Of a stretch of 64,000 bases of DNA, positions 1-64,000 are shown one piece after another. The notes beneath the pieces are model-generated. The model was not told where the DNA came from. It worked only from the letters and a program-made list of their open reading frames with translations, and searched no databases. The translations under genes were made by a program, and so were the position numbers. This DNA is from the human T2T-CHM13v2.0 reference genome, Homo sapiens: NCBI RefSeq assembly GCF_009914755.1, contig NC_060927.1. One strand, given 5' to 3'. The first letter of the stretch is position 1. Each line of letters begins with the position of its first letter.

Positions 1-1048
1 AGCTTCAAGTCTTTATACAGTATATTTATTCAATATATATTTTTACTTGAACATGGGGAAGATATTGGAGTGGCTGGAGATTTATGAACCTAAATAAATA
101 AAATGATGCATAAAACTCACTGGAGAGTGAGTTTATCATTGTTTATCATTGCAAACAAGATGAGCAACAATATTTATGCAAAACTAGGGGGAAACCCTAA
201 CAAAATATAATATTTATATAATCTTAACTAACAATGTTGCAAGTCCACAAATATTTTTTAAATTCCCTGGAACATCATTTGATATGAAAGGAAAGAGTTT
301 GAGGCTACGATCCTTCTGCTCTGCGCCTTGTCCTAGGAGGCCAGACTGTCAATCCACGAGGGATGGCGCAGTAGGTCAGCCATGGATTGAACCTGGTGGT
401 CTCACTTGCAGTCTAGGGTTTACTGGAGAGGTGCAACAAAGTCAGAAAATAAAAAATTTTAATGCTAGAAGGACCATTCATGGCATTTTTACAGAAGAGG
501 AAACAAAGGCTGAGATGCTGAGATAATTATAGTGACCTGCCTGAGGTCACAAGTTACCACCTTGTAGATTCTAAATAAGAAAAATGATCTCTAGACTCCC
601 AGAGGTTGGAGCCATGAAGCTCTAATCGCAAGGTTTCCAGAGAAGACTTCTTGTTCAGTATTATGGCAGAAAAAGGGTGGTGCTGGGTGGCCTGAAGAGA
701 AGGGATAAGGGAGGAACTGGGGTCTACTTTAGAACTATCGATGAATGGTCCTGGGATCTTTGATAGCCCTTTTTCTGAATGTGATCCTAAACTATGGTTT
801 CAAAATGACCTGGTCCTCTAAGAGTGTTTCTGTCTAGGCCTTCTGGACTCAGAGGTCTTGGATACACCTCTTAGGCACTCTGGCTTTCTTCCTAAAGGAG
901 TCAGACAGAACTCTAGGGCTGGGAGTGAAGGACAGAAGATGGTCTATGTAGTGTGGTAGAGTTTTTAAGACTCTTTTGCCAACTCTGTAGAAGAATGTGT
1001 TGGATCTCAAAATTTTGCATTTTAAACTCAAGTTTCCATTCTTTCCAG

Positions 1049-1084
1049 GGTATAAAGGGCCCCAAAGGTTTGGTAGATATGACG
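1049..1084 (+). pseudogene. COL6A4P2: Exon: last collagen Gly-X-Y exon (GIKGPKGLVDMT), 36 nt, phase 0-0
   Basis: ttccattctttccag|GGT ATA AAG GGC CCC AAA GGT TTG GTA GAT ATG ACG|gtagat. Confidence 0.8.
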
Positions 1085-1101
1085 GTAGATGAAGATTTTA
1101 A

Positions 1102-1425
<324 letters not shown>

Positions 1426-2397
1426 TAGAACACAAAGCTTTCCACTTTCACAAAATAGAAATCTGTTAATCTTAAAGATTCTTTAGTTTTTTCCTCTTAC
1501 AAATTCTGTTAGTACTTTAAGTTTATAGACTTTACTCTGAAATGTTATCGCCAAGTCAAATAAAAATAGTAGAATGGTATTTTAAATCTAGCAGGGAATT
1601 GGGGTGTTTTTGAGCAACACTAGTTGACATTAAAAAAGAAAAAGACTTTGAGGCTACTACCTTTCTGTAATGTGACTTTTTGTAACTCTCAAAAACTGCT
1701 TATAAAGTATTTATAAACCCACACACAGGCTTTTGAATAGCACAGGTTTCTGTGTTTCATGGAACACTTGAAAACAATCTCAAAAGTTATGATAGCGTTT
1801 CATCTCCCAAGTACAAAAATACTATTAGGCAGGGGGTGGGGGGTGTGGAGGCAACTGAGGAGCAGGAAGTGATGAGGACTGGGATGGAGAGAAGAACAGA
1901 ACAGAGAGGAAGGGATCGAAGGAAAGAAGCAGAATGACTAGGTGAGGTGTTAGGGGTGTCTGTCTTGGCAGTCATTCTAAAGAAGTGATATAGGAATTGC
2001 TATTATAATATAGAGTGCCAAGAATTGAAAGCATTTCCTTGCATTCTCTGCTGAGATTCTTTGGTTTCAACTTCTTCAAAATCAGGTTTTATTCCATTAC
2101 TTTGTAAGGCAGATTTAAAAAATGGGTACCCCTTATCTACCTATCTCCAAAAATATGGGCACTACATTGCACACACATCTTTTAAGTGTTTTAAAATATC
2201 GACAGGATTTGGAAATGTAATTGTAGAGTATCTCATCGGCTCTGACAATTTTTGGGTTTTCTGTTGTAGATTAAAAAGCTTCAGATAGGCACTGATAACA
2301 TCCATATGACATTCCTAAGGTGACATGTGTGAATAAAAATATGCTTCAAGTTAGATACTTTTTCCTTTTTCCTGTTCTCCCCCCATCTTTTTAACAG

Positions 2398-2434
2398 CCT
2401 TGCAAAATTGTTGATTTCACACGTGAAAACTGCC
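2398..2434 (+). pseudogene. COL6A4P2: Exon: Cys-containing post-helix linker (PCKIVDFTRENC), 37 nt, phase 0-1
   Basis: Long pyrimidine tract, ttaacag|CCT TGC...AAC TGC C|gtaagt consensus donor. Homologous to COL6A3 QCALIQSIKDKCP. Confidence 0.88.
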
Positions 2435-3199
2435 GTAAGTTGTTTCGGAAAGGCTCAAAAGGAGCCAGTGGTATGAGCTGGGGATGGATTACGGATTAGG
2501 GGCATAAGTCACCTGAGGCTTTGGCTGAGGTTTGGAAGGTGCCTGATTCATTGCGAAAGGCTCTTATAAATTCATCCATTGGGCTCAGTTACCCTTTAGG
2601 TAAGTAATCTTTCCCAATGTGGTCTCAGAAATAAAGTGGATTGACAGCATGCCATCTCAACGATGAAGAGAAGCTCCACTGAGCAATACTGTGCCCCAGG
2701 AGATGTCATAACTGCACACCTGTGTGCCTACATCTTGCTGCTTCTTATCACAAAACAAAGGAGGTTTGTTCTTTTTATGTAACCCTATTAAATAGGAGGG
2801 ATCAATAGTCACCCTTTGAGAAGAAATCTGTCCTATTTTATTTACAGTTGTGTTTTGAAAATGGAATTATGAACAATCCAATCTTAAGTAATGTTTTGTC
2901 ACATCCTCAAGTTGGAATTTATTTATTATGTTCAATGCATTCCAGGATATTTGTGTCCTATGATATGTACAGTTATCTACTTAATGGCCATGGGGTGAGA
3001 ATGTAGATTTGGCAAATTGCTTAGTTTGGAAGTTTGGGTTTTCTCTGCAATCATCCTGCCCTTCTTACCCTAACCCTTCCATGTTCTCTCTGTTCCCATC
3101 CAGTGGCTGTTCAGAGAGATTCTGGACTTCTTTTTCCTATAAATCATAAAGAATAATACCATCAGTGTGATTATGAATTAAAAGAGTCTCAGCGTCAAC

Positions 3200-3870
3200 C
3201 ATGTAAAAAGTTAAAACCTTTTTACATTGAGGGATGCCATGAAGTCAAAAGTAAACAGAAAAGTGGGAAAAAATAGTTTGTAATATAAGCAAAGGACACA
3301 GGCAAAGGAACTAACTTCCTTACTATATCATGTTGAAATATAAAAAATTGCTACTGCTCAGTCATTTTTATCTACAAACACAGACATTGCATAATGGCTA
3401 AAACTAAATGTAAAAACAAAAAAACACCACTTTTAGAAAATGGGCAAAAGACATGAATGGGAGATTCAGAAAAGAAAATATACAAACGTACAATAAACCT
3501 GTAAAAATGTTCAACTTCACCAGAAGTCATAGAATATAAATTAAAACAATGAGATACCCATTTTGTCTCTCAGGTTGGAAGTGTTTTAAAAATGCCAGAA
3601 AAATTCCTATTCAGATTGGGAAATGTGTAAGAGTACATATTGCTGATGGGAGTGTACATTGATACAACTTTTCTGAAGAGCAACTGGCTGGACCATGCAT
3701 ATAAAATCAATACTTACAGAGATTTATATAGGGCTATGATTGGACAAATGTGCACAGATACATGTGCAAGTATGCTCCTCATAAAGGATCATCTATATAG
3801 TAAAATAGATGATATTGCTCTAAATTTATTGATGGAAAAAAATCATTACACACTAAGTGAATAAAGATTC
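3200..3870 (+). mobile_element. Old L1 (L1M) fragment
   Basis: Degenerate ORF2 3' motifs (aaatgggcaaaagacatgaat, aaaacaatgagatacc). Boundaries approximate. Confidence 0.6.
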
Positions 3871-4728
3871 AGAATAAATATATCTTAAGCTCCAAGTTTT
3901 ATAAAATGAAATGAAATAATTATATATTTATTATTTATATACATAAATACATATACATGATGAATTAAGGGTAATTCTATTTTTTGTTTTTTTTAGTATT
4001 TTTTGAAAATGTATTACTTGTATACACACACATATATAATACATATAGTTTATAATTAATATATATGTAATTTTATATGTGTATATATTATATACATGTA
4101 TATAATATAGTTTCAGAATAGCTCAATGTATTCATTAGGTTTAAGTTCAGTTGAATGTGACCTAAATCCTCAGTAACAGTGGTACAAATGTTATTTCTGA
4201 AACCATAGGCTGGAACTAGTCAGTTCAGGTTGATATGGAGCCTGTGGTGGTCAGGGATTAGTCCCTTTATATTTTCCTGCTTTGCCATTGTGTGTATATG
4301 GGATGTTCTATTCCCCAAATTGCTTCATGGTCTGAAAATATATCAGGCTTCAGTCATCACATCTATATTTCAACCATCAGGGAAAGGAAGGGAAAGGAGA
4401 AGAATATTTTTTCAGTTTTACCTATCATCTTTCCTATTCTATTACCTAGAATTTGTAAGATGGCTAAGTTGGGAAATGTTGTCTTTGTTCCAGGCATCCA
4501 TATGCTCAATGTGAAATTGGGGGTTCCATGACTATAGAAAAAAAGGGAGAATGGATTTTGGGGGACAAGTAGAGGTCTCTGCTACACTCAGCAGGAGCCT
4601 GAGAAGGCCATGCTTGAATTTCTCAGAAAAGATGGTTTTTCATATTGAAGCACACACATGGGAAAGGTGCCACTGCCTACATAAGCTAACAATGTCTTCT
4701 TTTCTCTCCAAAATAATTTCCCTTCCAG

Positions 4729-4740
4729 TTTGTTCAAGAG
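4729..4740 (+). pseudogene. COL6A4P2: 12-nt microexon ((L)CSR(G)), phase 1-1
   Basis: tttcccttccag|TT TGT TCA AGA G|gtaaat. Bridges the flanking phase-1 exons and corresponds to COL6A3 PCCYG. Confidence 0.75.
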
Positions 4741-4829
4741 GTAAATAATATTCCTTCTTACTCACTTCAATCCTTACCTCTTTCAAGGCATTACAGAATA
4801 TCTTAAATCTGTGTATCTGTTGTCTCAAG

Positions 4830-5321
4830 GTATTTCCAAATGCCCAGCATTCCCAACTGAAGTGGCCTTTGCCTTGGACATGTCAAATGATGTCTCCCTG
4901 TTGGATTTTGAGAGGATGAGAGACATTTTATTGTCTCTGTTGATGAAGATGGAAATAAGTGACAGTAACTGCCCAACAGGTGCCCATGTGGCCATTGTTT
5001 CCTACAATGCCAAAACCAATTACTTGGTTCGTTTCTCAGACTACAAGGGGAAGGTTGCACTCCTGGAGGCTGTCAGGAACATCCCCCTGGAGCAGTCATC
5101 TGGCCGCAGGAACCTCGGGGCCACCATGAGGTTTATGGCGAGACGTGTTCAAACGTGTACGCTCGGGTCTTCTCATGAGGAAGGTGGCTGTGTTCTTCCA
5201 GGCGGGCTGGGCCTATGATGCAGCTTCCATCAATACAGCCACACTGGAGCTTGCTGCAGTGGGCATCATCCCCGTGGTCATCACCTTCACAGAGGGGCAC
5301 AACCTCCCGGACACCCTGCTG
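4830..5321 (+). pseudogene. COL6A4P2: Exon: VWA domain C1, frameshifted at ~5144
   Basis: tgtctcaag|GT ATT TCC AAA TGC...CTG CTG|gtatgt. Homology shifts from ORF 4811 to ORF 5145 at AGA C GTG TTC. The exon is 492 nt where phase 1-0 requires a length of 2 mod 3. Confidence 0.93.
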
Positions 5322-5519
5322 GTATGTACGGGGAACCACAAGTGGGCAGGGAGCTGGGGGTGTTAACACCTGGTTTCTACCTCTCCATCAAGAACCACAT
5401 GAGGAATGAGAGATGTTTAGGGAAAGAATTTCCCTGGAATTGATGTGTATGCAAGGAGTGAGGACTCTCAGTATGGCCTGTATACTGGTGCTACTCCTAG
5501 TACCCACTGGCTAATCTTG

Positions 5520-5720
5520 GGCAACCTATTCTGTGCTATGTGCCTCATATACATTATCTTACTTAATGAGTCCCACAACTCTGTAATGTAGGTGTTATTG
5601 TTTATTTCCAATTCCAGGATAAGAAAACGAGGGCTTATGGAGGTTAAATATATCATCAAAGGCCAAATAGTTAGTGGCAGATATGGTCTGCCTCCAGAGC
5701 CTGTGCTTAACCACTATGCT
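5520..5720 (-). mobile_element. MIR
   Basis: cacaactctgtaatgtaggtgttattg...gaggttaaat...cttaaccactatgct MIR core. Confidence 0.65.
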
Positions 5721-5789
5721 AAACTATATCATTGGAGGTCAGAGAATACAATTTTCTTCCTTTTTAAAAACCAGAATATAACATACATA

Positions 5790-6170
5790 CTCATGTAACA
5801 AAGTGGGCAAAGTGCAGTAATTTTAAATGTACAGATGGATGAATTTTTATATATGTTTAAATCCCTGTGACGGATACGTGGTTCAAGATATAGAACACAT
5901 TCAGTGCCCTGTAAGTTTTCTTCATGTTCTTTGTGCAACCATAAAGCAGTCACTCCCCATGGTAATTGCTTCTCTGAGTTCTATCACAATCAAGTACTTT
6001 TTGCCTGTTCTGGACCGTCATATATTGGGTCATACAGCATGTACTCATTTGTATCTGGCTTCTTCCAGCCAGCATGGTGTCTCTTCTTGTTCCTCCATGT
6101 CGTGTGTGTGGGTAGTTTGTTCTTTATTATTCCTGTGCAGTATTCCATTGTATGTATACATAACCATTTA
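5790..6170 (-). mobile_element. Old L1 3' end fragment (L1ME-like)
   Basis: Antisense L1 3' motifs (atggatgaattttt, tagtattccattgtatg). Confidence 0.6.
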
Positions 6171-7730
6171 TTTACTTATCTATTCTCCAGACTTTACTTT
6201 CCTAATTGAAACCCATGCAACACACTCTGATGGAATATCTGGGATGATTTATCAGAATGAAGGGCGATTTTCTTCTTAAGAGATTCCAGGCTGCTTATGA
6301 ATGTTAGGTTGGATCATGGGATATTGGCAATATTTCACCAGTTTTGAGCTGCAGAAATGGAAATGTTACATGGTTCAACATAACAGCTAATCAATTCAGC
6401 CCATTTAATTTTCTCTGAAGGTTCAGTGTGCAGCAGAAGTGGTAGGTGAGAGATTTTGTTGACACAGCTCTGAATATGCACATAAGAATCAATAAAGTTG
6501 TGACAGCTTCCAAACTGTGGGGAAGGATGGACAAAATATCTTGAGTTGAGAAAGTTAAAATGCAGAGAATGAGTTCCTTGTTCATCCTTACATCCCTCTT
6601 GCCTACTATGATGTCTGTACAGGGGGGGTTGGTAGGGTACATCCTCAAAACTGCTAGAATGGATTTATAAAGGCAGGGTATAAACAAATAGCTAATTAAA
6701 TTAGAGATGCAGCTTTTGTCTTTGGCTCTCTCATCAATAGTGAGGTGCCTTTGGACAAGTCTCTTCACCTTTCTTGGTCTTATTTTACTCAGCTCAAAAA
6801 TGGAGAGGGGTTGCAACTAGATATTGTCCAGGCTCCCTTCCAGGTGTAATTATCAAAGCGTTTATTTCTCAGGAAGGGATTTCCTTAACATTTGGAGAGT
6901 GATTCCTGGGGTGTGATCACATCCCTCCAATGCTCATCAGTGCTGCTCTCTGAGAGGGAATCTTGGGCAGACAGTGTTGGGATCTTGCACACAGATGATC
7001 CTTTGTTGTGATGTTCTTGCCCTCTTAGTTGCCTTAGGTTCTGAGTAAAGGGATATAACGGTATGTGAGAAGGTCGTGCCAGCTTGTGTACTTGAACCTC
7101 AGTTCTGTCATTTCTATCTGCTCTCCTCTTCATTTATTGGACATATTCTTACCCCAGGATGCTGGGAGACAACTTCGTGTTCTTTAAATTTAACAGTTTA
7201 CAAAGCATGTTAAATGATACTTGCCAGCTCAGCTATAATGAGTAACCTCATTTCTGGTGACATTGGTAAGGAGAGAAACTGTAAAAATGACAACTGCATT
7301 CTCAGGACCTTTCAGAAAATCCTCATTTCTTCACAACTGGGCAGAAAATTCAGCCCTTAACCTCCCCTACTCTGTTCCTCAGCCTTAGCGGAATCCAGTT
7401 AGGAGAGTGGAAATATCTTGTGATTTTTCTTCTGAATTATCTGCCTGAAGGCTTTCTTTGATTATGTGTGGGGCTTTGTCTTTCACCTCTATGTTATTTT
7501 GATTTTCAGAACAACACCCACATGCTGCTTCTGGAAAAATGATGGTTGTTCAATTTGAAGCAATTATGTAAACAGATGTCCTAACTTCCCAGTCCATTTA
7601 AACATGCTTAGAAGCTGTGGTGCATATTGAAAAGGTTTATAAAGCCATCCATGGAGTTGTCTCAGACCTAAATAAAACTGCATTATAACATTTGGACTTT
7701 CTGTGCCTAATCCCTTTGTTAAGAAATGTC

Positions 7731-8027
7731 ACATGGACACAGGAAGGGGAATATCACACTCTGGGGACTGTGGTGGGGTCGGGGGAGGGGGGAGGGATAG
7801 CATTGGGAGATATACCTAATGCTAGATGACACATTAGTGGGTGCAGCGCACCAGCATGGCACATGTATACATATGTAACTAACCTGCACAATGTGCACAT
7901 GTACCCTAAAACTTAGAGTATAATAAAAAAAAACAAAAAAAAAACAAAAAAAAACTAAGTTTTAGAAATAATATTGACAGTATACTATATTCAAATAAAT
8001 GTTGTTAAAACATGAAAAAAAAAAAAA
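7731..8027 (+). mobile_element. 5'-truncated L1HS-Ta with 3' transduction
   Basis: ~190 bp of L1 3' UTR with the Ta diagnostics ACA (7831-7833, GATGACACATTAGTGGG) and G (7916, ACTTAGAGTA). A-tail 7925-7954, unique sequence 7955-8014, second A-tail 8015-8027. TSD aagaaatgtc at 7721-7730 and 8028-8037. Confidence 0.93.
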
Positions 8028-8085
8028 AAGAAATGTCTAATTGCCTTATGTCTCAAAAGAAGACTTCATTAGACCCATTTTTTTT

Positions 8086-9440
<1,355 letters not shown>

Positions 9441-9544
9441 TTAAGTTAAAAAGCAGAGGATTACAAGGAAAATGCAATTTGTGGCCAGGTTTCAAATTTT
9501 GTTTTTCTTTATAAAAAGTCTAGCCCATGTTCCCTTGAAACAAT

Positions 9545-9700
9545 GCCTAATAGCTCACATTTATTGATCTAGGCACTGTTCTAAGATCTTATTGAGTCAT
9601 TTAATCCTCACAGCAGTCCAATGAGATAAGTGTTATTATGAGCCCATTTTTCAGATGATGAAACTGAGACACAGAGAAGTTAAATAACTTGCTCAAGGTC
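9545..9700 (-). mobile_element. MIR
   Basis: tttaatcctcacagc...cccatttttcagatgatgaaactgagacacagagaagttaaataacttgctcaagg. Confidence 0.8.
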
Positions 9701-10329
9701 TGGAATTCTCATTAGCAATGGGATTTTCAAAAGTCAAAAATCAAAAACAGGAAAAGAAGAGAGACTTTAGAAGATTTAAGTTCTTTCCCTGTATTTATCC
9801 ATTTTATCTTTACAATAACACAATGACACAGGTCTATGAATTGGCCCTATTTCGAGTTCTGTGTATTGCTCTTAAAAAAGAAGGCCAAGCAATGGAATGA
9901 TAGCTATAATGGGAGGCAAACAAAAAAATCACCTTTAGAAGCTGAAAACATTAAGAGAAAGGCTAAATTTTGGGGGTATATTTTTGTATAATTTCAAAAT
10001 TCAGATAATTTCAGTAGGACATTCTTTTCTATTTTGGGGAGACAATAAAATATATGTATTTATTTTTATTTTATTTGTAATCGACAAATAATAATTGCAT
10101 ATATTTATGGGGTATAAAGTGATGTTTTGATACATATATACATCATGTAACAATCAACTCAGAGGAATCAACATATCTAAAGTTGGGAACATTTCTTTTG
10201 AAGAAAGGTGGTCTTGGGTTATGCAGTTAGGCCCTTTCAGAGAAGGCCTATGGCTGCTCTGTTCTCCGCCAGACTGTTAATGCCCTAAGGCCAGGACCAG
10301 CACCAAAGGAAGAATTAGGCAATGAGGCT

Positions 10330-10500
10330 TCAAACCGTGGTTTTGTCCCTTATGTCATCTGGGCATGTTATTTGGCAGTGGGGCCCCCTTAATTTATTCT
10401 CTGTAAAATGGGGATAAACTCACAGGATTGTTGTGAGAATTATAAGAGATGGTACCCACAGGGATACCTGACACTTTCTATGTGTTTACTCAATTGGGTC
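10330..10500 (+). mobile_element. MIR
   Basis: ctgtaaaatggggataa...caggattgttgtgagaatt. Confidence 0.65.
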
Positions 10501-10634
10501 ACTATATTACCATCTTCTTGAGGTCTATAAGAATGCCCTTTGCGCACTATTTATTAAATCTGATAGTGAGTGCCTATGGAGTTCCAGCCACCATGCCACA
10601 TGCTTTCCATGCCTTATCATCCCAACCCCTCCCT

Positions 10635-10780
10635 ATTCAAAATGTGGTTCAGGGACCACCACCAGCAGCAGCATCACCCAGCATGTGATGCCTTTCCCCT
10701 GATGGAAGCGATCAGGATCTGTATTTATAACAAGATCCCCAGATGGTTTGCATAAATGTTAAAATTTTAGGAGTATTGGT
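10635..10780. mobile_element. MER5-type hAT DNA transposon relic
   Basis: tcaaaatgtggttcagggacc..cagcagcatcacc..tttataacaagatccccagatg. Confidence 0.65.
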
Positions 10781-13546
10781 CTGAGCCTCATAGCTATGCT
10801 ACAAGTTAATAATGATAATTGTACATTTCCCAGATATGTGAAGGCCAGAGGTGAAGTTACTTGTTCTCAGCTACAGAGTCCTGAAATTTGCATTCAGATA
10901 TGGCTGGTTCCTAAGTCTCACTATACAACCTAAACCCTTAACCCAGTGCTGACACCTAATGTTTTCCAAGGAATCTAGGAAGAGTTGGCTGTTTCATGGC
11001 AGTCTTTGGTGGGACCATGCCAACTGGAAGGAGCCGAAACTGGACTCAAGCTCCTGGGGTCAGTCACGGGTTACCTGGCTACTCTCTCCCTCTGTCTCCT
11101 TCCCCCTACTTTTTCCAGTTTGCTGTCCTTGTTTCTCAAGTCCTTACTTCAACTTGATGACAGATGGTTTCTAATTCTCTCTCCTTAGGGTCCAGTTAGT
11201 TCTTCCTCTGTCCAAGGCAAATCCTCCTTTCTAGCACTTGCTTCTTTCTACTGTATTCTCATCTTTCCAAGCCAAGAGACTCCCCCAACTCAGTCCCAGA
11301 GATGAACATTATCCCATGGCTTCTGGCAGCTTAGTACGACAGCTGATGCATTGACTTTAACCCACAGGGTTAAGTTTGAGTCAGGGATCATGGGGAGTTT
11401 TTTTTTTTAATGTTGAGAGTTGAAGTTTGAGAGTTGTCCTTGTACTCCTTGAGAAATGTCTTTCTGTCTATCAAACAAAAAAGGATGTTAATTTAACCCC
11501 TTTGCCATATCCTTTCCCCTCAATATACTCCTGTCTTTAGCACACAACTAGTCCCAACAAACCACAACTGGACATTTAGGGATGAAGTTGGTTGAGAGAA
11601 TTGCTAAAGGTGCTGATTCAAACTATGGTAAAAATTTGAACCTCAAGCAGACCTCTTGGTTTATGTTAAAGACACACTCTACTGATATTTCCTTCTCTGG
11701 TGTTGATGGGACTTTGCAGTAGGAATCGTACACAGTTTTCTCCTCTCCTCCCACGCTATCTCGCTGCTTGAACTTTCTCAGGAAGTATCTTGTCTATTTT
11801 ATCAGTGACAAGGACCATGCTGGCAAGTCCAAAGTCAAAGTAATTAAATGTTTATTAATAACAACTAGGTACAGATGAATCTATACTGAATCATAGCTTC
11901 CCTGTGGACTTTTATCATGTTTTTGTTCCCACAATTTTGTTTTTGCAGGAACAGTACAAATTTTAAATATGATCATAAAATTGTTTGTTAGAAAAGGTTT
12001 TAAAAGGTAAGTGTTCAAATTCAGTGGAATTTGATAGTTTTCCAGCAAATATCTATAGAATAAAGATAGAAGAGTTATGTGCTCTGAGCTGCTTAAAGTG
12101 GAAAAGTTGGTGCATTGTCCTGATCAAGAAGCAAATAGAGAAGGTAGTTACCTAGGACCAGGCTGTGTTGGAAAAGGAAGAGAACTCAGGGGCATTGACT
12201 CTTTCCCTAAAACTCTGTTGCTGAGGAAACTGAAGCCAGAGGTTTATCCAAGGCCACATAGCCAATTATAGCCAATGAAGGACTAGGACCCAGGTTCCTG
12301 ACCTCTAATCTGTTAGTGCTGCACATAACTTTCCCTATGAACCATCTCTAAGACAAAGGAGAATGAATTTATACAGACTTGGGGGAATGTTCAAATTTGT
12401 TTGAAGTCTTTCATGCTACTTTAAAAAGTCACTGAAATTTTTGCATTTTATAATATACTTCACCCATGTTTCCTGTGCTTAAAAAATAACGTACACTAAC
12501 TTAGCATTTCCCTACAACTGTCGGAGTAAAATTGATGCACCCAGAGTTATCGCAGCCTCTTCATATCTCCTGACACATTGCCATGAATTCTGGGTTCAGA
12601 AGCCTTCCAGATTGCCTCGTGTGATTTCCAGTACAGCTAGTGATGTGTCATATTCCTGCCTACGCTGTTTTCTCAATCCCTGGTGATTAATTAGGTCCAT
12701 TTGGCTTGGTCAGTACCCAGATCTGATGATCATGTGCAGTAGTTCTGAGTGTTGAATGTTGGCAGCGCTGCACTCACTTTTCATGCCAGCTTTCTTCACA
12801 TGGCAAGGAGTTCCACAGATGTGCGCCATGCAGCTGCAGGTTGGAGGTGGGTGTACGCTAATCTGTGGGAGCAAGAGCATAGAGCAGAACTCCAGAGATA
12901 AGCACAGTCCGCCTCTGGGCCTTTGTACATGCTGTCCCTTCACACTAGAATGCATTTCCCTGCTTCTTTGCCAGTTAAATATCGACTTATTCTCTCAAAA
13001 GTGCCAGATGCCATAATTTTCATTAGGTTTCCTCTGTTCCTTTCCCTTGAAATGAAAATCTCCTCTTCCTGTGCTCCTTAAATATATTATTGGAGCTCTT
13101 TCTTGTTTGAAAATCATTTATCTATCTTTCTACTTGGATTTTAATCTCTTTGAAGATGTGGCCATGTCATCTTTATATCTCCAAATGGCTTGTTAATGCT
13201 TTCATGTAGTATCTGTTTAATCAGTCTTGATTGATTTGCATTTCTAAGTTAAGAAAAAGCCTAATTTAAGGTTGCTTTTGCCATATAAGGAGCAAGAGAG
13301 GATGCTTTTTGCTTTTATTCTTAGGAGACTTAGGCCTGTTCCCATGGTTTTCTGTGTTACGTTAGCATAAACATTGAACTCTTCATATTTCTTTTCCCAC
13401 TAGGATTTTTTTTCAAGTAATCTGACTCTGAAAGACAATATTTGGGATACACTACAGTCCCGAGCAGAAAGAGTGAAGAGCTCTGTAATGTTAAGAAACT
13501 TTGTTTGCAAATTAACCCCTGACTGTCTATCTTCCTGAGGTCTAGC

Positions 13547-13594
13547 CTGACATCTTCATATCCTCAGCATCTAACATCTTCATATCCTCAGCAT
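13547..13594. repeat. 24-bp tandem duplication (2 copies, 1 mismatch)
   Basis: ctgacatcttcatatcctcagcat / ctaacatcttcatatcctcagcat. Confidence 0.9.
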
Positions 13595-14925
13595 GTTGCT
13601 ACCTGGAGGAGGGCCCAGAGCCTGCTTGTTCCTGCCCACACAGATGAAGGAGGAGAAGCTGACTCTCAGTGGGGCCCTTTTCTGCATGCTTTGCCAGACA
13701 GTAGATACAAAGATGGACATGACTAAGCTTAGACATCCACCTCTTTGTAAACCACACCTCAAATCTTGAGAGAAACATTTCTAGTTTCATCATGAGTTTG
13801 ACATTCTGCAAATTGTCTGTATAAGTCATGGCAGGTTAACTGTGAAACCTTCTTTTCCAAGTCTCAGTGTCTTAACAAACATAAGTGGTTATTTCTGCCA
13901 CCTGTCATAAGTGGATATGGGCCCTTGTGTATGTTTGTGTGGGAGAAGGCATGTTTTGCTACATGCCACTGTTTTGGGATGTGGGCTGCTTCTGTCAGCA
14001 GCCCCATTATATCGTAGGGCCTCAAAGCCTTTTTCTGGATCCTCCTCACCTGACTGGCAGATGAGGGGAGAGGGAGTAATGGAGTACAGTGCATGCACTG
14101 GAAATGACATATGTCACTTCTACCTGCATCCCGTTGGCTAGACCCCAGTCAGTAGGCATCACCTAACTGCAAGAGGGGCTGGGAAATGTAGTCCAGCTGT
14201 GCCCTAGGAAGAAGAAGGAAGGGGTTTGCTGATCATCTAACTAGTTGACCCATGGACCTTGTTGGATTTATTGTTAATATTTTGCTTTTAAGCATTGTTA
14301 TTAGTTGTTAAATTAATCATAATTGAAAAGGCTAAGTAAAGGAGATAAACTAAATAAAGGAGATAAATTTATATCTCTCTAAAGCCTTCCCTGATCCCTC
14401 TTCACTCTTATATTCTGGTTGTGATATGTTTAGCTCTGACCACCAGGAATACTCTAGAGAGGATTCCCACATGGTGTCTACTGTTTCCATTCTAATGGTA
14501 TTTGACATTTACGACTGCCCCTTTGAAGAGTCTGCCATTCAGGTCAATAGCTCCCACCACACTGCATTCCGTGAACAATTAATAAAGATTTATGAAGTTT
14601 ACAAATGATTTAACGTTGTCTCCTTACTCCCATTCCGATGTGTGATATTGGCTGAGTTTTACACATATTGGGAGTCTGAAGACCCACGATACACATACCC
14701 ACACCAATGACAGTCCAACCTCCAGGTTAGAACTAGGGAACTAAATAGCAATAAATAACTGGAATGTATAATGCTGAGTTATTTGTACATATATTTATAT
14801 AATTATATATCCTTTAAAAATCATATTCATGTTTTTCTCATCTGAATAAGAAAACACATGAAAAAGATGGCCTGAAATTACTCCAGCTAATCATAAACTT
14901 GAGTGTGTGTGTGTGTTTGGATTAG

Positions 14926-15016
14926 ATGGATGGAACCAACAGATTTTACTTGTACGTCTGGGAGACAGAGCGCCAGCAGGATGTGGAGCACGTGGCCCGC
15001 TGTATTCTCTGCTACG
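14926..15016 (+). pseudogene. COL6A4P2: Exon: end of VWA C1 (MDGTNRFYLYVWETERQQDVEHVARCILCY), 91 nt, phase 0-1
   Basis: ttggattag|ATG...TGC TAC G|gtaagc. The CxxC motif matches COL6A3 CHVCLD. Confidence 0.88.
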
Positions 15017-15819
15017 GTAAGCCAGGACAGCCTTTAGAACAGGATGAATTCACTGGTGGCCACAGGCTAGCTCTGCTCGGCAGATGTGTATTTACTTGGC
15101 ATGTGCAGGGTTTTAAAATCTAGAGAATTTCCTATGAAGTCTGGATTTCTGGTTTTTCTTAGGAAGTCAGACTTATCATGAGAGTCACAGACACTGCATT
15201 CCCATGAGAAACAGTCAGCACAGCTGAGTTGGGCCTGACCCCTCTTAATGGGGTGAGGAGTCTCACAGTCCTTACCCCTCCCTATCTTACTCCTGGCATG
15301 CTCTGCTCATTTATCTGTCCTGCTAGCTGCTGGGTTGGCTGGGCTTGTGGTTCCTGCCTTAGTGCACCTTAGTGTGACGGGCAGGCCACTGAACTAAGAA
15401 TTAAGAGTGATAGGTTCTAGGCCTGGAACCACCATTGACCAGCAGTGGGATACTGGCCAGTCATCCAGTTTGTCTTGGTTCCCATCCTCCATTGCTGTAT
15501 CCCACACCAACCTGTGCTGGAGAGAAGTTTCTGCTGAAACGCGTGCATGCCCATATGTGAAGAGCTCCTGTCCACACCCATTTTACCTAGCACCAGAGTG
15601 GGTAAACTTGAAGGGATGTCATGGTTTTCTGTGTTTGATCCACACTAAGCCCAGTACTACCACAAGATACTCAGCTATGACAACTTGGTCAAGTCAAGTG
15701 TAGTAACTGCCATTTGTGAGTATGTCACAGGTGATGAACTGCTTTCACATCCATCATCTAATCTGACACATTGCTTTTTTGGGCCTCAGTTCCCTCTCCT
15801 CTAGAAGCCTAAACCTAGC

Positions 15820-16075
15820 TAGTGTTCATCGAGGTTTTACTATGCATCAGGCATTGTTTTGAACACTTACATATATATGAACTCAGTTTTTCTTTTAAAC
15901 TTCATAAACAACCTCAAAAGGAAGTACTATTATTATCATCATCATTACCTCCATGTGTCACATGAGGAAACTGAGGTTCTGGTAGACTAAGTAATTTACC
16001 CAAGGTCACATGCTGAGTAAGGAATAGACCTGGAGTGAACCAGGCAGCCAGGTTGCTGAACTCTTGACTATTACC
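15820..16075 (-). mobile_element. MIR
   Basis: catgaggaaactgaggttc...aagtaatttacccaaggtcaca. Confidence 0.75.
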
Positions 16076-16099
16076 CCTGTGCTTTGCTAATGACTGAAT

Positions 16100-17097
16100 T
16101 AGGAGTTTTTAACCTTTCTTGGTATCATAGATCCCTTCTGCATCTGGTTAAACCTATGCTCTCCTTAGAATAATGTTTTTCAATGCAGAAAATAAAAAAC
16201 AGGATTACAAAGGAAAATGATTACATTGACATTATCAAAATACTTAAAAATTTTGATATAGTAATATATATTTTTAAAAGTTTTATTTTTAATTGGCAAA
16301 TAATAATTATATAAATTTTTGGGGCACAGTGATGTTTCAATGCATGTATGCATTGTTGAATGATCAAATCAGGCCAATTAACATAACAATTGCTTCAAAT
16401 ACTTATCACTTGTGTATGGTGAATATGTTTAAAATCCACTTTTTAAAGCTACTTTGAAATACACAATACATTATTACTGACTATAACACCATGCTGTGCA
16501 ACAGACCACCAGAACCTGTCCTTCTGTCTAACTTAAACTTTGTACCCTTTGACTAATGTACCTCCTTTCCCCATTCACCTCCCTGCCGCTCTCCCTATGC
16601 TCTATTTCTATGAGTTTGAACTTTTTATATTCCACATACAAGTGAGATCGTACAATATTTGTCTTCCTGTACTCGGCTTATTTCACTTAGCATAATGTCC
16701 TCTAGGTTCATCCACATCACAAATGACAGAATTTCCTGCTTTTTAAAAAGGCTGAATAGTATTCTGTTGTGTATATATACCACATTCTTAACCCATTTGT
16801 CATGTGCTTCTTTATTAGCATTTTAAATGATAAGATCTAGCAGGTCTAATAACTATTATTTCAAAGTATTAGTGAGTGCAAATAATATTGAGCCATTTGC
16901 AACCACTGATAAGGAAATCAGTGATTTCTATTGGTGTCGGAATCACTGGTATTATAGTTGTTTGTTGTCTTTATGCACAGTGAAAAGAAATGTTAAATTT
17001 CATTTCAATAGAGGTAGTGAAAATAAAGATGTAATTTTTTCCCATCCTCATTCACAGACACCTTGGGAGACTGTGGTTCCCAGGTTAAGAACACCTG
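16100..17097. mobile_element. hAT-Charlie non-autonomous DNA transposon (MER119-like) split by an antisense L1MA 3' fragment (~16280-16800)
   Basis: Terminal inverted repeats aggagtttttaacct (16101) and aggttaagaacacctg (to 17097). Internal L1 3'-end motifs. Confidence 0.65.
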
Positions 17098-17129
17098 CCC
17101 CCGCCAGTTCTAAATGAAAGATTTTGGCC

Positions 17130-17305
17130 CAGCAGTGGGTCTCTAACACCGTTGTTCATCAGAATACCTGCATACATTTCAATGATAGATTCTGAGCTCC
17201 CTCCCAACACTACCAAACCAGAATCTTGACGTGGCTGGAGCCTGGGAATCTACAGTAAAAAAAGAAAAAAAAATTATACATGCCATTTCGATGCTGAACC
17301 AGCTT
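17130..17305. mobile_element. MER5-type DNA transposon relic
   Basis: cagcagtgggtctctaa..catcagaatacctg..ccagaatctt..ggagcctgggaatct. Confidence 0.55.
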
Positions 17306-17783
17306 GAGAGCTCTAAGACTACACTATTAGCTTTTCATTTAAAATTGGCAATGTTTGATCTTTTTTTCTTAACCTTAAAAAAAAGGCACTTTCATATGGT
17401 CATTAAGGTCACTTGCAGCTCTAGCAATCAATGTTTTTTTACGTGGTTTCCCACTAGTGTTGATTTATCTATTGTTAGATTATAATCTATTATTAGATTA
17501 TAATTATTTTTTGGAGGAGGAAATAGAGGTGATGTCTGTGAACACAGAGACTGGGAAGCCATATGGCCTAGTGGTTGAAAACATTAAGTGTGCAATTGAT
17601 CTCAATTCTTCTTATGAGAAATGAGCCCATTTACAGTGCCCATTGACTTGCCACGTCACCACAATGCCTGGAGGATAGTGCTCAGAGACAGCTGTCCTTA
17701 CTGAGGGTCTGGAACTGTGTTTTGCATGGAAAAGAAGGGGATGCGTGGTTTAACTCCGGCCTCTCCCTGCACTTCCTTCCTAG

Positions 17784-18466
17784 ACAAATGCAGACCAGAC
17801 CCAGAATGCCCGGCTGGCACGCCGGGGCCCCAGGAGGTGGACGTGGACTTGGTATTTGTGGTGGACAGCTCCTATGGAGTGGATGCCGACGTGTACCGCG
17901 GGTCTTTGAGTCTAGCGGACGCCGCGCTAGAAGACCTGGAGGTGGCTGAGCAGCCGGGCGCGTCCCACCGTGGGGCGCGTGTGGCCCTGGTGACGCACAC
18001 GACACCCAACTTCTGGCCGGGTGTGGGTTGCCTCCCTGTGCTCGAGGGCTTCCACTTGACCACCTATGGCAACCGGAAGCAGATGCAGAGACATGTGCGC
18101 GAGGCTTCAGCCCGCCCCTTACAGGGAACCCCCCCCCGGGCCACGCCCTGGAGTGGACGCTGGAGAATGTGCTCCTGGCAGCCCCTCGGCCGCGGAAGGC
18201 ACAAGTCCTCTTCGCCATCGTGGCCAGCGAGACAAGTAGCTGGGACAGGGAGAAGCTATGGACTCTGTCCCTGGAGGCCAAATGCAAGGGCATTACCCTC
18301 TTTGTGCTGGCCTTGGGTCCGGGTGTGGGGACCCATGAGCTAGCCGAGCTAGCCGAGCTGGTCAGTGCTCCCTCTGAGCAGCATCTACTGCGCCTACAAG
18401 GGGTCTCAGAGCCAGAGGTTAACTACGCTCAGGGATTCACTCGGGCCTTCCTGAACCTCCTAAAAA
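17784..18466 (+). pseudogene. COL6A4P2: Exon: VWA domain C2, -1 frameshift in C9 run at 18129-18137
   Basis: cttccttcctag|AC AAA TGC...CTA AAA A|gtgagc. 683 nt for a phase 1-1 exon, which needs a multiple of 3. Homology switches from ORF 17717 to ORF 18028. CpG-rich. Confidence 0.92.
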
Positions 18467-18897
18467 GTGAGCAGTCCCCGGGAACTGGGGCACCTTGGGT
18501 GGAGTGGGGAGAGGGATTTACAGAGCCTGGCATTTGGGCATGCAGGTGCCTGTTGCAGATTCACTATTGCCTAATGTTTGTAGCCCAGCATCCCTGGGAA
18601 AAGCCAGGGAGCACCCCATTTCCTGAAAACCCTGCACTATTACCGCCCTGACATTGTGTCAAGCCTTGTGATGGTTTTTTGTCCTGAACTTCTCATAGGG
18701 GAGAAGTTCATGGCTGGGAGCCTCAGACTTCCACATAACTTTTCAATTTTCTCATTTGTCAAAATGAGAATTGCAGTCTTTTCTCTAATTGTGAAGCCAT
18801 ATGTTCAGGGAGGGGCTTTGAAAGCACCAATATTGTACACATATAAGGCATAGTTACTGCTATTACTATTTATTACTGCAGTTTCCAATAGTATTTG

Positions 18898-19030
18898 ACA
18901 GTGCTTCTTAAGTTTTTACATGCACATGAATCTCCTGGGGATCTTGTTAAAATGTAGATTGTGATTCGGTAGGTCTGCATTGGAGACAAGAGTCTGCATT
19001 TCTTACAAGCTTGAGAATGATACCAATGAT
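18898..19030. mobile_element. MER5A-like relic
   Basis: cagtgcttcttaag..gaatctcctggggatcttgttaaaatgtagatt..agtctgcatttcttacaagc. Confidence 0.7.
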
Positions 19031-19829
19031 CCTAGTTTATTTGATGTTTATTTTAAAGTAGAGGTTGACATGGCAGTGTGGAGTCAGGGGTTTTCAGGGA
19101 CTCACTAGGAAGTAAGGGAGACAGGACAAAAGTCTAGGGTCTTCCATTTCAGGTTGGATTGATGAAGCCAACAGTGAAGATTAAGGGGCAAGGGCTGTGC
19201 CAGTGGGTCCTAGCCAGAATTCTTTCCCATCCCCCTGCTCGAGCATCCTTAACTCCAATTAGAACTAGTGGAATTGTTATTGTTTTTTCTCTTATAACTA
19301 GATGAGTTAAATTCGTGGGCAGCCAAATCTGTATCCCTAGCATGATAATGGAGATTTAGAATTGCGATGGCAAGGGTATTATCCTGGTCACATTGTTAGC
19401 AGTTTGTCTTGGGTTTCATCCTCCAGTGCATAATTCAACTTATGTGCAGGGTGCTTTGCTGTAACATGTGGGGCCTCCTTGCCCTCCTTGCTTGGAGACT
19501 TTAGTTTCTCAGTTTATAGGTGGTTGTGGTAGCCCACTGGGAGCCTTGAGGGACATCTTCGCCTTCATCACTATAAGAATAAAAGGAGTTTGATGGACAT
19601 CTTAGAAGTACTAACACAGCATTTGTACCTCTCCAATTTGAGAGGTACAAAGATCAGTGAATTGGTTCTAGTCCTAGCTCTGCCATTAGTGAGCTATGTG
19701 ATCCTAGAAAAGTTCATGAATGTCTCTGAACCTTAGATTTCTTATATATGTGGGGAGTGGTAATAGAAGGCTGATGGCTTAGAGATTCTTTGAAGGAGAA
19801 GCGGCCTGAAGGAATCACTTTTCTAATCT

Positions 19830-20250
19830 GTTTTAATTTAATTTTACTTTATTTTTTATATTGTATTATGTTAGATTGTATTTTGTATTTTGTTTTTCTC
19901 TTAGGTTGGATTTTACTTTGCATTATTTACATAATAGGATACATTTTATGTTTTTATTTTGTTTTATTTGCTTTTATATTATATTTATTTTATGCTTTAT
20001 GTGAATATATTTTATGTCTTTTTGATTTTATGTCTTCCAGGATTAAAAACATTAATGTTTTATTTGCTTTTATTTTTATATTGTTATGTTTTATTTCATT
20101 TTGTTTCATTTGTTTTATTTTATATTTTACACTTTGTTTTACTTGATTTTATGTTTTGAATTTGATGTCTTCATGAATAATATTTTGTTTTATTTTATTT
20201 TAGAATTTTATATTATTTTATATTTGACTTGATTTTTTATTTTACTTTTA
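19830..20250. repeat. T-rich low-complexity degenerate (TTTTA/TTTTG)n tract
   Basis: ~420 bp of T-dominated sequence ending at the acceptor of the 20252 exon. Confidence 0.85.
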
Positions 20251-20251
20251 G

Positions 20252-20348
20252 GTGGGACAAACCAGTACCCACCCCCAGAGCTCACTGAAGAATGTGGGGG
20301 CCTACACCGTGGGGACACTGTGCTGCAATTAGTCACGCCTGTCAACAG
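20252..20348 (+). pseudogene. COL6A4P2: Exon: (S)GTNQYPPPELTEECGGLHRGDTVLQLVTPVN(R), 97 nt, phase 1-2
   Basis: tttacttttag|GT GGG ACA...AAC AG|gtgggt. Open frame. The N-x-Y-P-P...C motif follows the last VWA in long collagen VI chains. Confidence 0.85.
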
Positions 20349-20416
20349 GTGGGTTGAGGACAGGGTTGAGATTGGTCCATACCTCTGCCCCAAGGCAGAA
20401 GAGACTTTCTCCCTAA

Positions 20417-20723
<307 letters not shown>

Positions 20724-20995
20724 GCATTCTACCAATTTCTACCAATTTCCATTCTACCATATCGCCCCAAGCTTGAATTCCATATCCCAGAGGTAAAATT
20801 GATAATGCTAAACATATCATTCTGATTTTTCAAACATGTCTGCAAAGCTAAGAAAATAGTTAATGCAATAATACAGTCATTAGGAAATGCCCAAACATAA
20901 GGCTTACAAATCACAGCAATAACAGTAACAACAGTTGAGCCTCTCAGTTCTTGAGATTTTTTTCATGCAGTTTGACATGGATTGTTTCTATACAG

Positions 20996-21225
20996 GTTGC
21001 CCAGGCACCAGTTTGGTATGTCTGGCTTGGCTGATGATTTGGAAGCACTTGAAGCAACAGGCATTTTTCTAGAAGAGAAGAGAAAAGACATCACAACATC
21101 TATAACTCAGCAAGAAGCACTTGAAAATTATGAAAATAACAAATATGACATTGAAGAAAATGAACAAGAAACACCAGCAAAACAAAAAGAAACTAGAAAA
21201 GAAATAAATGCAGACACTACCTATG
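20996..21225 (+). pseudogene. COL6A4P2: Exon: acidic/charged unique region (LPRHQFGMSGLADDLEALE...EINADTTY), 230 nt, phase 2-1
   Basis: gtttctatacag|G TTG CCC...ACC TAT G|gtaaaa. Open frame, and the phases match both neighbours. Confidence 0.8.
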
Positions 21226-21594
21226 GTAAAAACCAAACTACTTCTTGGTCCTTAAGTTGGATTCACTTTTTTCATTTTTAACTTTTTCTTAAAAAAAATC
21301 CTGTGCACTGTGTTAGCATGCAATTTTTTAAAATTCACTTTGCTTACAAATCCACAGGTTCATGTATGCAGCTAAAGAAAATAGTTTAAAAAGAAAGACA
21401 AAGGCTAACTTTCACCTGGCTGTCGAACTGAGCTGGATGAAAGTTATTTCAGGGCGTATTATGAAGGCACACTCTATGAAGTGTCTGCACTACCTTTGCA
21501 GAGAAGCAATGAGTTATTGCAGAAGTGGTGAAGATACTCCTGACCTTGAAATGCACCTACTTGGAGACAGGCTCTACATTTTGGATACATCTAA

Positions 21595-21958
<364 letters not shown>

Positions 21959-23734
21959 TGCCAAGTTACTTTTTATATGTGATCAACAAATTAAGCAGAA
22001 CACTAAACACATGAGAAAGAGATACAGGAAAACTTCTCTGTGAAGTTCTGGAAAGTGATTCAAGATAGCTGAAAGAGTTTCTAGTGAGTGGTGTGGTTAG
22101 TCCTGGTTACATTAAAGGAGAGATCATTTATCTGAGGTTTTGAATGTGCCTAGATAATTCTCCATCTGGGGCTACTGGCTAGGTGGCCATGGGAGTTATT
22201 CACTCTCTTGGTGACTCAGTTTTCTGCTCTGCAAAGTGGGGATTATATGAGTCCCTACCTCATAGGTTTGAGAATACAACTTGATAATTCATGTGTTTGC
22301 CACATAGTATACATCCACACAAGTTAGTTAAGATGCTGATGATACATGCTACCTTTTAGATTTCAAAGCAAACACATGTCCAAAATAAATAACAGAATCA
22401 GACAGACATAGGAATACCACCTCCTTAGGCTAGAATATTAAACATAGAATAACTTACCTTGTTGGTTCTTATGTTTTCAGTATAGAATATCCTCAGGTAA
22501 TCTTACTAAGGTAATGATTTTCAGTCTTGATTGTATACTAGAGTCACCTGGGGATCTTTAAACATTGACCTCAGCCCAAATCAGTCAGAATCTCTGGGTG
22601 TAGGACTTACCCGGTGATTCCACTGAACAACCAAGAGTGAGAACTACTGCTTTAAGGCATTCTTTCTCATAAAATCAAGGTGGAAAGGATGGGGGAGAGT
22701 TTCCTAGTCAACTAATCCAATCCCATTCACAGACAAAAACTGAGGTTTGAAGGTCCCTGATACTTCTCAGCCGCTCTGTTGTTACGTGGCTCTGGCTGGC
22801 CAGTTTCCTTTCAGTTTTCATTCCAAGGTCATTCGAAACCCTCACCACCTCCTCAAGGTCCTTCCTCCATGCCTCTTCCTCTAGCAGATATGCCTCCCTC
22901 TTTTTTTATTCTTTTCAAAAGAAATAAAGGTGACCGAGCACAACCTCCTGTAACTTTCTGTATTTCTGCAAGCCTCTCTTCCTGCCCTCCAGTTGGAGAA
23001 AAGAACTGGCCCTTCTCTTATTCTGAATTGTCAAGAAAGACCAAAGGGCTCTTCCAGACCTTGTTGACTTGTGCTTCTTGGGATCTGGCCACTGTTGGCC
23101 ACTACCTTCCTCTTTAAACCCTCTCTTCTCACAGCTTTGGAGACAACATTCTCCTCTTGTTCTTCTATTCTGGCCAGTCCGTTTTTGTGGGCTCTTCTTC
23201 CCAGATCCACCTTCACAGGGGGATTCAGGTTTTATGGAATTTATACAATTTGGGGGCCCTCTTTAAGAAAAAGATTTTAAAAAATTATTAAAATTAAGTG
23301 AAAAGTGAATATTCATTTAGAAGAGCCTTATGCAAATGATTTGCTGTGAAGCCTAGGCTTTATTAATGTCATGATGAATCTGCTACACCCTTCCCCAAGA
23401 TTCTTTCTTCAGTCCTCCAAACACTCTGCACACACCACACTACTTAGGTATGCTTTCCCCCCCGCCCCCACAACATCGACTATCCCCTCTGTGCTGGTGA
23501 CTCTCAAATCCATATCTTCCACTTTAACTCTCTCCTGTGCTATAGCATAGTGTATTCAATTACCCTCCAGATCGTTCCACTGGATTTCCCTGCAGTCACA
23601 TCAAGCCAGCTTAGTTCAACGAACCCAACTCATTGTCTTTCCCATTCAAATCTCCTTCTCTTCCTTTACCAACTATCTTTATTGGTATGAACCACCAGTG
23701 GCCCAGGAATAGAAAGCCAAAACTCAGTATTATT

Positions 23735-24550
23735 TTTAAAAAATTAATTAATTAGATTTAGGAGTGCAAGTACATGTGGATGTATTGCATATTGGTGAAG
23801 TCTGGCCTATTAGAGTACTCATTACCCAAATAGTGTACATTGTACCCAAAAGATAGTATCTCATCCTACACACCCCTGCCCCTGCCCCTGCCCCAGCCCT
23901 CCCACCATTTGGAGTCTCCAATGTCTTATTCCACTCTGTATGTCCACATATACCAATTGTTTAGCTCCTACATATAAGTGAGAACATGCAGTTTTTGACT
24001 TTCTATTTCTGTATCATTTCACTTAGGATAATATCCTCCAATTCTATCCATGTTGCTGCAAAAGACATGATTTCATTCTTTTTTATGGGTGAGTAGTATT
24101 CCATGGTATATATACCACGTTTTTAATCAAATTAATTCGTTGATAAGCATTTAGGTTGATTCCATGACTTTGCTATTGTGAATAGTGCTCCTATGAGCAT
24201 ACGGGTGTAGGTGTCGTTTTGATATAATAATTTCTTCTCCTTTGGGCAGATACTCAGAAGTGGAGATGCTGGATTGAAGAGCAGTTCTATTTTTAGTTCT
24301 CTGAGAACTCTTCATACTGTTTTCCATAGTGATTGTACTAATTTACATTCCCACCAGTAGCGTTCCCTTTCTCCACGTTCTCACCAACATCTGTTGTTTT
24401 TTGACTTTTTAGTAATAGTCATTCTGACTACTCTAAATGCTATCTCGTTGTGGTTTTCATTTGCATTTCTCTGATGATTATTGATGTTGAATATTTTTTC
24501 ACATTTGTTGGCTGCTTGGATGTCTTCTTTCAAAAAATGCCTGATTGCCC
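23735..24550 (-). mobile_element. L1PB/L1MA-like 3' fragment inserted into an L2 relic (~23490-25080)
   Basis: Antisense L1 3' UTR and ORF2 end (ataagtgagaacatgcag, ttgcatttctctgatgatta). Flanks have L2-like pyrimidine-rich motifs. Confidence 0.8.
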
Positions 24551-25579
24551 AATATTATTCTAGTTGACCTCTTCTCCCTTGCCTCCTGCTGTCTAACTGG
24601 TCTGCTTTCTTCCAATTTGTCCTCCTTCCAGTTCCATTCTAAACAGCTGATTGACATTTCTAAAACACAAATATGGTTGTGTCCCTTCTCCTCTTCTATG
24701 GTTCCTCATTGTTTATAAGATAATGTTCAGGTGCCTGTGGAAGGCACATGGGCCTTTACAATTAGACCCCTGCTTTGGTCCTCTGGGGCTTTACTGGCTG
24801 CCACTTCCCTGCATATGCCTTTCGTGGCCTTTATGCCCCGCAGTTTATTCCAGATCTCTGTACCATTGCTTACCCTCACCTGACTGTCTATATTTCCTCC
24901 ACAGTGTCCACGTGGGCTATATCTACTCATCTTTTACTACTCAGCTCAAGTTTCACCTCTCCTTAGAGTTTTTTTCTATGCCTCCAGGTAGTTTTAAATT
25001 TTCACAGCCTCCTTGGTGCTCCTGAATCTTAAGACAAATTCTGCCATAGTGCCTGCTACCTTTCATTGCGCCTACCTGTAAAGAATTAAATGAGTTATCT
25101 CTCTTCGCAGGTGCCAGGCTGATCTTGGTACATTTTCAAGTTCAGTGTTATATCCAAAGCACACAGACCAATTTTTTGGTTTTCCCCTCCAAGTAGGGCT
25201 ATAAGACATATATGCCAGGGAATAGAATAAGCTGGAGCAAAATTATAATTTCATTGTAGCTGCTCTTTATACCTGCCAACTCTTTTCTTTTTCTTCACCT
25301 TTACCTTTCTTTACTCCTGGATTCCAAGAACTACTGTGAGTAAAATTGTTACTGCCACCGCATAGTTCTTCCAAGAAGGCAAAGGTTAATATTCATGGTA
25401 AAAAATAAAGCCAAATATAAGACTGGGGGCTAGCGATAATTGCTTGGGTAAAAATTTGTTGGCCCTCAATGCCTTAACATACTGGTAAAAGAAAAATTAA
25501 GACTAGTGGTATTCTGAGTGTTAAGCTACAATGATAATTTAGAGATAATTAGCATAAAGCATGAAGGACTCTTTCACCT

Positions 25580-25800
25580 ATAGCCGTAATGACCAATGTA
25601 ATAACTGCTAGCCACATTGGCTATTTACATTTAAATGTAAATAATTCAAAATTAAATAACATTAAAATTTCAGTTCCTTGATTGCACTAGCCACATTTCA
25701 AATGCTCAACAGCCACATGGGAGTGGTGGCTACTGTATTGGACAGCACAGATTTTCCGTTATTTTAAACATTTCATCGTTATAGAAAGTGCTACTCTAGA
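25580..25800. mobile_element. MER3/MER33-like hAT element
   Basis: gcactagccacatttcaaatgctcaacagccacatg..gtggctactgtattggacagcacag. Confidence 0.8.
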
Positions 25801-26869
25801 AGTCTAATTTAGGAAGAGCCGTCCCTGTTTGATTGTCTCTCAGACCCAAAGCAAGGGTGGAGGTTCTAAAGATGACAGAGTGTCCCTAGGAAAAGTGATG
25901 GATATATTTGAATGAATTCTTGGTTTGTCAGTTCAGAATCAGTTGTAACGGCAGAGGTTGGTGCCGGCTGATAACTAACCCGAGTCTATTTGTTGGCTCT
26001 AGAGAGTACAGCAAAGAGTTCACCATTGGAGTGTTTTTCTGTTGACAACAACAGGTTTTTGAATAAGTATTTCTCTTACTTCTCCTGGGCCTGTACTGCT
26101 TGTTATCTTATATCCTCCAGAGTAGGGGTCATGCAGTGAGCAAATTCAAATATGACTACTCAAAGCATAGGACTATTTCCATGATCAATTTCTTACCGTA
26201 CTAAGAGCATATCTCATCCCTGTGGGTACAGTACATCTGGTCACCTCTCCTAGAAAACTAGTCTGTGCCGATTATACTATTGGGAGGTTAGCAGATAGTT
26301 TCACAGAAACAAAGCATGAATTTTAAGGCTTGTGTTTTTGAAGATAGTATCCTCTTTATTTAAGGATACATGGAAGGCCTAGGAGGAACTGTGGGGAGGA
26401 TGGCAGCATTCTGTGCTTCAGGGCCAACCTGGATCAGAAATACTTCTGTGTGATACAAAGGATACCCAAGGAAATCTGTTCTCCCTAGAAGTTGAGGTGG
26501 GGAGGGTTATATACCTGGGAAAATCATTGCCTCATGTAAAATTCAGGGAGTCTCAGATCTTGCTTTGTTGTAATGTGTTGATTTCCAATGCTGTTTTTAA
26601 TTGTTCAGGAACATCATGTTTTTCCTTTAATAGATGTCTTAATTTCTCAGGCAAGAGCCAGGGTACTATAAATAATAAATAAGCTAGATTTCCTTAGGTC
26701 ATTAGAAGACTGGAGACAAGGGATTGGGATGGTTTGCAAAAGGAGGGAAAGCAGTATAATACACAAGTGAGGAGTGCTCAGTATCAGAAAGATTTATTAA
26801 TATTCATTCATTTATTCCCTCATGTGTACATTATCTGTGGCATGTCTTCCAGGTACTGTGCAAAGTCAT

Positions 26870-27075
26870 AGCTATAACTATGTTGCACATTTCACATATG
26901 TTATATGACACTTTATAACATACTTGTGATATAGAAGTTTTTTAAAAATATTGCTTTTATAGCTGAGGAAATTGAGGCTCTGAGGGGTTAAATTACTTGC
27001 TTAAGGTCACAGAACTAGTTGGTGGTGAGGCTGAGATTCATTCCCAGGTCTGTGACTCCAAACCATTGCTCTTTT
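26870..27075 (-). mobile_element. MIR
   Basis: gctgaggaaattgaggctctgaggggttaaattacttgcttaaggtcacag. Confidence 0.75.
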
Positions 27076-27124
27076 TCTGTCATGCTCATGCAGGAAATTC
27101 AGCTCTGTATTTATTTTGTTGCAG

Positions 27125-27297
27125 GTCCTTGTTCCATGGATCCAATGGAAGGCGAGTGTCAGGATCACACCCTGAAGTGGCATTACAACAAGGAGGAACG
27201 GGTTTGCCAGCAGTTCTGGTGTGGCAGCTGTGGCGGCAATGCCAACCGGTTTGAAACCAAGGAAGAATGTGAGGCTTGGTGTGTCCCAATACAGTAA
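27125..27297 (+). pseudogene. COL6A4P2: Terminal exon coding part: BPTI/Kunitz domain, stop TAA
   Basis: ttattttgttgcag|GT CCT TGT... giving CSMDPMEGECQDHTLKWHYNKEERVCQQFWCGSCGGNANRFETKEECEAWC, with Kunitz Cys spacing and GGNANRF. Confidence 0.95.
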
Positions 27298-27553
27298 CAG
27301 TACAAGCAGAGCCCTGTTACTGTTAAAGGCAGAGCTTTTAATGCTGATGAAATGGAGATTACCAGGGCTGAGGCAGGACCTCACAGCTCAGAAGTGACAG
27401 CCCATTCCAACACCTTGGACATCAGATTCCTAAACGTCTGAATGTTTTCACGCCAACAAGGACTTGGGCCAGATGATTTGTGACTTGAGGACTGAATTCT
27501 AATAGTTAAAAAAGTAACTGAAAGATATTTAAATGAATTAGAACGGAATGAAA

Positions 27554-27820
27554 AATAAACTTGAACTTATAATATTATTTTAAAATTTGGGGGTGCTATG
27601 TAGCAAAATAAAAATCAGTGTAAGCAGTGAGAAAAACCTAATTCAGAAATGAATCGAAACTTGGTTTGTTTTTTTCACCACCAGAGAATAGGGAAATATT
27701 AGTCAAAGAGAGGGCATGGAAGAAGGGACATCTAATGTGAACGAACTTCATACTTACTACTTAATGTAGATAAATAAAGGCATTCTTTATTAAATCATTT
27801 GGCATGAGACTGTGTGTGAT
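27554..27820 (+). terminator. Candidate polyadenylation signals
   Basis: AATAAA at 27554, 27607 and 27773. The last is followed by a GT-rich element (ctgtgtgtga). Which one is used cannot be determined from sequence. Confidence 0.6.
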
Positions 27821-28192
27821 CCTTGCTCACTGCAATCTGTGCTATACTTTGTGACATTGTGGTTGATGAAGAGACAGCCGTGATTTTTCCATGAGACCAA
27901 CCCTTTGGCACCCATTATAGTGGCCTCTGTCCTTCAAAACATGGTGACTCAACAATTAAGGCTGACATTATTAATGAAAAGTGAAATGAAAGCTTTACGT
28001 TCACCATGGATGAAACATTTTGCAGCAAAGATATTAAGGAAAATCGTGTTTTTTGTGAGATTTTCCTCTGCCTCATGGCTTGATTCTCTGGGCCTCTAAC
28101 CATGGGCCTGGCTTCCAGACAGAATTGGGAACTGTGTGGAGGAGATCTGTGGGGGCACTGAGGATGCACGGCTTGGGGTCTTTGTAAGATCA

Positions 28193-28721
28193 TGCATTAG
28201 TCAGCTGGGGCTGACATAGCAAAATACCACGGGCTTAAACCACAGAAATTTATTTCTGACAGTTCTGGAGGCTAGAAGTTCAAGATCGCAGCACAGAGGG
28301 CACTCTTCCTGGCTTGCAAATGACTACCTTCCCGTTGGGTCCTCACATGCCTTTCCTCAGTGCATGCTCATAAAGACAGCAAGAGAGAAAAGACCCAAGC
28401 TCTCTGGTGCCTTTTTTTTTTTTTTTTTTTTTTTTTTCATTTGAGACGGGCCTCACTATACCAATATTGCCTTGGCTAGCCTCAATGTCTTAGGCTTAAA
28501 TGATCTTCCTGCCTCAGTCTCCTGAGTAGCTAGGACTATAGGCATGAGCCACTGCACCTGCCTCTGGTGTCTCTTCTTATAAGCACACCACTCTTATTGG
28601 ACTAGGGACCATTCGTATGACCTCATTTAACTTTAATTACCTCCTAAGGCCCTAAATACAACTATAGCCACATTAGGCGACCATATGAATTCTGGGGAAA
28701 CACAAACATTCAGTCCATAAC
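28193..28721 (-). mobile_element. MaLR LTR (MLT1A-like) interrupted by an antisense FLAM/Alu monomer (28411-28562)
   Basis: agaaatttatttctgacagttctggaggctagaagttcaagatc...cattcagtccataac. Monomer flanked by ctctggtg duplication. Confidence 0.8.
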
Positions 28722-29398
28722 TGATCACAAGCAGCTGGTTTTCCCCCAGGGACACAGGATGGAGTTGCTCTCTGGTAAGTTCCTGGTTCTGTAAGTGTGA
28801 CTGCTATAATCTGTGTGTTTCTCCACACAGTCTGGTGACATAGCAGGTGGGATGGAATCAGCTTTATACAAAATGTTCAAAGAAGCACATTTTAAATTCT
28901 GTTTTTATAACAATCATTTTAATATGATCACAAAAGGATGACTGTGTTCATGGTAGCAAATCTATAAGACACAGAAATGCACATGGAAAAAATAAAGATC
29001 ACCTATAATCTTTTCTCCCAAAGGTAACCGTTTTGATATAATCCAGGCTTTTTCTAATGAATGAATATACTATCTTCTTTTTCTTCCTTAACACAGTACA
29101 AGCAACTGATTTTTTGACGGGAATTAAATGGCAGATGCTCCATCCTGCCACAGAGCTGCTCATCATATGAATGGGTATATGCATTTCTCTGTTTTAGGCA
29201 TAACTTCAGCTGCCTGAGCATAAAATGGCCAAAGTGATCTATCCTGAGGATGGTATTTGATTTGAACTGTGATTTATTTTCTATTTCTTATTCCCATTCT
29301 TCCCTTCCTATGTCCAGGAGTTGGGAACACCAAGGCAAAGTTTCAATAATAAGAAGATCATTGGGAAGAAACATTCAAGTGTGTTGATTGTCCCCACT

Positions 29399-30305
29399 TG
29401 TTAACTTAAGAAAAAACATAATTTATAAATTTAGAAGAGAAGAGGCTTTAATTCTTATAAAAGGTTACAGCCTGCAAGGTGGTTGTCCCACAGGCTGGGA
29501 AGCCTGCCTCTAGCCAAGACCAGAGACAGGCGTTTGGAAGGAGGAGGGGTTGGGGTAGGAGTTTTATGCTGAAAAGGTTGGCTAAACATACATGTTCAAC
29601 AAGTTACAGGAGGAGCTGAGTATTCAAGAAAGTGGTCCTGACACAGGCATGTTAGATAAACATACATGTAACTTATGACCGATGTTCATTTTGAAATGAA
29701 TAGATGAAATGTATTATACCTAGCCCCTATGTCAAAAGATCTTTTCAGGACATGAAGGTACACAGGTGTGCAGTCTCTGTAAACCAGCAAGAACCAGTCC
29801 ATGGCTGGTGGTCTTCTCATCAGGAGAAAGTTACTGAATTCAGCCTCTTGTCCAGTCAAAGCTGTTTCTGGTCGGTGGAACAGGGGTTCAGTGAATCAGC
29901 ATCTGTGAGCTGGATGAGTTGTAATTGTTTTAATACTGTTTATCTGGAGGCCAGTGCTTGTTTAGCTGCTGGAGAAAAAGAGAAACCTTGTGGCAGTTAG
30001 AACATAGTTGATTCTTTAAGTGCAGGAGTGTGTGACTTAACCCTTTGCCTGGTATGGTCTTAGGTCCTGTTTATAATTTGGTATCTTATTGCCATGAAAA
30101 GTCTCCTCTGTCAGTCTTATGATCCCTATTTTAACATTAATGCTGGTCAGTTGTGTCTAAACTCTAAAAGGAGGAGGTATAACCAGGCATGTCTGACTTT
30201 CCATCCCGTCATGGCTGGGAATACAGTTTTAAGGTATTTCTGGGGTTCCCTTTGCCAAGAGAGAGTCCATTCAGCCCGTAGGAGCTTAGGATTTTAAAGT
30301 TTACA
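29399..30305 (-). mobile_element. ERV1 solo LTR, MER4 family (MER4D-like)
   Basis: Reverse strand begins tgtaaac..aaaatcctaagc..gacacaactgaccagcattaatgttaaaatag..caataagataccaaattataaacaggacctaag. Confidence 0.75.
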
Positions 30306-30807
30306 CATCCTTGGAACATTCATGAGATCCAACTGCAGTTCTCCCTGTGTTTACTAGGTGGCGGTATAACCCTTTCACGGAGGTCCTCTGACTCTCAACA
30401 TAAACCTTACACTCCATAAATTCCGAGGTAGCAACAATATAGCCAAGGGCAGAAACAACTGTCTATTGTTTCAATATTCATACCCACTCTTACTGTATAC
30501 ACAGTTTATAAAGCACTTTCCCATGTTATGTCATGTATTTGCCCAGCCCCACCACTAAATCTGGGATGTTGGCATTGTTCATCCCCTTTTTGGGATAAAC
30601 TATCTTACAGAAGTGATGTGGCTTGGCTCAGACCCGTAACAGAAACTGGCCTTGAACTCCTTTTTATCCCGAGACCAGGGCTCCTTGAGCTATACTGCAT
30701 TTGTTCCAAACCGTTAGCTGCCACCAAAGAATTCTGAAAGTCAGAGCCACAGGGGTGGGAGGATGGGCTTGATTTCTGCCTCAGATTCCCTGCTCTTCCA
30801 TCTGCTG

Positions 30808-30854
30808 CCCCCACCCCCACCCCCACCCCACCCCACCCTACCCCACCCCACCCC
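30808..30854. repeat. (CACCC)n simple repeat
   Basis: About 9 consecutive C-runs. Confidence 0.95.
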
Positions 30855-33497
30855 TGTGGTTCTGGCCTGGGTGGAAGTAGGAGTGGACTGAAAGAGAAGT
30901 TGAACTGCAGTGCAGGTCAGTTGTGATGGCAGCCTCAGCCAACCCCACAGGGATCTCTGGACCTAAGTGGGCTTGTGTGAGTTACCCCAGTGTGGGCTAA
31001 CTTGGCTGGGTCTGTATCCCCTGCCTCCATCACCCAGAAGGGCATACCTGTGGACGTGGCAGCTCTGAAACTGTGGCAGGCTCTAAAGTCGACCAGCTGA
31101 AGCCTTTCTGCTCACAGCACTCCTAGCAGGTGGGGCAACAAGTTCTTCCTTGAAGCAGGAACTGCAGAGCACAAACCACACTCATCATAGTTCCTTTACC
31201 TGGAATGTCTTTTTGCATTGTTTTCAAATTTCCCTAGCTTCCAAAATCCAACAGGACACAACGAAAATCATTTGTGCAAGTTCTCAGAGATCTAGCCTTT
31301 GCATTCATCTCTAGCCTCACCTATGGTGGCGGTTGTTCTGACCCTCCAACTTTTCATTTGAGCAATACCATTTCCTGGAAACGCCATATTCCATTCACCT
31401 ATGCTGTTGCCCTTGGTGATACTTTTGTGGGAAATGCCTTTATTTAATTTATTTACAAATATTTAATAGGCATCTATTATGTACCATATCCATTATCTGT
31501 GCCAAAACCCAGCTCAGCTCTCATTGCCTCTCAGGAAAACATCTCCCATTGCCCCCTTTCAAGAAAGAATTAATCAGTAGCTCCTATAGGCTGCCTTGTA
31601 TACCCTTATCTTTTTGCCCTTTTCCCTCCATTTTACACCATTTGCCAATTAGTCTCCTTATTAGGCCATGAGCCTCTTCATCTTGGAATCCCCTCCCCAG
31701 GACAGGGCCTGACACTTCTCCCTTTAGTTCTGATATTTAAACTCCCTGCCAGTTTTCAGACGGTTAGAAATGCCCCACAGCCACCCCAACAGTTGGTTGC
31801 CTTCTATATCTCTTGCTCTAGAACAACTTTTTGCTTAGTAATTCTGCATTTATTTTTGTTCTGCATTTGTTTCAGACACCAGGGCATCTGCCTCCATCAG
31901 TCAATTGTAAAAAGGTTCATGTGTTTTTAAATTCCTCCTTGGATCTGTTATTTCATTAATTATAACCTTGCACTGCTTTGGGGATATTAATTTATCTGAT
32001 GAAAGAATTGAGACACAGAAAGTTCAAGTGGCATCAAATCTTACACCATGATTCAATTGGTAGCCTAAAATTAGAATTAAAATGTGTTTTGAACTGATTT
32101 GGCATCTGCTTGGTTCGCTCTGCAAAGTTTAAGGGTTTTAATCATTACGTGAATTGACTGCTTTGCACTTTTAAACATGTAGTGGATTTCACTGATCCTA
32201 GAAAAGTGGAGGGTTTGCGATTGGTAGGCTCAGAACTTGGTTCCCAGCCATGTATCAAAATGTATAAATGCATACAGGGATTTTCCCCAAGCTCTCCTGA
32301 GTGGAGATCATGCTGACTGTGTACTATTTATGGTTCTTCCTTTAATTTCTGACCTCTTGTGATCTCATGGTGGATTCTTCGTTTAACTTTTGAATAATCT
32401 CAAAGGTATATTTGTAATACAGCTGGAGAGTCAATGTTGGGATTACGGTGTTATGGGAAATACCAAGACTGGGGCATGTGAATTCAGCATCTGGTTCCCT
32501 CCGCAGCTTTCCTGGTGACTTCATAGAAGATACTCTATTTTTCTGGGCTTTGGTCTTTTCTGTCTGAGGAGACTGGAGAGGAGAGAAACATTACTTGCCC
32601 CTTTATCGTCTCTCTAAGTTCTGCAAACAAAAGCATTCCTTCTTTAGCTAATCTCTTAGGAAGCTAAAAGATGCAAGCCCAGCAGAGGACAGGAGAACCA
32701 CCCAGCTGAACCCAACCCAAATTTATGACCCACAGAATACTGAGCTAAATAAATGGCTGTTGTTTTAAAACACTAAGTTTTGGGGTAATTATTAATTTCA
32801 AAAAGTTGTGACTGGGCTTGCTCATGTGTCTAGTCAGCTACCAGTCTGTTGGTCAGTTGGCTGGCCTAGGATCAATTCCTAATGATAAAAAAAAATAAAA
32901 ATTGTATATATGTATTCATGTAATAATATAGCCTCAAAATACTTAAAACACCAATGAAATTAGATTAGAAAAAGCATTTAGAAGCAGAATAATTGGAAAG
33001 GAAGACATAATATAGTTTCTATTCATACACAATATGAATACATATCTAGAAAAGTAAAACATTCTAAGAGAACAGCAATGTTACAGAAAGAGTCTTCTCC
33101 ATCAGCCTAGAGCCTGCGGTGATCATTCAACAGCTGACCATGATGGACACAAAATATGATTGAGAAAGAAACCTTTGTTTTTGTAATCCACCAAAATTAG
33201 GGGGTTGTTACTGAAGCATTTCCAGGCCTGTCCCCAGAGATACAGGTATAGAGAAATGGGAACTCTCAAACATGGCTTTTGGAAGCAAATATTATAAAAT
33301 GTTTTGGCGTTTTCTAGTAAAATTAAAAATTTAAATACTATGAACCAGCAATTTTACTTGTAAGCATATTCCCTGAAAACTCATTTGCTTGATGACCAAG
33401 ATAAAACCACATTCATGAATGATGTTCACAGCAGCATTTTTAAAAAAAAAACCCAAGTTGTAAACAACCCACGTGTTCATTAAGAGTGAAATATGTA

Positions 33498-33894
<397 letters not shown>

Positions 33895-35089
33895 CTAAAT
33901 CTTAAAAGCATATATTTGAGAAAGACACAGAAGTATGCATACAGTAGGATTTCATTTATCTAAGCTCCAAAATAAGGCAAAATTAAAATTATATTGTTAT
34001 CCTTTATGTGGTAAAACTAGAAAAAAAAATCCAAATATGTGGTCACAGTTGAAGTGAGGACAGAAACATGGTAGACGCCGTGATGTGTTGCCTACATCCC
34101 GCTTCAGGAATGAAGAATTTGTTCTTCAGCTGCTGTGAGTGCTGCTGGAAGGTGACTCTCAGAGGTCAGCCCTCATTGAGGATTTCCTCAGAGGAAGAGA
34201 AATTTACCTTCCATGGGCAGATGCATCCAGTGACTGGTCAACACTGAGTTATAAAATCCCAGCCCAACAACTTGGGATAACTCTGCAGGCCATCCCACAG
34301 CTGCTTATGGGGTTGACTGAGGCCTTCCACTGGACTGTACCACAGCCCAACTTCTCTCGCTGCCTAATTTTGCTCTTTTCTTCATTCCACAGGTGTTGAT
34401 TTTAAAGACACTCCCATATAAATGTCCTACATGCTCGTCTCTGTTTCAGAGACTGTTTTCTGGGGACTCCAGTCTGTAATCCTCTTGTGGAGGGAGGTGG
34501 CTAGGACCAGGAAGGAAAACACGAATGATAAGAATGTTCTATTCTTCTGTCGAAGTTGTATTTTCACAGGAGTTCACTTTGTATGTATTAATTAACGTGT
34601 ATATTTATATTTTATGCTGTTGATTTATGTTTCATGCATCATAGTAATCCAGAAATTCCTCAGAAACACAAATCCAGGACAAGTGAGCTGATGTCACCCT
34701 CGTATTACCCCTGATTCAGGAAAATAAAACATATTCTTTTAAGATATGTGTCAGCCTGAGTGAATCTCCTTTTTTTGGAAGGGGCAGGGGGCTCTTCATT
34801 ATGCATCTATGAGTGGACACATTTTAAAAGCATATTTTTTCATTATTCAGAATGTAGCAATTTTGTCAGAATTCCTTCTGTCAGGAAAAGAAAATTCCAG
34901 ACTGGTTCCTGGTCTTGCCTTCTTAATCATTTTCCTCAGGGAAAACTGAAAAGTGCTCTCAGAATGTTGGTCTCATTTTAATCCCGTGGTCCTTTGGACA
35001 TAATTTTGTTTTGATTCAAAACTGTACAGGGGCTTAAAGAGAAACTTATAAGTGTAGATGTAAGAAGTGATATATAGCTATTCTGTCAA

Positions 35090-37240
<2,151 letters not shown>

Positions 37241-37540
37241 CTGTTTTTATTATAGTTCTTTTATTATGAGTATTGTAATCAACTTTTTAGCTTTGGGGGG
37301 TGTTATTTTGGCTTCTTTTTCTATAAACTTTATATTTATATCTTTTAAGTCAAATTTTCTACTGAGTTGGTTATCTTTTTCTTACTGATTTTAGGATCTC
37401 TTTGCAAATAAAGAAAATTATCTGTCATATGTGCTACTGATATTTTTTACAGTTTGTCATTAGTATTTAGACATGGTTTAACATATGTGTATATTATATA
37501 AAATATATACTGTAGTACTCTATATACATATAGTACTCTG

Positions 37541-37585
<45 letters not shown>
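37541..37585. repeat. Compound microsatellite (TC)n(TA)n
   Basis: tctctc...tatata directly visible. Confidence 0.95.
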
Positions 37586-40529
37586 CTTTAAAGTAATAAA
37601 ATTACATGAATTATATTTGCAACTATCACTTGCCTTAACAGCAAGAGCGCCCTCCGATCCACATTCTATTCCAGGAATCTTCAAAGTTGGCTGTGGGAGG
37701 AGGATCTTTCGGCTGATGGGATGGCTGACAAACAGAACAAACTCTGTTTCTCGGGCTTTGTCTTCCTTTCTTACTGACTCTTTTACTCACTGCCACCACC
37801 TTGTCTCCTTGGGTTTTAACCATCCCAACCCTACTCCACTATAAAGTTTAGAAAGCTGAAAGCTGAATTTCCCAGACTCCCTTGTAGCTACGGGGGCCTT
37901 GTGACTGAGTTATGGCTAATGAAAAGCAGGTGGGAGACTGCTGGTGCTGTATTTCCATTTTCTTGCCTGTTTTTTAACCTACAATATAGACACGAGCCTG
38001 GAGATCCAGGAAGCTTCACTAAGGATGGCAGAAAGATGGAAAGAGTCTAGAGTCTTGAGGGCATAGACTTTCAATCTACCTGCCTTGGTCTGCCTGTCCC
38101 AGACTTCTTGTCATGTAAGACAAATTACTTGTTTGGGCCATTGTTTATCAAGTTTTCTGGAAACAGCAACCCAACAGTACCCTAACTGATACGTAGGCAT
38201 TCAAAGCTCCTCCTTTAAATCCCTTGCTCAATTGTAGAAAGGCCCTTCCTCCCCTGTGCTTTAGTCAAGATTCTTTTGGAAGTGACAGAAGTGAAACTCA
38301 AAACAGTTAGGGCAATAAAAATTTGTTGGCTCGTGCATCCTTCTTAGGAAATGTATACAGTTGTGCTTCTGGAACGAGAAACTCAAATACTGACTAAACT
38401 CTATATTTCTATGTTTAATTCTCTTTCTCTCTGTGGGTCAGTTTCAGTTTTTCAGCCCAGATGTTTCTAGGAGTCTTGAACCACCATCGTGACAGTTCCT
38501 TGGCCACTTCTACCCAGCTAAGCCACCAGAAAATAAGGATCAGAGGGCTGGGGACTTTCTCACTCTCAGGTCCCCTCCACCTGGTGGATGACATCCAAAA
38601 TCTGCCACTAAGAAATCTCTTCTTTGACACTTTGAACAATCAAAATTAGAGTCTCCCCTGGATGCTACCTTGGTAATCCCCTCTCAGTCCTGATTTTCTG
38701 TCAGAAAGACTTCCACTCTTCAGTTACACCTATAAGAGTGTAGCTTTTATCTTCAAATATTATGAGCACATGTTAGAAATATATAAGTATTCCTACAAAT
38801 GTAACTATATATTTAGGTATGAGGAAAAGAGAAGAGGAGTTTATTTTCTCATGGGTGTCACCCCCACCGCCCCTGTTCCAAATTATGTGAGAATGTACCT
38901 TTAAAAGGAAAACCACAAAACTCAAACCAATTGTCATAAATTAATTAAAGTTCAAGAGAACTCGCAAGAGTTATGTAAGTCATAATGTGATTGGATTCAG
39001 GTTAGGGAAAGAATGGTTGAATTTCAAGAACTTCTCGGATTTCTCCATCTTTCCTACATACAGAATGATGGCAAAGAAGGAAAACAGAAAGGAATGTTAC
39101 ACTACAAATCACCATAACTTATGAAATAAATACATTTATGCAAAAGGAGATGGTAGAGGCCTTCCAGTTAAGTATTGCAGAATCAAGATAAGCCAACTTC
39201 ATTCTCCCTTCTGAAACAACAAAAAGAGCAGAGACCACATGAGAAGAAAATCTCAACCCACAATCAATGAAGAATAGCTGCCAAATGCAGTGAAATTTAG
39301 ACCATTCTCTTTTAAATTGCAATTGTTTATCCTCTACCACTCCTGATTCCTCCTTTCTGCACTTCTCCCCAATATATTTATCAATTTTTATAATTTATGG
39401 TATTATTTTTTATAGTCTCTCCCCCTCTCCTTGCTCCCAACAAGGCAAATTCAGCAAGGGCAGAGATATTTTTTCTTTTGTTTATTGATGCATTTTGAAG
39501 GCTTAGAACAGTACCTGCAATGTGGTGTTCACTCAACACATATTTTTTGAATAAATGAAGTTACTTCTTCAGACTCCACCACTGCATAGAATTCTCCATG
39601 TGTAGGTGGTTAATGAGGGTACAAACAACCTCTGATCTTGGAACAGATGGCTTACTGGAATATCCCTGAGCCTCACTTAATATTAAAAAGCAGTAAGAAA
39701 GTTCAGATGTAAAGAGTAGCAGAGATGCCATCTCATGAGAGTCAAGCTGTGGTAGGGTAGAGGAGAAATGTTGTGGGGCAAGGTCATTTGAAGAGGATTA
39801 AGCACAAAGTCACTACATGAAGAATCTGGGATATTGGCCTCATGGAGTCCCATGTCTAACTCCAAAAGACAGAGCTTCAGAGTAGAAAGTTGGTGGGAGA
39901 ATATTTTGAGGCAATAGATCTAGACCCTATTTGCCAGCTGGGCCAGGTCACCTAGACTGATGTCTGTTACCATACACTATTCTTCAGCAAGCAGCTGACC
40001 AAGAAAAACTAGCTCCCATTAAAATATAAACAATAATTTAAAAATCCAGCCAGAAACTATGATAAAAATATTAAAAGATAAAAATGAAGAAACTCACTAT
40101 AACAAGAACACCAAAGTAATTATGTTACAAAGCATAAGAAAATATTGAACACTTTCCTTGAATTAAAATAAGATACATTAAAAGAAATATGTCTCTTTGC
40201 ACCAAGAGCTCAAAGAATACAGACAAGTGTACAAATAAAATAATAACAAAAAAATTCTAGAAAGGGATTTTTAAAATGAGCTGGAAGAGCCAGGAGAAAA
40301 AAAATTAGAGGAGAGACTGAAGCCATTATATAAAAGATAGCCACGCTAGAAATATCAATAAAAGGAGAAAAGGTAGTACCAAAAATACAGTTAGGAATAT
40401 TGAGGATAGGTTTCAGAAAAATGAGCAAAATAAAATGGAAAAGCAAAAGAGCATTTGAAAGGATTACAGAGAAAATAATAGAAAAATAAAAAGGATTTTA
40501 TTTATACCTTATTAGTATCCTTGAATAAG

Positions 40530-41105
40530 AGTAAAGAACAGAGAAAGTCAAATTGTCCTTCTTTGCAGATGAAATAATCTTATATACAGAAAAATTAAAG
40601 ATGCCACAAAAAGCCCTTAGGACTGATTAATGAATTCAGTAAAGTTGCAGGATACAAAATCACTAGCATTTCTATACACCAATAATGAACTAGCTGAAAA
40701 AGAAGTCAAGAAAGCAATTCCATTTACATACCTACAAAAAACCCGAAGTACCCAAGAATAAATTTAATCAATTTATTGATTAAAATAAATCAATTTTACA
40801 GCCGGTAATCCCAGCACTTTGGGAGGCCAAGTGGGGTGCATCATTAAGGTCAGGAGTTCGAGACCAGCCTGGCCAACATTGTGAAACCCCATCTCTACTA
40901 AAACTACAAAATTAGCCAAGCATGGTGGCGGCACTACTTGGGAGGCTAAGGCAGGAGAATTGCTTGACCCTGAGAGGCGGAGGTTGCAGTGAGCCGAGAT
41001 TGTGTCACTGAACTCCAGCCTGAGCAGCAGAGCGAGACTCGTTTATCCCCCACCCCCCAAAAAGGTGAAAGACCTCTACAATGAAAACTACAAAACACTA
41101 ATAAA
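40530..41105 (+). mobile_element. L1 ORF2 (RT region) fragment interrupted by a 5'-truncated Alu (40801-41063)
   Basis: gtcaaattgtccttctttgcagatga..ttcagtaaagttgcaggatacaaaatca, resuming at ggtgaaagacctctacaatgaaaactacaaaacac. Confidence 0.8.
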
Positions 41106-42631
41106 TGATGCTGGTTTCTTCTGGTTTTCAGTTTCTTTTTGGTTTTGTTTTGGGGATTCCCCTCACTTTCTTTAAACTCAGGTATAGAATTAAAAGACTG
41201 TTAGTGAATTTCACCCAATATTTCTAGATACTTTTTAGTGAGAGGTTTTTCCCTTCAGTATATCTAGCACGTAATATTGATAGAAATGGAAATCTGCCAC
41301 ATAGTATTTCTTTTCTCTGTTTAAAATTTAACTTTAATTTTTAATAAGGCTTTCCATGTACATAGATTAAAGAGTCAATTGATTCTACTAAGGTTACTAT
41401 AGAAGATAAAATTTTCTTGCCTCTTGCCTCCCCAGTTCATGCGCTCTAAAGACAACCACACTTAACTCTTTCGTTTTTGTATAATATTCTCATGCATCTC
41501 TTTCTTGCTTTTCTAGTTTTAGATATTCTCTATAGAATTTCTTTAAAGGCTGTCTTAACCACCTTTGCATTTCCCTTATCATCCTCCAAATAATTATATC
41601 TATTTAAACGAGATCAATGTTTACTGTCTATATTACTATGACTATGCAAATATTGTTCCTAACAGAGCCATGTTTTATACTTTGTGTGCAATTTATTGTT
41701 TTCTTAGGAGTATCGGTCACTTCTATTTCTTGTTTTGTTTGACTGTCATTTATACATGCATCAACATTTCATTGCCAAATTTTGTAGGAAGTGTAACTCT
41801 CCTTTCACTTTATTAAATACATGAGTTATTCTATCAGGTTTGTCTCTCTTCCATCTCTGCTGAAGCCTTTCTGCTCTACTCGGGACTGCTCTTGCTGTAT
41901 AGCTCTCTCCCTTCACCATCATACTGGGAATACTTTGGCTCTGTCTTATGTTGATGATCTGTTTTCTGGATTCCATGGCTTTCTATTTGTTAGTTTCTTC
42001 GTGTGTTTTAATGGAATACATGCTTCAGCAGATTTTTTGGGACTATATTAACATCTAATGGCTTTATTTATGTGTTACCTATTATAATAGCATTTCTATT
42101 TCCAGGAAGTGGTCTTATTTTCTTAATAATGGCTTTACTGAGACATAACTAACATGCCATATAATTCAGCTATTTAAAGTCTACAACTCAATAGTTTTCA
42201 GTACATTCACAGAGTTGTGCAACCATCACCACAATCAATTTTTCAACATTTAAATCACAATCACCCAACCAAAAAAATCTGTACCCATTAGCAGCCACTC
42301 ACCATTTCATTCCAACTTCCCCACGCTTCTACCTTGGGTAACCATAAATCTACTCTCTGACTTGATAGTATGTGTGGTGCTTTGTGAATGGTTTCTTTCA
42401 CTTAGAATAATGTTTTCAAGATTCATCTGATTAAAATACGTATCAGTATTTTATTACTTTTTACTGCTGAAGAATATTCCATTGAAAGAGCATTATATTT
42501 TGTCAGTTTCCCAGTTGATGGACATATGGATTATTTCCACTTCTTGGATATTATGAATAATGTTGTTATGAACATTCATGAAAAGGTTTTTGTGTGGGAC
42601 ATATGTTTATTTTTATTGGGTAGGTATCTAG

Positions 42632-42994
42632 TGCTATGGTCTGAATGTTTGTGTCCCTCTCAAATTCATATGTTGAAACCTAATCACCAATGTGATGGTA
42701 TTAGGAGGTGTGGACTTTGGGAGGTAATTGTCATGAGGGTAGAGCCCTCATGAATGGGATTAGAGCCCTAATACAAGAGGCACCAGACAGCTGCCTTGCC
42801 TCCTCCACCATTTGAGAATGTAGTAAGAAGGCTCCGCCTATGAATCAGAAAATGGTTCCTCACCAGACATCAAATCTGCTGACACATTGATCTTGGACTT
42901 CCCAGCCTTCAAAACTGTGGAAAATAAATTTCTGTTGTTTATAAGCCACCAAGTTTATGGTATTTTTTAAATAGCAGATCAAACAAATTGAGAC
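42632..42994 (+). mobile_element. MaLR solo LTR (MLT1A0-like)
   Basis: tgctatggtctgaatgtttgtgtccc...aataaatttctgttgtttataagccacc...gagaca. Confidence 0.85.
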
Positions 42995-43030
42995 ACTTAG
43001 GAATGAAATTGCTGGGTCATACAGAAACTC

Positions 43031-43404
43031 TGTCATGTACTAAGTTGTGTCCTCTTCAAATTTATATGTTGGAGTCCTACTCCCTTGCACCTTAGAATGT
43101 GACTGTATTTGGAGACAGGATCTTTAAAGAGGTAATTAAAATAAATGAAGCCCTTAGGATAGGTTCTAATCCAATATGACTGGTGCCCTTATAAGAAAGA
43201 AGATTAGAACACAGATAGATACAGAGAGAAGGCTATGTGTAGACATAGGGAGAAGACAGCCATCTGCAAGCCCAAGAGAGAGGTCTCAGAAGAAACCAAC
43301 CCTGCTGGCACCTTGATCTCAGACTTCTAGCCTCCAGAACTTGAGAGTTGTTTATGCCACTCAGTGTGTGGTGCTTTGTTATGGAAGACCTAGAAACTAA
43401 TACT
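43031..43404 (+). mobile_element. MaLR solo LTR (MLT1B-like)
   Basis: cttagaatgtgactgtatttggagacagg...gaaaccaaccctgctggcaccttgatctcagacttctagcctccagaac. Confidence 0.85.
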
Positions 43405-44510
43405 CTCCATCTAGGTTTAGCCTTTCGAGGAACTGCCAGACTATTTTCCAAAGCAGCTCTGTCCCAGGCAATCCCACTAGTAGTTTACAAGGGTTCAATA
43501 GCTTGTCATTATCTGACTTTTTGGCATCCTAGTGGGTGTAAAGTAGTATCTCATTGTGGTTTTAATGTGCATTTAGTTGATGGCTAATGACATCGATCAT
43601 TTTTTCATGTACTTACTGACCATTTGCCTATCTTCTTTGGAGAAATGTTTATTCAAATCCTTTGCCCATTTTTAATTGGGCTTTCTTTCCATGATTGAGT
43701 TATAAGAGTAAGAGGTGTTATATATTTTAGATACAAGTCCCTTATCATAAATACGATTTGCAAATATTTTCTCCTATTCTGTGGGTGTCTTTTCACTCTT
43801 CTGATGGTGTCTTTTGTGGCACAAAAGTTTTAAATTTTTATAAAGTCCAATTTTTCTAGTTTTTTCTTTTGCTTCTTGTACTTTTGGTGTTATGCCTAAG
43901 AAATCAGCCTATTCTAAGTTAATAAAAATCTAGACCTATATTAACTTCTAAGAATTTTATAATTTTTGCTCTTATGTCTATGACTTTGATCAATTTGAGT
44001 GTATTTTTGCATGTATTTAATAGTATGAGGTAGGGGTCCAATTTTACTATTTTGCATGTGGACATCCAGTTGTTTTACCACTATTTTCTGAAAAGACTAT
44101 CCTTTCACCACTGAATTGTCCTGGCATTTTTGTTAAAAATAAATTTACCATAAATGAGAGGGTTTATTTATGGACTCTCAATTCTATTCCATTGATATAT
44201 GTCTGTCTTGGTGCCAGTACCATACAGTCTCAATTACTGCCAGGTTAGAAATGAGGAAATGCAAGCCCTCCAACTTTGTTCTTTTTCAAAATTGTTTTTG
44301 CTATTCTAGGTCTCTTGAATTATCATATATATTTTAGGATCAGCTCATCAATTACTGCAGAGGGGCCAGCTAGAATTTTGATGAGGATTGTGCTGAAACT
44401 ATAGGTTAATTTGGGGAGTATTTCCATTTTAATAAAATTAGATCATCCAATTGATGAACATGGGACCTCTTCGTATTATGTATTGATAATATTCAGACAT
44501 ACAATTGATC

Positions 44511-44824
<314 letters not shown>

Positions 44825-47059
44825 TGATCAGTTGAAATAATGAATCTATCTTTTATCCTGTAATGTTGCTGAACTAATTTATTATCTGATGATTTTTTTT
44901 AGTGGATTCCTTAGGATTTTCTATACATAATATCATCTGCAAATATATATGGTTTTCCTTTTTCTTTTCCAACTGAATGCTTAAAAAAAAAAAAAAATTT
45001 CCTGATTGACCTGACTTGAACCTCCTGTACAAAGTTGAATAGAAGTTGAAGAGGGAGCAGACATTCATGTCTCATTCCTGATCTTAGGAAAAAAGTTCTC
45101 AGTCTTTTACCATTAAGTATGTTAGTTATGAGACTTTTGAAGATGCCCTTTATCAAGTTAGGGAAATCCCATCTTCTACTTATTATTTGTTGCATATTTT
45201 CTTCATGAAGTACTGTCAAATTTGTCAAATGGTTTTTCTGTATTTATTGAGATGCTCATGTAGCTTTTGTCGTTTATTCTATTGACATGCTGTATTACAT
45301 TGATTCTTGGACGTTAAACCAACCTTAAATTGCTGGTATAGATCTTGCTGAGTAATGGTTTATAATCCTTTTCTTATGTTGCTGAATTGGTTTGATAGTC
45401 CTTTGCTGAGAATTTTTGCTATTGCACTAACAGAGGTTATCAATGTAAACTTTTATTTTATTGTAATATGTTTGTCTGGTTTTGGTATTAGGGTAATACT
45501 AGGCTCATAGAATGAGTCAGAAAGTGTTCCCTCCTTTGGAAGAATTTGTGGAAAATTGATGTTAATTTATCTTTAGACATTTGGTATAATTCAAATGAAG
45601 CCATATGGGCCTGTTTTTATTTGTGGGAAGTTTTAAATGTCTAATTCAATCTATTGTTAAATCTTTTCAGGATTTTTACTTCCTCTTGAGTCAGTTTGCA
45701 GTTTGTGTCTTCTAGGAATTTGCCCATTTCATTTAAGTTATCTAATTTGTTAACATACAGTTACTGCTCATCATATACCTTATGACCCTTTTTATTTCTG
45801 CAAGTTCAGTATTATGCTCTGTCTTCTATTTCTTATTTTAGGAATCTGTCGTGCCTCTTTTTTTCTTGGTCAGTCTAGCTTAAAGTTTGTTAATCTCTTT
45901 AAAGAACAATGTTCAGCTTCATTAGTTTTCTATATTGTTTCTGTATTCTACTTCATTAATTTTCATTATAGTCTTTACTATTTCCTTAATTTTACCAGTT
46001 TGAGTTTAGTTTATTCTTTTTTCCAGTGATTTGTATTGGAAGCTTAGGTTATAAATTTGAAATATTTCTTCTTCCTAAAGATAGGTTTTTACTACTATAA
46101 ATTTCCTTCTAAGCATGGTGTTAGCTTCATTCCATACTTTTGAAATGTTGTGCTTTTATTTTAATACATCTCTAAGTATTTTAAATTTTTTATTTCCCCC
46201 ATTGAATATTTAGAAGTCTGATGTTTAATTTCTATATATTTGTGAATGAAATTTTTTTCTGTATGTTTTTGATTTTTAATTTGATTCCTTTTTGGATAGA
46301 GAATGCACTTTGTATGATTTTAACCCTCTTTAATTTATTGAGGTTTGCTTTATGGCCTAACACATGGTCTGTTCTGGAGAATGTTCCTTATGAACTTAAG
46401 AAGAATGTGTACTTTGCTGTTATTTTGTGGATTATTGTACAGATGCATGTCAGGTATAGTTGGTTTACACTGTCATTCAAGTCTCCTATTTTCTCATTCA
46501 CCTTCTGTGTGGTTATTCTATTCATTACAGAAAGTAGAGTATTGAAATCTCCAACTATTATTGTTGAATTATCTATTTATTGAATCTGTCAGTTTTTGCT
46601 TCATGAATTTGGGGGCTCTGTTATTAGGTACATACATGTTTATAATTATTATACCTCTATAAATAATGACTCATCATTATAAAATGTATCCTTTAGTAAC
46701 AGTTTTTGTTTTAAAGTTGATTTTGTCTTATGTTAGTATTGCCACTTCAACTTTCTAATGGTTGTATCCTCTTTTATTGTTTTACTTTCCATGTATTTGT
46801 ATGTTGGAATCTAAAATTAGTCTCCTATAGACAGGATAAAATTAATGATTTTTAAAAGTCCATGTTACCAATCTCTGCCTCTTAATTGGAAGATTAATAC
46901 ATTTGTTTAATGTAATTATTATATAGTTGTTCTTTTTAAATATAATTTTCACTCATGGTTATTTTGCTAGACAGTGGGTCTGCAGAGCTCTTCAGGCAGC
47001 TTTAACATTCCCTTTTATTCTCATAATTTTATCCTTTCGAAATTTATTTACTGGGTCAT

Positions 47060-48830
47060 TTGTAAATGCACACGGAAAAATTACCTTTTTCCACTACCTC
47101 ACATCATAAACAAAAATCAAGTTCAGAGTTACAATTATAAAAAGAAAACAATGAGATTTTAGAAGAAAATGGAAAATATCCTCACGACCTTGGGGTAGGC
47201 AAAAAATTCTTAAACAAGATATAAAATGCATTAGCCATAAAGAAAAAAACTAATAAATTAGCTACATTAAAATTATGAATTTTGCTCTCTACCTTCTCTG
47301 CACTGAAAGCAACTGTGTTCCCAAAGCCCCTCACCCCTAAAAATGTACAGCTGCTCCAAGTGTGCCTCCACCCACTCTTGGTCAAGAGTACCTCCCAGTT
47401 GCTGAGCTGCCTACTATCTGCAGTGGTGATGAAATGACCAGAGACACTGACAGATGAGAGCCTCAGCAGCTTGGCAGTCTCACATCCCCTTATCTCACTT
47501 GTCCCTACCTGCAACTTCCAAACCAGTGCAATTTCAAGAGACATTGACACAGCAGCCAAGTTTATTGGAGTTGGGGCTGCTACAGTTGGGGTGGCTGGCT
47601 CTGGGGCAGGGATTGGTTGGGACTGTGTTTGGGAGCATCATCATTGGTTATGCCAGGAAACCTTCTCTGAAGCAACAGCTCCTCTATCCCATTCTGGGCT
47701 TTGCCCTGTGGGAGGTCATGGGGCTCTTTTGCCTGATGATAGCCTCTCTCATTCTTTTTGCCATGTGAATGAGCCATCTCCACCTCCCATAGTTCTTTCT
47801 CCTATGTCTCATTGGCCCTGTATGTTCTTTTTTCCTATACATTCCCAGGTAGCCTGGGGAACGTGGTTGGCTCAGGGTTTGACAGAGGGAAGACAAATAA
47901 AGAATGTATTAATAAGGTGAAAACAATTATGAATTTTAAGAAAGTAAAAGGTAAGCCACATTGTAAGAGATGACCGTTGAAATACATACATCTGATAAAG
48001 GACTCAAATCCTGAGTGTACAAATAACTTATAAAAAAACAAAAAGAGAAAGGCAAGCAATACAATATAAAAAAGCAGAGGAAAGATTTGAATAAACACTT
48101 GATTAAAATCAGGACATCCAAACGGCAAATAAGAACATGAAAAGGCACATAATTTTATTAATCATCAAAGAAATGCAAATAAAGTCATAAGCAATGTCAT
48201 AGCCACTAGAATAGTTAAAATGAAAAAGGCAAAAGTACTAAGAGTTGGCAAAGATGTGTAATGATTGAAACATTCACACACTGTATGAAAGTGTAAATTG
48301 GTACAATCACCGAAGAAAACTTTTTGGCAGTACCTACTAAATAGAGAAATATATTATATTCTTCAATGAGAGGAACTAAGTGGCAAAGATGCCAACTATC
48401 ACTACACTAATTTATAAATTCAAAAAATAGCAAATAAAATATCAAAGAGTTTTTTTTGTTTTGAGTTTGGCAAAGCAATTTTATCTTTTGTCTGGAAGAA
48501 TAAGTAATTCATGAAGGAAAACAAAATATTGAAAGGAAGAACCACCAGTGGAGCACAGAAGTGCTAGGCATTAAAATATACCACAAATATGTATTAAATA
48601 AAATAATAGATTATTCAGTTATTGTAAAGCATTTTCAAGAAAAGACCAAAGATTATATAGGAGTTAAATTTGTGGTTTCAAGTAAATGGGGAAGATTAAA
48701 TTCTTTAATAAATAATGCTGAGTTAACTGGTTAAATATTTGGAAAAATTTAAGCCAGAGTCTAAACACTCTGCATGCACCAAAGTATTCCAGATGAATTA
48801 ATATTTAAATGTTCTTACAATATTAACAAA
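47060..48830 (+). mobile_element. Old L1M ORF2 relics hosting the ATP5MC2 retrocopy and the L1PA insertion
   Basis: tagaagaaaat..cctcacgaccttggggtaggcaaa..atcatcaaagaaatgcaaataaa. A further relic resumes after 51495. Confidence 0.7.
47284..47924 (+). pseudogene. Processed pseudogene of ATP synthase c subunit, ATP5MC2 (ATP5G2) type
   Basis: Intronless. ATG 47343 to TGA 47768. Presequence ..[22 protein letters not shown] is isoform-2 type, and mature [22 protein letters not shown] is present. Premature TGA at 47435, TTGG duplication at 47613-47620, AATAAA at 47896, TSD aattatgaatttt at 47271-47283 and 47925-47937. Confidence 0.93.
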
Positions 48831-48833
48831 ATA

Positions 48834-51079
<2,246 letters not shown>

Positions 51080-52299
51080 GTCCAAAACATTTAAAAAAAA
51101 AGATTTTGCCACATTTCTATTATATTTTCAGCTTTGGTATTGCTCAGTCAAAGAATATTAGTTTTTGGTTTATTTTATTCACACTGCCACAATACTTTAG
51201 AGAAATGCTATAGCAACTCCTAAAAATATATTTCCCCCTTTACTATGCAAAATACTATCATAAAGGTTATTAAATTAATAACTTGTTGAAATGATTATTT
51301 TTATTTCAGATAAGGTAATATGTTTTATATATTTATTTGAATATCCTCTTTTGTATAAAATCAGTTATTGACCTTTGTAAATGTTTAATGAGACCCTGAG
51401 AAATTTTACATTATTCTGTATTGTTCATAAATTTAGAATATTAATTTCTCATATGCATTACATTTTCATTCACCTTAAAAAAATTAACAAAATAAAAGTA
51501 TAAAACAAAAGGAATATATTTAAATATAGATGAATATTTAAAAGTGTTACACCAAAGAGAAAATTAAACAGAAAAATACTGATACATTTAATAACAGAAA
51601 AAACATACATTTCAGATAACAGTACAAAGAAGATTTTAAGGCAAATTCAACCAAATATTAAGTTTTTAGGAAAAGATGGTTATCTCATATTTTTTTTTTG
51701 GGTTTCCCTAAGATTTTATAAATGTCTCATAATAAAGAAATTATTCAGAAAGAAACAACTGAAAATTAAATTTCAGTAAAAGTCCCCTAAGAAATTAATA
51801 TTTAAATAACCAATATATTCATAGAAAAATGGATGAAGGATGCAATAAACTTTTCAAAAAGGGAAAGTACACCACCAATAAAACATTAGAAAATCAACTT
51901 CATAATTATTCAAATAAATAAATAAGAATAAGAAATGACCATGGTATGCTGGCTGAAGCGTTTAGGGGGAAGTGTGCTGATGTATGCAACTCTGAAATGC
52001 ATCAAAGGTAAGATGAATAGATGGATGGATGAATAAACAGATGGATAAATATGTGATATAACAACTAGAGTAAAATGTTACTGGTAGAATCTAGGTGGAG
52101 AGTACACTGTAAAATTCTTTCAATCCTACTATAAGGTTGAGCATTTTTATAATAAATATTGGAAAAAAAATGAGTGGAGACAGTAAAATGAGTTAGTAAG
52201 TTTGTTTAATAGTCTGCAAACAAGAGCTCAAGATTAAGATATCTACTGAAGCAGTGTTGGTGAGGGTCTAACTAAAGGAAAAATAGTGTGCTAAAATGT

Positions 52300-53383
52300 T
52301 GTTGCGGGAAGTCAGGGACCCCAAATGGAGGGACTGGCTGAAGCCATGGCAGAAGAACGTGGATTGTGAAGATTTTATGGACATTTATTAGTTCCCCAAA
52401 TTAATACTTTTATAATTTCTTATGCCTGTCTTTACTGCAATGTCTAAACATAAATTTCTAAACATAAATTGTGAAGATTTTATGGACACTTATCACTTCC
52501 CCAATCAATACCCTTGTGATTTCCTATGCCTGTCTTTACTTTAATCTCTTAATCCTGTCAGCTGAGGAGGATGTATGTCGCCTCAGGACCATGTGATAAT
52601 TGCGTTAACTGCACAAATTGTACAGCATGTCTGTTTGAGCAATATGAAATCTGGGCACCTTGAAAAAAGAACAGGATAATAGCAATTGTTCAGGGAATAA
52701 GAGAGATAACCTTAAACTCTGACCGCTGGTGAGTCAGGCAGAAAAGAACCAAATTTCTCTTCTTTCAAAAGCAAATGGGAGAAATATCGCTGAATTCTTT
52801 TTCTCAGCAAGAAACATCCCTAAGAAAGAGAATACATGCCTGGAGGTATAGGCCTATAAATGGCCCCCCGAGGTGTGCGCGTCTCTTATGGTCGAGACTG
52901 CAGGGTTGAAATAGACCCCAGTCTCCCATAGCGCTCCCAGGCTTATTAGGAAAAGAAAATTCCCGCCTAATAATTTTGGTCAGACCGGTTGCTCTCAAAA
53001 CCCTGTCTCCTGATAAGATGTTATCAATGACATTGGTGCCCAAAACTTCATTAGCAATTTTAATTTTGCCCTGGTCCTGTAGTCCTGTGATCTCGCCCTG
53101 CCTCCACTTGCCTTGTGGTATTCTATTACCTTGTAAAGTACTTGATGTCTGTGACCCACACCTATTCACACACTCCCTCCCCTTTTGAAAATCCCTAATA
53201 AAAACTTGCTGGTTTTTGCGGCTTGTAGGGCATCACGGAACCTACTGACATGTGATGTATCCCCTGGACACCCAGCTTTAAAATTTCTCTATTTTGTACT
53301 CTGTCCCTTTATTTCTCAAGCTGGCCGACACTTAAGGAAAATAGAAAAGAACCTACGTGAATATCAGGGCAGGTTCCCTGATA
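52300..53383 (+). mobile_element. MER11 (HERV-K11/HML-8) solo LTR, 1084 bp
   Basis: Starts tgttgcgggaagtcagggacccc, ends ttccctgata. Perfect 6-bp TSD aaatgt at 52294-52299 and 53384-53389. TATA-like cctataaa near 52853 and AATAAA near 53197. Confidence 0.92.
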
Positions 53384-54514
53384 AAATGTAAGCTCAGGCC
53401 CCTGTCTTTAGGATGTAATTTTTCGATGTTCTCTCTGAAACATGACCCCCATCCAAAAGAACTAATAAATTTGTCTGCCTGTCTTTCCAGGGAGTCAATA
53501 GATCTATCAGGGGAGAAGAAAGCAGAAATCCTGGAGACAGGAGCTCTTCACAAATGACAAATAGTTCACAGAAAACACTTCTACCCCAGAGTATCAGTTC
53601 CTCCAGCGAATCAGAGCTTTTATCCAGCCTCAGGGCAGAAGATTCTCTGAGTTAGAAAAATTGCCACACTGACAGCTTTATTTTTACCAATGACATAGAC
53701 AGTCATCAACATAGTCATACCACATAAGCAGTGTGTTCAAAAGACAATTAGAGAGGGCTCTGGGTTGCTATGGTGACAGACCAGCCTGCCAGACCTGATA
53801 TTTCTCCTCCTAACTTCTCATTAAAATAGCCTTAAAAAAACAGAAAACGATAAAAACTGGAAAGCATGCTGGAAAATAAAAGTAAGAGATGTCAGAGTTG
53901 GAGTGGAATTTTTCCTGAGCATATAATTTTAGAGTAAATCAAGGAGCATCATCCTAGATCATTCATCTCCTTGTCATCCTCTGAAATAGACAGTTTGGAG
54001 CCCCTCAGAGAGTTGAGAAAGGCTTTAAGTGACCTCTTTCCTAAATCAGGGATACAGGGCTTCATAGATAGAAAAACATCAAACCTCACACCAACAACCA
54101 GACTCCGGTCTTATGCCTGCCTACTAACACCTTTTTTTTGTATATTCACTCAGAGATTAATACTCCTAGCACCAAACATGGCAAAGGTAGAAGATGAGCA
54201 GAGATTGGTTGTGTTCCAGAATTCTTTGTCATTGAAGAAACTCACCAGTTGCAGAGCCAGGAAGAGTTCTGATAGCAGCAATCACTTGGGGTTTAATGTC
54301 CCATGCAATATAGTTCACCAGAACAAAAGCTATAAAAATCTAACTTAATTAGAAATCTCCAATTCTCAGATCAAGATAACATCCAATTGTATTGTTTTTG
54401 TACTCATTAACCAAATTGACCCAACAATTCTATACTTCCCTAAATGTTATAGGTGTTCAAAAGTAAAAAAGAGACATCCTGAGATATGCAAGAACCCAGA
54501 AAAGTCATAATTAT

Positions 54515-54827
<313 letters not shown>

Positions 54828-54889
54828 CTTCCTTTCTTTAAGAAAATTCTCATTTGGGTATTCCAATCCATTGAAAAAATCAAGAGATG

Positions 54890-57092
54890 ATTGGAGAGAT
54901 GAAAGACGGCGATTAGCGAGAGATGGTGAGACGGCAATTAGCATTATAGAGCTGTAACACTAGTCAAAGTCTCTTTTAAGATCATCATCTTTCCTGCCAG
55001 TGGAGCTGAGTGGACGGGCAAGTAGCCATAGTGCCGCTGCCTTGTGTGGGACTCACTACTCTGACTGGCAGGCCGGCAGATCACTGGTCCCCATGCCACG
55101 CCCCATCCTCCCGCAACATGGCAGCCAAGCTCACCCAGGCTTGAAGTCAGAGGAAAAGGACCAGGGGAAGGGGTGACAGGGACGTGCTTTGGGGTACCCA
55201 AATGATGGTGGACTTTAAACTGACCCTCTAGCCAGAGGCTTTATTCCCCGGCTCACTTGATTCAAGAGGGGTGGGGGCTGGGAGGGCAGAGGGACACGCA
55301 TCCATCCACAGAAGGCAAAATGGCACTGACTGGTCTTCTATGTGGGACTCGGGTGAAAGTCTCTCCAGGTTCCCTCAGCTTGGGTGAGCCAGCCGTTTTA
55401 TTTTCAGTTCTCAATTGTATGTTTTGTTTGAGGTTTTTTTTAACTTTGATTTTCTGTGAACTGTATTTGGGCAATTGTTTAAGGCAAGACACTTGGTTGT
55501 GAGAAGTCCCCATTTTGCCGACTCTGGGATGCCAGAGTCATATTGTTCTGTGGCCCCAACCAGCCCTTTGGGGTTCACTGTTGGCTGCCCCTCAGATGCT
55601 CTGGAGTTTTCAGCATTTGGTGTGGGGCCCCTTGTTGGCCCATACTTGGGTACTCTGGGTTTTCAGCATTCGGTATTGTTGGCTGCCTCCCAGATGCTCT
55701 AGGGTTTTTGGCATTGCCATTATCTCTAGGATTATGAGTCCATCCTAGGGAATTCTTGGTCTTCCCTTTTCTTGTTTTCTGACCTAAAGTTATCATTTTC
55801 TGTAATAGCATTTTCTTGTCTTTGTCACTTTATTTACACTTTTCCTTTTACATTTTGCTTTATAAAAATACTTCTTTTGTCATATTTAATTCACTGGCAA
55901 ATGCTTATAATCTACTTTTGTAATGCCTTGCTACCTACACTTACATCTTCTCTGCAGGCAGCAGAAATCTGAAAGGAAAATAGTGAGGACCCGTTTTCTT
56001 TCCCTCTTGCCAGACTTAGAAAAACTTCTGTGTCCATTAGAAATCCTTGTTTGACATGGAAACAATGATAAGCATCCCAGAAAACTCACCGCTAGGATGT
56101 CTTTAGGGCTATAGGAGCAAATTGAAATTCAGCTTAAAGAAAAATAAATTCATTTTCTATCGCAACACCATTTGGGTTTAATATAAATTGGAAAACCAAG
56201 ATATTTGGCCTAAACATGGTTCTATACATTATACTGCTGTTTTACAATTGGACTTATCCTGTAAAAAAGAAGGAAAATGGGAGGAGGTCTCTTATGTACA
56301 GGCTTGTATGGCCCTTTACTGGCTCATGTTACTTCCAGATACCAGGAAGCTGCACTTAAGGGATTCCCTCCGAGCTATTCTTCCTAAAAGGCCTACACCC
56401 TCTCCAGAGTCTCTTCAGTCCCTTAGTTCTCAGGCCGGGTGCAGGTCCCACCACTTCTCTAATGAAAGATTCTACCCCAAAGTCATCAGGCAACCCTCCC
56501 CCTTATCCAACTTGCCCCAGCACATATACCCTGCTGCCCAACCAGTACCACCAGGAATGGGGTCCCCTATCAGCCCCTAAAGTCAAACCTGTGTTCATTG
56601 TGGGAGGTAGCTGATGGAAATGGGGGAACACTTAGAGTACATGTGCATTTTCTAGATCTGATTTGGCTTTATACAAGCAAAAATTTGGCCAGTTTTCAGA
56701 GCATCCAGAAAAGTTTATGGAGGAGTTTGTTAAGTTGGCCACGTTCTTTAATTTAACTTGTCATGACTTACAAGTATTGTCCACTTGCTGTGCCGTAGAG
56801 AAAAAGTAGAGGAAAAAGTGTGTTGTTAAGCCAGTCAATTATGACAAGATTAGAGCAATAATTCAGGGAAAGGATGAAAATCCTACTCGGTTTCAGCTGT
56901 TTGGTTGGGGCACTCAGGAAATATACTAATGGAGACCCAGACTCCCCATATAGGCAAGCTCTCCTGGGTATACATTTTTTACTCCATCTGCCCCTGACAT
57001 TATAAGGAAACTACAAAAATCAGCAATGAGACTTCAAACCCCTCTGAGACAACTCTTAAATGTGGCCTTTAAGTTTACAACAATTAGGGACA
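54890..57092 (+). mobile_element. Class I ERV internal fragment: 5' leader plus decayed gag (ATG ~56056)
   Basis: Peptides SIPENSPLGC, WPKHGSIHYTAVLQLDLSCKKEGKWEEVSYVQA (HERV-W/ERV9-like matrix), FGQFSEHPEKF, KPVNYDKIRAIIQGKDENP (capsid major homology region), VAFKVYNNRD. Multiple frameshifts. Confidence 0.85.
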
Positions 57093-57244
57093 GGCAAGTC
57101 TTTTATTGGGTCATCTGCTATGCCTGAAATGCCTACTTCTTTCTTCCTTCAATCAACATTCTATCCCATCTTCAAGGTCTTCCCTTCAGGAGACCTTCTC
57201 TTATCTGATATTTACCTCATCAGAAAGCTTATTTTCCTACCCTG

Positions 57245-57996
57245 AACTTCAGGGGAAATACAGTAAAAAATAAAACCTCCTACCCATCCAGAAAATCCTC
57301 TCCACAAAATATAGGAAAGAAAAAAAGTAGTTTTATTATTGAATAAAGTTTAAACCAGACTCTGATGTGGATCACAGGCAATCTGCTAAGCAGATCAAAA
57401 AGACAGAAAGAAAGCTCACCCTTTATAAAACCAAACAGATACAATCCATTACACGCATGTTCTCAAGGATAACCAGATCTCAAGTAAGGGGACTTTGACC
57501 TGCCCTTTGTCACACATAATTTATCCTAACTCACCTGGTAATTGAGGTGGTTATTTGTGTTTGCTAACAGACTTTATCCAGAATAAAAATAAACTTCTCA
57601 TATCTCTCTCTCTCTCTTTTTTTTTTTTTATAACTTCTCATATCTTTACCGCAAGTGGTAGTCTTGCAACTTACAGTCAGGTGTCCTGCCAAAGAGAGAG
57701 TCCTATCCTTCCATTGGAACTGGGAGATGGGGAGACGGGGGTACTATCTTCCTTGATGATCACGTTTCAAAGAGATGGGTGCCACATCCCTGAGAAAAAG
57801 ATTCCTGGGTTGTAAAACTGGCAAGAGGCTTATTTATCTTTTAAAAATATTCACATCCATCTCAAAGAGTCAGAGAAAGAATTTATAAACTTTCTAAGTA
57901 AATACTCTAAGAAAAGGGATGGGGAAATTATCTCTCCTTCTTTTTGTACTAAGGAGATTTTCCCCCCTTTATTCTTAATTTGTATTTGCCCTTGCA
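57245..57996 (-). mobile_element. Probable ERV1-class LTR, subfamily not assigned
   Basis: Reverse strand begins tgcaagggcaaatacaaattaag, with AATAAA near the far end. Recalled similarity only. Confidence 0.5.
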
Positions 57997-59749
57997 AACT
58001 CACATATCCTCTTTGGTCTGTGTCATTAAAATGTTATTTAATTGACAGGGGTATTTGTATACTCCTCATCTCTTTTTCACTCGATCTTAGTAGAAACTGT
58101 GTCATGTGCATTTGTGCTGTGGCACCTGATGTGTCCCCTGCATACAACTTAGTCCTTTCAGTCTATTTTTTTTTCTTGGCCAACCTCTTGCTTCCAGTCT
58201 TTCTATTCAGCCTCTCTCTGGCTTTGGTCATCAATTCACAAGCATCACCAATCACTTTGGCTCTTGTTCCTTGAGACTGATGGGGTCCTCTGTGGCTTGG
58301 CCTCAAATTATTCCCTTAGGAACTACCTCCTTGAGAAGCACAGGTGTGTGAAACCCATACATTTAATGGAACCTGACTGTCTTCTTGGTGCTGATTATAG
58401 GAGTATAAGTAGCAAGAAAATAGTAGCTGTGGTTGCCAAGTTGAAATAATGCCATATGTACTTAATTATAGCTAAGCCGTGCAAAACTTAGAAACTTCAA
58501 TAGTGAACCAAATTGTGAGAAAATAATAGGATAAAAACTTCCACTTTTTGAGGGCTCTTTATTTGTTGACAACTCTGGTAAGTTGTGATTTACACTTCCG
58601 AGAGAAAAGCCCAATAACATGGTGAAGAATTGAGGTTTTGGAGGGGCATCCTGCAAGAGAGAGGCCAAATTCCCAGAGGGAATGGCAAGAGAAGAGGAGA
58701 CTTAGGATAACTTGTCACATGAGGATTTTTGAGCATTTTGCTTTGTGGTGTGTGATGTAAAGTCTATTCTGTTGCAAAAATTTCAACAAAATCTATGTTG
58801 CTCATTAATGCTTCTAGTGTGAGTGAATTCCCTTTGGGGAATGCAACTAGTATTGAATTTGGGGTGGTTCAAGTACAGTAAAGAGCAAAAACAGAGATTC
58901 TGTTTGGGGACATCTGACCTCTGTGTTCCATTAGTCCTTAAGTGTTCATTCAAAATTATCTCCTCAAAGGCGATGACTCCTGGAAATTTTCTAGCTTTCT
59001 TAAGAAGAGAATAGAGACAATGTTTAATAAAGTAATTCAGAGATGAAGTTGAATAATTTCCCAATAGCAGGGCTGCTGAATATTGATATGATTTCAAAAA
59101 AGTATTCAAGCATCATATGGGGATGGAGGTGCAATTGGATGATTTTAAATGCACCATGGAACCCTTAAAGCAATATTTCCAGGGAAGGTTTTCTCATTTC
59201 CTTCTCTAAATTAAGAATCTTTTAAAAGATCTATTTCTATTTGACCAAGAGGATAGGAATTAGGACTCCTTACCCCAGTCCTGGACTACTTCATACTGTA
59301 TAAGGACTGCGTTTTGCTCTCCTCTCTTCACCCCAGCTTGGCAGGATGCAGGTAGAGAAGCTCACACTTCACTAGCCAGAGGGGTTATGAGGTAGTTTGA
59401 GCCTACTGCTTATACAAAGGCCAAGGGTCTCTCACTCTCCTCCCAGTGCAGTCCTCATCTCCCTCCAAGTCTCACATTTTTCACATTTATATGTAGAGCC
59501 ATTCAGCTTGGACTCAGCTACCTTGATCTTGCATGTTCACATCTGCCAATTCATATTATTTTCCAAGTATGTGAAAACTTGTATACTGACAATGATGACT
59601 TTGTTTGGTTTGAGAAAACAGAAACATCCTCAAATTATAAACATCCACTTTCTTTAAAAATCACTAGGATTGGGATGAATAAACAATCTGTTTCTCATTC
59701 CACCCATTTTGTTAAAAGCGTCTGTTCTTTGTCTTTGCTAAAATTTTCC

Positions 59750-60200
59750 CTCACGCACTGAAGCTGGAAACCTAAGGGTCATCTCTAATACCTTTCTTCC
59801 CTTCTATCCCACATCAGAGCTATCACCAGATCAAAGTAATTTTATTTTCAAATTACAGTAAGGCTCTGGCTACCCTCCTCTGTTTTCACAGTCAGTACCC
59901 TAGTCCAAGTCACCATCACCTCTTATGGTGACCACTGCAGGAGCCTCCAGTCTGGTTTCTCTGCTTCCATTTAATTATCACAAAGCAGCCATAGCATTCT
60001 TCTTAAAATGCAAATAGAATCATGTCACTTTTCTGCCAAAATCTAACCCTTCAATAATTTCTCAATGTGTTCAATAAAACCCAAACTCTATAACATAGTC
60101 TGTAGTATGCCTACATGATATTGGCCCTGGCTTACCTCTCCAAGCACATTTTGTGCTATTTTCTCCCTAATACTTTTCCTTAGTAAATCACTAATTTAGT
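59750..60200. mobile_element. L2 relic
   Basis: ccctagtccaagtcaccatcacctct..agcctccagtctggtttctctgcttcc..atcatgtcactt. Confidence 0.65.
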
Positions 60201-60884
60201 TCAGTTATATTGGGATGAATAGTTTTTTCTAATTTACTACAGTTTAGCCACACTCAGAATTATTCTGGCAACTCATACTTAGCTCTACTCTATTGGCATT
60301 TCTAATTTTCCTGACTAAAACATTTAATCGTAGATAAACATGCACCATGAGCTTAGCTACTGCAGAGATATGTCTTCCCTAACTAAACCTGAGACTGTTT
60401 CCTACCTCTTTCAAGGTGCTAACAGTCTTTAGTTTTTCAAAGAACGATGTATGTATTTATTTCAACCTTTTGTATTGTATCTATAATGGTATAAAATGTA
60501 TCACACAGACAAAGCATATGTCATATGTAAACACACGATAAAAAGTCTTATTTCTGTCTTTATTACCGTGGAAGAGTATCAAAAATTTTTAAAAATTTTA
60601 ATCTCCTTCAATTTTAATCTTAAAAATTTCTAAGTCATTGCCCAATGTTATGTTTTTAGGGGCAAATTGGCTGGGAAAAGCTGCCAATCATAGCTAAGCC
60701 AAAAAACCTGATGTGTGTCCTTTTAACCACCAGAGACACCAGAGGATGAGACTTGTATGAAAGACATGGTAAAAAGTCACATTTTATTGGGAACACCAAT
60801 CACCCCCAAGTTGATGGTTTTTACTTTGCTTAGTCTTTGGTGACACATTCAAATCAGATAATTTGAAGATAATTTAATAAAAGG

Positions 60885-61771
60885 TCTCTACAAGGAACTC
60901 AAACAAATCAGCAAGAAAAAAACCCAAACAATCCCATCAAAAAGTGGACAAAGGACATGAATAGACAATTCTCAAAAGAAGATATACAAACACCCCAAAA
61001 ACATATAAAAATGTTTAACATCACTAATTATCAGAGAAATGCATATTAAAACCACGATGAGATACCACCTTACTCTTGCAAGAATGGCCATAATTAAAAA
61101 ATCAAAAAATAATATATGTTGGTATGGATGTGGTGAATAGGGAAATCTTTTACATGGCTGGTGGGAATGTAAACTAGTACAACCACTATGGAAACATTAT
61201 GGAGATTCCTTAAAGAACTAAAAGTAGAACTATGATTCCATCTAGTAATCCTACTACTGGGTATCTACCCAAAGGAAAAGAAATCATTATAAGAAAAAGA
61301 CACATGCATGTGCATGTTTATAGCAACACAATTCACAATTGCAAAAATGTGGAGCAAACCTAAATGCCCATCCACCAATGAGTGGATAAAGAAAATGTGG
61401 TGTATATATATATACATACCATGGGATCTACTCAGCCATAAAACAGAATGAAATAATGGCCTTTGCAGCAACTTGAATGGAGTTGGAGATCATTATTCTA
61501 AGCGAAGTAACTCAGGAATGGAAAACCAAATATTGTACATTCTCACTTATAAGTGGGAGCTAAGCTATGAGGATGCAAAGCCATAAGAATGATGTAATGG
61601 ACTTTGGGGATCAGGGAGAAGAATGGGAGGAGGGTGAGGAATAAAAGACTACATATTGGGTACAGTGTACACTGATCAAGTGACAGGTGCACCAAAAATC
61701 TTAGAAATCACTACTAAAAAACGTATCCATGTAACCAAAAACCACCTGTTCTCCAAAAACTATTGAAATAA
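60885..61771 (+). mobile_element. 5'-truncated L1PB-like element
   Basis: ORF2 end plus L1PB-type 3' UTR (ctacatattgggtacagtgtacactg). TSD aataaaagg at 60876-60884 and 61772-61780. Confidence 0.88.
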
Positions 61772-62149
61772 AATAAAAGGAAAGATTTTTAAAAGTTTAA
61801 GTAGGGTCGAGGAAAAGCAAGAGGGAATGCTCTAGTACCTGGAAACACCTGAGCTAGTTACACATTTCTATTGAGTTTGGGTCCAGTTGTTACAGCACTG
61901 AGCCCACTTTAATGTACAAGTGAGCTCTTTAAAAATTAGAATCTATTTAAATATATTTAGTAAATTTCTAACTTGATTTTTAAATAGGTAAATTTACATG
62001 GATCCAAAGGAATAAAGGATTTTCAGTGTTAGGTCTCTCTGCCCCTACTCACAACCACTCATTAGTTAATTGTAATCTAGAGATACATATAAGCAAACAT
62101 ATAAAAATTGTTATACCTTTTTCCATTTTTACAAAAATCTTGGCAATAT

Positions 62150-62385
62150 TGTGAGCATTTACTCTATACCAGTTTCTGTTCTAAGAATTTACATTTAACT
62201 CATTAACTATGAAACAACCCTATAAGATATATACTGTTATAATCTCTAGTTTACAAATGAGAAGGCTGAGAAACAGAAAACACAGATGTGCCCAAGAACA
62301 TACAGCTAATGAGTACTGGGGGTAAGATTTGAACCCAGGCTGCCTGATTCCAGTTCCTATCTTCTTAACCACTTTATTGTATGGC
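62150..62385 (-). mobile_element. MIR
   Basis: tttacaaatgagaaggctgag..gatttgaacccaggctgcctgattccag..tcttaaccact. Confidence 0.75.
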
Positions 62386-62499
62386 TTCAGAGATAACACT
62401 GTTAACATAATAAATGTATTTTATTCTATATATGTTATAAAACAGTATGTTACTGTTTCTATGATATAATAATGTATTTTTAAAAATTTCATTTATTCC

Positions 62500-64000
62500 C
62501 TCGAATTGGAAATTATGCACTCTATTTTTTCATTGTTATTCTTAAAAGTAGAATATGTATACTTAATGTAAAGTCTACAATTAATTATTTCTATTTTCTT
62601 CAGAAACAAAACATAACAGCCTAATCACATTCTCCCTGGTTTATATGCTATCATTTTCTATTATGTCCAATTTGGGATTCATCATACTATTTTTTAAATT
62701 CACAAGTTAAGACATTATTATTGCTGTATGCAGTCTATATTTGTTTAGATTTGCCTATGTATTTACCATTCTTTTTGCTGACCTTTCCACCCCAACTTCA
62801 AATCTCATGTGCACATAATTGGATAAATCATAATTTGGACTCATGATATGCTGTCATCATTAACCCACTATGATCTTCGTTTTAAAATTCTCTCTTTTGC
62901 TTAAGGAACAACTATGAATGTATTGCTGAACCCACAAACACTAACTATAATGTATCTATGTACTCTTTTTTCTTGCATCTCAAAACAATTTATCTTTTTT
63001 CCAAAGTACATTCTTCAGAGAAGTTCCTCTGGTCTGCTGGTGGTAAATGCTTTTAGTTTTTGTTAGACGATAAAAATCTTTACGTCACCCTTTGTCTTGA
63101 ATGACAATTTTGCTGGATAGAGAATCCTAGGTTCATAGTTTTCTCTCAGCATTTTGAAAATATTATTTCATTGTCTTTGGATTCCATTTTTTGGTTGATG
63201 AGAAAGCTGTTTTCACTCAAATTATTGTTCTGTTTAGTGGCTCTTTCTTTCTGACTGCCTTTAAGAGTTTCTTTGCCTTTGGTACCCTGCAGTTACATTA
63301 CAACATGACCAGGTGTGAATTTGTTTTCCTTTTTCCTGCTTGGTTTATGTTGTGATTCCTGTATCTATGGATGTATATCTCTCATTATTTCTGGAAAATT
63401 CTCAGCCATTATTTTTTCTTCTTCTACTTAATCCTTTGAAAATATATACTAGATGTTTTCCCATTTTATCCTCCATTTCTCTTAACATTTATATATATAT
63501 ATATATATTTCACCACTCCTTAGTTCTCTGCACTACATTCTGGGTAATTTCTTAATTTCTCTTTTCCAATTCACTGTTTGTTGTATTGTGTCCAAACTGC
63601 TTTTTAATTGCTCGATTGTGGTGATTATCATTTTTCTTCCCAGAAGTTCTATTTGGTTCTTTTTAAAATCTGCCTAATCAACTATAATTCCTTTAAATAT
63701 TTTATACAACTTATTTCATATTCTCTAACTGGTAGTCCTAATATCCGAAGTCTGGTTTTTTAAAAGAATTATTTATGCTGATCACTCCTCATGGCACCTT
63801 TTAACTCATTTATTTGGTATATTTTGTTCATTGATTCACATTTAAATGACTTGAGTCTGTGACTATTTGATGGTTCTGGACTGAGAATGTTTATCTCTAG
63901 AAAGAATTTGCATTTGCTTCTGCAGGGTATCCAATAGTACTATTAAATTGAAACCACTTTAATTTAACTTGTAGCTCTGGGGATTACCTAGGCAGAGGTA
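62500..64000 (-). mobile_element. Old L1M relic
   Basis: ttttgctggatagagaatcctaggtt..ctggaaaattctcagccatt typical of antisense ancient L1. Confidence 0.65.

What the first reader, a model, noticed from the sequence alone, without database searches (positions are those of the whole stretch)
7721..8037. Human-specific L1HS-Ta insertion carrying a 60-bp 3' transduction that barcodes its source element
Seen, in order: TSD (aagaaatgtc), 190 bp of L1 3' UTR with both Ta diagnostics, a patterned A tail (C at 7934 and 7945), non-L1 sequence ctaagttttagaaataatattgacagtatactatattcaaataaatgttgttaaaacatg with its own AATAAA (7994-7999) 15 nt before a second pure A tail, then the TSD. The site reads tt|aaga, like an L1 endonuclease target. 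Established: Ta is the currently active human L1 subfamily, and read-through of its weak polyA signal mobilises 3' flanks. Inference: a very recent, possibly polymorphic insertion whose tag identifies a donor L1 elsewhere.
Basis: partly seen in the sequence, partly recalled or inferred. Interest (0 to 1): 0.8.

Follow-up and report, generated by a model that had tools for sequence, protein, structure and literature searches.

The report
Truncated human L1 carrying donor-flank tag
This is an ordinary dead-on-arrival copy of the young human L1 retrotransposon that dragged about 60 bases of chromosome 2 along with it, and the chromosome 2 spot it came from carries no L1 in this genome.

Summary
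A 10-bp target-site duplication (7721-7730 / 8028-8037) encloses four parts: 194 nt of L1 3'UTR (7731-7924), a 30-nt A tail with C at 7934 and 7945, a 60-nt non-L1 tag (7955-8014) with AATAAA at 7994-7999, and a second pure A tail.

The L1 part is 100% identical to 27 of 29 other L1HS 3' ends fetched from the same genome. It carries ACA and G where two older copies carry GAG and A.

The decisive test was run. The tag has exactly one other copy in the assembly, on chr2:88,130,721-88,130,780, minus strand. That is single-copy DNA about 3.5 kb downstream of a gene I take to be FABP1. The homology starts just after TTTT|AAAAA and stops at the predicted cleavage site.

No L1 sits there in CHM13, and none lies within the 20 kb I fetched. 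So 3' transduction is strongly supported, but the donor is only inferred. It must be polymorphic, rare or lost.

I found no record of the donor. The one population table I could read lists no deletion allele of the chr3 copy, so "polymorphic" is not supported. This is a known mechanism and an ordinary instance.

The parts
7721..7730 (+). 5' copy of the target-site duplication (AAGAAATGTC). It is preceded by TT, so the bottom strand reads 5'-TTCTT/AA, one base off the L1 endonuclease consensus.
   Evidence: consensus 5'-TTTTT/AA as quoted in PMC7026601 (passage)
7731..7924 (+). 5'-truncated L1HS fragment made of 3'UTR only. It starts 12 nt after the ORF2 stop codon, with 2-nt microhomology (TC) to the target at the junction.
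   Evidence: 100% identity to 27 of 29 other copies; upstream continuation in all 29
7831..7833 (+). ACA trinucleotide, the Ta-defining motif of the L1 3'UTR. Two older copies read GAG here.
   Evidence: PMC7026601 passages: ACA = L1Hs-Ta, ACG = pre-Ta, GAG = L1PA2 or older
7916..7916 (+). G in CTTAGAGTA, where older copies have A. Its label as the second Ta diagnostic is recalled, not taken from a call.
7922..7927 (+). The L1's own AATAAA, which was bypassed. It is followed only by the A tail.
7925..7954 (+). Internal A-rich tail A9-C-A10-C-A9. I read it as a copy of the donor element's genomic tail. The last 5 A could equally be the start of the donor's flank.
   Evidence: the exact 41-nt end-plus-tail string is unique in the genome
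7955..8014 (+). Transduced tag, 60 of 60 identical to chr2:88,130,780-88,130,721 (minus strand). The shared stretch is 7950-8022, with 72 of 73 identical.
7994..7999 (+). AATAAA used for cleavage and polyadenylation of the read-through transcript, 15 nt before the second tail.
   Evidence: the chr2 continuation has TTATGTTG and TATGTATGTG 9-33 nt past CATG
8015..8027 (+). Second, pure poly(A) tail of 13 A. A further 2 A could belong to the tail or to the duplication, and the first 3 A could come from chr2.
8028..8037 (+). 3' copy of the target-site duplication.
7906..7965 (+). Possible RNA hairpin. The L1 end CTAAAACTTAG (7906-7916) pairs with the first 11 nt of the tag (7955-7965), looping out the L1 AATAAA and the internal tail. 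Its significance is unknown.

Best explanation
This is a 5'-truncated L1HS-Ta insertion made from a read-through transcript, that is, a classical L1 3' transduction.

Inferred sequence of events:
1. A full-length L1 once sat, or still sits in other people, on chr2 at T2T position ~88,130,781-785. It lay in minus orientation, about 3.5 kb downstream of the FABP1-like gene and on the same strand.
2. It had inserted at a TTTT|AAAAA site and had a genomic tail of about A9-C-A10-C-A9.
3. RNA polymerase II ran through the L1's own AATAAA and through that tail.
4. The transcript was cleaved 15-18 nt after the next AATAAA, 40 nt into the flank, and was polyadenylated.
5. L1 ORF2p nicked chr3 at 5'-TTCTT/AA and primed on the new poly(A).
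6. It copied the tag, the old tail and only 194 nt of L1 3'UTR before the reaction ended.
7. The 5' end was joined at a 2-nt microhomology, and a 10-bp target-site duplication was left.

Shown: the anatomy, the identity of the L1 part, the single chr2 origin of the tag, the empty endonuclease-type donor site, and the end of homology at the poly(A) site.

Inferred: the existence of the donor L1, and every step of transcription and reverse transcription.

The copy has no promoter and no ORFs, so it is inert. It lies in sense orientation in an intron of the COL6A4P2 pseudogene.
For: Anatomy:
- The order is TSD, L1 3'UTR, tail, unique DNA, AATAAA, tail, TSD.
- The TSD 10-mer occurs only at these 2 places in 64 kb.

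L1 part:
- 194 of 194 identical to 27 of 29 other L1HS ends.
- ACA and G where older copies have GAG and A (PMC7026601 passages).

Origin of the tag:
- Only 2 places in the 3.1-Gb assembly: itself and chr2 (2 candidates, both scored).
- A 501-nt chr2 query is single-copy apart from the 73-nt chr3 match and a 33-nt chr12 hit.
- Direction is chr2 to chr3. The chr2 copy is embedded in continuous unique DNA without tails or duplications, while the chr3 copy is bounded by A tracts.

Donor-site junction:
- chr2 homology starts after TTTT|AAAAA. An A4-6 run is preceded by TTTT in only 5 of 193 cases in 20 kb of chr2, and in 55 of 1188 cases in the window.
- Homology ends at CATGAAA, 15-18 nt after AATAAA, with GU-rich motifs following in chr2.

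Typicality:
- The tag length is ordinary. The median L1 transduction is 63 bp in PMC9311842 (Table 3, passage).
- In PMC12350158, 466 of 5,311 polymorphic L1 insertions carry transductions (passage).
Against: - The donor L1 itself was not seen. The chr2 site is empty in this assembly, and there is no L1 3'UTR match in chr2:88,120,001-88,140,000.
- No other L1 in the genome carries the tag or the same tail. None of the 29 fetched copies has that tail.
- No L1 at the donor site was found in the held supplements of three call sets. Those look-ups used hg19/hg38 positions that I estimated from recalled gene coordinates.
- In the one CHM13-coordinate table, the rows that would hold a chr2:88.13 Mb insertion are cut off. 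The held text ends at chr2:79.6 Mb.
- A pure-A second tail of only 13-15 nt is short compared with the 17-73-nt A-rich tails (two thirds of them longer than 30 nt) of the other L1HS copies.
Confidence: 0.88

Rival explanations
1. Chimeric retrocopy made by template switching. ORF2p started reverse transcription on an unrelated polyadenylated chr2 transcript that ends at this poly(A) site, for example a read-through or intergenic RNA downstream of the FABP1-like gene. After about 60-65 nt it jumped onto the poly(A) tail of an L1 mRNA. No L1 ever sat on chr2.
For: - The chr2 site has no L1 in this assembly, and I found none in print or in the tables.
- The junction falls in a run of 5 A shared by both sequences. 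Such a run could serve as microhomology for a switch onto a poly(A) tail.
- The site lies on the same strand as, and 3.5 kb downstream of, a gene.
Against: - It needs the switch to fall by chance exactly where the chr2 sequence reads TTTT|AAAAA (2.6-4.6% of A4-6 runs).
- The internal tail carries two C. An untemplated mRNA tail should be pure A, like the second tail, whereas 7 of 29 genomic L1HS tails are interrupted.
- As far as I recall, described L1 chimeras have the L1 or other primed RNA at the 3' side and a small nuclear RNA at the 5' side, not this order.
Confidence: 0.06
2. Relay. The tag was first picked up at chr2, but the direct parent of the chr3 copy was an intermediate full-length L1 elsewhere that already carried the tag and reused its poly(A) signal.
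For: Nothing specific. It is compatible with all the anatomy. Multi-step transductions exist, for example a row with two transduced segments in PMC12350158 Table 18 (chr5-18999905).
Against: - No other copy of the tag exists in this assembly, so the intermediate would have to be absent here as well.
- It still requires the original chr2 donor.
Confidence: 0.05
3. Not a retrotransposition product. The arrangement is a chance juxtaposition, a segmental copy, or an assembly artefact.
For: None found.
Against: - Exact 10-bp duplication precisely at both ends, unique in the window.
- Two A tracts in the right places, and a poly(A) signal at the right distance.
- Homology to chr2 limited to 73 nt.
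Confidence: 0.01

Closest known systems
L1 3' transduction (partnered), as catalogued in human germline and tumour genomes
   Same: - Structure is TRUN+FOR+POLYA+TD+POLYA in the notation of PMC12350158 Table 18.
- The tag maps uniquely elsewhere.
- A downstream AATAAA was used.
- Tag length is near the published median of 63 bp (PMC9311842).
   Different: The donor element is not present at the source locus in this assembly, and I could not find it in any table I could read. It is known only from its offspring.
L1HS-Ta 5'-truncated insertions made by target-primed reverse transcription
   Same: - Target-site duplication, endonuclease-type target, poly(A), severe 5' truncation and junction microhomology.
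- The 3'UTR is identical to the modal young L1HS sequence.
   Different: It is too short to be assigned to Ta-0 or Ta-1, because the ORF positions are missing.
L1-mediated chimeric retrocopies formed by template switching (recalled from the literature, not read here)
   Same: Two RNA-derived parts lie inside one target-site duplication.
   Different: - The order of the parts is different.
- The internal tail is interrupted.
- There is an endonuclease-type site at the chr2 junction.

Membership tests
L1HS-Ta subfamily | ACA trinucleotide in the 3'UTR (pre-Ta has ACG; L1PA2 and older have GAG) | tested here: met
   ACA at 7831-7833; two older copies read GAG. The definition is quoted from PMC7026601 passages.
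L1HS-Ta subfamily | G near the 3' end (CTTAGAGTA rather than CTTAAAGTA). The label as a Ta diagnostic is recalled. | tested here: met
   G at 7916; two older copies have A. All 29 other L1HS ends share the 24-nt string that contains it.
L1HS-Ta subfamily | Ta-0 / Ta-1 assignment from ORF positions | not testable with these tools
   The fragment starts 12 nt after the ORF2 stop codon.
Endonuclease-dependent L1 insertion (TPRT) | Target-site duplication flanking the insert | tested here: met
   10 of 10 identical, and the only 2 copies in 64 kb.
Endonuclease-dependent L1 insertion (TPRT) | Insertion at a 5'-TTTTT/AA-like site | tested here: met
   The bottom strand reads 5'-TTCTT/AA, one deviation from the consensus (consensus from PMC7026601).
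Endonuclease-dependent L1 insertion (TPRT) | 3' poly(A) directly before the 3' duplication | tested here: met
   13-15 A at 8015-8029.
L1 3' transduction | A non-L1 segment between two poly(A) tracts, inside the duplication | tested here: met
   7955-8014 lies between 7925-7954 and 8015-8027.
L1 3' transduction | The segment maps to a unique locus elsewhere, and homology ends at a poly(A) site | tested here: met
   A single chr2 match. AATAAA lies 15 nt before the end of homology, and chr2 continues with GU-rich DNA.
L1 3' transduction | At the source locus the segment lies directly 3' of a full-length L1 | tested here: inconclusive
   The site is empty in this single-haplotype assembly, but it has the TTTT|AAAAA form of a pre-integration site. 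Other haplotypes could not be searched, and the relevant tables were cut or unreadable.
Human-specific / polymorphic insertion | An empty allele in apes or in some humans | not testable with these tools
   No ape genome or pangenome is on hand. There is no row at chr3:132,997,xxx-132,998,xxx in the held COMPLEX and DEL blocks of PMC12350158 Table 18, which do list a neighbouring Alu deletion and partnered DEL events.

The most novel reading that the evidence does not exclude
The donor flank on chr2 happens to begin with the exact reverse complement of the last 11 nt of the L1 body before its poly(A) signal. Read-through RNA from that donor would therefore fold an 11-bp stem (7906-7916 with 7955-7965). 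The stem loops out the L1's own AATAAA and the whole genomic A tail.

If this hairpin hides the weak L1 poly(A) site, it would be a locus-specific RNA-structure cause of 3' transduction. The donor would also be a 'ghost' source element, known only from its offspring: rare or lost in present-day people.
Probability: 0.08. Interest if true: 0.45.

Novelty: new member of a known kind. Interest (0 to 1): 0.2.

Why it matters
Transduced tags are the standard way to link L1 offspring to their source elements. This one points to a source locus at 2p11.2, downstream of the FABP1-like gene, that is empty in T2T-CHM13. If a matching L1 segregates in people, it is a germline-active element with at least one known offspring. 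If it does not, the chr3 copy is the only trace of a lost source. Either way this is one more data point of a well-described process, not a new mechanism. The insertion is inert and sits in a pseudogene intron.

Tried and rejected
Searches that led nowhere:
- The 23-nt tag string occurs in 0 papers.
- 'transduction + LINE-1 + source element + 2p11.2' matched 0 papers.
- 'COL6A4P2 + retrotranspos' matched 0 papers.
- One badly framed search on Ta diagnostics returned only irrelevant papers.
- PMC7202019 gave nothing on the G position, and PMC4862182 held nothing relevant.
- Szak et al. 2003 (PMC156586) is not held.

Supplement look-ups:
- PMC12350158, supplement file 2, is cut. Table 19 (the L1 source catalogue) is not held, and the INS block of Table 18 stops at chr2:79.6 Mb. 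The donor site therefore could not be checked.
- The supplements of PMC9311842 and PMC13192797 are too large to read.
- PCAWG: no rows at my estimated positions.
- MELT: no rows; four files were named as not searched.
- Chuang 2021: no rows; one file was not searched.
- Those estimates rest on recalled hg19/hg38 gene coordinates and may be off by kilobases. These negatives are weak.

Ideas considered and dropped:
- The donor is a nearby L1 with splicing or long read-through. There is no L1 3'UTR match within 20 kb, and the tail abuts the tag directly.
- The tag is part of a repeat family. The locus is single-copy.
- A sibling or parent shares the tail. The exact tail pattern is unique, after an earlier attempt that allowed 1 mismatch failed on a machine error.

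Full report
**Observation**

- AAGAAATGTC is present at 7721-7730 and 8028-8037. These are the only two occurrences in the 64-kb window, against 0.29 expected; 1 of 100 shuffles reached two.
- Between the two copies lie 194 nt of L1 (7731-7924), then an A-rich tract A9-C-A10-C-A9 (7925-7954, with C at 7934 and 7945), then 60 nt of non-L1 sequence (7955-8014).
- The non-L1 sequence has AATAAA at 7994-7999. It is followed by 13 pure A (8015-8027), plus two A that could belong to the tail or to the duplication.

**The L1 part**

- A search of the window's own 3.1-Gb assembly with 7731-7954 gave 870 first-look candidates, of which 40 were scored. Thirty of the matches became loci, one of them the window itself.
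- Over the 194-nt body, 27 of the 29 other copies are 100% identical and 2 differ by one base.
- All 29 continue upstream into the end of ORF2 (...GGTGGGAATTGA ACAATGAGATC|ACATGG). The window copy therefore starts 12 nt after the ORF2 stop codon and shares 2 nt (TC) with the target at the junction.
- Aligned with two older L1 3' ends, the new copy has ACA (7831-7833) where they have GAG, and G (7916) where they have A. The two older ends are the inverted neighbour at 8140-8343 and one in locus L030.
- Passages of PMC7026601 state that ACA defines L1Hs-Ta, ACG defines pre-Ta, and GAG marks L1PA2 or older. They also state that L1 inserts at 5'-TTTTT/AA-like sites. That the G is the second Ta diagnostic is my recollection.
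- The chr3 target reads 5'-TTCTT/AA on the bottom strand.

**The tag, the decisive test**

- Searching the whole assembly with 7946-8027 found two places only: the window itself and chr2:88,130,713-88,130,785, minus strand, at 99% identity (2 candidates, both scored).
- The tag is 60 of 60 identical to chr2. The shared stretch is 7950-8022, with 72 of 73 identical.
- A 501-nt query centred on the chr2 copy is single-copy, apart from the 73-nt chr3 match and a 33-nt hit on chr12.
- On chr2 the tag is embedded in continuous ordinary DNA, without A tracts or duplications. In the tag's orientation it reads ...GCGTTTCTTTT|AAAAA-CTAAGTTTTAG...AACATG-AAACAAAATTATGTTG.... The direction of copying is therefore chr2 to chr3.
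- Homology begins just after a TTTT|AAAAA step. An A4-6 run is preceded by TTTT in only 5 of 193 cases in 20 kb of chr2, and in 55 of 1188 cases in the window.
- Homology ends 15-18 nt after the AATAAA. chr2 carries TTATGTTG and TATGTATGTG within the next 33 nt.
- This is the expected picture for the 3' flank of an L1 that had integrated at an endonuclease site and whose transcripts ended at the next poly(A) signal.

**The donor is not there**

- In this assembly the chr2 site holds no L1.
- chr2:88,120,001-88,140,000 has no match to the L1 3'UTR.
- No other locus carries the tag or the exact end-plus-tail string. None of the 29 other L1HS ends has that tail.
- The site lies about 3.5 kb downstream of, and on the same strand as, a fatty-acid-binding-protein gene. 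A Pfam Lipocalin_7 exon matches at chr2:88,137,417-88,137,593. The start and stop regions are at 88,139,261 and ~88,134,300. I name the gene FABP1 from recalled peptide motifs.
- Since L1s are not excised precisely (established knowledge, recalled), the empty site is most simply the ancestral allele. The donor is then an insertion that this haplotype never had: polymorphic, rare or lost.

**Literature and population tables**

- I found no mention of the tag or of a 2p11.2 source element.
- PMC12350158 (passages) reports 466 transductions among 5,311 polymorphic L1 insertions in 1,019 long-read genomes, traced to 208 source L1s on CHM13 coordinates.
- Its Table 18 is held only in part. The COMPLEX and DEL blocks are there, but the INS block is cut at chr2:79.6 Mb and Table 19 is missing. 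The donor site could not be looked up.
- The held text has no row at chr3:132,997,xxx-132,998,xxx and no row with the TSD string. It does list an Alu deletion at chr3:132,963,257 and partnered-transduction DEL events. So this data set gives no sign that the chr3 copy is polymorphic.
- The supplements of PMC9311842 and PMC13192797 could not be read.
- PCAWG, MELT and Chuang 2021 supplements have no rows at my estimated hg19/hg38 positions. Those estimates rest on recalled coordinates, and some files were not searched.
- The tag length is typical. The median L1 transduction is 63 bp in PMC9311842.

**Age**

- There are zero differences in 194 nt of L1, 60 nt of tag and 2 x 10 nt of duplication. 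That is compatible with youth, but over about 270 nt it is only a loose bound (inference).
- The stronger arguments are the Ta bases and the fact that the parent is not fixed.
- The short second tail and the absence of a listed deletion allele do not point to a very recent event.

**Rivals**

- Template switching: a switch from an unrelated chr2 transcript onto an L1 mRNA tail would give the same order of parts and needs no chr2 L1. It would have to hit the TTTT|AAAAA step by chance. It also leaves the two C in the internal tail unexplained, whereas 7 of 29 genomic L1HS tails are interrupted. I give it about 6%.
- Relay: a relay through an intermediate tag-bearing L1 is possible, but it needs a second absent element (about 5%).
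- Chance or artefact: about 1%.

**An unexplained detail**

- The first 11 nt of the tag (CTAAGTTTTAG) are the exact reverse complement of L1 positions 7906-7916.
- In the read-through RNA this is the minimum-free-energy stem. For 146 nt the energy is -19.55 kcal/mol, z = -4.2, and 0 of 200 shuffles fold as well. The isolated hairpin is -7.85 kcal/mol.
- The stem loops out the L1's own AATAAA and the internal tail.
- In the 29 other L1HS flanks the longest such match is 9 nt. In 20 kb of chr2, 2 of 39,960 11-mer positions match, one of them being this one.
- I saw it post hoc and it is a single case. It may be chance, or it may have favoured read-through.

**Verdict**

The transduction reading is strongly supported, and the tag does identify a donor locus. 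The donor element itself is absent from this genome and undocumented in what I could read. The mechanism is textbook and the insertion is inert, so interest is low.

Noticed in passing
window 7730-7953 (+) and 8120-8343 (-): The new L1 end and an older, oppositely oriented L1 3' end form a 224-nt inverted repeat. The older end has 17 of 194 mismatches and reads GAG and A at the two Ta positions. The repeat is 89% complementary, with 166 nt between the arms, and lies inside a COL6A4P2 intron. It could pair in the pre-mRNA.
   Followed up: partly
window 7906-7916 with 7955-7965: An 11-bp perfect stem between the L1 end and the first bases of the transduced tag encloses the L1 poly(A) signal and the internal tail. 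It is rare by two null counts, but it is a single case seen post hoc.
   Followed up: partly
L013 (G000:C8:79601560-79604783, minus strand), after the L1 end: Another 100%-identical L1HS end reads A20-G-A13, then 15 nt of non-A sequence, then A19. It looks like a very short second transduction or a composite tail. In all, 7 of 29 fetched L1HS tails are interrupted by a non-A base.
   Followed up: no
L033 (G000:C2:88130001-88140000): The inferred donor site lies about 3.5 kb downstream of the stop codon of a Lipocalin_7-family gene (FABP1 by recalled motifs) and on the same strand. A donor there would be co-oriented with a highly expressed gene.
   Followed up: partly
window 7922-7927 and 7994-7999: The insertion places two sense-strand AATAAA signals in an intron of the transcribed pseudogene COL6A4P2 (hub table). 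Any effect on its transcripts was not examined.
   Followed up: no
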